This document shows, piece by piece, positions 1 to 64,000 of a stretch of 64,000 nucleotides of DNA. A program made the translations under genes and the position numbers. This DNA comes from Octopus sinensis (lineage: Eukaryota): NCBI RefSeq assembly GCF_006345805.1, contig NC_043001.1:9052001-9116000 (forward strand), read 5' to 3'. The notes below the pieces were generated by a model. The model worked only from the letters and a program-made list of their open reading frames with translations, ran no database searches and was not told the origin of the DNA. Within the stretch, counting starts at the first letter, position 1. The number at the start of each line of letters is the position of its first letter.

Positions 1-4
1 GTAA

Positions 5-202
5 GGCAGCAGCGAGCTGGCAGTAAAGTTAGCATATACTGGACAAGATGCTTAGCAGAATTTCGAGCGCCTTTACGTTCTGATTTCAAATTCCTTTCGG
101 GGTTGACGAACTAAGTAACAATCAAGCGCCAGGGCCGGTTTAATCGATTCGTGCTTTCCACCCACACCCACATTTCAATGCTTGTGCCTATAGTAGAAAG
201 GA
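5..202 (+). mobile_element. Degenerate tRNA-derived SINE, family A monomer
   Basis: Head GGCAGCGAGCTGGCAG..GTTAGCA, partial core, tail CTTGTGCCTATAGTAGAAAGGATT; matches many other copies in the window. Confidence 0.7.
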
Positions 203-711
203 TTGTTATGTTTTTGTCTGAGATTAGTCGAGAGCGATGCTCATAGTCTTCACAAGCATTCCGAGACTGGCCAAATACCCATAGTTAATGTTCCTAAGGA
301 AAAGTTGGAAATCGAAGGCTATATGTTTCAAAAACAGTGTGTTAGAGTAATTCCGAGTCGACAAGAACTGGGTGTAATATTTGGGAAGGTGGAACCCAAA
401 TAATTAAAGACGTGTGAATCAAGGATGATTTAGTAGAGGTGATAAGAAACCAGACACTTAGGAGTGAAACAGTCAAATTATTTACGATAGAAAAGATGGG
501 AGACGGCACTGCAGTAAACCAGAGCCCGTATGGACAGGAGAATCTTAATACAAATCATTTAGATGGCTTCTCTTTGGTTGAGGCCTACAAAAGTATCAAC
601 ATCGCTGTTTCTTGCATTGTTGGTGTCCCTGACTGCGTAGAAAGACCGGACTGTAGTACCTGATGAAGTGGCTTTTGTATTTCTCTGTTCAACGGTATTT
701 TTGTTGTTGTT

Positions 712-1130
712 TCAGCCATTTGATTGCGGCCATGCATCACCTTGAATGCTATTTATTCGAATGGAGCGAATCTAGTACTAAACTTTTAAAAGCCTTTTAA
801 TTATTCCATCGGTTTCTTTTGCCGAACCGCTTGATGTAGGGGTCGTAAACAAACGAACAGTAATTATCAGGCGACCGTGGAGAACAAAGGCAAGAAGACA
901 CACAGAAAGGCAAACAAATACACACATACACACGCACAAACAGCACACACACGCATACACACAACACATATAAGTGTGTGTGTGTGTGTGTGTGTGTGCG
1001 TGTGTGTGCGTGCGTGCATATGTATTCGACGGGAATCTTTCATTTTCTGCCTACGAAAGCCACTCACGTGAGTTTGGTCGGCCTGAGGAGATAGTAGAAG
1101 ATACTCGGCTAAGGGGCCACATCTGCGCCT
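712..1130 (-). mobile_element. Degenerate SINE family B with internal CA/TG microsatellite
   Basis: Reverse-complement similarity to the full copy at 20705-21127. Confidence 0.65.
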
Positions 1131-1704
1131 CTATGAAATAATATCAAATAGTGTAGCTTTTCTATTTCCTCTCTAAACTCGAAATGACCCTAAACGAGCC
1201 CCATGGGGGACATCCACACCAAAAACTTAAACGAATGAATGATTGGCATCAAATTCCATAAACACTGCGGTTCCACGAATGTTTTAGATAGAAATCTAAG
1301 ATGGCAATAAAATAATTGATGAAAATATTTAAATGAAATGCAATTAAGTAATGATTGAACTGTTATAAACTGATGACAATAAAACATTTAAATGAGTTGA
1401 TAATAAAAGAACAAATGAAGCGAAATAGTAATAATGGTTGTGATAAAAAACCTGATAAAAAAAAAATTCGAATAAAGAGAATCACTAACGCGAGATATTT
1501 GTTCGCTCTGAATTATTAAAGATCATAGTCATATTCTGTAGGAAAACGGTCGAGTGAGTGAGAGAGAAAGGCAGAGAGGAAGAAGGGGAGGGAGAGAGGA
1601 AGAGGGAGACGGAGATGGTAGGGTGAGTGTGATGTCTTCCGCAGTTCGCTATTCGAGGAGAGAAAGCTATTTTTTTGCTTGGAACTAGCATGTTTCTGAG
1701 AGTC

Positions 1705-1885
1705 CCTGTAATTCAAAGGGCCAGCCTTGTCACATGGTTCCGTTTCACGTTGAATCCCACCGAGAACTATAGTTAAGGTACATGTGTCTGCGGAGTACTC
1801 GGCTACTTCCACGTTGATTTTGCGGGCAGGTTCTTTCCATTGACGGTTCAACTGGAACCATTTCCGTCGTAACCGACGGAGAACC
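1705..1885 (+). mobile_element. SINE 3' module (tail type C1)
   Basis: CCTGTAATTCAAAGGGCCAGCCTTGTCAC...GTCGTAACCGACGGAG matches the 3' half of 27339-27722. Confidence 0.7.
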
Positions 1886-2091
1886 AGTTGCGTTTCTGCG
1901 ATGTCCTGGTAGCTCCGATATATTTCACTAAATTTTACAGATTGAGTTCTCGTGTAATATTTCTGGAGGGGTGCGACCAGGCTAAATGTTCTTGTGTAAA
2001 ATCTTCCAAAGATGTAAAGGTGCAAAAGATCTGATCTTGAAGAATTCCATCGATGGTAGAATTGTTAGAGTGATGGAAACACGTTATGGAA

Positions 2092-2260
2092 ACGAAAGGC
2101 AAAGTCGACCTCGGTGGAATTTGAACTCAGAACGTAACGGCAGACGAAATTCCGGTGAGCACTTCGCCCGGCGTGCTAACGTTTGTGCCAGCTCGCCGTC
2201 TTAAAAATACCACTAAGCTTATCACCTGGCGTGCTAAAGTTTGTGCCAGCTCGCCGCCTT
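2092..2260 (-). mobile_element. SINE family A 5' fragment plus duplicated head piece
   Basis: GAAAGGCAAAGTCGACCTCGGTGGAATTTGAACTCAGAACG...GCCAGCTCGCCG. Confidence 0.75.
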
Positions 2261-2451
2261 TTTCGAGTACAAATAATGCACACAGATTGCCTATGGTTGC
2301 TTTCAACCACTTTTTCCCATTGGAGCCCTTCTGAGTCCTATTTTACTCCGATAGGTCCTCATAACCATTCCATGCTTAAAAAATCCTATAATATTAGGAA
2401 TTTCAAAAAATGTTATAATGTTTTGTGTATTAGAGAAATAAAACCAATATT

Positions 2452-2661
2452 TTACTCTCTCTTTACTTGTTTCAGTCATTTGACTGCGGCCATGCTGGAG
2501 CACCGCCTTTTAGTCGACCAAATCGACCCCGGGACTTATTCTTTGTAAGCCCAGTACTTATTCTATCGGTCTCTTTTGCCGAACCGCTAGGTGACAGGGA
2601 CACACCAGCATCACTTGTCAAGCAATGCTAGGGGGACAAACACAGACACACAAACACATAC

Positions 2662-2713
<52 letters not shown>

Positions 2714-2876
2714 GACAGGCTTCTTTCAGTTTCCGTCTACCAAATCCACTCACAAGGCATTGGTCGGCCCGGGGTTATAGCAGAAGACACTTGCCCAAGA
2801 TGCCACGCAGTGGGACTGAACCCGGGACCATGTGGTTGGTTAGGAAGCTACTTACCACACAGCCACTCCTGCGCCT
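2452..2876 (-). mobile_element. Full-length SINE family B
   Basis: On minus strand: A-box-like TGGCTGTGTGGTAAG, B-box-like GGTTCAGTCCC, CORE-like CTTGGGCAAGTGTCTT, internal (TA)n, tail AAGGCGGTGCTCCAGCATGGCCGCAGTCAAATGACTGAAACAAGTAAA. Confidence 0.9.
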
Positions 2877-4384
2877 ATGTACTAATTTTTTTACAAAATC
2901 TCATATGGGCCCTCAGGGGTCACATGGAGCCCCGTTGAGTACCACTGCTATATTATAGCTAGTCATTAACCAGGGTTTCAGCTTAAATAAAATAACATGA
3001 ACTGACTGTTTTGGTCGTAAATCAGTTAACAAAATAAACACAAGCACATAAGAATCAAGGTAAATGCTGGAGACTATAGGTGGCTTCAGATACTAGAAAT
3101 AGCAGTTAAATTCCCTATTCAACTCCCTTACAAAATCTGATGCGTAGGATACTCAATAATGGTGTTCTTTACAGTTAAGAACATTGTAGTGTGGATGGTG
3201 GCAGTAGTAGTGTCTTTGATCATGGATTTCAGAGTTGGTGAAGGCCTAAGCATCAACAACAAAACTAAAATTGGTCTACCGATGGGGATCCCACCACCTT
3301 AGCCATTAAACTTCGCTAAAGTGGTACAAGCCAACAGAACCAAATTACAGAATTACACCGGTTGTGCAATCGTCACATGAGCGACAGATGCGTGCTTTTA
3401 GAGAAATGTTCAGCATATTTCTCCTAAATTGGTGCGTTTAGTCGATAAAACCAAATTAATTGCATATCCTGTTTGTTACAAGTAAAATTGTTCTTTTTTC
3501 GGACAGTATATTAGTCCGTGTTTTCTTGCTTCAGTTCTTGTGCTATCTTCTTTAAACGAGTTTGAGACAAACGAAGCCTGTTACAGGCATTACCTACCGG
3601 AACAGTTCGTTTTGACAGGCTGCCAACTCTTTTGAATGAAACATGTTTTACTATTTCAATCCATTGTGTTGGGTGTTTCTTTAATTTTATAAATAACCCT
3701 GTTACTTTCTCGGTCTTCCGTGGATGCTTTACACTCGTTCCTTTGTTAGGTTCCAAACTAATTCTATAAATTATTTTAGGCATGAAGGATTTTATCTTAC
3801 GTTGGTTTCTCTTCCTTGTGAAATAATTCCTTTGGAATTCGATAGCCCTCTATATACGCAGTGTAACCACTCAAACAGAAAGCTAACGTTGATAAAGGTG
3901 AATTCAATAGCACAGCGTTAGGATATTCCAGCGTATTCAATATTGGGATAGCTGTTTTGGAAATCTTCTCTGGGCATTGTTAGATTTCATTATTGTCGAC
4001 TTATATAAGAAGAAAGGGGCTGATAAATTCGTTTATTTTATATAATAATACATGTGCAGCTTTGATGTAAAGTGCATTTGGGGTTAAAATCTTCAGAGGA
4101 AGAATATATATGAAGCGAGGTAAGAGTAAAGCTATTCTGTATCAATTACATTCACAAGTGTGTTTCATATTCGGTCTCTGACACATGTTGTATGATGTAA
4201 TTTCTCGGATAACATCCAGAAAAGAATGTCCAATGAAATACAATAAACAATGAAACATTTTTTTCCAATTCAGGAGTACATCTTTTGTAATATTTTCGCC
4301 TTATTACAAAGCAATCTCAACAATTTTCAAACTTGTCTCCCCAATTTTTTCCACCTCTTAGAGGTTTCCTTTCAGCCATATTAT

Positions 4385-5363
4385 CTATTTCTTTACTACC
4401 CACAGAGGGGACAAACAAGGACAGACAAACGGATTAAGTCGATTACATCGACCCCAGTGCGTAAATGGTACTTGATTTATCGACCCCGAAACGATGAAAG
4501 GCAAAGTCGACCTCGGTGGCTTTCAGTCATATTATCACCGATATTCTCTCCGCCACTTGTCTCTTCTAATAATTTCATATTTTGGCACAAGGCCAGCAAT
4601 TTCGGTATGGAGGGAATAAGTCGATTACATCATTCCCAGTGATCAACCGATATTTATTTTATCGACCCCGAATGAAAGAAAGACAAAGTTGTCCGTGGTG
4701 GCATATGAACTCCGAACGTAAAGTATTACTTCCCCACCTCACCATCATTCTTTTGTAATACCATTGCCAACGGATGGTAAGGAATCCAACGGAAGTCCAT
4801 TACTTTATCAACCTTGTCTCCCCAAATCTTGTCACCTCTTAGCAGTTTCCTTTCACACATATTATCAACGTCTTCAAACGGCCCTCTTGAGTGCTCTTGT
4901 CGAATAATGTACTGGTTTCAAATTTTTTGGCGCAAGGCCAGCAATTTTGAGGGAGAAGGCAATTCGATTACGTCAACACCAGTGCACAACTGGTATTCAT
5001 TTGATCGAATCCTAAAGGATAAAATCGAAAGTAAACCTCAACGAAATTTGAACTCAGAACGTAAAACCAGACGGAATACTGCTAAGCATTTCGCCCGGCG
5101 TGCTAACGATTCTACCAGTTCGATCCCTTGTTCTTGTTTAATAATTTATTGTTTTCAGATTCTGGCACAAGGCGAGTAAGTTCAAGGAAGGGGCTAAGCT
5201 GATTACACTGACCCCAGTGCTTAACTGGTACTTATTCTATCGACCCCGGGACAATGAAAGGTGAAGACGACACTGGTGACATTTAAGTTCCGAATATTAA
5301 ATCGGAAGAAATGCCGCTGAGCATTCTTCCCGGCCTACGAACAATTCTGCCAGCTCGCCGCCT
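4385..5363 (-). mobile_element. Cluster of about four head-to-tail SINE family A copies and fragments
   Basis: Repeated TGGCACAAGG tail, TCGACCCC core and GAACTC(A/C)GAACGTAA box at about 4385, 4580, 4920 and 5160. Confidence 0.8.
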
Positions 5364-5391
5364 CTTCTTGTCTAATATTGACATCATTTAA

Positions 5392-6153
5392 GGCAGCGAG
5401 CTGGCAGAAACGTTAGCACGCCGGGTGAAATTCTTAGCGGTATTTCGTCTGTCACTACGTTCTGAGTTCAAATTCCACCGAGGTCGACATTGCCTTTCAT
5501 CTTTTCGGAGTCGATTAAATAAGTAACAGTTACGTACTGGAGTCGATGTAATCGATTTAATTCGTTTGTCTGTCCTTGTTTGTCCCCTATATGTTTAGCC
5601 CCTTGTGGGTAGTAAAGAAATAAATATTTAGTCTGCCGCTACGTTCTGAGTTCAAATTCCACCGAGGTCGACTTTGCCTTTCATCCTTTCGGGGTCGATT
5701 AAATAAGTACCAGTTACGCACTGGAATCAATGTAATCGACTTAATCCGTTTATCTGTCCTTGTTTGTCCCCTCTATGTTTAGCCCCTTGTGGGTAGTAAA
5801 GAAATAAGTATTTAGTCTGCCGCTACGTTTTGAGTTCAAATTCAGCCGAGAGCGACTCTGCCTTTCATCTTTTCGGAATCAATTAAATAAGTACCAGTTA
5901 CGCACTGGGGTCGATATAATCGACTTAATCCGTCTGTCTGTCCTTCCTTGTCTCTTCTGTGTTTAGCCCCTTGTGGCTAGTAAAGAAACAGGTATTTAGT
6001 CTGTCTTTAAGTTCTGAGTTCAAATTCGCCGAGGTCAAATTTACCTTACATCCTTTCGAGATTGATAAATTAAGAACCAGTTGCTTACTGGGGTTGATCT
6101 AATCGACTGGTCCCCTCCCAAAAATGTCGGGTCTTCTGCCTAGAGTAGAAAAG
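5392..6153 (+). mobile_element. SINE family A tetramer (one head, four cores, three internal tail-1 modules, terminal tail-2)
   Basis: About 183-bp unit repeated; degenerate 18-bp TSD AATATTGACATCATTTAA (5374-5391) / AACATTGCTATCATTTAA (6154-6171). Confidence 0.9.
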
Positions 6154-6897
6154 AACATTGCTATCATTTAATATAACTCCATTTACCCCCTACTGTAAAT
6201 TTGTGACTCTTTTTTTTAACCTGGCAACGAGATAAAGAAAATGTATTTTCGAAGTTTCCTTGAAGAATTATGTTTGGCTGAAATTCATCGAATATTTTAA
6301 TTTTAAATGAGATATTATGATGACTTATCTGCAATCATTTCGAGTTAACTTATCAATTATGTGGAACATTAACGAATAAAGTTATAAATTGTCTAAAATG
6401 ATGATAATACAGAATGTAATTTGACAGATTGAAGGAATTTATAAATCTTCAGTAGAAATCAGTGCATATTTGATATTATTTCTGCGATAATTACTGCTAA
6501 AAAGAACCTTCCAACACGGTAGAAGATATATGGGTGTAGTCATTACGGCACCATTCATTTAGTGTCGCTCATCCGACGCCGATTTATTTGATAGACATTT
6601 TTATATGTCTCTCAATCTCTCCCTCCGCCATCTTGCACTCGGGCTCTCTCTCTCTCTCTCTCTCTCCCTCTCCCTGCCTTTCTCTCCTCGCACCTCTCTC
6701 TCACTCTCTGAGCTTTAATGGAGGAGATTAATCCTTGTACTAATTTTTAAATCTGTCTCTCTTTCTGTTGGTCCCTTTCTGTCGAATCACTAATTTACGA
6801 TGATGTAAGTAAAGCAACACCGTCTATAAAACGATGGTAGGTATACAATCGCAGACACAAATTCACATACGCACACACATATACATAGACTCATATA

Positions 6898-7406
6898 CGA
6901 GGGTGAGTCAAAAAGTAATGCCATTTTGTTTAGTACAGGTACAATTACCAACACAGGAACATGTATCATGCATCAAAATGAAGCTGGTGCTCTATGGATC
7001 ACATCCCTACTTTTCAATATAGTCACCGTTTCTCTCAATAGTAATGTTCCACCATTGAGAGCATGTATCCCTGCCCCATAAAATTCTGTTCTTTGAGCCT
7101 CTTCGCTACAGTTTTCACTTCATCCTCACTGGAATAAGGTTTGCTTCTCAAACCCTCTTTCATAGGGCCGAAGAGATGATAGTCCAGTGACGAGGAAGTG
7201 AAAACTGTAGTGAAGAATTGGCTCAAAGAACAGTCAACAGAATTTGACGGGGCAGGGATACATGATCTCATTCAAAGGTGGGACATTTGAGAAGTAGGGA
7301 TGTGATCCACAGAGGACCAGCTTCATTCTGATGTGTGATACATGTTCCTGTGCTGGTAATTATACCTGTCCTAAACAAAAGGGTATTTCGTTTTGACTGA
7401 CCCTCG
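6898..7406. mobile_element. Mariner-derived fold-back MITE
   Basis: TA on both flanks; ends CGAGGGTGAGTCAAAA / TTTTGACTGACCCTCG; long inverted arms; transposase C-terminal remnants on both strands (DYHLFGPMKEGLR..Y.SEDEVKT on minus, SDEEVKTVVKNWLKEQSTEF..GIHDLIQRW on plus). Confidence 0.9.
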
Positions 7407-7467
7407 TATACAAACACACACACACACACTTATATATATGCTCATATATGTATATATATATATATAA

Positions 7468-7538
7468 GTGGGTAGCAGAACGCTTAGGGAATCGAACTCT
7501 ACGTCTCAAATTCTAGTCGAATGCTCTGTATCACTGAA
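7468..7538 (-). mobile_element. tRNA-like SINE head (family E), inverted partner of 8542-8616
   Basis: Reverse complement matches 8547-8616; B-box-like GTTCGATTC and TCGA-CTAGAAT-T(C/T)GA anticodon-like arm. Confidence 0.55.
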
Positions 7539-7542
7539 GTGG

Positions 7543-7704
7543 GGCTTCCATATAGTTTCCGTCTACCAAATTCACTCATAAAATTTTGGTCCAGCCAAGG
7601 CTATAATAGAAGACGCTATCCTAAGCTTCCATTCAGTGGAACCGAACTCAAAACCCCCACGGTTGCTAAGCGAATCGCTTAATCACATAGCCACGCCAGC
7701 GCCT
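7543..7704 (-). mobile_element. SINE family B 5' half, degenerate
   Basis: GTTTCCGTCTACCAAATTCACTCA...CACATAGCCACGCC. Confidence 0.7.
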
Positions 7705-8065
7705 GATGTAGTGAATGAATGCAAATAAAAACATGAACAACGAGACGTCTCTATTGCAGAATTAGTAAATAGAACTCAAGGTAATTTGTGATGGCCTGCA
7801 TTGGGAAATCTTGAATAAGGTTGAAGTAGAGAATAGGAAACGCCTAACATTTTGGGAAGGTATCTATCAAAGATTCTATGATAAATGAGGTTTCCTCTTC
7901 ATCGCAACAAACCAATTTCTTCACTTTTCACGTTTTATATTATATTGACGAAGAAGCCAGGTGAGTAGTTTGTAAATATATTATTCGAATATCCTAAAGC
8001 TATTATTTAGGGTTATAAAAGACAGTACTTGTTGTCGAAAATCGCCTAACTCAGTGGCGCAGGTA

Positions 8066-8541
8066 GAGGCGCAATGGCCCAGTGGTTAGGGCAGCGGACT
8101 GGCGGTCGGAGGATCGCGGTTATTCGTCTGCCGTTACGTTCTGAGTTCAAATTCCGCCGAGGTTGACTTTGCCTTTCATCCTTTCGGAGTCGATAAATTA
8201 AGTACCAGTTACGCACTGGAGTCGATGTAATCGATTTAATCCGTTTATCTGTCCGTGTTTGTCCCCTCTGTGTTTAGCACCTTGTGGGTAGTAAAGAAAT
8301 ATATATGTAAGACGGCAAGCTGGCAGAATCGTTAGTATGCCGGGTGAAATGCTCAGCGGTATTTCGTCTGCCGCTACGTTCTGAGTTCAAATTCCGCCGA
8401 AGTCGACTTTGCTTTTCATCCTTTCGGGGTCGATAAATTAAGTGCCAGCTACGCACCGGAGTCGATATAATCGACTTAATCCGTTTGTCTGTCCTTGTTT
8501 GTCCTCTCTGTGTTTAGCCCCTTGTGGGTAGTAAAGAAATA
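8066..8541 (+). mobile_element. Chimeric SINE: family C head fused to a family A unit, followed by a full family A copy
   Basis: GAGGCGCAATGGCCCAGTGGTTAGGGCAGCGGACT..GGATCGCGGT joins TATTCGTCTGCCGTTACGTTCTGAG at about 8120; second A head at about 8310. Confidence 0.85.
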
Positions 8542-9680
8542 TAACTCAATGTTACAGAACATTCGACTAGAATTCGAGACGTAGGGTTCGATTCTCTAAG
8601 CGTCCTGCTAGACACTTTTTTCCCGTCTTCTATGAGTATTTATTCGATCTTCTTAGCTGTTTTTACAACTCTCCTCCGTTCGAGATTACTGTTATTTTCC
8701 GTAATATAATGATAGAGATTTTGAAATATTCTTTAAATATAAAATTGGTGATATTAAATCCTTTCTTTGTAATCCCAGTTAAGATGGACTGGAATGTCAG
8801 AATGAGCGACAGTAAAATTCCAAAGGTTCTCGTGTGTAGCCAGTTCCATGATAGGAGAAGCGTAAGAAGACCATGGGTCTGAAAGGCTGCGTTTTCCCGT
8901 CACGATGCCGTGATTTTATCTGCAAGATTTTATCTGCAAGATTTTATCCCGGGACCCAAATCCACAGATGAGACCCCACATGACATGTCGTTCGTTGCTA
9001 TAACAATTTCGGTTCTCCAATAGACTGACCAGTTGTTATTTAAGTATCTACCCCGAAACGATAACGAAGGTGATCTTAAACGTATTTGAACTCTGTTCGT
9101 AGATAACCGCACAAATACCATAAGACATTTCAATTCGACGCATCAGCGACTCATCCAGTTTACCAATTTGACGGGTAATTCTTATGGAGACAAAACAAAA
9201 CAAAGATTTTTCGTTTGTTTTTGAAAAAAAATCCTCTGCTCAATTATGCATTTGATAAGCGTCCGGCTCCAGCTAAACGATTGAATATCTCTCGATGCAA
9301 CGGTTACTCTCTCTCGCTGTGCTGTACGATTCCGATGGCATACAATATGTTTTGTGTTCATCTCGGATATTCCTTATCTGCTATTCCTTAAAATAGCACT
9401 ATTTTCTCGTTGATACGTTTATCTCTTCAGTTGCTAGGAACGATGAAGCATAGAAATGTTATTGCAGTATAGCATTATATGATATTGGTTATCAGAGCAG
9501 CAACGGTTTACTATGATCTGTTCGTAGGTCCACAATACGATTAATAACAGGAAACGTACCCCCACTCAATGCATAAGTACATACATACGTACACACACAC
9601 AAATATATACAAATATACATATATGTATATATATATGCAAACATACAAATTCATACATAAATACATACATATATGTGCGT

Positions 9681-9722
<42 letters not shown>

Positions 9723-10114
9723 ATATGTATATGAGAGAGAGAGAAAGAGAGAGAAATGGGAGAGGAAATCTGATTGCACCTGTAGTTTAGCCATGGTATT
9801 TGTTGGATTATAAGAATGGAGGAAAGGATATCAATTTCAGATATTAATTTTCTAGCTGATTTCAGCTACACGTAGCCGACGAAAATGTTTCATGTATTTT
9901 ATAAAGATGTTCATATTTCATGAAAGACCAGATAAAAACAGGACCACGATTTAATGACACACGTGATTTGTTTCTAATATTTTTAGTGTTGTTTCAATGC
10001 AAATAAAACAAGCTTTGCTGTAACGAAAAGGTATATAAATATCTAAAAATATCTGAATAACGTCAATAATAATTCTTCAGCAGATACAAACATTGGTAAG
10101 AGCCAAACCTGGAA

Positions 10115-10322
10115 CCTATTTCTTTACTGCCCACATGGGACTAAACAAAGAGAGGACAAACAAGGACAAGTAAACGGATGAAGTCGATTACATCGACCCC
10201 AGTGCGTAACTGGTACTTATTTAATAAACCCCGAAAGGATGAAAGGCAAAGTCGACCTCGGCGGATTTGAACTCAGAACGTAACGGATTAAGTCGATTAT
10301 ATCGACCGCAGTGCGTAACTGG
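10115..10322 (-). mobile_element. SINE family A unit, headless
   Basis: Tail-1 and core sequences present. Confidence 0.8.
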
Positions 10323-10399
10323 TGGTGGTGGTGGTTGTAGTGGCGGTGATGGTGGTGGTAGTAGTAGTGGTGGTGGTGGTGGTAGTAGTGAAGGTGGCG

Positions 10400-10432
<33 letters not shown>

Positions 10433-10450
10433 ATACTAGTAGTAGTAGTA
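10320..10450. repeat. (GGT)n/(AGT)n microsatellite
   Basis: Direct reading. Confidence 0.9.
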
Positions 10451-10524
10451 AGAGAGTGTAAATGACAGCGGGGTAGTTATGGAGGTTGTTACACAAATGG
10501 GAAATTTGTTTTCTCTTTTCTTTA

Positions 10525-10892
10525 TTGTTTTAGTCATTAGACTGTGGCCATGCTGCAGCACCGCTTTGAAGTACTTTTGCTCGAATGAATCGACCTCAGT
10601 ACTAAATTTCTTCAGCTTAATACTTATTTTATCCATCACTTTTGCGGAAACGCTTAGTTACGCGGACGTAAACAACATAACACCGGTTGTCAAACGGCGG
10701 AGGTGACTAACACAGACACAAATATACACACACGCGTACACATCTATACATATATATATACAGCGGTTTTCTTTCACTTTCCATTTACCAAATTCCCTCG
10801 CAAAACTTTGCCTAAGTTTCCACGCATTGGGACTGAACCCGGAACCATGTGGTTCTGAGACAAGCTTCTTACCACACAGCCAAGCCTGCGCC
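10525..10892 (-). mobile_element. SINE family B, diverged
   Basis: Tail (AGTCATTAGACTGTGGCCATGCTG) and head (GGGACTGAACCCGGAACCATGTGGTT) both present. Confidence 0.8.
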
Positions 10893-11264
10893 TATAATTT
10901 CGAGGTAATAAATATTTTTCTTGAAGTAGGCGAGGTAATATAATCGTTAGCACGGCGAGCAAAATGCTTAGCGACATTTCGTCCGTCATTTTGTTCTGAG
11001 CTCAAAATCCGTTGAGAGCAATTTTGCCCTCCAACCTTTCAGTATCGATTCCATGAAATAAGTAGCAGTTCAGTACTGGAGGTCGATGTGATCAACTTAC
11101 ACCTTCCCTCGAACTAGTTAATCTTTTGCCAAAATTTGGAACTAATAAATATTCTTTCTATAGAGGTTAGTATTAAGTTCATTATTTCTATAACTACCAA
11201 GAAATTGCTTAAAAGCCAAATTATAAATGTCGTATGTTTGCTATTTTACATCATTCTACCTATA

Positions 11265-11893
11265 TTCTTTACTATTCTAGGAAGAGTGCCCGAAATTTGA
11301 TGGTGGGCGAGTCCGTGGATTTGATCGACCCCAGTACACAACTGGTACTTAATTTATCGACCCCAAAAGAATGGAAGGCAAAGTCGACCTCAGCGGAATT
11401 TGAGATCAGAACGTAAAGACATACGAAATACCTATTTCTTTACTACCCACAAGGGGCTAAACCCAGAGAGGACAAGCAAGGACAGACAAACAGATTAAGG
11501 CGATTATATCGACCTCAGTGCGTAACTAGTACTTATTTAATCGGCCCCGAAATTATGAAAGACAAAGTCGACCTCGGCGGAATTTGAACTCAGAACGTAG
11601 TGGCTGACGAAATGCCGCTCAGCATTTCAACTGGCGTGCTAATGCCTCTGCCAGTTCGCCGCCTTTGCTTCCACCTGTATTATTTTCTAGTCTAGGCACA
11701 AGGCCCTAAATTTGAGAGGAGAGGGCCAGTCGATTAAATCGACCTCAGTACATAACTGGTTCTTAATTTATCGACTTTGAATGGATGAGAGGCAAAGTTG
11801 ACAACGGTGGAATTTGAACTCAGAAAGTAAAGACAGACGAAATACCGCTAAGTATTTCGCCCGGCGTGCTGACGCCTCTACATGCTCGCTACC
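11265..11893 (-). mobile_element. Tandem SINE family A dimer plus monomer
   Basis: Heads end at about 11663 and 11893; a shared spacer motif TT(C/T)(T/C)ACCT(A/G)TA occurs at 11254, 11669 and 11899. Confidence 0.85.
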
Positions 11894-12842
11894 TTCGATT
11901 TTACCTGTAGTGGCAACAGAATATTTCCAAAGTTACCCTGATGAATGGCGGTTCAATAATATATGCCTCTTATTATAATATAAAATAAATAATGTAGGCT
12001 TTTTATTTACTCACAACGGCATTCTGAGTTATACACAGCGTTAATTTGTATTTGAATACCTTTTATGTATAATTTTATCCGTTAGAAGTAACATATTTGC
12101 ATAATCTTTCGTTATTTATGTTTTTGATGTTTGCTTGCATACCAATGGTTACTTTTTCAATTTCCTGGCGCCGATGTTAAACAAGGCGGTGTTTCAAACT
12201 AATTTATCAATATTCAAAGTTTACTTATCATATCTGTGGAATCATTGCTGTTACGTTTGCAAAAGAATTCAGGCTGGCAGATATGCAATACACGAACAAA
12301 CCAGTTGCATCACGTGTCAATATTTTTAATGAAATTAATACTCTGAAATATATTTCATTACTCGGCTATATGTAAATGTCATTTCAGTTTAGAAGCTGTG
12401 TTATGTTAACGTAGAGAAATATTAAGACAAGTACGAAGCCGTCTTCACCAATGTTTATTTATAACACTAAACATGATTAATTTGCATAACGCTCGATTTG
12501 GAAAATTTGTTATAAGTAGGAAGCAAAAATATAGAATTTCAAAGAATAAGATCTGAAATATTTCTAAATTAAAACATAGGTGACAGTTACGACAGAGTTA
12601 ATCACTTAAAGAGACAGTTGAAGTTTGAATATAAACTCATCCAAGTTTCTTTACAGAAACATTGTTCTCCGTCTGCAATACGTTGTAACCCACAAGACAC
12701 CGCAATTCCGTTTTATAGAAACAGCAAGTGGTTTCAAACTTTTCCCGTGAAAATTTCAGTTGCGAAAATAAAACTTTTCTGCTGTAATTCGTACAGCTTA
12801 TCACACACTAACGTCGCAGATGCTTAGCAGAATATTATCAAA

Positions 12843-12857
12843 ATTATTATTATCAAA

Positions 12858-12891
<34 letters not shown>

Positions 12892-12902
12892 TATTATTAT
12901 TA

Positions 12903-12941
<39 letters not shown>

Positions 12942-12955
12942 CATTATTATTATTC
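12843..12955. repeat. (ATT)n microsatellite
   Basis: Direct reading. Confidence 0.95.
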
Positions 12956-13309
12956 ACCAACGGCAAGTAACTTTAGTCAATGCTACAAATAATAATAGTA
13001 ATAATATTCGTCAGTGACATGGCTTTTGAAGTTAAAGATTCTCGGTGAATTTGCGAGAGGCCATCTCCTATGAATTAGTAGCACCGGATGAAACATTTAT
13101 ACTAACATTAAAGAGATACAGGTATAGATCTGTGTATTAAGAATAAATACTATTTTATTCAAAAACGTCCTATTATATACATTTCCTGCAGCTTATATTT
13201 GTTGTTCCATGCGCATGTTTCCGCCTAGATATGATTTTATACCAACGAATTATGTGAAGACATGGGTATGTAAAAGCATATTTTTGTAAACTTTATAACG
13301 TTTTATCTA

Positions 13310-13321
13310 ATATATATATAC

Positions 13322-13352
<31 letters not shown>

Positions 13353-13375
13353 ATATATATATATATAATATATAT

Positions 13376-13459
<84 letters not shown>

Positions 13460-13494
13460 GTATGTATGTATGTAAGTATGTATATATATATATA
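13310..13494. repeat. (TA)n/(TATG)n microsatellite
   Basis: Direct reading. Confidence 0.95.
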
Positions 13495-14011
13495 GGATTC
13501 GATTTTATTCTACAATAATACTAAATGTGTGAACTTTGTATTTAGAACTTTACAGAGCCAATGTAGAGGATTAAACCCAATAAAATCATAAATAACTAAA
13601 GCTAATTACACATTCACTGCCTGCAAACTTCATATACGTTTACCGTTCTTGTGAACCACTGACAGACAAAACAAACCCGTGACCTGAGGCTGACACATCT
13701 AAATATACACACTTGTTTACAAAGTTTTATAAGTATGAATAAACACTAAACAACAATATAACCCTAACTTTAATCAATAAAGAGTTTTCGTCAAAACATC
13801 TTTCCATCAAAACCCACACTACGAACCAGTTACCATTCACATGAGCCAACATAGTCTCCTGATGGCTTCGCTGGCTCAAACGTTGAAGTCAATGTCAATA
13901 ATGTTCTTACACTGTACAAAAGTGAGTGTGGAATAATCCTCCAGGTTAATGTAAAATTGTTTATATCATTACTGAATCTGAAAACAAATATAGATATATA
14001 TGTAGATATGA

Positions 14012-14070
14012 ATAGACAGACAGACGGACAGACAGAAAGACAGATAGATCGATAAATTGATAGATAGGTG

Positions 14071-14125
<55 letters not shown>

Positions 14126-14126
14126 G

Positions 14127-14222
<96 letters not shown>

Positions 14223-14252
14223 CTGATAGATATAGATAGATAGATAGACAGG

Positions 14253-14283
<31 letters not shown>
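14012..14283. repeat. (GATA)n/(GACA)n microsatellite
   Basis: Direct reading. Confidence 0.95.
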
Positions 14284-14605
14284 TTATCCATCGTGAAATA
14301 CGTATGGGCATTCAGTTGTTGCATCAACTCCGTTTACTTCTTCTAATTAACATACGAGGTGGCTGAGTATCTCTAAGAAGCATGTACCTATAATGAAATA
14401 TGTAACAAGTACCAATAATATGCAAATGAACAAGATACGTACCGTTCATCTGACAACGGTTTTCCGCGCGTTTCCCACTTCCGTATTTTGATCAAAACAC
14501 TCTGGCAAACAAGACTATGGTGATGCTTGCAGCGAGGGAGATTTACTTGGCGAAGAGAGGGTGGTAGAGGTAGTAATCGGTTGACTCATTTAGTCTAGTA
14601 TACAA

Positions 14606-15000
14606 GACGGCGAGCTGGCACAAACGTTAGCACGCCGAGCGAAATGCGTATTCGTATTTCGTCTGCCGTTACGTTCTGAGTTCATATTCTGCCGAGGTCG
14701 ACTTTGCCTTGCATCCTTTCGAGGTCGATAAATTAAGTACCAATTACGCACTGGGGTCGATGTAATCGACTTAATCCCTTTGTCTGTCCTTGTTTGTCCC
14801 CTCCGTGTTTAGCCCCTTGTGGGTTGTAAAGAAATAGATATTTCGTTTGTCTTTACGTTCTGAGTTCAAATTCCGCCGAGGTCGATTTTACTTTTATCCT
14901 TTCGGGGTCGATAAATTAGTACCAGTTGCGTTCTTGGGGCCGATCTAATCGACTGGCCCCCTCCCCCAAAATTTCGGGCCTAGTGCCTTGAGTAGAAAAG
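14606..15000 (+). mobile_element. SINE family A dimer with TSD
   Basis: Head + core + tail-1 + core + tail-2; 18-bp TSD ATTTAGTCTAGTATACAA (14588-14605) / ATTTCGTCTGGTATACAA (15001-15018). Confidence 0.9.
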
Positions 15001-15844
15001 ATTTCGTCTGGTATACAATTATGTCATAGAAAGAATTGAACTCAGAATGCAAACCGCTGGACCGAATGGTGCTAGGCAGATGGTCCGATGTTCTTTACAG
15101 TTTCCTTCAAACCCTAGAATATAAAGGATAGAATTTGAACTTACAGCGCTGAGAATCAGAACAAATATTGAAAATCTGCCGCCGTAATGGCTTGCCAACT
15201 ATTTAAGAGCAAGTCAAATTTAATAAACTCATCTCATTTGTGTAAAGATATGGAGATATTTTTAAACGGAATTTCCATGTACAAATATAAACCAAATCTG
15301 CATTTGGCTCACTGTTTAAAGAAAGCACGACTTTAAGTCTGAAGCAGTCCCTAAATGAATAATACATATTACACAGTTACCAGATTTGAGACATTTCGTT
15401 AGTAAATATTGGTAGCTTTTTTTAATCTTAAAAAAACAAGCATAAATATATATGGGTGCGTGTGGCTTGGTATGTGTCTTATATACATGTGAGTGTAAGC
15501 GGAATCGTCGTCGTAGTAATGAGCATATTTTTGCTAATTGATTTAGACGCCTGTAAGTCGTAAGCAATCACTGATATTCTACTGCCCTCCTACGCTTGAT
15601 TCAGCTGACATCGTGGTTGCGAGAGCTGGCGGAAGAAAAGGCTGCACCAGATATAAGTTGACGCATATTTTCAGCTGAATACAGTAGATTGAACGTATCT
15701 GTTGTTACTTATCATTAATTGATAATGCATAGAACAAAGGCGCAATCAGAAACACAGTTTTTTCAGAAGTTTTAAGACAAGATTCTGGTGGAAACGCTGC
15801 AATAAAACCAGGAATCCGGTGCAGAGACAATAGGTTTGATACTA

Positions 15845-16055
15845 GGCGGTGAGCTGGCAGAGACGTTATCGCGCCGGGTGAAATGCTTAGCGGTATTTCG
15901 TCTGTCGCTACGTTGTGAGTTCAAATTCCGCCGAGGTCGACTTTGCCTTTCATCCTTTCAGGGTCGATAAATTAATTACCAGTAACGCACTGGGGTCGAT
16001 GTAATCGATTTAATTCGTTTGTCTGTCCTTGTTTGTCTCCTATATGTTTAGCCCC
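15845..16055 (+). mobile_element. SINE family A monomer running into (TATC)n
   Basis: Head, core, and tail-1 truncated at TTTAGCCCC|TATCTATC. Confidence 0.85.
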
Positions 16056-16111
16056 TATCTATCTATCTATCTATCTATATACATACATACATACATAATA
16101 TATATATATCT

Positions 16112-16142
<31 letters not shown>

Positions 16143-16175
16143 GTATATATGTGTATGTGTGTGTGTGTGTGTGTA

Positions 16176-16325
16176 GTTGAAATTTGCAGAAAAACAAAAG
16201 GCTAAGACAGGTGTATTAGTTTGACGCTCAGGAAAGTGAAAAAATCTTTTACGTTTCGAGCCTACGCTCTTTAACAGAAAGGAACGCAAGGAAATCAATA
16301 GCGAAAGAATAAAAAACTTTTGGAG
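16176..16325 (-). mobile_element. Short Penelope-like terminal fragment with degenerate hammerhead motif (16246-16281)
   Basis: Minus strand CTTT-CTGTTAA-A-GAGC-gtag-GCTC-GAAAC-GTA-AAAG; homologous to 54950-55150; abuts (TG)n/(TA)n. Confidence 0.6.
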
Positions 16326-16435
16326 TTGTGTGTGGGGTGTGTGTGTGTATATAGGAGTTACATGTATTGTATATATAGGTAAGTAGATATATAGCAATTT
16401 ATAGGTAGATAGATACATAGATAGATATGCATGCA

Positions 16436-16488
<53 letters not shown>

Positions 16489-16656
16489 ATATACAATATA
16501 TATACATATATATACGTGTAAACTCATACACATAAACACGCGCGTGCCCAAACATACACGCACATATACACATACAAAAAAACACACACACACACACAGA
16601 CATGTGTGGAATTATTAATGGAAGGACAATAGCAAAATAAAAATGATTTATTTATT

Positions 16657-17363
16657 TCTTTCAGTCATTTGACTGCGGCCATGCTGGAGCACCACCTTCA
16701 TTCGAGCAAATCGACCTCAGGACTTATTGTTTGTACGCCTAGTACTTATTCTATCGGTTTTTTTGTAATGAGTTACGGGGACATAAACACACCGGCATCG
16801 GTTGTCAAGCGATATCTCGGGATCAAACAAACAAAGAAACATACACACACACACACACACACAGACGCAAACACACACACCACACAAACCACACACACAA
16901 CACACAACACAACACATATATATATATATATATATATGAATAAAAAATGGATTTAACGCAGGTTAAACAAGTATTTTACTTTCTACATATGTTTCAAAAA
17001 TTCCACTGATACTTATTCAAAAGAATAAAAGGTATAAACAATGCTTCTCTTCGGGAAAGTGAAAAAACGAAACTTGTCAATACGACATTTAGCAAAAAAT
17101 GATGGATTCGTATAGCGATAGACAGAACGCTATTAATATCGTTTAAAAAAACGTTATATGATATAACGTCATAAGTAGCTAACAGAAAGAGTATATATAT
17201 ACGACAGGCTTCTTTCAGATTCCGTCTAACAAATCCACTCACAAGTCTTAGGTCTGCCCGAAGCTATAGTAGAAGACACTTGCCCAAGGTGTTACGCAGT
17301 AGGACTGAACCCGGAACCATTTGGTTTGTAAGCAAGCTACTTACCACGCAGCCACTTCTGAGC
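16657..17363 (-). mobile_element. SINE family B split in its internal microsatellite by about 250 bp of other sequence
   Basis: 3' half at 16657-16870, 5' half at 17200-17363. Confidence 0.75.
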
Positions 17364-17778
17364 CAATATATAAAGATAATTTATAAAAAATCATAAGTAG
17401 ATGCAGGCTGGAATAACTGATTGAAATAAATATGGCAGGGAGTAGAGAAAGGAGAGAAAACTACAGTCAACAAATTTAGTAGTAGTTACATGTATTACTT
17501 GAAACCTTTCCATTCAGCTCCGTATTACTTCAAGTTTCGCAGGGTTTCAACAGGAACCTGACTACTTCGGGCTTTGGATTGCAGGGCGAAGAGGTATAGC
17601 CGTGCAAGATGGCTACCGTAAGTTGGGTTGCTATTGGATAAGCCGGCTCAGATGAGGCTTTAAACGAATATTGTTTTAAAAAAATATCAGTTCCCTAGCG
17701 ACAACAATTCCATTAGAAAGGGCTGAAAAGCTGGCAGCGTCATTGTGTCTGGATATGGCAGTTAGTGTGGTGTGTTTG

Positions 17779-17838
<60 letters not shown>

Positions 17839-18097
17839 GATATATATATAGATATATATATATACATATATTACATACATACATACGTACATACATATAC
17901 GTGTATATATGTACACATACGTACGTAATCACGCGCTCACAGACACACATGCGAAGCACAAATACATATACATACATGCATATACGAGATGTATGAATAC
18001 GTTGATGTGGTTGTAGAGGTGAACCTGTATGTGTCTGTGTGAGTGTGTGAACGTGTATGTGAATATGACTATGTGACTATACGTGCTTTTGTTATAT

Positions 18098-18142
<45 letters not shown>

Positions 18143-18385
18143 ATATATTATATGTATATGTATATGTATACACACACACACGCAAAAGATGTACAACATA
18201 AATACTTAAATGAATGTTTCTCTAAAGTCAGTGAAGCGAGAGTAAAGAACTGGTAGAAATTCAGTCAGCTATTTAAATGGAATGAAATGGAATGGAAAGT
18301 AAAAAGGATTTAAGCTAAACGTTGCAAGTGTCAAATGTCAGATTGTGTCTACATTCATGTTCGCAGAATTCTTTCATTTGTTTCA

Positions 18386-18485
18386 NNNNNNNNNNNNNNN
18401 NNNNNNNNNNNNNNNNNNNNNNNNNNNNNNNNNNNNNNNNNNNNNNNNNNNNNNNNNNNNNNNNNNNNNNNNNNNNNNNNNNNNN
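18386..18485. other. Assembly gap (100 N)
   Basis: Run of N adjacent to a (GATA)n tract. Confidence 1.
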
Positions 18486-18526
<41 letters not shown>

Positions 18527-18528
<2 letters not shown>

Positions 18529-18689
18529 GTTCTTTATTGGCCACACAGGGCTGCACACAGATGGGGACAAGTTACAAGGTAGAGCTTTTCTTTGGGGGAT
18601 GAAAGAACAAAAAACAAAGAAAAAAAAAGGGGTGGCGTAGGTTTTCGATCAAGAGGGATCGTAAAAGGGAAGAAAAGAACAAAAAAAAT
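18527..18689 (-). mobile_element. Probable 5'-truncated LINE 3' UTR inserted in (GATA)n
   Basis: Minus strand is pyrimidine-rich and ends TGTCCCCATCTGTGTGCAGCCCTGTGTGGCCAATAAAGAAC; (GATA)n on both flanks. Confidence 0.55.
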
Positions 18690-18705
18690 AGATAGATAGA
18701 TAGAG

Positions 18706-18784
<79 letters not shown>

Positions 18785-20011
18785 GTGATAGGTAGGTAGA
18801 TAGAGTGATAGATAGACAGATAGATGGACAGATGCATGGATGCATGCATGCTGAAATAGCAGTCAAAACCTCACTCTGAAGCCACGTTAAATGTTCATAT
18901 AGCACTAGGAGAGAAGAGAGAGAGACAAAATAATCTAGCAAAAAAATTTTACTGGATAATTCCAGATCCTGCATTTCTGGCTTTGCATAAGAGATGCTCT
19001 GGGTAGGCTTGTACTTATATATACATATATACATATACACACACATATAAGCATATGCAAATATGCAAATTATAGTGGAATTTTACTTGGATTTTGAATA
19101 AATAATTTATGTTAATATATAGCGATTGTTTCAATAATATATGAGACATAAAACGTCAGTGAATGCATTTTAGGAAACACCTCAGAGGGGCAGAATTCAC
19201 ATGGAGCGATATTTCTCAATCCTCCATGAAAGCCTTTTTGAGGAAATAGATTTGATATATAAAGTAATAATTAACAGTTTCAAATATTTGGATACTATTT
19301 TTTATGTAAAATTTAAAATTAGATTTTCTTTCCAAATAAAATATACATAAAGCGTAAAGCAGGGAATCGCATACACCGCAAAACCTGCTCCAATTGCAAA
19401 GAAATTTATAATGGTGAAAACGAAAATTTCATTCGTGAATGTGCAAGAATTTATTAATAACATATTGAACTAATGGAATTGCATAAAATCCCAACGAGTA
19501 AACATCTAGAAACATGCGGAAACAACAGACTGAATATATTTTAATTCTACGAATACCCAAGGGTTGATCCAAAATACTGGAAGGAAATGGAAACAGGTTT
19601 TTATCTTTTTTTTTAGAGTTTCCGCCAAAACGAAAGGTATAAAAATTATATTTAGGAAATTTTTATTAGGGAAAATTATTTTTTCCAGATGAAACAAACC
19701 AAATAATCACAGGATATTACTAACGAGAATTTTCTTGATAATATTACTAAAATTATTGAGATAATCAACTCTTAAACAATCAAAACTCACAAACATGAAC
19801 ACAAATATACACTTTTAAACGCTTTCTGAAACAACTTGGTGGATTCTATATCTAAGCAGCTATTGAAGAAATTTATTATTAGTGCAAGAGCTGACCTGTC
19901 ATCCATTCCGTTCTATAATTCATTGCAACTGGGAAAATGCTTGACCTCTTTTGACCAGTCATCTAATTAGCCATACCTGAAAACATTTCTTCATTTCCTA
20001 TAATCTTCTGC

Positions 20012-20063
<52 letters not shown>

Positions 20064-20065
20064 CA

Positions 20066-20117
<52 letters not shown>

Positions 20118-20149
20118 GATGATGATGATGATCATCATCATCATTATCG

Positions 20150-20220
<71 letters not shown>

Positions 20221-20270
20221 ATATCATTATATTATTATTATTATTATTATCATCATCATCATCATTATTT
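20012..20270. repeat. (ATT)n/(ATC)n microsatellite
   Basis: Direct reading. Confidence 0.95.
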
Positions 20271-20704
20271 ACTTATCTGACGAAGCCTCTAATGTACAAA
20301 CTTGTTACAAATTCAAAAATACTTGAGGCATATTCTAACGCGTCAGACATTCACTCTGTTTTGATGTGGAGGAAAATTTCTCATTGTAGAAAGATCGTTG
20401 TAAATACACCGAATCAGCTATCAGAAACTCCTAAACCAAAACTGTAGGATGCATGCACTTCGGACTGGTTAACTCCTCTTCAGCCACAGTGACCAGAAGG
20501 GCAGATGCTGTGAAATGTGTAAAAGTTAATCATACGCACACATTATATATTTGTGTATGTACGTATTTATATATTTACGTGTAGATAGTTATTTATTTGC
20601 AAATAATGGGAGGAGAGCTGCCAGAAAAAGTAATTCCGAGAGGATTATTAAACAAAGACGTTATATAATATTGAATAGGAAAGCTAAAACGTAACACTAG
20701 GTGG

Positions 20705-20867
20705 CGATGAGTGGCTGTGTGGTAAGTAGCTTGCTAACCAACCACATGGTTCCGGGTTCAGTCCCACTGCGTGGCATCTTGGGCAAGTGTCTTCTGCTAT
20801 AGCCCCGGGCCGACCAATGCCTTGTGAGTGGATTTGGTAGACGGAAACTGAAAGAAGCCTGTCGTAT

Positions 20868-20916
<49 letters not shown>

Positions 20917-21125
20917 TTGTGTGTCTGTGTTTGTCCCCTTAGCATTGCTTGACAGCCGATGCTGGTGTGTTTACGTCCCCGTCACTTAGTGGTTCGGCAA
21001 AAGTGACCGATAGAATAAGTACTGGGCTTACAAAGAATAAGTCCCGGCGTCAATTTGCTCGACTAAAGGCGGTGCTCCAGCATGGCCGCAGTCAAATGAC
21101 TGAGACAAGTAAAAGGTAAAAGAGA

Positions 21126-21127
<2 letters not shown>
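20705..21127 (+). mobile_element. Full-length SINE family B
   Basis: tRNA-like head GAGTGGCTGTGTGGTAAGTAGC..GGTTCAGTCCC, CORE-like block, internal (TA)n(TG)n, 3' stem-loop tail ending GTAAAAG repeats, then (TA)n. Confidence 0.9.
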
Positions 21128-21166
<39 letters not shown>

Positions 21167-22079
21167 AGATAACAATTGTCTAACACCGTTAGCTGTTACA
21201 TTCATCTCAATCAAGAGGACTTTCATAATTACAAAGTGATAACGTTTCACCTTTAGGCTTATATACAAATATTGCAATACTATCAGAATAACGATACAAA
21301 TGTATTCAAATATATCCCTAAGACAAAGACAATATTTGTTTAGCTATACTTTGCTGATAAAATCTAAATACAATTGTTATTGAATAGAAAACGTCTTCCC
21401 TCGACATACACAGTGTACGTTGATGAAGTTGTCGCGTACTCTGTTCAGTGCAGAACCTGTATTGCATGGTTCCATTATTATGGTTTCAAAGAGAATAAAA
21501 TCTGCTGGGAACTGCATCTCGCAGACATTCTGTTTCCATTGAAGTTTTCGTGTTGATCCACACTTGCCTCTTTAGCCTTCAGACAACTCTGTCAAATGTA
21601 AAGATGATTCGTTCACGTTGTTTTCAGTTAACCATACTTTATCCGGGAGCTTCCAGATTTTCATGATGTTATTGTTTATATCTGGAATCATATTATCGGA
21701 TATGTGTGAGAAGCCAAATTTGGCTGGTTTGAACAAAAAAAAAACCCAATTAAACTGATTCGGCCCATCACTACTAAACTCCTTTGGGGTTTCTCACATA
21801 TTTTAAGGTATCAACTGATTAAATCAGTCCTAATATACAGCTCTATCTATTATATTTTCCTCGGATAAAGAGGAAACTTACGCGGGGTGAGATTTAAATT
21901 CAAAACATATGGCCGGAAGGACATTTCACCATTCATTTAATCATTTCTTCCACATCTGATTTCTTGTAATGGTAACGGTACATAATATATGAATAGTTCA
22001 GAAGAAAATAAGATGTCTCAATTGTTCTGTTGTACTTTCTGCTGTTGTTGCTGTTGCTGCTGCTGATGTTGCCGTTGTT

Positions 22080-22464
22080 GTTGCTGTTGCTGTTGAGCGA
22101 ACGGTCTTCGTCCCAGAGCTCGCAAGATGGGAGAAGTCCGAAACGTGGTCCTTTGCTATTCGTAAGACCCGCAGAAGAGAAAGCAGGTCAACCCCCGACA
22201 CCGAGAGCATCGATGGATGGATGAATGCGCATCCAGGCTCAGCGGTTGCGAAGGAAGTCGGGGAGGACAAGAAACAGGAAGAAAGAGTGAGAGAAAGTTG
22301 GAGCGAAAGAGTACAACAGGGGTCGCCACCACCCCCTGCCGGAGCCTCGTGCAGCTTTAGGTGTTTTTGCTCAATAAACACACACAACGTCCGGTCTGGG
22401 AATCGAAACCGCGATCATCCGACCGCGAGTCCGCTGCCTTAACCATTGGACCATTGCGCCTCCT
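22080..22464 (-). mobile_element. SINE family C head with tail type C2 ending in (CAA/CAG)n
   Basis: Head identical in type to 27339; 3' 190 bp unrelated to tail C1; ends GACCGTTCGCTCAACAGCAAC. Confidence 0.85.
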
Positions 22465-23131
22465 GCTGCTGTTGCTGTTGTTGTTGCTGTTTCACTCATC
22501 AGTTTATACACATCAGACATGATCCAAAGTGCTCTAGCCGTGGCTATACAGTCTTATTTTCAGATACTGTAGGCAACTCTTTTCATTGCATTCTTTCCTT
22601 ACGACAACATAAGGAGATGAGTTTAAGAAAAAATTGGCTGCTATTTCGAGCAGGTTGAGCGAGCATGTAGACAGCCTCTTGTTCGCCATATGATACAACG
22701 TCAGCAACAGTTTAAATGAAAGAGTTTTAACACTGTACACTATTACAATAGATATTAACTGAACTGAGAAATGGATTTCGTTTGTTTATGAATTAATTAA
22801 ATATAACCTATGTCGAAGTGCAGGGTCTACACAAATAAACAAAGAATATACGACGCGTAGCCTGCTCCCCTCGAACGCGAAACGGAAATTGCCATTACAT
22901 TATGTCCATATAATATGATATATATAAAATATCAAAATATAATGTGTCGCTCATGCATAATACATAAGGGGCAATGATATACCCGTCTGAAGTACATTCA
23001 TGTGTGCTCATTAATAATCTACCTACGCTAAATATATTCATATAAGAATGGCGTCGACGACGCCGAGTTTGATAATAGCGATGACGGCTACGAAGAGGAC
23101 GATGGCAGCAATGCCACAATACTGCTCGTCG

Positions 23132-23140
23132 TGATGGGCG

Positions 23141-23199
<59 letters not shown>

Positions 23200-23275
23200 G
23201 TGGTGGTGGTGGTGGTGGTGGTGGTGGTGGTGATGATGATGATGGTGATGATGATGAGTATGATGCTGATGATGG

Positions 23276-23339
<64 letters not shown>

Positions 23340-23642
23340 GATGATTATGATGATGATGATGGTGATGAGGATGATGATGGGGATGATGATGATCATGATT
23401 ATGATGATCATGATGATTATGATGATGGATGATGATCATGATTATGATGGTGATGATGAGGATTGTTGATGATGCTGGATGAAAAATGATGATGATGATG
23501 ATGATGATGGTGTGGTGGTGGTGATGATGATGATGATGATGATGCCGATGATGATGATGATGATGATGATGATGGGGATGATGATGATGTGGTGGTGGTG
23601 GTGGTGGTGGTGGTGGTGGTGGTGGTGGTGGTGATGATGATG
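23132..23642. repeat. (GAT)n/(GGT)n compound microsatellite
   Basis: Direct reading. Confidence 0.95.
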
Positions 23643-24749
23643 AAAGTTAGGTTTATTGAAATAACTTCGCTGAATTTCAATCATTGGCTTGGCTTTACCA
23701 TACACTAGTTAAAAATATGTCTGTGTGTCAATATACATATATAAATACATATGTATATATGTGTGTGTATGTGTGTGTGTAACTTTGTATGTATATACCT
23801 TTGTATATGTGTATGATATATATATGCGAAAGCGTGTGCGTGTGTGTATGTGTGTATGTGTGCGTGTGTGTGATTACTTTGACTCTTTAGCCTCTGTTGT
23901 GATCTGTCTCTAATATTTTTAGCTAGTTCTGTTTTATGAGATATTACTGAATATTGTGGAGATCATTCTATTCAAGCTATGATTCAGACTCTGACCAGTA
24001 TTTAATATCATTCTGAATATTCTATTCATTAAGAAGATTAAATATTAATCTTCCTTTGTCAGTCATGGAAACCATTTTTATCTATATTGAAAAGATCTTT
24101 ACAATTCCCTTTTCCATAATCATTTATAGTTCTTTATTCAAAATTTCCCATTTTGGAATGATAAGATGACTTCACTCCGAACATTAAGTACTGTTATTAG
24201 AAATAAAAAATATAAATATAATTCATATATTTTATATGTAGGGAATTTTATAATTGGTTATCTTTCTTCTCTCCCCGAAATTAGCCACTAAAATTTCAGT
24301 AGTTAAACTCGGAATTCTTATATTTAGTGGTATTAAACTGTTCTTTTTGCAAATTCTGATGCAGTTTGATATTATTAGCGATTTATTGCTGTGACGAATA
24401 CGAGGATCGATAGAACTTTTGCTCATTTGGATCGATGGTTACAACGTGTGTTTGGAAAGCAGTAGTTTTCTGTGGCCTTACAACTTCGAGATAGACGGCA
24501 AATTGTTTATTATGAGGCAGACCGAAGTTTCTCAGAAGCTTGACCTATCACTGTTTGTGAAGCGGGGTTATTTTCTCAACCAGCTGTTTCATTTTAAGAT
24601 GTCAGATTCTGCGAAGCTGGAGACGGTTTGTTTTAGATATTGATCATCAATCGGCATTTCATTTATATCTATGTTCCTATTATTGACATCATTGCAAATG
24701 TAACTTTTATTGATGGTGATAGTTCATATTTTCTATTGCTGCTCGAATG

Positions 24750-24753
24750 TATA

Positions 24754-24842
<89 letters not shown>

Positions 24843-25338
24843 ATATATAATATATATATATATTTATATATGTATATATTTATATAATATAATATATATA
24901 ATATATATATATAGATATAGATTATTGTATATATATACATATATATACATATATAAACACTATATACATATATATGTATACATTCCGACATACACATATA
25001 TTCATACATATAAACTCATATATGTGTTTATATGGCTGTATATATGTGTATGTGGGTTTGTATGCATATATAAGTAACACAGCATATACCTATACATACA
25101 TATTTCGTGTTATTTGTCATTGTATTAAAGTGCACATATCTATGGAAAACGCTTATTTGTACGAATGTTCTATGATATATCTGTATCTCTTGATCTATCG
25201 CTCTATCTAATATTTTTCTCTTTCTCAATCTCTCTATCTCTCTCTCTCTCCATATATATATGTATTATACATACTTATATATATATATATATATGTATAA
25301 TATATATATATGTATATATATATGTATATATATATATG

Positions 25339-25382
<44 letters not shown>

Positions 25383-25475
25383 GTACATAGATATATATAT
25401 ATTTTAAAGGCGGTGCTCCAGCATGGCCGCAGTCAAATTACTGAAAAAAGTAAAAATAAAAATAAAAAAAATATG

Positions 25476-25514
<39 letters not shown>

Positions 25515-25645
25515 TAACGCACACGCAAATACATGCACAGACACTGATATATGTGTATATATATATATATAGATATATATATATATATATATATATTGTA
25601 TACACACACCACACAAACTAAGAACACGCAAATACATGCACAGAC

Positions 25646-25703
<58 letters not shown>

Positions 25704-26128
25704 GTATATAACGAAGTAAATAGGGCTTCGTGTGTGCAGAAATACGTTCGTGTCATATATTTACAAATACATTTAGCTGCGTAACTACACATGCGCATAA
25801 ATATTATAAATAATAAAGGCTTCCAGAACCCAGTAAGTCTCTTATCGATTTATTCATGAATATTGTAACGTTAGAAGAATGAAATATGTAAGCACTTTAA
25901 CAAGATACGTATGTCTGACAGATAAGTCGAATATTTGCTCGCCATAGTCTGCATCTTGCTAAAGTCAGGCTTGTTGTATGCCCTGTCAAGATATATAAGC
26001 AATAGCTGAAGCAGATAGGAACTAAATACTTCTAATACTTAATTCACTCAACCATGAATAGATATATATTGACATATATTTCAAATGTTCGTATATATGC
26101 ATGTATACGCATAAAGATAGAAATATAT

Positions 26129-26183
<55 letters not shown>

Positions 26184-26202
26184 CACATACACATATATAT
26201 AC

Positions 26203-26283
<81 letters not shown>

Positions 26284-26565
26284 TGTGTGTGTATATTCAT
26301 TTACACATATATAATTAAATATACATATGCATATATGTATATATATACATATATATACATATATATATATATATGTATATATACAATATAATATATATTC
26401 ATTTATATATGTGTACACCACACTCACACACACACCGACACACACACAGACACAACACACATATATATATATATATTATATATATATATTATATATATAT
26501 GTGGTGTGTGTGTGTGTGTGTGTAAATATATATATATATATATATATATAATACTATATATATAT
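24750..26565. repeat. Degenerate (TA)n/(CA)n-rich zone with an isolated SINE B tail at 25407-25465
   Basis: Direct reading. Confidence 0.85.
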
Positions 26566-27338
26566 GCAAGGGTATATGTGAGTGTATGTGTGTAAATTAA
26601 AAGTTATATTTTGAAAGAGCGAACCCCATTTATATCTTAGTATTCAACTTAAAGAGTGATAGATATTCCGCCGCTATCTGCCCTTTCTCTTGTATAGATT
26701 CTTTAAAAGCAAAGCTAGTTGTTCTATTTGCGTGGTGATTTATTTCACAGGTCAGACTTATATTTCCCCTCTGTTGTGTTTGTCGAATTTGTACAGTTTC
26801 TACCCCGGTGTGTTCAAAAGAAAAATTGTCTCTTTACGTATCTGCTGTAGAAATGAAACGACATTTTAAAGAAACAGAATCTTCTTCAGTATTACGAAAC
26901 GTGAATAATGTTTATTTAAAAATATTAGAATTTATTTTCTCATAACTTATTAAGAAAACCTGAAAATTCATTTGAATCAGCATATTTCGTCCAATTTCAT
27001 GACAAAGTTTCTCAAAATCTTAATAGAGGTTGAAAAAAAAATCTAGCCAGAAGCATTCTTAAAATCAGAGGTAAAGAGAAAGAAAAGAAAACGCTTTTAA
27101 GCAAACTGCATTCATTTGAGTGTGATGTGGCAGAATCTGTTATTTATATTATTTAAGCATGTTTCTATACACAAATAATGAATATTTAAATATGTAATAT
27201 AAATATATACTTAAGATACACACGCAAAAAAGATTTACTTATAATTTAATGACTTTGAGATATGATAAACTGGCAAAATTACATAACATTGCATATATCT
27301 CCAAGTAGTCATTCAGGCCAAGTGCATGTCATTAGATG

Positions 27339-27722
27339 TGGAGGCGCAATGGCCCAGTGGTTAGGGCAGCGGACTCGCGGTCATAGGATCACGGTTTCGA
27401 TTCCCAGACCGGGCGTTGTGAGTGTTTATTGAGCGAAAACACCTAAAGCTCCACGAGGCTCCGGCAGGGGATGGTGGTGATCCCTGCTGTACTCTTTCAC
27501 CACAACTTTCTCTCACTCTTACTTCCTGTTTCTGTTGTGCCTGTATTTCAAAGGGCCGGCCTTGTCACTCTGTGTCACGCTGAATATCCCCGAGAACTAC
27601 GTTAAGGGTACACGTGTCTGTGGAGTGCTCAGCCACTTACACGTTAATTTCACGAGCAGGCTGTTCTGTTGATTCGGATCAACCGGAACCCTCGTCGTCG
27701 TAACCGACGGAGTGCTTCCATC
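27339..27722 (+). mobile_element. Full-length SINE family C (tail C1) with perfect 14-bp TSD
   Basis: A box TGGCCCAGTGG, B-box-like GGTTTCGATTCC; TSD CATGTCATTAGATG at 27325-27338 and 27723-27736. Confidence 0.92.
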
Positions 27723-28399
27723 CATGTCATTAGATGCTTGTAACACCCAGGACACTTGGCTATGAGGAAACATAAGGAAAACAAATGAGAAGAAAATGAC
27801 GAAGGAAGCTGGTGCAAAAATTGGAATAAGACGAAAGGAAAGAAAACCATAATGTAGAAACGATAATTAATACAGGTGGTGTAGAATAATATAAAAGACA
27901 GGAAGGCCAATATCTGGAAGAAAAGAATTCGATATAGAGTGGATGGTGGCCTACGGTTGGACAAAGGAACTTCTCCATAGATTTGCATTTGCTAAAATTT
28001 CCGTATCTGGTATTCAGTGATTTGATGAAATTTTTGAACCTAAATAAAATATGTGACTTTCAGCTACCCATAACTTGCAGCTTTTTGCCCCATTTATAGA
28101 CGGCGTAGATTTCTACCCGATTCTCCGCTTGATTGTATGTGGTGTGCAGTTGATCTTCAGAACCCATGCATGGCTAGCTGACTTAGTGGCTTTATTCTTA
28201 TCAATATATCGGGGATAGGATGAAAGGCAGTGTCAGTCAAAATACTTGCAATAAACGCGTACTTGTCTAAATCCATGATCACTTCATCAATAAACGTTGC
28301 ATTGATTTGCCTGAACTTATTAAACAATATAAACACGCACTCACTCAAATACACACGCACACAGACCCTACCATTAATGTGTGTGGGTGTGAGTGTATG

Positions 28400-28465
28400 T
28401 ATCTACATCTATCTAGGTGCATATATACATACATACATATGCATATACATACGTATGTATATATT

Positions 28466-28502
<37 letters not shown>

Positions 28503-28608
28503 ATATACATGCGTGTGCATTTATAACTGTGTGTGTGTGTGTTCATGAATGTACATGTTTTTAATATCTCTCTCTCACTCTTACTCTCTCTCTCTCTCTC
28601 TCTCTCTT

Positions 28609-28639
<31 letters not shown>

Positions 28640-28792
28640 GTATGTATGTATGTATATATGTATAACATATATATATGTATACATACATATATGCATGAAT
28701 ATATATGTATTTATATGCATATGTATGTGTATATATATGTATATATATATACATATGTATAATATATATATATAATATATATATATATATAT

Positions 28793-28845
<53 letters not shown>

Positions 28846-28900
28846 ATATATAGCATATACACTTATATACATGCATGCATAGGTATATGTAAATATAGGT
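28400..28900. repeat. Degenerate (TA)n-rich tract
   Basis: Direct reading. Confidence 0.85.
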
Positions 28901-29894
28901 GTGTATGTCTGTATTTATGTACTTTTATAGTATTTCCCATTTACACACGCAAAGATCATCACTATAAATTAATAGTGATAAAGAACACTTATATGTATAT
29001 ATATATATTGGAGCGCCATCATTATCTGTCTATTGTTTGTGCGGGAATCGTATGTAAAATTAGTTAAGAGAGGAGAATTATGATTACATTTAGAAACTTA
29101 TCTGAACAAATAAGCTTCGACATGCACACATAAACAACAATCCATCACTTTAAATCACTTACGAAATATAGTTGTGAATAAAAAGTCTATGCTAAACGGA
29201 AACTACGCTCATCGCCATTTCACTCAACGCCGTTGAAGTGTAGAAGACAAAATTATACGCACCAATATATAATGAACTGTGGACCGCCATTTTCTTTACT
29301 GCGCCGCTGGAAACTCCTCGACACAAAAATATAGGAAACACAATACAGTAACAAAAGCAGCAAATATAATTGGGAAGGTAAGTGTGACTTGCCAGCGGGT
29401 ATTACATATCAGCATGTAATTATATTTTAACTAATTGCTTTAGGGAAATTGATAGTTGCGAGTGAGATAGATAAATCCTGGCTGTAGCAATCTCGGCCCA
29501 GCAGAACATCGAGGCAATGAGAGCCGGAGTGGTCAGGTGTGTAGTAGTTTGACATACATGTTTGATTAAGTGATGTGAAGAGAAGGCCTATGGACCAGTT
29601 TTTTAGACGTTCCACTCACGATTACATGGCTGTGGTTTCAATTCCCGGATCTAGTACACAGGTTTTTCTTTCTTTTTCTTGGTAGTGATCCGGGAATTTT
29701 TATGGATTCTTGAAGGAATTTTCATTTGTTATATTAGAATGTTACGTTCTTTGATTATCTCCCTTGAAAACATGTTCATCGTTTCCACATAACCTATGGC
29801 GGTGTTGTTGTTTCCAAAGTTTATTTTCGTTTCTCTATTAGGAATTTTACTCGCGTATCTATCTTTAAATGAGCTGCTTAGTGGAGGTCTGCGG

Positions 29895-30291
29895 AGGATG
29901 ACATGACAAACCTTGACCATTGGGATCGACTCAAAAAGCCCAGGCTTTCCTCCCTCGACCACCGCTGTGAGCTCTATATCATCTGTCTGATGTGGAAAAT
30001 ATTCCATCAACATTGCCCATCTTTAAAATTCGTCTGAGGCTTGGCCCCCGTGCCATCCGTCCACTACAGAAATGTTCGTGTCATAACACAACACGATGAC
30101 AAAACTATTTCACCTCAATTGACCCTGCTCTCTTCAGTATCGTGCCAGACACACATAAAGGACGAACATGTCTTCACGGCATTCAAACGATCCCAAGACG
30201 ATTACCCCCAACAAATACCAGATAAACCACCCACACCCAGATATGTCTCTGGAAACAATAATCCTCTGCTTGAATGGGTGGCTGTTCCCCA
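29895..30291 (+). mobile_element. CR1/L2-group LINE remnant, C-terminus of ORF2
   Basis: Frameshifted translation WDRLKKPRLSSLDHRCELYIICLMWKIFHQHCP...FKRS..QQIPDKPPTPRYVSGNNNPLLEW, resembling the post-RT tail of CR1-group ORF2. Confidence 0.7.
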
Positions 30292-30895
30292 GATCTGAGT
30301 TTGGATTTCAGTTGCTTTACAGCTTTTCTTGTTTCTTCTTTTTCTTCATAATTGGTATGTAGTATGACTTCTTGTTTGTATTTGTCAGCTTCCTTAAAAA
30401 CTGAAAACAGTTTTTTGTTTTGTTTGTGGTTATTTGCATTAGTTTTCCTTGCTTCTGAAGTAGGTATTTTCGAAGTCCTATGATGGTTATTTTGTAATAG
30501 TTTTCAAGCTGTATAAGACTGCTACCACTTTCTATGTTATATATATAATATTTCTATGTTAGAATTTGGGTGGTTGCATCCAAACTCCAGTCATTATTTT
30601 GCTGGTTTTCCTGTCTATTTTGGTTAGTTCATTTAGTGTCCAGTTAAGGATATTGTAGCTGTAACTTATAACTGGGACGGCTAAAGTGTTAATACCTATT
30701 ATCTTGTTTTTAGCATTGAGCTTTGTTTTCAGTATCAATCTAACTCGTCTATAGTATTCTTTCTTTATTTTCTCTTTCATTTTGTGTGTTGTATCATATC
30801 TAGTTCATTGACTCCTAAACATGTCTATGTCTGGCTTTAGTCTAATTCTCTTATTTCATTTGATTTATCTAGTGTAATGTTGCTACTCATAACTA
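30292..30895 (-). mobile_element. R4/Dong-type non-LTR retrotransposon remnant (RT motif 7 to thumb)
   Basis: Decayed YKYLG motif, then MKEKIKKEYYRRVRLILKTKLNAKNKIIGINTLAVPVISYSYNILNWTLNELTKIDRKT and LIQLENYYKITIIGL; 5' side abuts (AAT)n/(GAT)n. Confidence 0.85.
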
Positions 30896-30954
30896 ATATC
30901 ATCATCATCATCATCCTCCTCATCATCATCATCATCATCATCATTATAATAATA

Positions 30955-30987
<33 letters not shown>

Positions 30988-31090
30988 ATTATTATTATTA
31001 TTATTATTTATTATGTTCTAATTTTATTGTAGTGAAGCAAATAATTGGTTGTTTCTATGATGTTAAGACGATGTAATAGTTTATATAAAG

Positions 31091-31350
31091 TGAAGGCGCG
31101 TAGCTTAGTGTTTAGCTTAATCGGCTCATGATCGTAAGGTTACGAGTTCGATACCCGGCAGAGCATTGTTTCTTTCAGCATGACACTTATTTATTTTATA
31201 TTGATTTTGTCCTTTCAGCTAGCAAAAATGAGGGACCCCTACATTCTAAAAGTGGCCAGCTTTGTCATATTCCTTGTCATGCTTTTTCTCTCTGGTTCTT
31301 CTCTTGATCACATCAACAGGAATACTGGTCGTCGTAACCGACGGAGTGCC
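31091..31350 (+). mobile_element. Degenerate SINE: family D-like head with tail C1 remnant
   Basis: GTGAAGGCGCGTAGCTTAGTG..GAGTTCGATACC; ends GTCGTCGTAACCGACGGAGTG. Confidence 0.6.
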
Positions 31351-31379
31351 GCTTGGTTATACCTTATTTTAGAGATCTG

Positions 31380-31632
31380 TAGGCTTGGTTGTGTGGTAAG
31401 GAGCTTGCTTCCCAACCAAATGGTTTCGGGTTCAGTCCTGTTTCTACTATAGCCTCGGGCCGAACAAAGCATTGTGAATGGATCTGGTTGAAGGAAACTG
31501 AAAGAAGCCCGTGGTGGCAAAGGAAACCGTTAGAATAAGTACTAGATTTACAAAGAATGCCTTGACGTCGATTTCTTTGGGTAAAGTCGGTGCTTCAGCA
31601 TAGCCGCAGTCTAATGACTGAAAACAAAGAAT
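31380..31632 (+). mobile_element. SINE family B, internally deleted
   Basis: Head and tail both recognisable. Confidence 0.7.
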
Positions 31633-31726
31633 AAATTATAAAATGATAAATAACACGATAAAAACGTTGGGAACATTCTGTGTTGTATAAAATAGGAGTA
31701 GGAGGATGTGGGGGAGGTGGATGCGG

Positions 31727-31856
31727 AGAAGAATAAGAAGAAGGGGAAGAAGAAGAAGAAGAAGAAGAAGAAGAAGAAGAAGAAGAAGAAGAAGAAGAAG
31801 AAGAAAAAGAAGAAGAAGAAGAAGAAGAAGAAGAAGAAGAAGAAGAAAAAGAAGAA
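31727..31856. repeat. (AGA)n microsatellite
   Basis: Direct reading. Confidence 0.95.
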
Positions 31857-32489
31857 TCGAAATATTGTTATATAAAGAAAGAATGTTTTAAGGAATAGAA
31901 ATATTTAATTTTAACAGACTGGACTACTTATGACTAGCATCGGAGGGTAAAGAAATTTTGACTGTAGCCGTTATTGTTGAAAGAGATTATAATGGATGAA
32001 ATCACGGAGCTTAATTTTTCTCTAGTTTCATTTACTATTTAAAGAGAGCGAAATAGCTTGGTGTTATTAATTGTAAAACCGTTGAGATTAATGGTCCAAT
32101 TGAAAACATTTTAACTAGAGAATTACGAAGAAAAGCGGAGGGATATATTATGAATAGATTCTCAAAAATAACATTAAGGTCATTAGGCTGCTAATTGATA
32201 CGGAATAATTTATCCTGATTCATTGATATTATTTATGTTTCCTAGTAAACGCAAATAATTTGCCTGGTAGCAAGATAGACTTAGGAATACATCAAGTACA
32301 CTTTAAATGAGATGTAAATAAGGCAACTAAACATACATAATTATGCCTAATCTCTCGTTGACGATTATCGGACAATTAGGAATGGTGGGACAAGAAATTA
32401 TGTACGTATACGTGTGTATGTATTCAATATACGCATGCATTCAATGTGTAGTAAAAGACGTTCCAATCAGCGGGCCCGAGCCTGTTGGG

Positions 32490-33720
32490 TGTCATAAAAT
32501 AACAGAATATTATGGGTCAATTTTGCATATGTAATAAAACACACGTTACGAAAGAATATTACAGCCGAATAAAGAAAATTTGGATCCCAGAACTCTCTGC
32601 ATTCAATGAAAGAGTGGCCCACAAAGCGTTTGGAGTACCTGAACTCATACCAAAATTTGGCATGCTTGATTCGACACTTGATGAGATCCATTGATGTGAA
32701 AGCCCCAAAATACTGTCAAGCAGATGAGGGCAGCTGCATCAAACTCACTCATACACCAAATGTCAATTGCTAAAAAGCACTCGTCAAGTAAAATCGTGTG
32801 GCAACACCAAATGGCGGTGCCCCAGCATGGCCACAGCTCATGAGCTGAAACTAGATGAAAAAAAGGCATACATAATTTCCATATAATGTGATGTAGACCG
32901 CCTCTACCTAAAACGAAGATAAGGCGGAAGAGGCTTAACATCGATCCAATATGCCGTTGAATGTCGCATCATATCCCTTCGGCGACATCTTTTAACCACC
33001 AAGTGTCAAAGTGCATACCCTAACAAAGTTCGCATACATGAGGTTGATGACACCGTAAGACTTGGAAGGCAGATCTTCGAGCCACATTCCTCGTCTGATA
33101 ACCTAGAATACATGTCCAAACATGTCACACGACTCTGACGCAAAGTATCATCAGATAAAATGTAAGCAAAATAGATCTGATATAATGACTGAGATAGAGA
33201 AACTGTGTATATTTGTGGACATTAGCTGTCGAGCGAATGGTAACATAAAGTTAAATGTCAGAGAAAAAGAAGGTACCTACGAGGAACTATTGAGAAATCT
33301 GCAGTTATTGTATTAAGATTACAATTTCAGGTTTATATCTGTAATTATTGGAGCCCTGAAATATGTCACACATAACGTAAATACCAATCTTGAGAAATTA
33401 GGCTTCTCAAATCCAGAAAGGACAAAGCGAATTCGAAGACTATAGATCCATTCCATCACTGGAACTGTAAAAATTTGTAAAACTTACAAGAAATTTATCA
33501 TTTAAATATCATTTAAATATACATGAGTATGTCTAGATATGCAACCATATGCATGAGAATGCATACATGAAGGAAAACGTACAAAATCTGCACATATGCA
33601 GACATACAAACAAAAATGCCCTATAATTGATGTTTAAATTCCAATGTAGGAACCTTGGGTCTAGGTTAGAAACCGGATCATTCTCTATTGGCAAGAAATC
33701 TTGAAATAAAAATGAACAAT
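32490..33720 (+). mobile_element. Second R4/Dong-type LINE remnant: RT thumb, internal deletion, restriction-like endonuclease, 3' UTR
   Basis: KEYYSRIKKIW..ELSAFN..AH.AF.VP, DVDRLYLKRR*GGRGL, then NRSDIM..CIFVDISC..KEGTYEELLRNLQ (decayed PD-(D/E)xK RLE) and VIIGAL; interrupted at about 32733-32866. Confidence 0.85.
32733..32866 (+). mobile_element. Nested 5'-truncated retroelement with SINE-B-like 3' tail
   Basis: Interrupts the LINE reading frame; ends GGCGGTGCCCCAGCATGGCCACAGCTCATGAGCTGAAACTAGATGAAAAAAA. Confidence 0.65.
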
Positions 33721-33750
33721 GACATACATAGATACACACACACACACATG

Positions 33751-33795
<45 letters not shown>

Positions 33796-34334
33796 ATATA
33801 CATATACATGACGAGTTTCCTTCAGTTTCCGTCTTCTAAATACAGTCTCAATGTTTATCACTCGGCCCGACGCTGTAGTATATAACAGTTGTCCAAGAAG
33901 CCACACAGAGAAACCGAACCCAGGATACAAACCTTTTCCTACACAACCGCTCCTGCGCCTATATTGTACATTAATTTTGACATGCCATAGATGTGTTGGA
34001 CACGAAAATGATAAATTCGGAGTCTTAGATTTGGCGACAATAAACAGAGAAGTGAACAGAGAAGCCAACTATCATTAAATGTAAAGTATAGATTAAGGCA
34101 ACCAAGAAACAGTTATTGTTTATAGAAAATATATCTGCCTTCATCTTTCTAGCAGCACACGGTACGGAAACTTTATAATTCATAATTCACTGGAATTTTA
34201 TACATCATTCGCTACAAAGCGAAGACTTCCATCATATACACACACACACACATGCATACGCACACATGAGTGTGTCTGTGTGTGTGTGCGTGTGTATATT
34301 AGTGTGTATGAATGTCTGTACATTTTAATATACA

Positions 34335-35377
<1,043 letters not shown>

Positions 35378-36685
35378 TATATCCAACCCACACACATGCA
35401 TAAATATATACTACGTATCTATGTATGTATGTATGTATTATTCATATATGTGCAATAAATGCTAGAGAATACGCAGATTTCACAACTTCGGTGGTTAAGA
35501 CATTTTAAAAGGTTACTGTTGCCGATAGAAAAATGCTGTATCTCTGAATATCCATGCGTATGCCAGGAATTGTTATTCCACGCTCAGTGACTTTGCTGAA
35601 AATGTGAATGACATGCATTTGACGTGCATTCAGTTCAGACGATTTAGTCAAACACATACGATGCCTCCGGTATGAAAAGCTTCTTTTCAAGTAGTTATAG
35701 AAAAATACGAAAATAGGATGTATGCACAGTATTTCTGCAGATTGTTCTGCAAAAATATGGTAAATATATGATATTTGGATATGATTGAAACGGGATCTGA
35801 ACTATACAGAATAAAGGAAATCTATAGTTCACATGATAATTCTCATATATATATGTGGTGTGTGTCTATATATATACATACACACATACACACATATATA
35901 TATAGGTATATAGATACATAGATATATAGATATTTAGGTATATAGATATATATATGCATATAGATATATACACGTATACTTACAATATATATATATATAT
36001 ATATACATATATTATATATATATATATATATGCACTACCACCATAACAAGGGAAGCTCTTACACTATGCGTAAAAATTATTCTGCCAAAAGATTCCTATC
36101 TTTCTATGTCATTTTAAAAGTATTTTTATATAACTAACAAAATTTAAATTTAAGAATATCTTACCTCAACCATTGTAACTATATCAATAATTCGTTTTTA
36201 CATATATATATATATAAAGTGAGAGAGAGAGATAGAGAGAGAGAGAAAGAGAGAGAAAGAAAGTGCACACAGATAATGGAATTTTATACATTTATCCCAG
36301 TTAGCTTACACATCTTTCCGATAACATTTTGGAGAGGCCTAGTTCCCTAGTTTAATCATCACATTTATCAATCTATCCATAATCGATGGATTGTAAATGC
36401 ACAAAACCGTCCTCTCCTTTATCTTCTTCAGAGTTTCAAAATACTGGCAGCAAAAAATATGGGATACCCAATTTTTAACATTATACGTATTGAAAGAGAC
36501 CCCCACCTCCTTAGACAAAATTCCATAGCTACAAATATTTAACACCATATCTACATAATGTATTGGATTTGGGTATTGTTAGCATCATCGAGCTGCTTCT
36601 AATACAATTATTTTGAATTTTGTTCTACTTGTGCAGCCCCATGGAATGCATTTTAGCCATATCGCAAATTAGAAATTATTTCATA

Positions 36686-37075
36686 TCTTTATATATAAAA
36701 GTAAGGTTGTGTGTCTGTCTACTCCGATTTAGATTCTTAACTACTCCCACATTTTGCGGTGCAGTTTAACTAAAACCGAGTATCTTATAGTCGTGATTCA
36801 TATCGAGCCCTTCTGGGTATTAGCGCGCGTCTTCGATGAGTCTACGATTTTAAAAATAATTTACCATTATTTTTTTCCATTTTAATGCATATTTTTTTAA
36901 AGAGAAGTAACTCTCTAAAAATGTCTACGATGAGTCAACGATTTTTAAAAAAATTTACCATCATTTTTTTTCCATTTTTAATGCATTTATTTGCTATTTT
37001 TTGGCTATAACTCTCTAAAAATGCTTTATAGTTATTTCCCTTACAAACACGAACAACGCCGGGCGATACTGCTAG
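36686..37075 (+). mobile_element. Non-autonomous Helitron
   Basis: A|TCTTTATATATAAAAG 5' end, subterminal decayed hairpin ACACGAACAACGCCGGGCG, CTAG|T 3' end, no TSD, internal 60-bp duplication. Confidence 0.8.
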
Positions 37076-37809
37076 TGAATTATAAAAATTCAAACTGATT
37101 ATTTATAGAAATTAAAGTTATGAGAGCATACTAAACATCACAACATCACAATACCGTTTTGGCTGTGCTATTCCTTTCCATCTTAGCATAAATTGTTTAA
37201 TTAAATCGTATCCCCATCGTGGTGGATGATTCCCAAGAGACTTTCTCTGATTTTTATATGGAACACAAACGCATTAAAATCTAATTAAAAATTGTCATGT
37301 TGTTGGTAAAAGAACGTACGAGTGAATAAAAATTAATGTTTAAATATTTTTGTAATAATAAATAATGAATAATAAATAATAGCAAAAAAATTTAGCTCGT
37401 AATCTCACCAAGGAAACTAAAGATTTGTTGTACTTGTTGAAGATACAGCAAAAATACCCAAGGTTGTATGTACACTGATTATAGAAATGCTCAGAAAAAT
37501 AACTCCATTATGGTACTGCATTAAAGAACTATATCAAACATAACAGATATAATGTATCCTTTCTATAAACGTGTACAGTTGTGCACATACAATCACAAAT
37601 TCCCATACGCCGATCAATTGTATTCGTATAACTGTAAATAAGAAAATTAGGAATGTATTTTCGTAGATACATGTAAGAATAAGAATGTCTAATATTCCCC
37701 TGCACCTATATGTCAACGATGTCTTAGCAGCCCGAAACTTTGAAGTATCTGTCACAAACATTCTTCGTATAAGAATATAAAATTTGTACTCTACACAGAG
37801 TAGAGTAAC

Positions 37810-38085
37810 ACCTCCCGTACCATTTCTCTGTTTATTTTCCCGTCCTTGTTTCCGTATGCGTTCACTGCTTTCTTCCAGGGAAGATGGTGCTCTTAGCTTA
37901 GATTTCCCTTTGGGTTGGCCAGATTGGAGCAGTCTTCAGTATAACCAGCCGAAACTGCATATCCAATCTGGAACTCGACTGACGAAACAAAATTCCGAAA
38001 CACCCGTCCATGTTTTCTCTTGTTCCATGTTTTGTATTCTTTTTTATATACCTAGAGCAGTGTATGTAAACTTTGGTCGCTTATA
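37810..38085 (+). mobile_element. Interspersed repeat, possibly Penelope-like terminal region with decayed hammerhead-like motif (37979-38008)
   Basis: Homologous to 49105-49400 (minus); CTGACGA..CCGAAAC ACCC GTC with poor stem II. Confidence 0.5.
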
Positions 38086-38165
38086 TGTAAACACATATAT
38101 ATATATACTCTTTTACTTTTACTTATTTCAGTCATCTGACTGTGGCTATGCTGGAGCGCCGCCTT

Positions 38166-38224
<59 letters not shown>

Positions 38225-38432
38225 TATTAGAGACAAAACCACTATTTTGCAAAACAAACAATAATTTTGTATATTATTATATATAAAAAATTTTCTACGA
38301 CTCTCTTATTCTTTAATTCTTTCTTTCTATCAGACCCTTCACACTTACTTCGTTCTTTCCACTCTTCTTTCTTTCGCACCCTTTCTCTAACTCGTCCCAC
38401 ACGTGACAGCAGTCGTTTGACATAAGCCCACA

Positions 38433-38501
38433 AGATAGATAGAGATAGATGGATAGGTAGATAGATAGATATATAGATAGATTAGAGATAGATAGATAGA
38501 C

Positions 38502-38566
<65 letters not shown>

Positions 38567-38611
38567 CATAGATAGATAGATAGATAGATACATAGATAGA
38601 TAGATAGATAG

Positions 38612-38670
<59 letters not shown>
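38433..38670. repeat. (GATA)n microsatellite
   Basis: Direct reading. Confidence 0.95.
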
Positions 38671-38949
38671 AAATATAGAAAAGAAAATTGAATCGATACG
38701 TTGGACACATACATGGGAAATGTTTGCAAAATATTTTATATGTCCGTATGAATTATGACTTTCTACGTTGAGGTTATTTTCTCTCTTACCTGTTTCCTCC
38801 ACAGAATGATAAATATAATGTTTTAATAAACAAGCAAATTTATTTATGCTTCTTGATTTCATTACTTTATTTTCATTGAAACACGTGGCCTGAAGGGATG
38901 CAATACACACACACACACACTACATAGACGTATTACTGTTAAGTGGATA

Positions 38950-38953
38950 TATA

Positions 38954-38993
<40 letters not shown>

Positions 38994-39290
38994 TATATAG
39001 AGATAGATAGATAGATAGATATATAGATATAAATATAGATATAGATATACATATTTTATGTATATGTGTGTGTCTGTGCGTATAAAGAATGGATGGATGG
39101 ACGGATGTGAGTACGTATGCGTGTATGTATGTGTATGTGTGTATGTGTGTATATAGTGTGTGCAAGTCTAAATTTTGATCAGTATATGTGTATGTACATA
39201 GACGCACACACATATGCATATATATATATACACATATATACATACACATATGTATATATACAAATATAGCACACACACATACATAAATAA

Positions 39291-39322
<32 letters not shown>

Positions 39323-39329
39323 TATATAT

Positions 39330-39363
<34 letters not shown>

Positions 39364-39680
39364 CATATGTATGCATGCATGTATGCATATATGTATGTAT
39401 GTATGTATATACATGTAAGTATTTGTATGATATAGATTTTACGATAGATTAAGTTAATGCATACATTTAAATGTGCATCACGATAATAAGAGCTTAATAT
39501 AATTCCGGTAAATATATATTTATACACACTCATTACACACAACACGTATATAGGTTTACATATGTTCTTCTTTGTGTCTATGGATACGCGTGTTTGTGTG
39601 TATATGTCCATTATTTTTCGTTTCTATGCCATCCTTGTTGTCTCTGATTTCATACACATACATATCAACACACACACAAC

Positions 39681-39717
<37 letters not shown>

Positions 39718-39873
39718 TAATATATATATATATATATATATATATTTGTAGATATACACAAATACATACACATAGTTGTATATATATATGTATATATATG
39801 TATATATATATATATATGTACATATATACGCATATATATACATACATATATATATATATACGTCTATATTCGT

Positions 39874-39918
<45 letters not shown>

Positions 39919-40020
39919 AATATATGTGTGTAGGTGCGTATGTATGAATGTATGTCTGTATATATGTATGTATGTATTTATGTTTGTACGTATGCATGTT
40001 TGTATGTTTGTATGCGCGTA
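38950..40020. repeat. Degenerate (TA)n/(TATG)n zone
   Basis: Direct reading. Confidence 0.85.
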
Positions 40021-40780
40021 TTTAAAATGAGAACTGTTTTATCTTTCGTCTATAAAATCGGATTCTCCTTCAACTGTTTTCCTTTATCATTTCGAATTTC
40101 TAACTCAAGCATACGGAATAAAGTTTGTAATGTTTCTCCATAGACAATTTCTAAAACTTCATTTACTTCACCGCTGATATCGCCATACGCAGAAATATGT
40201 TATATTCCAGCAATAAACAGTCAGATTTGATAATATGCTCACTACGAACATCGTCTCATTTCGTGTTGCAGTGATGTTTGCGTCACTCTTGGATTAATTA
40301 AGCTTTCAGTTACAATGTACATCACCATTCGATATCCTGTTTAGTATTTGTAAAAATGGTTTTAATTCACTTTAAATGGCTTCTTCTAAATATAAAACGT
40401 GATCGCGTAAAAGGTTGTTTAATTCTTCGTTAATTCGGCGAAACGTTGACATGAAAGAGGTTTCGGAGAATATATGAACAATTTCCTAGCCTAGATATAA
40501 TTAACAAATACATTGAATACAGGCTGTCAAACACAGAGGGTCATTTTGTCCATATGTGCGTTGACGAATGTTTAAATATATGAATACGTATTGGGAAAGT
40601 AAGACATAAATTTAGTAGCTCTACATTATAACACACTCACATACATACAATTATATGTATACTTAAGTCTCTATTTTTATGTATATATATGTGTGTATAC
40701 GTAGATATATCTATGCTTATTTCACATGCGTATACATTATATATATATATATATATATGTATATATAGGTTTAAAGATGC

Positions 40781-40821
<41 letters not shown>

Positions 40822-40872
40822 CACGTATATAAACGTATTCGTATATATCATATATATATGTGTGTGTATATC

Positions 40873-40914
<42 letters not shown>

Positions 40915-42309
40915 ATTTTCAATTACACATACATATAATATTTTAAATTTTACATTTAAACTTTTAAATCGTAACATATTTCAACAAATCTTTAGATAAA
41001 TAGATAGCTAGACAAATGGAGATATGAATGGATGAATGGATGGATGGATGGATGGATGGATGGATGGATGGATGGATGGATGGATGGATGGATAATCCCC
41101 CCATGTTTAGACAGGTACATAGATGACATATAACTTTGGTTATGATCATTATTTACTCTTGGCATAATTGCATACGTGGTTGTGCGTGTATGTGTGCATG
41201 TGTATATATCTATATTATATTCATGCATGTATGCATACACACACATATGTGCATATATGTATATACAAGCATATAGATATATATGTATATATATATGTAT
41301 ATATTTGTGTGTGTGTGTGTGTGTGTGTGTATAAAGTTGTACTAACCGTATTACCTTTTCTAAAAATAGCATCCCCATTACAACCAGAAGTGGCGATCAA
41401 CTTTTACCGCTTTTTCCCCAATCATTTTCACACCTCACTTTTGCGTCGACTCACCTAAACGGCTGCCACTTGTGTTATGAGACTACTGTGTAGCTAAGTT
41501 CCGTAATAGATGAAGTTAAAGTCTTGGAATAACATTTCGAAATATCAAACATTCTGTCTCCTAATATAAATATACAATGTGCTGCCAGTATCAAATATTG
41601 TATAGGTTCTTAGTCTATAATCAAACACAATATTCAGAATATAACTCATACTTGTGCAGTTACTGACTACATATTATTAACTCTAAGTCACTGAAAATAA
41701 GATCAATATTCCAGCATGAATGCCATATGAATCCTTATGAAATTCCTACATCAATAGATCTTCATACGGTTTAACCAGGAACAAATAAAAATAGTTTGAC
41801 ACCATAATTCTTAGTGTCAGCTCCAATAGTATAGCACAATGTTAATTCTCTGTGGACATACAAATCCGATGTATGCTTACCGTGTCATATAATGTTGGGC
41901 TTACTATTACTTTATGAAATACAATGCAGTTTAATCACAGAACCATAGCCAAAGCCAGTTGCAAGACGAACGGACATTAATCGATATTTTGTTCTATAGT
42001 ACACATACAGTGATCTTGTGCTGTGTACGACTCCTACCGAGTTATACTACATAATGTTGTTATATGAATACGATAACTAAATGAATTATATATATATATA
42101 TATATATTTATATATGACACTATATTTATACACGCATTCGCACACAACTTTCATTTATAATTTTTTATATATCTATATTTATACATACACATATATATGT
42201 ATATATATTTACCCAAAAATTTGGATAAATAGTTTTATATATATCTGTAAGTATACGCACATATATATATAATATATATATATCAATGTAGCTATCTATC
42301 TAGTTATCA

Positions 42310-42357
42310 ACCTATCTGTATATATATAAAATATATATATAGATATGTGTATATATA

Positions 42358-42400
<43 letters not shown>

Positions 42401-42409
42401 GTATATATA

Positions 42410-42472
<63 letters not shown>

Positions 42473-42527
42473 CATATATACATATATATATATGTATATA
42501 TATATAATATATATATATATATGTATG

Positions 42528-42558
<31 letters not shown>

Positions 42559-42596
42559 TATATATATCTATATATATATATATGTAAATATATATG

Positions 42597-42638
<42 letters not shown>

Positions 42639-43458
42639 TTGGGTTTCTTTCGCAGATGGAGAGAAAATGTCTGTTGACAAATCTGCGTCCAGGAGAGATG
42701 TTTTAGTAAGACTCTGTCTACTACTGTAATGAAATGGTGTGCGCATGTGTCACCGTACGTGCCTTCTCTTGTGTATGTGTGTTTGTGACGGTTTCTCTAT
42801 CATCGATTCTTGTCGGTAACTGCAATGCTAGCACAAATGCGCATAGACACGACTGATTCTGTTCTGTGTGGCTATGGATGTAAAAATGTTTGTATACACG
42901 TGTGTGTGTGTGAGTGCTCATGTGTGTGCGTAAATGCGTGCACACATGCATACAAACATACATACATACGCATATATATTTTTGTATGTATATATGCTTG
43001 TATACATATGCATGCATATATATACATATATATGTATATATACATGTACACATATGCATATATATATATATGTATATATGTGTTAATATATGTACATATA
43101 TTATATATATATATATATGTACATACATATATATATATATTAATATATGTACATATATATATATATATATATGTATGTATATGGATATGTATATGAATAT
43201 ATTGTTCATATATAAAATTAATATTCGTATTCATAGATATGTATTCATATATATGTATGCATATAAATATACATATATACATATATATACTTACATATAT
43301 ATACATAAATACATATATATATATAATAATATATGTATATATTATATATATATATATATACATATATATATACATATATGTATATATATATATATATATA
43401 CATATATGTATATAATTATATTATATATATATATGTATATATATGTATATATATATAT

Positions 43459-43505
<47 letters not shown>
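42310..43505. repeat. Degenerate (TA)n zone ending in (GA)n
   Basis: Direct reading. Confidence 0.85.
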
Positions 43506-43507
<2 letters not shown>

Positions 43508-44524
43508 GTTTGTGTGTGTGTGCATATGTGTCTGTGTATGTAGTCGATTCTTGCAATTATGTGTATGTAGCTCTGTAACTCTGCATATCAGTGAAGACAG
43601 AAATAAAATTTTCAGTTAAAGCAGGTGGACATATAATTAGTTTGTGAAAATGGGATGGGAAGTCAGTGTAGTATAATAATTAAAGCAATCGTCCGTCTAG
43701 CTTTATTTATTTGGCTCTAATCCATCGCTTCTTTGTTGTTCTTCGTTTTCAATTCTCTCCTGTTTTCTCAAGATACGTTTAATATCGTTTACATTAATCA
43801 CCCTCTGCTCTAGCCACAAAGACTTACACCCAACAAACACAAACATAAGATATTTATATCTGTTTATGTATATGTATATATATATATATATATGTGATGT
43901 TCATATATATATGTATATGTATGGGAGCATATATTACTACATACATATGCATATGCTTATAGTGATAGATCGACAGAGAGGAAAATAGAGATAGACATAC
44001 AGACAGATATATATATGTATATAGAAAAATAGATAGATAGATAGATACATAGATACATAGATACATAGAGAGATACATAGATAATTAGATAGATATTCAA
44101 TAGTTTTTTCTTCGCTGTAAATCTTTTTTATACGCAGAATTGCAATGGTGGGATTTTTTCTTTATTCTGTTCTCTAATCTTTTAGGGGTGTAATCGGCCT
44201 GTTATAAGTGTATATCTAAGCCGTGGTACACCCTTTTCCTCAAACTTTTTACCCTTACGTAACCCTTAAAATAAATTGCATGTCCCAAAGAACCTGCACA
44301 CAATGAATTATACACCACATCTTATAATTTTTCCATCGTATTTCACGTGGTAAATATATATGTATATATATATATATAATATATAATATATATATATATA
44401 TATTATATATATATATATTATATAGCTTGTTTACACTTTTTCGTTATCAGTGAGATTTCGTCACTGGAAAAAGGATATATATTTGCAAAGGAATGCCTAC
44501 TTTTCATCGACAACTCGTGATCTT

Positions 44525-44569
44525 CACACGCTGATGACGGGTCAATAGCCAGAAACTCGAGTCCGTGTG
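44525..44569 (+). ncRNA. Minimal type-I hammerhead ribozyme motif
   Basis: CACACG-CTGATGA-cgggtcaatagcca-GAAAC-TCGA-GTC-CGTGTG: perfect 6-bp stem I, intact core, palindromic stem III ACTCGAGT, GUC site; stem II imperfect. Confidence 0.75.
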
Positions 44570-44718
44570 TATCATAAGTTGAGGACGGGATGGATGGCTT
44601 ATCTTTGCCAATACTGATAGCGCAGTATATATATATATATATTATATATATATATATAAAACATTATTGGTGAATTGAAGAAATGGAGCTGAACGCAGAT
44701 TGAACAGAAATCGTTTTA

Positions 44719-44807
44719 TTTCATTCTACACGTGTTTCGAAAGGCACAAATTACCAAAATCCGATTGAATAATGGGACCATATTGTGTCTTTCTCTTCAG
44801 GAAGAAA
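44719..44807 (-). ncRNA. Type-I hammerhead ribozyme motif with long stem II
   Basis: Minus strand TTTCTTC-CTGAAGA-GAAAGACACAA...TTGTGCCTTTC-GAAAC-ACGT-GTA-GAATGAAA: intact core, 10/11-bp stem II, palindromic ACACGTGT stem III, GUA site. Confidence 0.8.
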
Positions 44808-44941
44808 AAAGGAAATCCGTTGGAAAAACAAAAACAGAACAGAGGCAGAGCAAAAAACAAATCGAACTGTGCTCCTAAGAGCCCATGGCGAATTAATGTA
44901 GTGATTAATCCACTACAAGATTATTCATCTTTCTATTTCAC

Positions 44942-44979
<38 letters not shown>

Positions 44980-44984
44980 TATAT

Positions 44985-45131
44985 ACGACGGGCTTCTTAC
45001 GAAGTCCACTCACAAGTAGTTGGTCAGCTCGTGGCTTTGGTAGAAGACACTTGGACAAAGTGCCACGCAGTGGGACTGAACCCTGAACAGTATGGTTGTG
45101 AAGCAAGCTTCTTACCACGCAGCCACGCCTG
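44985..45131 (-). mobile_element. SINE family B 5' half
   Basis: ACGACGGGCTTCT...CTTACCACGCAGCCACGCC. Confidence 0.75.
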
Positions 45132-45283
45132 TATAGCATCAGCAAATATTTGAAAATGTCTGAAATAATAAGAAAATGATCATGTGACAGGAATATGTAG
45201 AAAAATAAATTTTAAGAAAATCGAAGTTAATCGGCTAGATAATTGTTCAAAGAATATCATAAATTCTAACTGATGAATTCTAA

Positions 45284-45318
<35 letters not shown>

Positions 45319-45678
45319 TTTACATTTAAACACATAAGAGATGGCCATAATAGGACATCTAACCCGCTAGAAGGAATAGTTAAAATGCAAACTACTATTA
45401 GTGGTAATTTCGAAAGAGAATGAAAGAAAAATCAATTTACTATCTATATAACGTAACATAGTTTCAAGTTAGCTTCAGTAAATAAAATAATTTGTTAGGC
45501 GCAGCTATCATCAGCAGAAAAGCCAAGGTTAACATACAAATACGAGACAACACAGAACATGCCTCTTGCTTACATGTTAGAATTTGTCAATTCATCTTTC
45601 CTTCACACAGGACCACTAGTAGCAAAACGTTTCTAAATAATTTTTTGCTAGCCTGAAATTTAATAATATATATAGATA

Positions 45679-45715
<37 letters not shown>

Positions 45716-45734
45716 TATATATGCATGTTTGTTC

Positions 45735-45959
45735 GCCTGTGTTTCTCCTTCCACACGCACATACACACACACTCATACACACACCATGCCTTGACAACCG
45801 ATACTGGTTTGGTTGCTTCCCCGTAACTTTAGCAAAAGTGACCGATAGAATAAGTACTAGGCTTACAAAGAATAAGTCCTGGAGTCGATTCGTTCGACTA
45901 AAGGTGATACTCCACCATGGCCACAATCAAATGACTGAAACAAGTAAAAGAATAAAAGA
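45735..45959 (+). mobile_element. SINE family B 3' half
   Basis: GACCGATAGAATAAGTACTAGGCTTACAAAGAATAAGTCC...GACTGAAACAAGTAAAAG. Confidence 0.8.
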
Positions 45960-45969
45960 TTTTACAGTT

Positions 45970-46146
45970 TATATTTAAGAAATGAGGAATTATGTAGATT
46001 ATTTACATTATTTACATTTGACGGATATTTGTCCTCATCTTGTTTGCTGTTAACACAACGTTTCGGCTGATATACCCTCCAGCCTTCATCAGGTGTCTTG
46101 GGGAAATTTCGAACCTGGGTTCTCATCCCTAACGTATTTTTCGATG

Positions 46147-46189
<43 letters not shown>

Positions 46190-46273
46190 AATAACAATGG
46201 CACTCTACTTTTAATTTTGACTCTATATCTTCAGGAGGAGTTATCGCAATCCTTTTTATATTATTATTATTTT

Positions 46274-46320
<47 letters not shown>

Positions 46321-46491
46321 TTTTTCGGGTCACTGCCTGAAATCTAACTGGGAATCTTGGGCTTAGTAGCGCGCACTCTTAACCACTACACCATATGCCC
46401 GATGAAGGTTGGAGCATATATCAGCCGAAACGTTGTGTTAACAACAAACAAGATGAGGACAAATATCTGTCAAATGTAAATAATGTAAATA
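45970..46491 (-). mobile_element. tRNA-headed, hammerhead-bearing element with inverted terminal copy (copy 1)
   Basis: tRNA-like head 46328-46400, (ACT)n/(AAT)n spacer, hammerhead 46052-46097, inverted copy of the 3' end at 46399-46491. Confidence 0.85.
46052..46097 (-). ncRNA. Minimal type-I hammerhead ribozyme motif
   Basis: GACAC-CTGATGA-A-GGCTG-gagggtatat-CAGCC-GAAAC-GTT-GTGTT; 5-bp stems I and II, loopless palindromic stem III (AACGTT), GUU site. Confidence 0.75.
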
Positions 46492-47230
46492 AAAGATTTC
46501 TTGTACAATTCCCAGGTTATGCAAACCCCATCTCTACCATGCATATAAGTGAATTCATCTTGGGCAAGCAGGGACATTGTGCCTAATTATACTTTCTTAA
46601 TCTTCACTTATTCTTTGGGTTATCTATTTTGCTGCGTAAGATGGATTTTGTTGTTTATGTTGAGAGCGATTTGATCATCAACCACAACTGACTTTATACA
46701 ATCCTAACTTTTAATCATCTTCTTCTCAGATTGTGTTGCGATTCTCATATCTTTTTTCTAAACTTCTTCAGCGTTTCGACTTTTTTTTTCACGCATTGGT
46801 TCTACAAGGAAATATTTTCTTGCCACCATTTTCACATGGTGTTCTATAACTCCACTTTTGCATTAGTTTTTCTTTCTTCTCCTTTTTACCATATTCTCTT
46901 GCTTCCTTCTTCCTCCTAAGAACTGACTCTCACTTCAGTCGCTGCTACTGTTTTTTCTTGGGTTCTTTGAAGACAGCAGTCAGCTTTATTTTTTTCTTTT
47001 CATGATCTGAAGCAAAATGTATTAGGGTTATTTTGTTCTTTACCATAATTTTTTTTATGATACTGCTGTGGATATCTTCTAATAAGATTTTTGTTGATAA
47101 AAAACATTACATCCCTAATATTCGTTGAAAATATATAACTTAAAATTGATTGTTAGTGTGTAACTAGAACTTTCTAAACAGTCCTAATAATTTTTGTCTA
47201 CTTTTTCTAATTCCGCCTTGTTTTAATATA

Positions 47231-47586
47231 TGGAAGCGCAATGACCCAGTAGTTACGGCAGCGGACTCGCCGTTTCGATTCCCGACCCGGGCGATGTGAG
47301 TGTTTATTGAGCGAAAAGACCTGAAGCTCCACGAAGTCTCCGACAGGGGGGGGGTGCAAAACCCTGCTGTACTCTCTCACCATAACTATCTCTCACTCTT
47401 TGTTCCCCTATCTGTTGTACCTGTATTTCAAAGGGCCAGCCTTGTCACCCTGAATCTCCCCGAGAACTACGTGAAGGGTACACGTGTCTCTGGAGTGCTC
47501 AGCCACGTGCGCGTTAATGTCACAGGCTGGCAGTTCCGTTGATCGGATCAACTGGAACGCTGCTCGTCGCAACTGACGGAGTGCCA
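47231..47586 (+). mobile_element. SINE family C (tail C1)
   Basis: Colinear with 27339-27722. Confidence 0.85.
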
Positions 47587-47601
47587 CGAGTTCCGATATC
47601 T

Positions 47602-47920
47602 TCATTGAGATTGCACCTAGAAGGTTACCCTCCGAGGCACAAGTCCAGGCAAGGTTGTTTAAGGAAGGCCAGCAGTCGCCCATGCATACCAGCTTCCCCT
47701 CTCCACGCCACCGATATTATCCAGGGGAAAAGCAAAGGTCGATACAGCTTGGCACCAGTGATGTCACATCTCATTTCTACAGCTGAGTGAACAGGAGCAA
47801 CGTGAAATAAAGTGTCTTGCTCAAGAACACAACACGAAGCCAAGTCCAATCCTGGAATCAAACTCACAATCTCACGATCGTAAGCTCGACGCTCCAACCA
47901 ATGAGCCATGCGCCTTCACA
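47602..47920 (-). mobile_element. SINE family D (tRNA head, CORE-like centre)
   Basis: Minus strand TGTGAAGGCGCATGGCTCATTGGTTGGAGCG..GAGTTTGATTCC..CTTGAGCAAGACACTT..CACTCAGCTGTAGAAATGAG. Confidence 0.75.
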
Positions 47921-49035
47921 TAAAAAAATAACTAATAAATAAATTTATTAATCCAATTTACATCGAATATTTTTTTTATCGATTACAAATAAGCAAACAT
48001 TACCAAGAATGTTTCCGTTTTTTTTTCTCAGAAATTGCCTTAAAAATCGGATTAAGCCTTTTGGCAGCTTGGTTGATTTGGGCATGTTGGTAGGAGGTCA
48101 AAAAAGGAAAAATAAATAGGTCAATAATTATATAAAAAAAAAGAAAAGAAACCTCCTTTGTGTATAAGCAGAGCGGTGAAAAACCTATATAAAAAGTAAA
48201 TCTCTTTATGTCTGGAAATATAATTTTTTTTTGTTTTGCTTAATTCAGTCATTGGACTGCAGCCAATTAATTTAGGTCCCCACCTTCAAGAATTCTTAGT
48301 CAAATGAATCGAACTCAGGACTTATTTCTCTTAAGCCTACTACTTATTTCATCGTTCTCTTTCGCCGAGGTAATGGTGGCGGTGCTGGTGATGGTGATAA
48401 TGATGGTGGAGGTGGTGGTGGTGGTGGTGTTGCTGCTTCTGCTGCTACTGCTGCTGCTAGAACGCTTTCAGGTGGTTAGAGCACACCAATGTCCAAAAGC
48501 ATTTCAGCCGTTCTTCATGACATATCATCTTTTGTCATGTCCCGTATTTCATTATCCAAAGTATTATTCTAAGAGGACACAGTCATTTGAGGACGATTTA
48601 TCTTTTAATTTAACAAGGTTAATAACCGATTGCGCAGAGCATTTATTTGTTGGATTGCAATGTTGTGCTTATCTTATAGTATTAATGAAACATTCCCTGA
48701 AAAACCATTGTTAATCTTTGAGATACCTTACATTCTCCAGATATTTCATTGTTATACAAACATTCAGCAAATTGCATTTCCTTAGAAATTTGCTCACATT
48801 TACAAACCATTTCTATTATACGTGCTCAAACTTGGCCATGCATCGTAATCTTCGGGGATAGAATTAAACTAGCTCTCAGCTTAATTGCTCCATCTTAAAT
48901 GACTGGTGTCTTAATAAGAGACCACTCCGTAAAAGGCATTGAATCCAAGATTCCTATCCACTGATAAGAATATGTCAAATTTACAAATCATGTCTACCAA
49001 TCAACAAATCTGCATCTGTGTAACCCTCTCTTTGA

Positions 49036-49104
<69 letters not shown>

Positions 49105-49530
49105 GGAATATGAAAAATGGAACAAGAACGCAAAACACCCAGACAGACGATACAAGAAAAAAAAAACAAGGACGGGTCATTCGTAGTTTTCTTTCTTCAT
49201 TGGAGTTCCAGATTATCTTTGCAATTTCGTATAGTTATACTCGCGATTTCGAGATTACTCCAATCTGGCTTACCCCAAGGAAAAACTAAGCTAAGAGCAT
49301 TAGATTGCTTGGAAGAAAGCAGCGAATGTACACGAAATACAGGACGGAAATAACGGTGAAGTGATACACAAATACAAATGCAAATCAAGGACATTAACAA
49401 CATGCATCTTTCGACTAAGGACGAATTAAATTAAGCTGGTGCATGTGGAAGTGAAGCCTTATGGCAGGGACATAAGAGGTGACAGGTGTAGGGAGGAAAA
49501 TAGTTGTTGCATGGATAGTAGTCGAACCAT
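49105..49530 (-). mobile_element. Interspersed repeat homologous to 37810-38085
   Basis: Shared GCTCTTAGCTTAG.TTT.CCT..GGG...GCCAGATTGGAG; abuts (TG)n. Confidence 0.65.
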
Positions 49531-49722
49531 GTACATATATATTTTTACTAACCATTATAGCTTTATTGCTCCAATTTAAATGTTTGGTGTCTTTATAAGA
49601 GATCCCTCTGTAAAAGGCAATGAATTCAAGATTCTCATCAACTGATAAGAATAAATCTGCATTTTGACAGACTCGTCACAGGAAATGATCACATATGAAA
49701 TTTACAAATCATATCTATGTAT

Positions 49723-49776
<54 letters not shown>

Positions 49777-49817
49777 TTATCTATCTCTGTCTATCTGTCT
49801 CTATCTCTCTATCTCTG

Positions 49818-49855
<38 letters not shown>

Positions 49856-49878
49856 GTGTGTGTGTGTGTGTGTGTGTG

Positions 49879-50182
49879 TGGAGGCGCAATGGCCCAGTGG
49901 TTAGGGCAGGGGACTCGCGGTCGTAGGATCGCGGTTTCGATTCCCAGACCGGACGTTGTGAGTGTTTATTGAGCGAAAACACCTAAAAGCTCAATGAGAC
50001 TCCGGCAGGGGGTGGTGGTGATCCCTGCTGTACTCTTTCACCACTCTTTCTCTCACTCTTTCTTCTGTTGGCCTGCTCGCTTAACCAGCGGGGTGGCGTC
50101 ATTCGAAGGCTAAAACAATGCGAACGCATTGTGACCAGCGATGTGTAACATCTGATGGCCTGGTCGGTCACGTGACGTGACG

Positions 50183-50183
<1 letters not shown>
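49879..50183 (+). mobile_element. SINE family C head with tail type C3 ending in (CGTGA)n
   Basis: Same first 180 bp as 27339, then GTTGGCCTGCTCGCTT...GGTCGGTCACGTGACGTGACG. Confidence 0.85.
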
Positions 50184-50231
<48 letters not shown>

Positions 50232-51049
50232 CAGAGAGACAGACAGAGAGGTGGGGATCTTGCTTATTCACTGTAACATTGATACGAAACAATGCATTTG
50301 TTGTTTGTTTTTGCATTTGATTTGCAACATTCTGGATGTAAACACCTGTGTTGAAACATTTCGTGCTACATCCGGAGGGTTATTATACAAAAAAATAAAC
50401 ACGCGCACTGGTTCTACTTCACTTCTTTATTTCCTGTTTTTCAACTGCTTACTCGTTTAACTTGATTAATCTTTCGATGAATCGATCAGCTAGGTTTGAC
50501 AAAGTCCCTTTTCATCTCAGTTCATAACCTCTCCAATGACATGCCCTCCGTACTTCAGGACTGTCTCAAGTCAGTCTGTTTCAGCTTTTATTGTTTCTGT
50601 TAATGCTTAACTGAAGGCCAACTCTGCACGAGCTCTTTAAATGTCCGCTTTTTGTTGTTTTTTGTTGTTGTTATTGTTGTTGTTCTATTCTTTTAACTTC
50701 ATACATATACATATGAAATATTTTATAAGGCAAACCTGTCTCCCGAACTTATGAGATGTTGACTCAAATTTGAGAAATAGATGGATCGATTACACAGACA
50801 CGACTTTATTATCATGAAAAAAGTATAGTTTTAAACCACAGCTGAAGCGCAGTGGGTCCTCTGCTATTCAAAATAAAAATCTCATTTAACCCTAGGTTAT
50901 TCCTGACCAAGGAAACCTTTAGTAGAAAATATTGTTATTACAGATTCTTTTTTGATCTACAATATGTACTGTGGGCTATTCGTTTTTAAAATACTCAAGA
51001 GAATTGCAGGGAAATGTCTGTACTAGTTCTATCAGTTCAAGTAAACCAT

Positions 51050-51840
51050 CTAAAGACAGACGAAATATCGCTAAGCATTTCGCCCGGTGTGCTAATGTTT
51101 CTGCCAGCTCGCCGCCTTAAAGACGAAAGAAATACTGTTAAATATTTCGTCCGGCACAGTAACGATTCTGCCAGCACGCCGCCTTAAGTTTCATATTATT
51201 TATGACTTCAAATTTTAGTACAATTCCAGCAAAATCGGGGGAGGGGTACGCCTATTAGATTGAGCCTAGTGTTCAACTGACAGAATTTTCTATCCCGAAA
51301 AGTTAAAAGTTAAAGTCGACGTCGGCAGAATGTGAACTGAAAACGTAAAGATGAAATGTTGCTAAGTATTTTCATGGATTGCTAACGACTCGACTTGTTC
51401 GCTGCTTTAAATGCCAGAACAGTAAAATCAAAAGTTTTTAACTTAGTACAACAGCATAGTATGGAAACAGGTTTAGGCAAAGGCATCGCCCCTCGGAGTT
51501 AAATTGTTAAATTGACTCCATTAGGATAGAATGCAAAGTTGGTTTAGAAAGGATTTGTACGCAGAACGATGAAATACCACAAGTCATTTTGTTTGACGCA
51601 CTCGTACGAATCTGCCAATCCACCGATTTATTTTACTTTGGTACAGGGCCAGAAATATTTAGTGGGGTGGGTATACAAGTCAACTACATCGACCAAGTAC
51701 TTGTCTGGTACTTTATTTTATCGATCCAGAAAGTGCGTAAAACAAAATCAATATCAGCGACATTTGAACTAAGAAAGTAAAACTGGAAGAATTACCGCGA
51801 AACATTTTTGCCTGTCTCTATTTTGCCAGTTCACTGCCGT
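51050..51840 (-). mobile_element. Cluster of old SINE family A fragments
   Basis: Repeated CTGCCAGC.CGCCGCCTTAA heads and decayed cores. Confidence 0.65.
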
Positions 51841-52008
51841 TTGACGTTTCTAATAATAATATAACATATGATGCACCCTTTGATATTTTTCAGATTTTTG
51901 TATCTTTTGTCGTAGTAGGCGTTGGGCGTTTTGCCTGCATTGTATTTTGTCATTCTAGAACCAAGTATTTATCAAGTAAAATATTATAGCAATGAAATAA
52001 TACAGTTC

Positions 52009-52328
52009 TATATTTAAGGGATGAGGAATTATGTACGTTATTTACATTTGACGGATATTTGTCCTCATCTAGTTTGGTGTTAACACAACGTTTTGGCTGA
52101 TATACCCTCCAGCCTTCATCAGGTGTCTTGGGGAAATTTCAAACCTGTGTTCTCATTCCTAAGGTATTTTTCGTTGTCGTTGTTGTTGCTATTATTATTA
52201 TTATTCAGACCTGGAATCGATCTCGAAATCTTGGTGTTAGTAGCCCGCGCTCTTAACCACTACACCATATGCCCGTGTTAACAACAAACAAGATGAGGAC
52301 AAATATCCGTCAAATGTAAATAATGTAA
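52009..52328 (-). mobile_element. tRNA-headed, hammerhead-bearing element with inverted terminal copy (copy 2)
   Basis: Colinear with 45970-46491; hammerhead 52082-52127 has GAAA mutated to AAAA; head 52209-52274; inverted copy 52275-52328. Confidence 0.85.
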
Positions 52329-53441
52329 GTAATGTTTAGAAATGACAGCTTAAATCTTGGATTCCACCTTCTTTCGTTGTAGTTGGAGAAAGACAAATTT
52401 TATTTGGATGTGTTTTGGATCTTACAACGTCTGAATGTAAGACTTTGTGAAACAACTCTGGTCAAAGAACACCTGTTCGATTGCTTCTTTGCTCTCTAGA
52501 CTATGTCCATAGGAAATATTTTTAAAAACGTCAAGCGAGTTATAAGAGAACGTCTAGGCATTCTAAATGAAATAACAGCCAAATATCGAATGTTCTTTCA
52601 TTCAACAATGAAAGAATACTTTGTTGTACTGAAGCTGAGAGACGGTACATTCTCTGCCGCGTTCTACAATGCGAATTTAGCTGTTCGGTCAATTTGGAGA
52701 TCAAGGTGTGACGGCTTAGTATCCGCGAGTCGCGTGTTCTCTTAAATAAATTATCAGATGGAGTCAGCGAGATATAATGTATGAAGGTTGAACTTTGAAT
52801 TACAAGTACAATCCAGAAAGAAATAGAAATAGACGGACAAATGAACAGTCACAGAAGAATTGATTGTAGTCTTGTACTGTTTTTAGATCTATCGACCCTG
52901 AAACCATGTAAAGAAAAGTTAGCTGTTCATACAATTTGAACTCAGAACACGGAGAGCTGGAATTTAATGCAAGCTAGGATTATCTCTCACTAACAGTTTG
53001 AAAGGAATACCTTTATACATTGATCTAAGCGAGCCCGGGGTTAAACAACGACAGCAACAACAGTGTTCGAATATAAATAAAAAATATATATATAGAATAA
53101 AGAGAATATCAAATTATTGGATGTTTCTCAAAATAATCATTTGGTTCGGCAGGCAATCGGGGATAGAAATAAATCGATCTGTAGTCTACACACATTTAGC
53201 TTCATTTCAAAGAAGATGAAGACACACGAGATAATATGAAGAGACAAAATCATAAGTGAAACGTTTCTTAGATATCATTTATCTAAACCGTGCGTAGAAA
53301 GAAGTTGATCTCGTTTATATGAAGCAATGGTTATTTCACTTACTAATTAATTATATAAAGAACATTTAGCAAATATAGATACACCTAATATTTTGTCGAT
53401 AGTTGCTGGAAGTATTAGACGCATTATAAACTTCATACATA

Positions 53442-53504
<63 letters not shown>

Positions 53505-53741
53505 TATTATGCAGTACGTTTATATGTATAATATACTTAATGTATAATAGGAGCAAAACGCGTAATTTAATGATATCTCATATTTATATGAAAACCAAAT
53601 TATAGATTAACGGAATTGAAATTGTTTATCTAAGAGCAAACGATATGGAATTAATACTGAAGACATTTAGAGCTAAATTGATAAGTCAGCATATCAATTC
53701 GTAATAAGAATAATAAAAATGCACCACTGATTATGCTATGA

Positions 53742-53882
53742 GGTGTAAGCATGTATGTATGGTTCGGAAATTCCCTTTACAAACACACGGTTTCGGGTTC
53801 GGTCTCACTGTGCGGTGCCCAGGTAAAATCTTCTACTCTAGCCCCGCGCCGACAAATTCATTGTGAATTTAGTACACATAAA

Positions 53883-53914
<32 letters not shown>

Positions 53915-53938
53915 ATATATATATATATGTGTATATAT

Positions 53939-53987
<49 letters not shown>

Positions 53988-53988
53988 G

Positions 53989-54021
<33 letters not shown>

Positions 54022-54195
54022 CATATATGCGACGGGCTTCTTTCAGTTTCAGTCTACCAAATCCACTCACAAGGCTTTGGTCGGCCCGAGGCTAGAGTAG
54101 AAGACACTTGCCTGCCCAAGGTTCAACGCAGTGGGGCTGAACAAGAAACCATGTGGTTGGTAAGCAAGCTTCTTACCACACGGCCACTCCTGCAC

Positions 54196-54229
<34 letters not shown>

Positions 54230-54435
54230 TTTTAGTTGTTTCAGTCATTTGCTTGTGGCCCTGCTGGAACACCACCTTAAAGGGTTTTAGCCGAACAAAT
54301 CGTCACCAGGACTTATTCTTTGTAAGTCAAGTACGTATTCTATCGGTTACATTTGCCGAGCTGCTAGCTTGCAGGGATGTAAACACACCAACATCAGTTG
54401 TTAAGTGATGGTGGTGAGAGGAAACACAGACACAC
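53742..54435. mobile_element. Three SINE family B halves separated by (TA)n tracts
   Basis: 5' half on plus (53742-53880), 5' half on minus (54030-54197), 3' half on minus (54230-54435). Confidence 0.7.
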
Positions 54436-54919
54436 ATATATATAAGACAAAGCATAAGTAATGATCATTACAAGGATTTTTTATTGTAGTAATTTTCACC
54501 TACATTTGTTTCGTCATTGGTTTCAGAGGAGAACGACTCTGACAAAAGCAGCATTAATTCTCTGCCCCTGTCAATTTGTCTGAACCGATCGATTGGACGT
54601 TTGAGCACACCAATCGATAACGAGTTTATAATGACTACTGGAAATAGCTGTATGTCAAATTTGCTACAATAAATAAAATGTGTAATGACCATTATTCATA
54701 TCTTGTCTTGTAAATCTCTCTGAGAAACCAATATAAATAAGAAAGCAACCATCGATTTACAATATACAATGGTGGGGAACTGTACCCCCTGGACCCTGGC
54801 ATGAGAATACGCAGACTTCTTTATTCATATAAATATAGTTGTTAGCCTGGTATAATAACAGAGCTTATCAAGTATTTTGCTCAGATTGAAAATCCCTCAC
54901 GAATGAAAATGTTATGTGC

Positions 54920-54949
<30 letters not shown>

Positions 54950-54953
<4 letters not shown>

Positions 54954-55150
54954 GAAAGTTACAGAAAAACAAAAGACGAAGACAGGTGTATAAACAACAA
55001 GTAAATGCATTAGTTTAACGCTCGGGAAGGAGAGAAAGTCCTTTTCGTTCGAGCCTACGCTCTTCAACAGAAAGAAACACGATGAAATAAACAGAGGGAG
55101 AATGAGAAAATATGTTAAAAAGCTTTTGGAGCTAGCGATCAATCATGGCA
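54950..55150 (-). mobile_element. Short Penelope-like terminal fragment with degenerate hammerhead motif (55041-55074)
   Basis: Minus strand CTTT-CTGTTGA-A-GAGC-gtag-GCTC-GAAC-GAAAAG; abuts (TA)n. Confidence 0.6.
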
Positions 55151-55794
55151 GCTGTTGTGTATATGTATATATATATTTCAGTAACTTGTGACATATTATC
55201 GTGGCAATAGACACTTTTCTATGATTAGCAATAGTACTTAGTATTAGGTGCTTCTTTTCCCCTTACTCAGTAACATGATTGTTTGTGATTTTATTATGAA
55301 TTTTGCTTTAAAGGTTTAATCCGAAGAGGATTGGAAGAATCCATCATATATTTCAACCGTTTCAATGCAACTGGTTTAAATGATAAGATATCTTCAAATC
55401 TGGGACCTGGTCTTAATTTTAGCGAGTAATTTGATTCTGCTGCAAGCAAAGAGGCTATATGAAAGTGGTAAATCGAAGAACGTATTAAGTCTATCAGCCA
55501 AAAACAAAATTAGAAGCTCCGACAGACTTCCGTATAATTTCCTTCCTCTGTGTTTCACTCGTTGGTTTAACCCAATGCAACATTTAAAAGATGTTAGTGG
55601 AAAATGTCACGAATTAGAACCGGACACAAAACTACATCGTTACGAAACGAACTCAACCAACTACGTCTGCACCCAATCACCATATCAGGTAGAATACAAT
55701 CAAATAAAAACTATTTAGACGATAAATTAATTATTTCTCGTTTTTTGGATTTAGTTTGCAAGATACTTTATGTGAGTTCGTTTGTTGAAGCATA

Positions 55795-56020
55795 TTCTGT
55801 TGTGTCTGGGGAGAGTTATTTTCTTTTTGTGCCTTATAATGTAACACACTCACCGGTAAAATTTCCACTTATTTCTTATTTTTATTTTACAAATAATTTC
55901 GTTGCGTCTTGCAACCTTTTCAATAGTCGTAAAAAATAAGAAATGAGTGGAAATTTTACCGGTGAGTGTGTTACATTATAAGGCACAAAAAGAAAATGAC
56001 TCTCTCCAGACCCAACAGAA
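55795..56020. repeat. Inverted repeat with about 89-bp arms
   Basis: 55795-55883 pairs with 55932-56020; the spacer contains hairpin GTTGC-gtctt-GCAAC. Confidence 0.9.
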
Positions 56021-57814
56021 ATGAATCATTGAAAATTAGAAACTGAAAAGCCGCCGCCTTGATTCTACGGATGGTTAAACTGAATTTTATTTCCTTGCTG
56101 CAGTGTATTCATTCGTTGTATTTTGTTTCTTGTTTAGTTCTTGTCAAAGCCTAAGCGAAAAAGAAAATTTAACTCAGCCCAATGCAACCACTCTTAAAGC
56201 AAGTCATAGCACCACGTGATGTGTGTATCAATTCATTGATACTAAATAGTCTTCACCTGTAAAATAACACGGAGGTGAAAGAAAACGCATTACGGATACT
56301 CGTAAAAGGAACTAGTAATTTATTCGTTATTCTATATAAAATGTTGTACATCACGTTTGGCGGTCCAGTAATACTAAATAAATTACTTAAAACATTCAAG
56401 TGTTGATATTTGTCTCTGGTTTCTTCTTCAATCCATTCTCCTATGACAAACTTTTATAGTATATTATTGTATCTTCTATTCTAAATAAATACTTGCTGCT
56501 TCTTATAGAATATTACTTCATTTACTAAATATTTCTTTTCCAATCATACTTTCTCACAACCACTCAAAAGAATTATGATATAGTGTCTAAGAACTGAATA
56601 CATCTATTTATGCCAAGAAGAAAATCTCTTCCGAAAGAAATAACTTCACATTCTTGTTTTCTAAAAAATCTCAAAAAATATTTGTGCAAATAATAAACTG
56701 ATTTATATCGAATATATTCTTCTTCAGCATGCACTATATTTGCTAAGCAACTGAAACATCTCTTTTCAAGGTAGTTGTCCACAAATCTGTGACACATGCT
56801 AAAGTTGTTTTTTTTATATTGTCTCTACTTTTCCCATGTATATCGGATAATGTGGCTGATTATGCTATTTATGCGAACGGTGGATGGTTAATACATCATT
56901 ACATGCGAGTATGGTGAATGATAGAGTCACTCCTACAGGGAGGCTATACCGAAACATACAGTTGTTGATTATAAATGCAAATCACTCATTTATATCAAAG
57001 GAAGGAGATAATAGAAGAGCAGGCAAACAGAAATATAAACAAGAGAAGAGAGGAACTAATTAGGATATTTTTAGACCACAAAACAGTCGCAAATTATAGA
57101 GAAATAAGAAAGAAAACCAGTTTCTTTGAAGAATGAATAAACATAATTAAGCGTCAAAAAGATAGACCTTATCGGATTCTCATTTGTTTTCGTTCTTTAT
57201 TTCGCCAGTGAAATTAACAATTTAACAGGTTATTGCGTGTTGCATCTGATCAAGCAACGAAAATATATTCTTTCCCCTTCAAATTTCCCTTTGAAATAAT
57301 ATTTGAATTGAATATTCTTTGCTTTGTTATAGCTTCTGGATATTTAACTAAGCAGCAGATTATAAAGAATATCGTTATAGAAATCAACCCGCCACAGTAC
57401 TTCATTATTTTTAATAGATAACTTCGCAGCATATTCGTACATTGTGCATAATTCCTTTGGACACGCCTTCACATTGTATAATTTTGCATAAATGAAAAGA
57501 AAAAAAACAAATATTTCTTAATCAAGTGCGACAAACAGAACATCTTTTCTTATTTTTTTTCGGTGGTGGGGAGGATATAAAATTTGTTTTCTGTGATATT
57601 GAAAGTCAATACCTCAACGATGTAGGGAGAAAAGTGTTTAAAATCGTATTTTGACATCAAAAAGCCAGACTATTTTAGCAGTTTATACCTGAGATCGTAA
57701 TTTTTTTTATCAATGTTCTCTTGTAATAAAAAAAAAGCCAGTAACCTACAAACAAACTGGTTCACCAGAATCTAACGGTTAATATAACAACCCAAGTACA
57801 TAAAACACTGATTC

Positions 57815-58320
57815 TTCTCCTCCACTTCTCTGTCTCTCTCATGCCCTCCCTCTCTGCTTCCCTCGCTCTTTCTCTTCGTTTCTATCACTCCTCTTTCTTT
57901 CTGTCTTTCTTTCTGCCTCTCTCTCTCTCTCTCTCTGTCTCCTTTCTCTTTTTCCTGCCTCCTCTCTCTCTATCTCTCTACCCTCCTCTCTTCTCCTGTT
58001 TCTTCTTCTCTCTCTCTCTCTCTCTCTCGCTGGCTTTCTATCTGTCTCTCTCTGCCTGTTTTACTTTTCCTCTCTCTCTGCCCCTCTCTCGCTTCCTCAC
58101 TATCTCTCTCTGCCCCACTCTGCCTTTGTTTCTGCCTCTTTCTCTCTCTTTCTCCCCTCTCTCTCTCTCTCTCGTCTTCCACCCCTCTATTTGTTTCTGT
58201 CCCTCAGTCTCTCTACTTCTTTTTGCATCTCTCACGCTTTGTTTCTGCGCCGTCTCTCTCCCCCTCTCTCCTTCTTTCCCCCCTCTCTCTCACATTATCT
58301 CTCCCCACCTCTCTCTCAGC
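57815..58320. repeat. CT-rich low-complexity tract
   Basis: Direct reading. Confidence 0.9.
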
Positions 58321-58789
58321 CTTACATAATGGGGGAATTGATATTGAATCTCTGTGAATTGATTATTTGATGCCCTGACACATCGCTGCCATTAACACCT
58401 GTTCGTTCCTTTCCAAGATTTCCTTTAAACCTTTCGGAGTAAACCAGGAGTGATGCTCTTACCAAAATATGGTGAATATAATGCATTAGAAGAGTGGCAC
58501 CCGTCTCAAATGTCTAATATAGAAGCACCATGGTTGCTACCTGTCGTATGACAGGTAGCAGCTTGGAAGTATATGTTTACCATACACACACAAACACACA
58601 CGCGCGTGCATGAACACATACATAAGTAGAATGAACGCTGACGCCGGAAAGGAAACTGACATTAGAAAATTTGCTTGGTTGAAGTCTGAATAATGACATC
58701 TGACCCATGCAAGCAATGAAAAGTGGACGTTAAACTGAAGCTGAAAGAACGAAGAAACAATGAATGTATCAGAAAGAGAGAGAGCGACA

Positions 58790-59222
58790 GAGTGTGCGTG
58801 TGTGTGTGTGAGAGTGTAAGAGTGTGAGTGTGAGTGTGTGGGTAAGAGTGTGTGTGTGTAATTATGCGTGTGTGTGAGAGTGTGCGTGTGTGTGTGAGAG
58901 TAAGAGTGTGTGTGTGTGTGTGAGTTTTAGGGTGTGTGAGTTTTAGGGTGTGTGAAAGTAAGAGAGTGCGTGTGTGCGTGTGTGTGAGTGTAAGAGTGTG
59001 TGTGTAAGAGTGTGTGTGTGCATGTGTGTGTGAGTGTTAGAGTATGCGTGTGTGTGTGTTTGTATGCGAGTATAAGAGTGTAAGTGTGTGTGTGTGTGTG
59101 TGTGCGTGTGTGAATGTAAGAGTGTGTGTGTGCGTGCGTGTCTGAGTGTAAGAGTGTGTATGTGTGCGTGGGTGTGTATGTGTGTAAGTGTGTCTATATG
59201 TGTGTGTGTGCATGTGTTTGTG
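58790..59222. repeat. (GT)n-derived degenerate minisatellite with GTAAGA interruptions
   Basis: Direct reading. Confidence 0.9.
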
Positions 59223-59547
59223 CGTAATGATGTATCTACAAAATTCTTTAAGTGTAGCCTTTCCCCAATGTTTCTTTGACACTTGAAGAATTATGAGGTA
59301 TTTAATTACCGAAGAGTTTTATTCTCTCTTCCTCCCACAAGATTTCTCTCTCATTTCTTGTTTTTTTACCTCCTTTACTCCTACCTCTCTCTCATACTCT
59401 AATATCTTAAAGAAGAAACATTGGAAACTATAGCCTTTGAAAATGTGGCTGGAATAACTTTGATTATAGGCTTCCCCAACTTGAGAAAAATGGCTAAACT
59501 ACAATAACAATAAAAGGAATTTTGTCTATCGAATGGACATTTTGGGA

Positions 59548-60827
59548 TGGAATTTTGGGGGAATCGGCCAGTCCATTGGATCGGCCCCAGTACGCAAATG
59601 GTGCTTATTTAATCGACCCTGTAAGGATGAAAGGCAAAGTCGACCTCGGCGGAATTTGAACTGAGAACGTAACGGCAGACGAAATACCTATTTCTTTACT
59701 ACCCACAAGGGGCTAAACACAGAGAGGACAAACAAGGACAGACAAACGGGTAAGTTGATTACGTCGGTCCCAGTGCGTAACTGGTACTTATTTAATCGAC
59801 CCCGAAAGATGAAAGGCAAAGTCGACTCGGCGGAATTTGAAATGAGAACGTAACGACAGACGGAATACCTATTTCTTACTACCCACAAGGGGCTAAACAC
59901 AGAGAGGACAAACAAGGACAGACAAACGGATTAGTTGATTACGTCGGTCCCAGTGCGTAACTGGTACTTATTTAATCGACCCCGAAAGGATGAAAGGCAA
60001 AGTCGACTTCGGCGGAATTTGAAATGAGAACGTAACGACAGACGGAATACCTTTCTTTACTACCCACAAGGGGCTAAACACAGAGAGGACAAACAAGGAC
60101 AGACAAACGGATTAGTTGATTACGTCGGTCCCAGTGCGTAACTGGTACTTATTTAATCGACCCCGAAAGGATGAAAGGCAAGTCGACTTCGGCGGAATTT
60201 GAAATGAGAACGTAACGACAGACGGAATACCTATTTCTTTACTACCACAAGGGGCTAAACACAGAGAGGACAAACAAGGACAGACAAACGGATTAAGTGA
60301 TTACGTCGGTCCAGTGCGTAACTGGTACTTATTTAATCGACCCCGAAAGGATGAAAGGCAAAGTCGACTTCGGCGGAATTTGAAATGAGAACGTAACGAC
60401 AGACGGAATACCTATTTCTTTACTACCCACAAGGGGCTAAACACAGAGAGGACAAACAAGGACAGACAAACGGATAAGTTGATTACGTCGGTCCCAGTGC
60501 GTAACTGGTACTTATTTAATCGACCCCGAAAGGATGAAAGGCAAAGTCGACTTCGGCGGAATTTGAAATGAGAACGTAACGACAGACGGAATACCTATTT
60601 CTTTACTACCCACAAGGGGCTAAACACAGAGAGGACAAACAAGGACAGACAAACGGATTAAGTTGATTACGTCGGTCCCAGTGCGTAACTGGTACTTATT
60701 TAATCGACCCCGAAAGGATGAAAGGCAAAGTCGACCTCGGCGGAATTTGAGCTCAGACCGTAGCAGCAGACGAAATACCGCTAAGCATTTCGCGCGGTGT
60801 GCTAACGATTCTGTCAGCTTGCCACCT
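59548..60827 (-). repeat. SINE family A tandem array: seven cores, six near-identical 180-183 bp units
   Basis: Tail-1 motif TACTACCCACAAGGGG at about 59697, 59877, 60058, 60240, 60421 and 60604; single head at about 60780-60827. Confidence 0.92.
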
Positions 60828-63800
60828 TAAAATATTCTTTTTTATACGAGGTACAGGGCCCGAAATTTTTAGGAAGAGGGCCAGTCGATTAGATCGACCC
60901 CAGTACGCAACTGGTACTTTATTTATCGATCCCGAAACGATAAAAGGCCAAGTCGACCTCGGCGGAATTTGAACTCAAAACCTAAAGACAAACGAAATAC
61001 CACTAATCATTTAACCCAGAGTGCTAACGTTTCTTATTTCTTTACTGCTCACAAGGGGCTAAACATAGAGGGAACTAACAAGGATAGACAAAGAGATTAA
61101 GTCGATTACATTGACCCCAGTGCGTAACTGGTACTTGATTACCGACCCTAAAAGGATGAAAGTAAAAGTTGACCTCAGCGGAATTTCAACTCAGAACATA
61201 ACAGCAGACGAAATACCTATTTCTTTACTACCCACAAGGGGCTAAACACAGAGAGGGCAAACAAGGACAGACAAAAGGATTAAGTCGATTACATCGACTC
61301 CAGTGCGTCACTGGTACTTAATTTATCGAGCCCGAAAGGATGAAAGTCAAAGTCGACCTCGGCGGAATTTCAACTCAGAACGTAAAGACAGACAAAATAC
61401 CTATTTCTTTATTACCCACAAGGGGCTAAACACAGAGGCAACAAACAAGGACAGACATAGGTATTAAGTCGATTATATCGACCCCAGTTCGTAACTGGTA
61501 CTTAATTTATCGACCCCGAAAGGATGAAAGGCAAAGTCGACCTCGGCGGAATTTGAACTCACAACGTAACGCAGACGAAATACCGCTAAGCATTTCGCCC
61601 GACGTACTATCCTTTCTGCAAGTCGTCGCTTTAATAAAAGGAATTGTACGAAACTTTCGCTGTTAATATTTCCATTGAAGAGTCCAGGCTTCATGGCAAA
61701 GAATAGTGTTACTCAAGATTCTTTCATTCTCAGCTGAGTTTAAAGTTTTGTGATGACAATAAATATTAAGTAAGTGGGCGAACAGGCAGAAACGTTAGCA
61801 CGCCAAGCGAAATGCTTAATACTATTTCGTCTGTCTACGTGTTCTGAGCTCAAATTTCGCCGAGGTCGACTTTGCCTTTTATCCTCTCGTGGTCAATAAA
61901 TTAAGTACGAGTTGCGTACTGCTGTCGATCTTCTCGACTGGTTCAATCCTACAAAATTTCGGATCGTGTGACTAGAGTAGAAAAGAAAAAGATACATAAT
62001 AAGTTACCGCATTTGTCTCTGAGCCACTTAAAACAAGAAATTACGTTATAAATTATAGAATGTCTGTTTCTTTATTGCCCACAGGGGCCTAAACATAGAG
62101 GGGGGCAAAAAAGGATAGAGAAAGGGATTGAGTCGATTACATCGTAACTGGTACTTATTTAATCGAACCTGAAATGATGAAAGGTAAAGTGAACCTCGGC
62201 AGAATTTCAACTCAGGACTTAAAGACAGACGAAAAATACCTGTTTCTTTATTACCCTCAAGGAGCTAAATGCAGAAGAGACAAACAAGGACAGACAAAGG
62301 TATTAAGTCGAACACATCGACCCCAGTGCGAACCCGAAAGGATGAAAGGCAAAGTCGACCTCGGCGGAATTTGAACTCAGAACGTAACGGCAGACGAAAT
62401 ACCTATTTCTTTACTACCCCCAAGGGGCTAAACACCGAGAGGACAAGCAAGGACAGACAAACGGATTAAGTCAATTATGTTGACCTCAGTGTGTAACTGG
62501 TACTTATTTAATCAGCTCCGAAAGGATGAAAGGCAAAGTCGACCTCGGCGGAATTTGAACTCAGAACGTAACGGCAGACGAAATACGGCTACGCATTTTG
62601 CCCGGTGTGCTGACGTCTCTGCCAGCTCGCCACCTTAAAATATTCTTTTTTATACGAGGTACAGGGTCCGAAATTTTTAGGAAGAGGGCCAGTCGATTAG
62701 TCGACCCCAGTACGCAACTGGTATTTTATTAATCGATCCCGAAACGATAAAAGGCCAAGTCGACCTCGGCGGAATTTGAACTCAGAATCTAAAGACAAAC
62801 GAAATACCACTAATCATTTCACCCAGGGTGCTAACGTTTCTTATTTCTTTACTGCTCACAAGGGGCTAAACATAGAGGTAACTAACAAGGATAGACAAAG
62901 AGATTAAGTCGATTACATCGACCCCAGTGCGTAACTGGTACTTAATTACCGACCCTAAAAGGATGAAAGTAAAAGTCGACCTCAGCGGAATTTCAAATCA
63001 GAACATAACAGCAGACGAAATACTTATTTCTTTACTACCCACAAGGGGCTAAACACAGAAAGGACAAACAAGGACAGACAAACGGATTAAGTCAATTATG
63101 TCGACCCCAGTGCGTAACTGGTACTTATTTAATCGACCCCGAAAGGATGAAAGGCAAATTCGACCTCGGCGGAATTTGAACTCAGAACGTAAAGACAGAC
63201 AAAATACCGCTAAGCATTTCGCCCGGTGTGCTGAAGTTTCTGCCAGTCGTCGCTTTAATAAAAGAAATTGTACGAAACTTTCGCCGTTAATATTTCTTTT
63301 GAAGAGTCAAGGCTTCACGGCAAAGAATAGTGTTACCTAAGATCCTTTCATTCTCAGCTGAGTCTAAAGTTTTGTGATGACAATAAATATTAAGTAAGTG
63401 GGCGAACAGGCAGAAACGTTAGCACGCCAAGCGAAATGCTTAATACTATTTCGTCTGTCTACGTGTTCTGAGCTCAAATTTCGCCGAGGTCGACTTTGCC
63501 TTTTATCCTCTCGGGGTCGATAAATTAAGTACGCGTTACGTACTGTTGTCGATCTTCTCGACTGGTCCAATCCTACAAAATTTCGGATCGTGTGACTAGA
63601 GTAGAAAAGAAAAAGATACATTATAAATTACCGCATTTGTCTCTGAGCCACTTAAAACAAGAAATTACGTTATAAATTATAGAATGTCTGTTTCTTTATT
63701 GCCCACAGGGGCCTAAACATAGAGGGGGGCAAAAAAGGATAGAGAAAGGGATACAATCGATTACATCGTAACTGGTACTTATTTAATCGAACCTGAAATG

Positions 63801-64000
63801 ATGAAAGGCAAAGTGAACCTCGGTTGAATTTCAACTTAGAACTTAAAGACAGACGAAAAATACCTGTTTCTTTATTACCCTCAAGGGGCTAAACACAGAA
63901 GAGACAAACAAGGACAGACAAAGGTATTAAGTCGAACACATCGACCCCAGTGCGATCCCGAAAGGATGAAAGGCAAAGTCGACCTCGGCAGAATTTGAAC
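60700..64000. repeat. Higher-order tandem duplication of a 1.6-1.8 kb block of family A SINEs plus unique spacers
   Basis: CCACCTTAAAATATTCTTTTTTATACGAGG at about 60822 and 62630; GTCGTCGCTTTAATAAAA at about 61622 and 63246; runs to the window end. Confidence 0.9.

Follow-up and report, generated by a model that had tools for sequence, protein, structure and literature searches.

How two unrelated hammerhead ribozyme motifs came to lie on opposite strands, 149 nt apart, amid runs of TA dinucleotides is the question raised by a short locus of Octopus sinensis, and with it comes the question of whether the pair does anything where it now stands. The locus belongs to a 64,000-nt stretch of DNA (the window, throughout), which is microsatellite-rich animal sequence without a recognisable gene. 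An earlier note, made from the letters, took the two motifs for independent termini of Penelope-like elements (PLEs) inserted into one TA microsatellite. The reading put forward here retains the outline of that proposal: quite probably there were two separate repeat insertions into a TA microsatellite, both likely being truncated 3' ends (pseudo-LTR pieces) of unrelated PLE families or of non-autonomous derivatives. The features concerned are the following.

44354 to 44424, no strand: impure (TA)n tract forming the left border (TRF, 37.5 copies, 86% matches)
44425 to 44625, plus strand: island 1, 201 nt long, an old and diverged copy of a high-copy repeat that bears a hammerhead
44518 to 44574, plus strand: type I hammerhead 1, with an extended stem I containing an internal loop, CUGAUGA, a 4-bp stem II with an extra C on one side and an extra A on the other, a palindromic stem III and GUC
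44626 to 44658, no strand: (TA)n tract between the inserts (TRF, 17 copies)
44659 to 44668, no strand: 10 letters that separate the TA tract from piece H (X10 record 10 and X16 record 14 match only from 44669, positions up to 44668 being masked)
44669 to 44892, minus strand: piece H, an inverted, 5'-truncated part of a young high-copy element, comprising a U-rich leader, hammerhead 2 and 58 nt downstream
44719 to 44807, minus strand: type I hammerhead 2, whose 7-bp stem I contains a bulged U, with CUGAAGA, G10.1-C11.1, a long stem II, a palindromic stem III and GUA
44893 to 44901, no strand: 9-nt filler at the head-to-head junction, forming a hairpin with the start of piece C
44902 to 44944, plus strand: piece C, a 43-nt segment, likely 3'-terminal, of the element of piece H, in the opposite orientation to H
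44945 to 44985, no strand: (TA)n tract forming the right border (TRF), probably the 3' tail of the adjacent SINE
44986 to 45129, minus strand: copy of a tRNA-like SINE with A-box-like and B-box-like strings at its 5' end and 8 further blastn matches in the window

Two hammerhead motifs between TA tracts

Both motifs carry CUGANGA, GAAA and a NUH triplet in order, with stem I closing both ends. In the plus-strand motif six perfect stem I pairs (44525-44530 with 44564-44569) enclose the core CUGAUGA (44531-44537), GAAA (44552-44555), the palindrome (44555-44562) and GUC, the predicted cut falling after 44563. The minus-strand motif has CUGAAGA at 44800-44794, GAAA at 44738-44735, the palindrome at 44735-44728 and GUA, with the predicted cut after 44727; its stem II (44793-44783 with 44749-44739) is built of 5+5 pairs around a 33-nt loop region, with pair probabilities of 0.88-0.99, and its stem I is better drawn as seven pairs plus one bulged U (44723). 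The earlier note had given the first motif a perfect stem I, a palindrome and a GUC site, and the second a long stem II (here ten pairs), a palindrome and a GUA site; every one of these elements was located, and a descriptor search and folding led back to the same two places. Its view that the motifs are unrelated, yet alike in core and palindromic stem III, also holds, as the two islands share no sequence (best blastn E 0.98). Within the window there is no second copy of either island, nor of the two family motifs that the present copy lacks.

The descriptor demanded the core, a stem I with at least 5 of its 6 pairs, a stem II, and a stem III that is palindromic; it returned two matches in 64 kb, namely the plus and minus motifs, and no match in any of 100 block-wise dinucleotide shuffles, the looser core-only strings in the 64-kb window numbering 12. 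The Infernal/Rfam-type check that had been proposed drew a blank, finding no hammerhead in the window at the gathering score and none in 44300-45100 at E values up to 10. The folding z-scores, -0.5 to -1.4, are weak, and for neither monomer is the active fold the predicted minimum-energy fold. Judged from their letters both motifs are real, and their cleavage is predicted.

What such cleavage would amount to at this locus depends on pairing. The 8-bp palindromes form homoduplexes of -10.7 and -10.3 kcal/mol, and in cofolding the palindrome is used in dimers of motif 2 and not in those of motif 1. A heterodimer of motifs 1 and 2 was considered and ruled out, the heteroduplex reaching -1.2 kcal/mol against about -10.5. 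Each motif stands alone on its own strand with no partner in cis; because the palindromes do not pair with each other and the motifs lie on different strands, a read-through transcript would carry one monomer only. The earlier expectation that a transcript of either strand would contain a potential self-cleavage motif is thus correct as to one motif per strand, but what is carried would be a monomer, from which poor cutting is expected: cleavage at the locus would be weak for motif 2 and weaker still for motif 1. Hammerheads of PLEs are described as lying in the pseudo-LTR, with a palindromic stem III, and as cutting weakly, as dimers (PMC4209133, PMC6765202); that of an anole element cuts only with the element's protein and is dispensable for insertion in vitro (PMC11167929).

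The window holds 48 TA tracts, and a likely source of many of them is the tRNA-like SINE. The SINEs also give the window the look of octopus DNA. All four of the other SINE copies in the window that reach the 3' end adjoin TA runs; besides the one at 44986-45129, copies lie near 2738, 17231, 20839 and 54055. Each motif had been said to be boxed by (TA)n, and TA does stand on both sides of both islands, although the right-hand tract is probably the tail of the neighbouring SINE. In the simplest history, that tail would have expanded and later taken two inserts. Elsewhere in the window a SINE-like unit of 163-184 nt forms tandem arrays of 3-6.6 copies (5440-6108, 59581-60779, 61035-61584 and 62164-62472), and there are 100 N letters, probably one scaffold gap.

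Two abundant repeat families of different age

A 520-nt stretch covering the locus is partly present in 20 of the 24 listed runs, from 9 studies; in 19 runs, from 7 coded organisms, the share of the stretch is 0.33-0.59. Contigs were mapped from four runs (X1, X7, X10 and X16), whose kinds are unrecorded or guessed, the mapping leaving out a feces RNA run (X20, share 0.04) and the runs with a share of 0.00. The contigs on the stretch numbered 4932 in X1, 1144 in X7, 2 in X10 and 54 in X16. Individual low-depth pieces in X1 have depths of 13-71, against a peak of 5.7e5 for island 1 and a level of 1.0-1.5e6 for most of island 2, these being summed contig depths, which are not copy numbers. If single-copy sequence is assumed to have a depth of 40 in X1 or 9 in X7, and overlap of as much as 31-fold is allowed for, rough bounds of about 500-14,000 copies result for family 1 and of 1,000-30,000 for family 2. 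Both islands are dispersed, very abundant repeats, so the single-copy state that the earlier note had named as speaking against its reading is not what is found (9 studies, thousands of contigs). Since no contig spans the whole stretch, it is the window assembly alone that places the islands side by side.

Island 1 is an old member of its family. Per 80-120 letters, pieces of the family show 7-18 differences from the window, and the summed depth climbs to 5.7e5 in X1 and 1.1e5 in X7 over 44551-44586, compared with 3.5e3-3e4 in the left half; as 44617-44668 were masked in the mapping, the right end of the island is not placeable. Motif 1 is damaged at 44548 in stem II and at 44522-44523, a stem I bulge that forms an internal loop of the extended stem I. 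At 44548 the majority letter of the family differs from the window in 96% of the depth in both X1 and X7, at 44522 another letter is found in 99% and 100%, and at 44523 in 97% and 98%. The family majority letter turns the G-G mismatch of 44541 and 44548 into a G-C pair, the third of the four in stem II, and takes the stem II hairpin from -0.3 kcal/mol here to -3.2; the energy of the active fold is -5.6 kcal/mol in the window and -9.7 with the majority letters, a gain of about 4, yet with neither set of letters is this the fold of lowest energy. The present copy of motif 1 accordingly lacks a stable stem II, and the 'intact cores' first ascribed to the pair are intact in their catalytic letters in both but not, in motif 1, in the helix that adjoins them. 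No variation is listed at the C after core 1 or the A before GAAA. Conservation is not tidy throughout, for the deepest X16 contig over motif 1 (depth 130.8 of 176.8) carries a stem I mismatch, 44565 G>A. Motif 1 is an old, decayed copy.

Some smaller observations attach to island 1. An AUG inside core 1 opens 27 codons (44534-44617, plus strand) with the family letter at 44548 and meets a stop in the present copy; in a sister subfamily, visible as a loose end behind 44574, this frame survives through a 3-nt indel. The frame is too short to count as evidence, and an anole PLE likewise has an ORF start within its ribozyme. In the left half a small inverted repeat at 44449-44467 has 5-8 times the depth of 44497-44514, a step that suggests that island 1 is a mosaic or a member of an older subfamily.

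Island 2 (44659-44944, 286 nt) presents a different picture; the island sizes first given as 200-270 bp suit island 1, at 201 nt, and fall short of this one. Piece H has no difference from X10 record 10 over 224 nt and none from X16 record 17 over 111 nt, and its summed depth is about 1.0-1.5e6 in X1 over 44695-44820. In the 434-nt X10 record, C (positions 4-46, one difference) and H (165-388) run in one direction with 118 letters between them, and 24 contigs of X1, 13 of X7 and 2 of X16 continue from 44902 into this part, which is missing from the window. In the sense of the ribozyme, upstream of which 45% of the letters are U, the order of the family is therefore upstream sequence, H, the 118 missing nt and C, and the family sequence extends beyond 44892. 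In the window, by contrast with the record, H and C meet at their 5' ends, and their 3' ends face the TA tracts. Other copies with a joint of inverted H to C exist in X1 (44692>44902 and 44739>44917, one contig each). The junction forms an 8-bp DNA hairpin (z -3.64, with 1 of 200 shuffles as good), in which 44897-44903 is the reverse complement of 44911-44917, and the filler hairpin is likely a product of fold-back synthesis.

Motif 2 shares in this youth. Among the rows listed (40 of 49) no change of at least 5% falls in its core or helices in X1 or X7, the changes common to these runs lying in the loop region (44750, 44759 and 44775) or outside the motif (44809), and no two-sided, compensatory stem change occurs among the same rows. 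Island 2 is one young, internally inverted insert. The convergence that the earlier note read into motifs 150 bp apart is correct as to distance and opposite strands, but it is likely a by-product of the inversion of the ribozyme piece inside this insert, piece C and island 1 both reading on the plus strand.

Origin of the two inserts

Targeting of TA, opposite-strand pairs and cleavage as dimers are already published for PLEs. Thousands of solo, truncated PLE hammerheads were reported in 2014, with opposite-strand pairs 100-700 bp apart in Schistosoma (Cervera and de la Pena 2014, PMC4209133). The motifs of the window resemble these minimal, palindromic hammerheads (see also the review PMC6765202): they are of type I topology with a CUGANGA/GAAA core, stem III is palindromic, the leader is rich in U, and the copies are solo and truncated. 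Leader and stem III also agree with the PLE consensus. In contrast to the published pairs, the opposite-strand neighbours here come from two unrelated families; in motif 2, moreover, stem-loop II measures 55 nt and the core is not followed by an extra base, and in motif 1 stem II is flanked by an extra base at either end. Members of the Hydra clade, including Hydra-1_Obim of Octopus bimaculoides, show a (TA)n preference and a hammerhead within about 100-200 nt of the 3' end (Craig et al. 2021, PMC8557442), a preference that the same source lists for Hydra and Naiad PLEs, Octopus families included, and discusses for Neptune. Extra bases flanking stem II are common in the clade, whose stem III strings are of the kind acac-a-gtgt and actc-g-gagt; the stems given there differ from those of both motifs. 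The two stem III strings of the window had no match each in the text of the supplement to PMC8557442, where line breaks could hide one.

Coding evidence for a parent is slender. Among 300 of the 302 window frames (complex stop-to-stop frames of at least 55 aa) there were 6 weak Pfam matches, none at the curated cut-off, and no reverse transcriptase or endonuclease ORF; pattern scans of viral contigs and prokaryote genomes gave no match. Two metagenome pattern matches were set aside as chance, having no similarity to the window; one of these (L002, 1-2260) looks by eye like a fragment of an intron-containing animal GPCR gene. The search for the parent PLE of each island that the earlier note had called for thus found neither an ORF in the window nor a relative in the collections. 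For family 2, the 30 letters by which the family sequence extends H upstream give, in the ribozyme sense, P-V-L-N-I-H-stop-stop (a post hoc hand translation of six codons on one contig), similar to the P-x-L-N ends of the Nematis and Poseidon proteins (figure S7). This resemblance to the C-terminus of a PLE endonuclease, the only link to a coding parent, lends weak support to the assignment. Independent PLE termini in one TA microsatellite fit what was found in being unrelated, multi-copy, of PLE type and set in TA, the parent ORFs being the part not recovered. Neither family turned up in listings of the literature on octopus and hammerheads or in string searches of two PLE supplements, and both may already be catalogued in Repbase, Dfam or the library of PMC13282606; 31 recently active Penelope-like families are reported for O. 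vulgaris (PMC13282606).

The architecture of island 2 has its closest counterpart in Penelope, where head-to-head inversions with junction palindromes have been read as self-priming (Arkhipova et al. 2013, PMC3846280; PMC8557442). Such inserts (PMC3846280; Frangieh et al. 2024, PMC11167929) share with island 2 the joined 5' ends, the outward 3' ends, the junction hairpin and the one short terminal piece, which measures 43 nt here and may correspond to the optional PLE tail of 30-40 nt; another copy of the family breaks at the same place as piece C. Unlike the Penelope inserts, island 2 holds no long inverted repeat, since H and C do not overlap (118 nt are missing), and no target duplication is readable in TA.

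A mechanism can be proposed on these precedents. The GIY-YIG endonuclease of the element would nick (TA)n, and reverse transcription would start near the RNA's 3' end and stop early, leaving 200-290 nt. In insert 2, a first product of 43 nt would fold back, add 9 letters and then be joined head-to-head to a second product carrying the ribozyme; because this second product is inverted, ribozyme 2 would end up on the minus strand. The ribozymes of the parent elements would act on tandem precursor RNA, cutting it as homodimers by way of the palindromic stem III or with the help of protein. At the present locus both would be passengers, motif 1 old and damaged, motif 2 young and intact with no partner in cis.

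The alternative that survives best concerns island 1, which is likely either the end of a PLE, truncated on its 5' side, or a non-autonomous derivative. Instead, it might come from a non-LTR retrozyme as a solo monomer, island 2 remaining a PLE end; retrozymes of this kind are small circular-RNA elements that are non-coding and contain a type I hammerhead with tertiary stabilisation. Such elements are present in molluscs (Cervera and de la Pena 2020, PMC7229834), and solo monomers are common in retrozyme families (bioRxiv 10.64898/2026.07.22.740005). Island 1 agrees with them in being a short non-coding unit of about 200 nt with a type I hammerhead and no ORF evidence, and its 6-bp stem I, 4-bp stem II and, in the family, extended stem I with an internal loop are near the canonical sizes. 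However, retrozymes come as tandem units, and there is none at the locus, nor a go-back joint in the four runs; one subfamily runs about 380 letters past 44575 (X7 record 20); and the stem II flanked by C...A has a PLE precedent in the hammerhead of PLE-X1_cBra (PMC8557442, file S2). The retrozyme origin is accordingly unlikely, if worth keeping in mind, and the difference from a PLE origin is small, because retrozymes have themselves been argued to be PLE derivatives (bioRxiv 10.64898/2026.07.22.740005).

Very improbable is the view that the motifs are chance strings, or that an error of assembly across TA tracts has made neighbours of them. The silence of Rfam, the weak z-scores and the want of a spanning contig would suit it, but the shuffles yielded no match, the family majority letter repairs exactly the stem II pair that is broken, and the junction structure of island 2 is coherent and recurs in other copies. 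Least credible of all is a two-way cleavage or termination cassette kept by the host for transcripts of either strand, which could point to one motif per strand within 150 nt, intact catalytic letters in both and family RNA apparently from both strands in one run, but which is at odds with the loss in motif 1 of a stem II pair and of two bulge letters that 96-100% of the family keeps, with the lack of a heterodimer or cis partner, with a window in which no gene was found and with inserts of different age, the state of motif 2 needing no selection as it is identical to its young family.

Probable RNA editing of the second family and its possible significance

One further aspect of family 2, as two PLE-derived inserts remain the preferred reading of the locus, concerns changes seen in what is probably its RNA. 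In X16, by guess an RNA run, from organism B, 15 of the 20 island 2 changes listed are below 0.2% in both X1 and X7, and 14 of the latter are of the A>G or T>C type, nine on the ribozyme strand and five on the other among the rows listed. The excess has a binomial p of 0.007, under a generous null and with changes on one contig being non-independent. The clustered A>G and T>C changes lie in 44700-44772; in one loose-end consensus of three contigs, a hand count found 10 of 13 A read as G and no other change in 30 letters. Position 44727, the A of the GUA site, is changed in 15.5% of the depth in X16 (two contigs), compared with 0.01% in X1 and none in X7. Family 2 RNA thus looks like a substrate of ADAR A-to-I-type hyper-editing on both strands, the cleavage-site A included. 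The X16 changes may instead be species variants of organism B, X16 having been compared with the sequence of other runs, but the spectrum of changes points to ADAR.

On the simplest view, double-stranded repeat RNA is being edited as a bystander, since hyper-editing of repeats is reported to be very high in octopus and is known for a lizard Penelope (PMC5625713). A bolder and improbable suggestion is that ADAR editing of the GUA-site A slows self-cleavage and is thereby a brake on how a young, abundant PLE family is processed and spreads in an animal rich in editing. In an engineered hammerhead, inosine at the cleavage-site position made cutting about 30-fold slower, the end point staying similar (PMC3923133), and tertiary-stabilised hammerheads tolerate G17 (PMC3884650). 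A link of this kind was not found in listings of the published literature; if it proved to govern cleavage in vivo, editing of the cleavage-site A would connect host RNA editing to ribozyme-dependent processing of retroelements.

The locus itself is ordinary retroelement debris. What is of modest value in it are two abundant families that bear hammerheads and escape Rfam, one of them young enough for identity between organisms, and an insert that records fold-back and head-to-head joining.

Follow-up and report, generated by a model that had tools for sequence, protein, structure and literature searches.

An SINE-like repeat with a tRNA-like head and a hammerhead motif in Octopus sinensis is the solo pseudo-LTR of a Penelope-like element and likely carries an internal Pol III promoter

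The stretch of Octopus sinensis DNA analysed here (64,000 nucleotides, called the window) contains two copies of a short repeat that combines a tRNA-like head, a microsatellite spacer, a hammerhead motif and an inverted partial copy of its own 3′ end. The question raised by this locus is whether such a unit is an independent non-autonomous element, a SINE or a retrozyme, mobilised by the machinery of a Penelope-like element (PLE), as a preliminary description had proposed, or a part of the PLE itself. The window unit turned out not to be a separate SINE; it is a pseudo-LTR (pLTR), in solo form, of an autonomous PLE. In the interpretation that we favour, and consider probable from sequence comparison, the tRNA-Arg(ACG)-like head of this pLTR is likely an internal Pol III promoter.

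Direct reading of the window placed the parts of both copies on the minus strand, with the inverted arms on the plus strand, and confirmed the layout described earlier (minus-strand head, spacer, hammerhead, inverted arm and second copy). The features are as follows.

46488-46499, minus strand: left target-site duplication of copy 1, 12 bp, with a 5-nt overlap with the arm end
46398-46492, plus strand: inverted 5′-truncated arm of copy 1, 95 nt, ORF nucleotides about +35 to +128, a "short" 3′ end
46329-46400, minus strand: tRNA-Arg(ACG)-like head of copy 1, identical at 47 of 71 positions to a tRNA-Arg(ACG) gene of the same genome
46393-46383, minus strand: A box of copy 1, read directly
46348-46340, minus strand: B box of copy 1, degenerate, 2 of 9 positions off
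46143-46328, minus strand: (AAT/ACT)n spacer of copy 1, including the 77-nt stretch 46262-46186
45963-46126, minus strand: start of the PLE ORF in copy 1, first ~54 codons, ATG at 46126, a "long" 3′ end at about +165
46052-46097, minus strand: predicted minimal type I hammerhead of copy 1, inside the ORF start, read directly
45990-46016, minus strand: three in-frame 9-nt repeats of copy 1, Asn-Val-Asn type codons, in the zone of short 3′ ends
45951-45962, minus strand: right target-site duplication of copy 1, 12 bp
52275-52333, plus strand: inverted arm of copy 2, 59 nt, 92% identity, a "short" 3′ end at about +131
52205-52274, minus strand: tRNA-Arg(ACG)-like head of copy 2, from sequence comparison
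52267-52257, minus strand: A box of copy 2, read directly
52222-52214, minus strand: B box of copy 2, one mismatch
51996-52156, minus strand: ORF N-terminus in copy 2, interrupted by a stop at codon 6, a "long" 3′ end
52082-52127, minus strand: hammerhead of copy 2, core G12 changed to A at 52094, predicted inactive

The inverted arm of copy 1 is 94% identical to that copy's own 3′ end and is without the 5′ strand of hammerhead helix I. Copy 2 extends from 52333 to about 51996; its B box is indeed the better kept of the two, as had been noted, and no target duplication was found at this copy. A run of four T residues (T4) between head and tail is absent from both window copies. Within the spacer of copy 1, the 77 nt at 46186-46262 are mostly non-repetitive and had no match among the other loci compared. 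The window also contains a second abundant SINE-like repeat, often in partial tandem, at 5387-6027, 8308-8541, 11315-11665, 14604-14908 and 60475-63246; this repeat gives all 25 of the longest inverted pairs of the window and was unrelated to the PLE family in BLAST comparisons. A weak head match at 31093-31165 on the plus strand (nhmmer E 0.039), with box-like motifs, is probably the tRNA-like head of another SINE family.

The 3′ part of the unit proved to be coding. Copies 1 and 2 both translate as the N-terminus of an ORF, and the TGTAAATAA repeats are in-frame Asn-Val-Asn codons of that ORF; the repeats noted earlier at the 3′ end are thus present, but this end is not a mere tail. Several head-bearing loci were found to be preceded by a shared coding sequence, and tracing that sequence revealed the PLE. 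The element opens with the head and (AAT)n, which lead into the ORF; some 32 nt after the ORF come a second head, a second (AAT)n and a repeat of the first 120-165 nt of the ORF, such that the pLTR consists of the tRNA-like head, (AAT)n and the first ~55 ORF codons, in a partial tandem arrangement that runs into the ORF start. The ORF encodes a reverse transcriptase (RT) followed by a GIY-YIG-like C-terminus, with the minimal hammerhead within its first codons. One locus (L091) has the complete succession of head, tail, ORF, head and tail, two others (L092 and L097) have tail, ORF, head and tail, and a fourth (L100) is nearly complete, all four being interrupted by stops or frameshifts. No intact ORF was found, the longest stop-free frames being 391 and 449 aa; locus L099 is open for 391 codons from the tail start. 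When loci were selected with a 23-mer situated after the ORF stop, all 30 ran on into the head, as did 27 of 30 loci selected by protein similarity. The expectation that an autonomous PLE of this genome would have a pLTR matching the 3′ part was therefore borne out, and the idea of an independent element with a borrowed PLE tail was not, because the whole unit is the PLE pLTR.

The assignment of the element to the PLEs is nearly certain. A search with the RT profile PF00078 gave E 3.5e-10, above the cut-off, in one of six frames (L077), and E 1.9e-6, below the cut-off, in a second frame; 414 homologues were found at E<=1e-20. The nearest relatives are the sources of P0001-P0018, at 53-70% identity. 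The ORF's C-terminus is 41% identical (E 3e-33) to the PF01541-bearing part of protein P0029 and 30% identical to the Anolis protein P0085. The Pfam GIY-YIG models matched none of seven frames of the family's own C-terminus, a PDB sequence search with this C-terminus gave no match, and the second GIY-YIG motif of the family reads YKG. A GIY-YIG endonuclease in the same ORF is accordingly indicated by homology, and not by the family's own profile matches. In L092 and L100 most of the ORF can be aligned, at 29-38%, with the 836-aa protein P0085, which we infer to be PAc-like (Poseidon type); the element may belong to the Penelope/Poseidon clade. The tail-coded peptide is conserved in P0010. By the features tested, the element is a canonical EN+ PLE. 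A 333-codon T/C-rich RT frame that lies directly before a solo tail at L023:438-1436, and that looks PLE-like by eye, belongs to another retroelement family and was rejected as a partner of the tail, being an unrelated neighbour. Two loci about 1 Mb apart on C3 (L333, at 1509-1831, and L334) share the same junction, from ORF position 238 to the head start at G(-6), and represent either an internally deleted subfamily or a template-jump hotspot.

The abundance of the family was evaluated with exact motif matches and with samples of the genome. The 23-nt head motif had 1,979 exact genome matches and the 61-nt hammerhead motif 382, compared to 0 for each reversed control, whereas an ORF-end motif had 748 matches and the pLTR-ORF junction 67. 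A family copy was present in 4 of 60 evenly spaced 10-kb stretches (600 kb) of the microsatellite-rich 2.72-Gb genome, and none of these four had the ORF body; this corresponds to about 18,000 insertions genome-wide, with a Poisson range of roughly 5,000-46,000. The copies diverge from the commonest base by about 7-8%.

The head was compared with tRNA genes of the same genome under 10 type labels, a subset of isotypes, and the best match was to tRNA-Arg(ACG), with identity at 50 of 71 positions, in keeping with the tRNA derivation proposed earlier. An Arg(TCT) gene that was at one stage the top match came from a first sample of 30 tRNA loci without Arg(ACG) and has been superseded. The A and B boxes are retained in the heads, which also contain a two-codon upstream ORF. 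ARAGORN made no tRNA call, and so found no cloverleaf, in the 30 loci with the best heads; folding of the head yielded structures other than a cloverleaf, and the folding z-scores of head and hammerhead were not significant. Neither head nor hammerhead was recognised by Rfam (gathering and E-value modes) or ARAGORN. The head looks lineage-specific because in 22 related PLE families the region behind the ORF yielded no module of A and B boxes in a motif test that detects 11 of 30 decayed copies of the present family. The tRNA-Arg(ACG) genes themselves include a tandem array with a period of about 206 bp at C2:3121912-3157893 of the host genome (L353-L380), which supplies more than 90 of the first 100 listed tRNA-Arg(ACG) matches.

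The hammerhead was identified by direct reading, because its core motif and helices fit the published features of minimal hammerheads. According to PMC4209133, the minimal PLE hammerhead has a helix I of 5 bp and a G10.1-C11.1 pair, with an extra base before G10.1 and a palindromic sequence at 15.2-16.2. The hammerhead of copy 1 has a 5-bp helix I, an extra A before G10.1, a helix II of 5-6 bp and a palindromic ACGU in place of helix III; its core is intact, and cleavage is predicted between 46057 and 46056. The earlier assignment to the PLE type agrees with these features. In copy 2 the core is broken by the loss of G12. In a set of 149 copies that was not selected on the hammerhead, the core was intact in 84 but no better conserved than the flanking columns, as expected for dead copies. 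The hammerhead of the Anolis element PAc is reported to overlap the ORF start, to be assisted by the protein and to be dispensable for insertion in vitro (PMC11167929).

The geometry of the insertions was quantified in sets that include the two window copies (116 3′ ends, 65 two-armed insertions and 87 units scored for 5′ ends). The 3′ ends are bimodal: 65 of the 116 lie at ORF +110 to +139, 45 at +157 to +173 and two between. Among the 65 two-armed (head-to-head) insertions, 57 combine a short with a long 3′ end (p 1.5e-10). A target duplication of at least 8 nt is present in 37 of the 65, compared to 1.6% of shuffled pairs; 28 of these 37 duplications measure 11-13 bp. Both arm length and breakpoint position vary freely from insertion to insertion, and the ends differ from each other, with an inverted 5′-truncated copy and a tail at one end only, as in canonical PLEs. 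An inverted truncated copy at the 5′ side of PLEs has been described by Craig et al. 2021 (PMC8557442), as has a 30-40-bp tail at one end only, and the PAc protein has been found to bind the initial 172 nt of its ORF, with priming from two internal sites and extension of both strands (PMC11167929). By analogy, the bimodal ends and the duplications of the octopus family fit the two-site priming of PAc and the one-sided PLE tail. These results support two points of the preliminary description, namely that the inversion is made at each insertion with variable breakpoints and that PLE machinery is responsible (given also the RT and GIY-YIG-like ORF). The arms of one insertion differ by 8.6%, compared to 9.1% for unrelated arms, and this near equality counts against claiming that both arms originate from one RNA; arm pairs share minor variants at 0.53%, compared to 0.27% by chance (0 of 500 shuffles), the differences being mostly later mutation.

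Three other classes were rejected. The 3′ part is the N-terminus of the PLE ORF and not a LINE 3′ UTR, which excludes a LINE-tail origin, and the variable arms are not the fixed-length terminal inverted repeats of a MITE or other TIR DNA transposon. The suggested retrozyme was likewise discarded, the mapped loci being single or head-to-head with no tandem hammerhead arrays, although occasional direct pairs exist (L221 and L224).

The 5′ ends were evaluated in 87 tail-selected units, from which two duplicates (L179 and L225) and one mis-oriented locus (L207) had been removed, with positions counted from the tRNA-equivalent +1. It was found that 32 units end in the tail or spacer, 19 in the head, 30 at -10 to +4 and six upstream. 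Of the 36 units that reach the head start, 30 (83%) therefore stop there, whereas inside the head the rate is about 8% per 15 nt. Where copies continue past the head, their ends are scattered from -51 to beyond -1,500. The main cluster is at -6, with a secondary cluster at +1/+2, the position that corresponds to the mature tRNA. When 30 loci were chosen by the head start, six continued into the ORF end. In junctions without a fold-back, the first base is often precisely G(-6), which precedes the A box by 13 nt; clean examples are L180, L333 and L349. A SINE usually starts 12-14 nt before its A box. A selected set of 159 exact matches had a non-T base before G(-6), and the first 30 of these comprised 2 on the ORF side, 5 fold-backs and 23 others (about 8 ambiguous because of microhomology). 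The head is the starting point of ORF-bearing copies as well (L340, L350/L091, L098 and L336), and one tandem read-through (L331) was seen among 30 junction loci. An imperfect hairpin or inverted repeat at -16 to +10, of about -8 to -9 kcal/mol, is the strongest local fold at the head start, and a fold-back at this palindrome is the commonest junction.

Because a T4 run terminates Pol III transcription, such runs were counted along the ORF. No T4 run is common to the 16 ORF copies, which have 15 runs in 32,162 nt with at most three copies sharing a place, and the 2,384 column-commonest ORF positions contain 0 T4 runs compared to 6 C4 runs. The density in the 16 copies is 0.47 per kb, compared to 3.4 per kb (76 runs in 22,395 nt) in 23 other TE frames of the same genome, these being the 22 Pfam-labelled TE frames among 71 scanned, plus L023. 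In 24 composition-matched PLE relatives, from 80 metagenome loci collapsed to 32 families, the value was 2.4 per kb (73 runs in 30,962 nt). Two of the 12 long PLE ORFs among the relatives (5 of 32 in all) likewise lack T4, and the probability of its absence by chance is about 0.04-0.46 per copy by dinucleotide shuffling and 0.2-0.8 per fragment by codon resampling. The missing shared T4 is thus modest evidence, compatible with Pol III transcription over the ORF. Three of the related metagenome PLE ORF stretches, L413, L428 and L449, of 1.6-1.7 kb, have no sense-strand T4, and no module of A and B boxes was found in them.

RNA data were available from a related organism as three raw RNA-seq runs and one contig set. 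The family is present, with 6,388-9,258 reads per run, the strands are near 50:50 and no start site is visible. Read depth at the head exceeds that at the ORF end about 2.6-fold, the same as the ratio of motif counts in the genome (1,979/748) and what passive read-through would produce. The PLE protein may come from Pol II read-through.

We consider a Pol III start at the head likely, given the boxes and the position of the 5′ ends, and propose the following mechanism. Transcription would begin at G(-6), which lies 13 nt upstream of the A box, and the PLE protein would bind and prime reverse transcription within the first ~165 nt of the ORF, as in Anolis Poseidon. Priming at the front copy of the ORF-start stretch would give head, spacer and tail only, which is a SINE-like solo, as would a short RNA from a solo copy primed at the same place, and priming at the rear copy would give ORF-bearing copies. 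Each end of a staggered cut of ~12 bp would be extended from a different one of the two priming sites, and head-to-head joining of the resulting cDNAs would produce the inverted arm. The head itself would have been captured once, by such an insertion just behind the ORF stop codon, and the imperfect inverted repeat at -16 to +10 may be the scar of this capture. A SINE-like family of its own is possible for this PLE because the priming site is at the front of the element's own RNA. A further proposal, which we make tentatively and with some doubt, is that the full 2.7-kb coding RNA is made by Pol III, in which case the front priming site would make the element a LINE and a SINE in one, with no separate parasite.

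The solos might instead be ordinary 5′-truncated PLE copies, with the head a passenger in the 3′ UTR, transcription by Pol II read-through or from a Pol II promoter, and the pile-up of 5′ ends caused by the hairpin through stalling, fold-back and joining of two cDNAs at -16 to +10. The hairpin could itself concentrate junctions, as the strongest local structure and the site of the commonest junction; the RNA-seq resembles read-through, and the characterised pLTR promoters described in PMC8557442 overlap a 5′-UTR intron and so are of the Pol II type. However, ends produced by stalling should lie at +10, the hairpin's 3′ foot, and not at -6 to +2. Furthermore, the fold-backs copy the head perfectly, without the ORF-side bulge, and therefore the cDNA had ended at -6/-7. 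Many clean G(-6) junctions have no fold-back at all, and -6 is where a SINE would usually start. We therefore regard this explanation as unlikely.

A true independent SINE, in which solos are transcribed by Pol III from their own loci, form their own lineage and parasitise the PLE, would account for the excess of solos over ORF-bearing copies in the motif counts given above (head start, ORF end and junction), and each solo does have promoter boxes and both priming sites, with no T4 from head to tail in the window copies. However, the commonest base was identical at 80 of 80 columns between 30 solo and 60 ORF-linked heads, admittedly a small sample, and no diagnostic substitution splits the two groups. 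The head is also an integral part of the autonomous PLE, and no alternative shared tail, as expected of a donor SINE with the same head, was found behind seven tail-less or short-tailed heads. An independent SINE is thus very improbable. Processing of a longer Pol II transcript by an RNase P-like cut at the tRNA-like fold would explain the second cluster of 5′ ends at +1/+2, but it is the least credible of these explanations, as the head has no cloverleaf (ARAGORN 0 of 30, other structures on folding) and the main cluster is at -6.

The solo pLTR of the octopus PLE can be compared to several known systems. Its closest counterpart is PAc (Poseidon, Anolis carolinensis; Frangieh et al. 2024, PMC11167929), which is described as having a single ORF with RT and a GIY-YIG domain at the C-terminus, a pLTR that runs into the ORF start, a hammerhead that overlaps the first codons, and two internal priming sites that define an optional tail of 30-40 nt. 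Unlike in PAc, a tRNA-derived head that includes A and B boxes forms the start of the octopus pLTR and is followed by a microsatellite, and solo pLTRs with a fixed 5′ end dominate the family.

The TRIMp3 elements (Cassandra, Helenus and Ajax; Kojima 2024, PMC10886601) have a Pol III promoter derived from a small RNA inside the terminal repeat, for which an origin by insertion of a SINE-like piece into the repeat has been proposed. They are non-autonomous LTR elements, and that paper argues on grounds of processivity that their autonomous partners need Pol II, whereas the octopus head is in the repeat of a protein-coding element. If the tentative Pol III reading of the whole coding RNA is true, the octopus PLE would be a coding retroelement run by Pol III, contrary to this argument. 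An autonomous retroelement with a tRNA-like piece has a precedent in the LINE RTE-1_DAn, in which a tRNA-like sequence was noted (PMC5786205).

The SINE-like repeats Sm-alpha and Sj-alpha of Schistosoma combine a Pol III promoter-like sequence with a hammerhead; they are described as tandem repeats released by ribozyme cleavage, and the account in PMC6765202 appears to name no autonomous partner. In contrast, the octopus copies belong to an identified PLE and occur dispersed or head to head. Animal non-LTR retrozymes (PMC7761336; Li et al. 2026, bioRxiv 10.64898/2026.07.22.740005) consist of hammerhead repeats that do not code for protein and are related to the pLTRs of PLEs. They form head-to-tail arrays with circular RNAs; in the main text of Li et al. 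2026 the terms "tRNA", "promoter" and "polymerase III" are absent.

The solo units, of ~280-440 bp, resemble tRNA-derived SINEs in having a tRNA-like head with A and B boxes, and are within the SINEBase criterion of less than 700 bp, non-coding, with a tRNA-derived head. SINEs depend on LINEs by definition (PMC3531059), and the solos have neither a LINE partner nor a lineage of their own distinct from that of the partner, although they work like a SINE. This PLE illustrates how a SINE-like family can come directly from PLEs rather than LINEs, with the autonomous partner identified, and roughly 5,000-46,000 insertions would be mis-annotated as tRNA SINEs or MITEs. The occurrence of one short and one long end in 57 of 65 insertions, together with the 11-13-bp duplications, also provides a clean genomic test of two-ended, two-site PLE priming, for which one in-vitro system has so far been the only basis.

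Searches of the openly accessible literature turned up no PLE with a tRNA-derived pLTR; Repbase, Dfam, subscription papers and bioRxiv supplements may contain the family. Ohshima and Okada reportedly described three octopus retroposons in 1994 as tRNA-derived SINEs, and the solo unit may already be described as a SINE among these. Lastly, a copy of the PLE endonuclease region is present at C5:9023562-9024026, about 28 kb before the start of the window, and an exon encoding a C2H2 zinc-finger array (L193:2-889) is located about 250 bp from a two-armed insertion.
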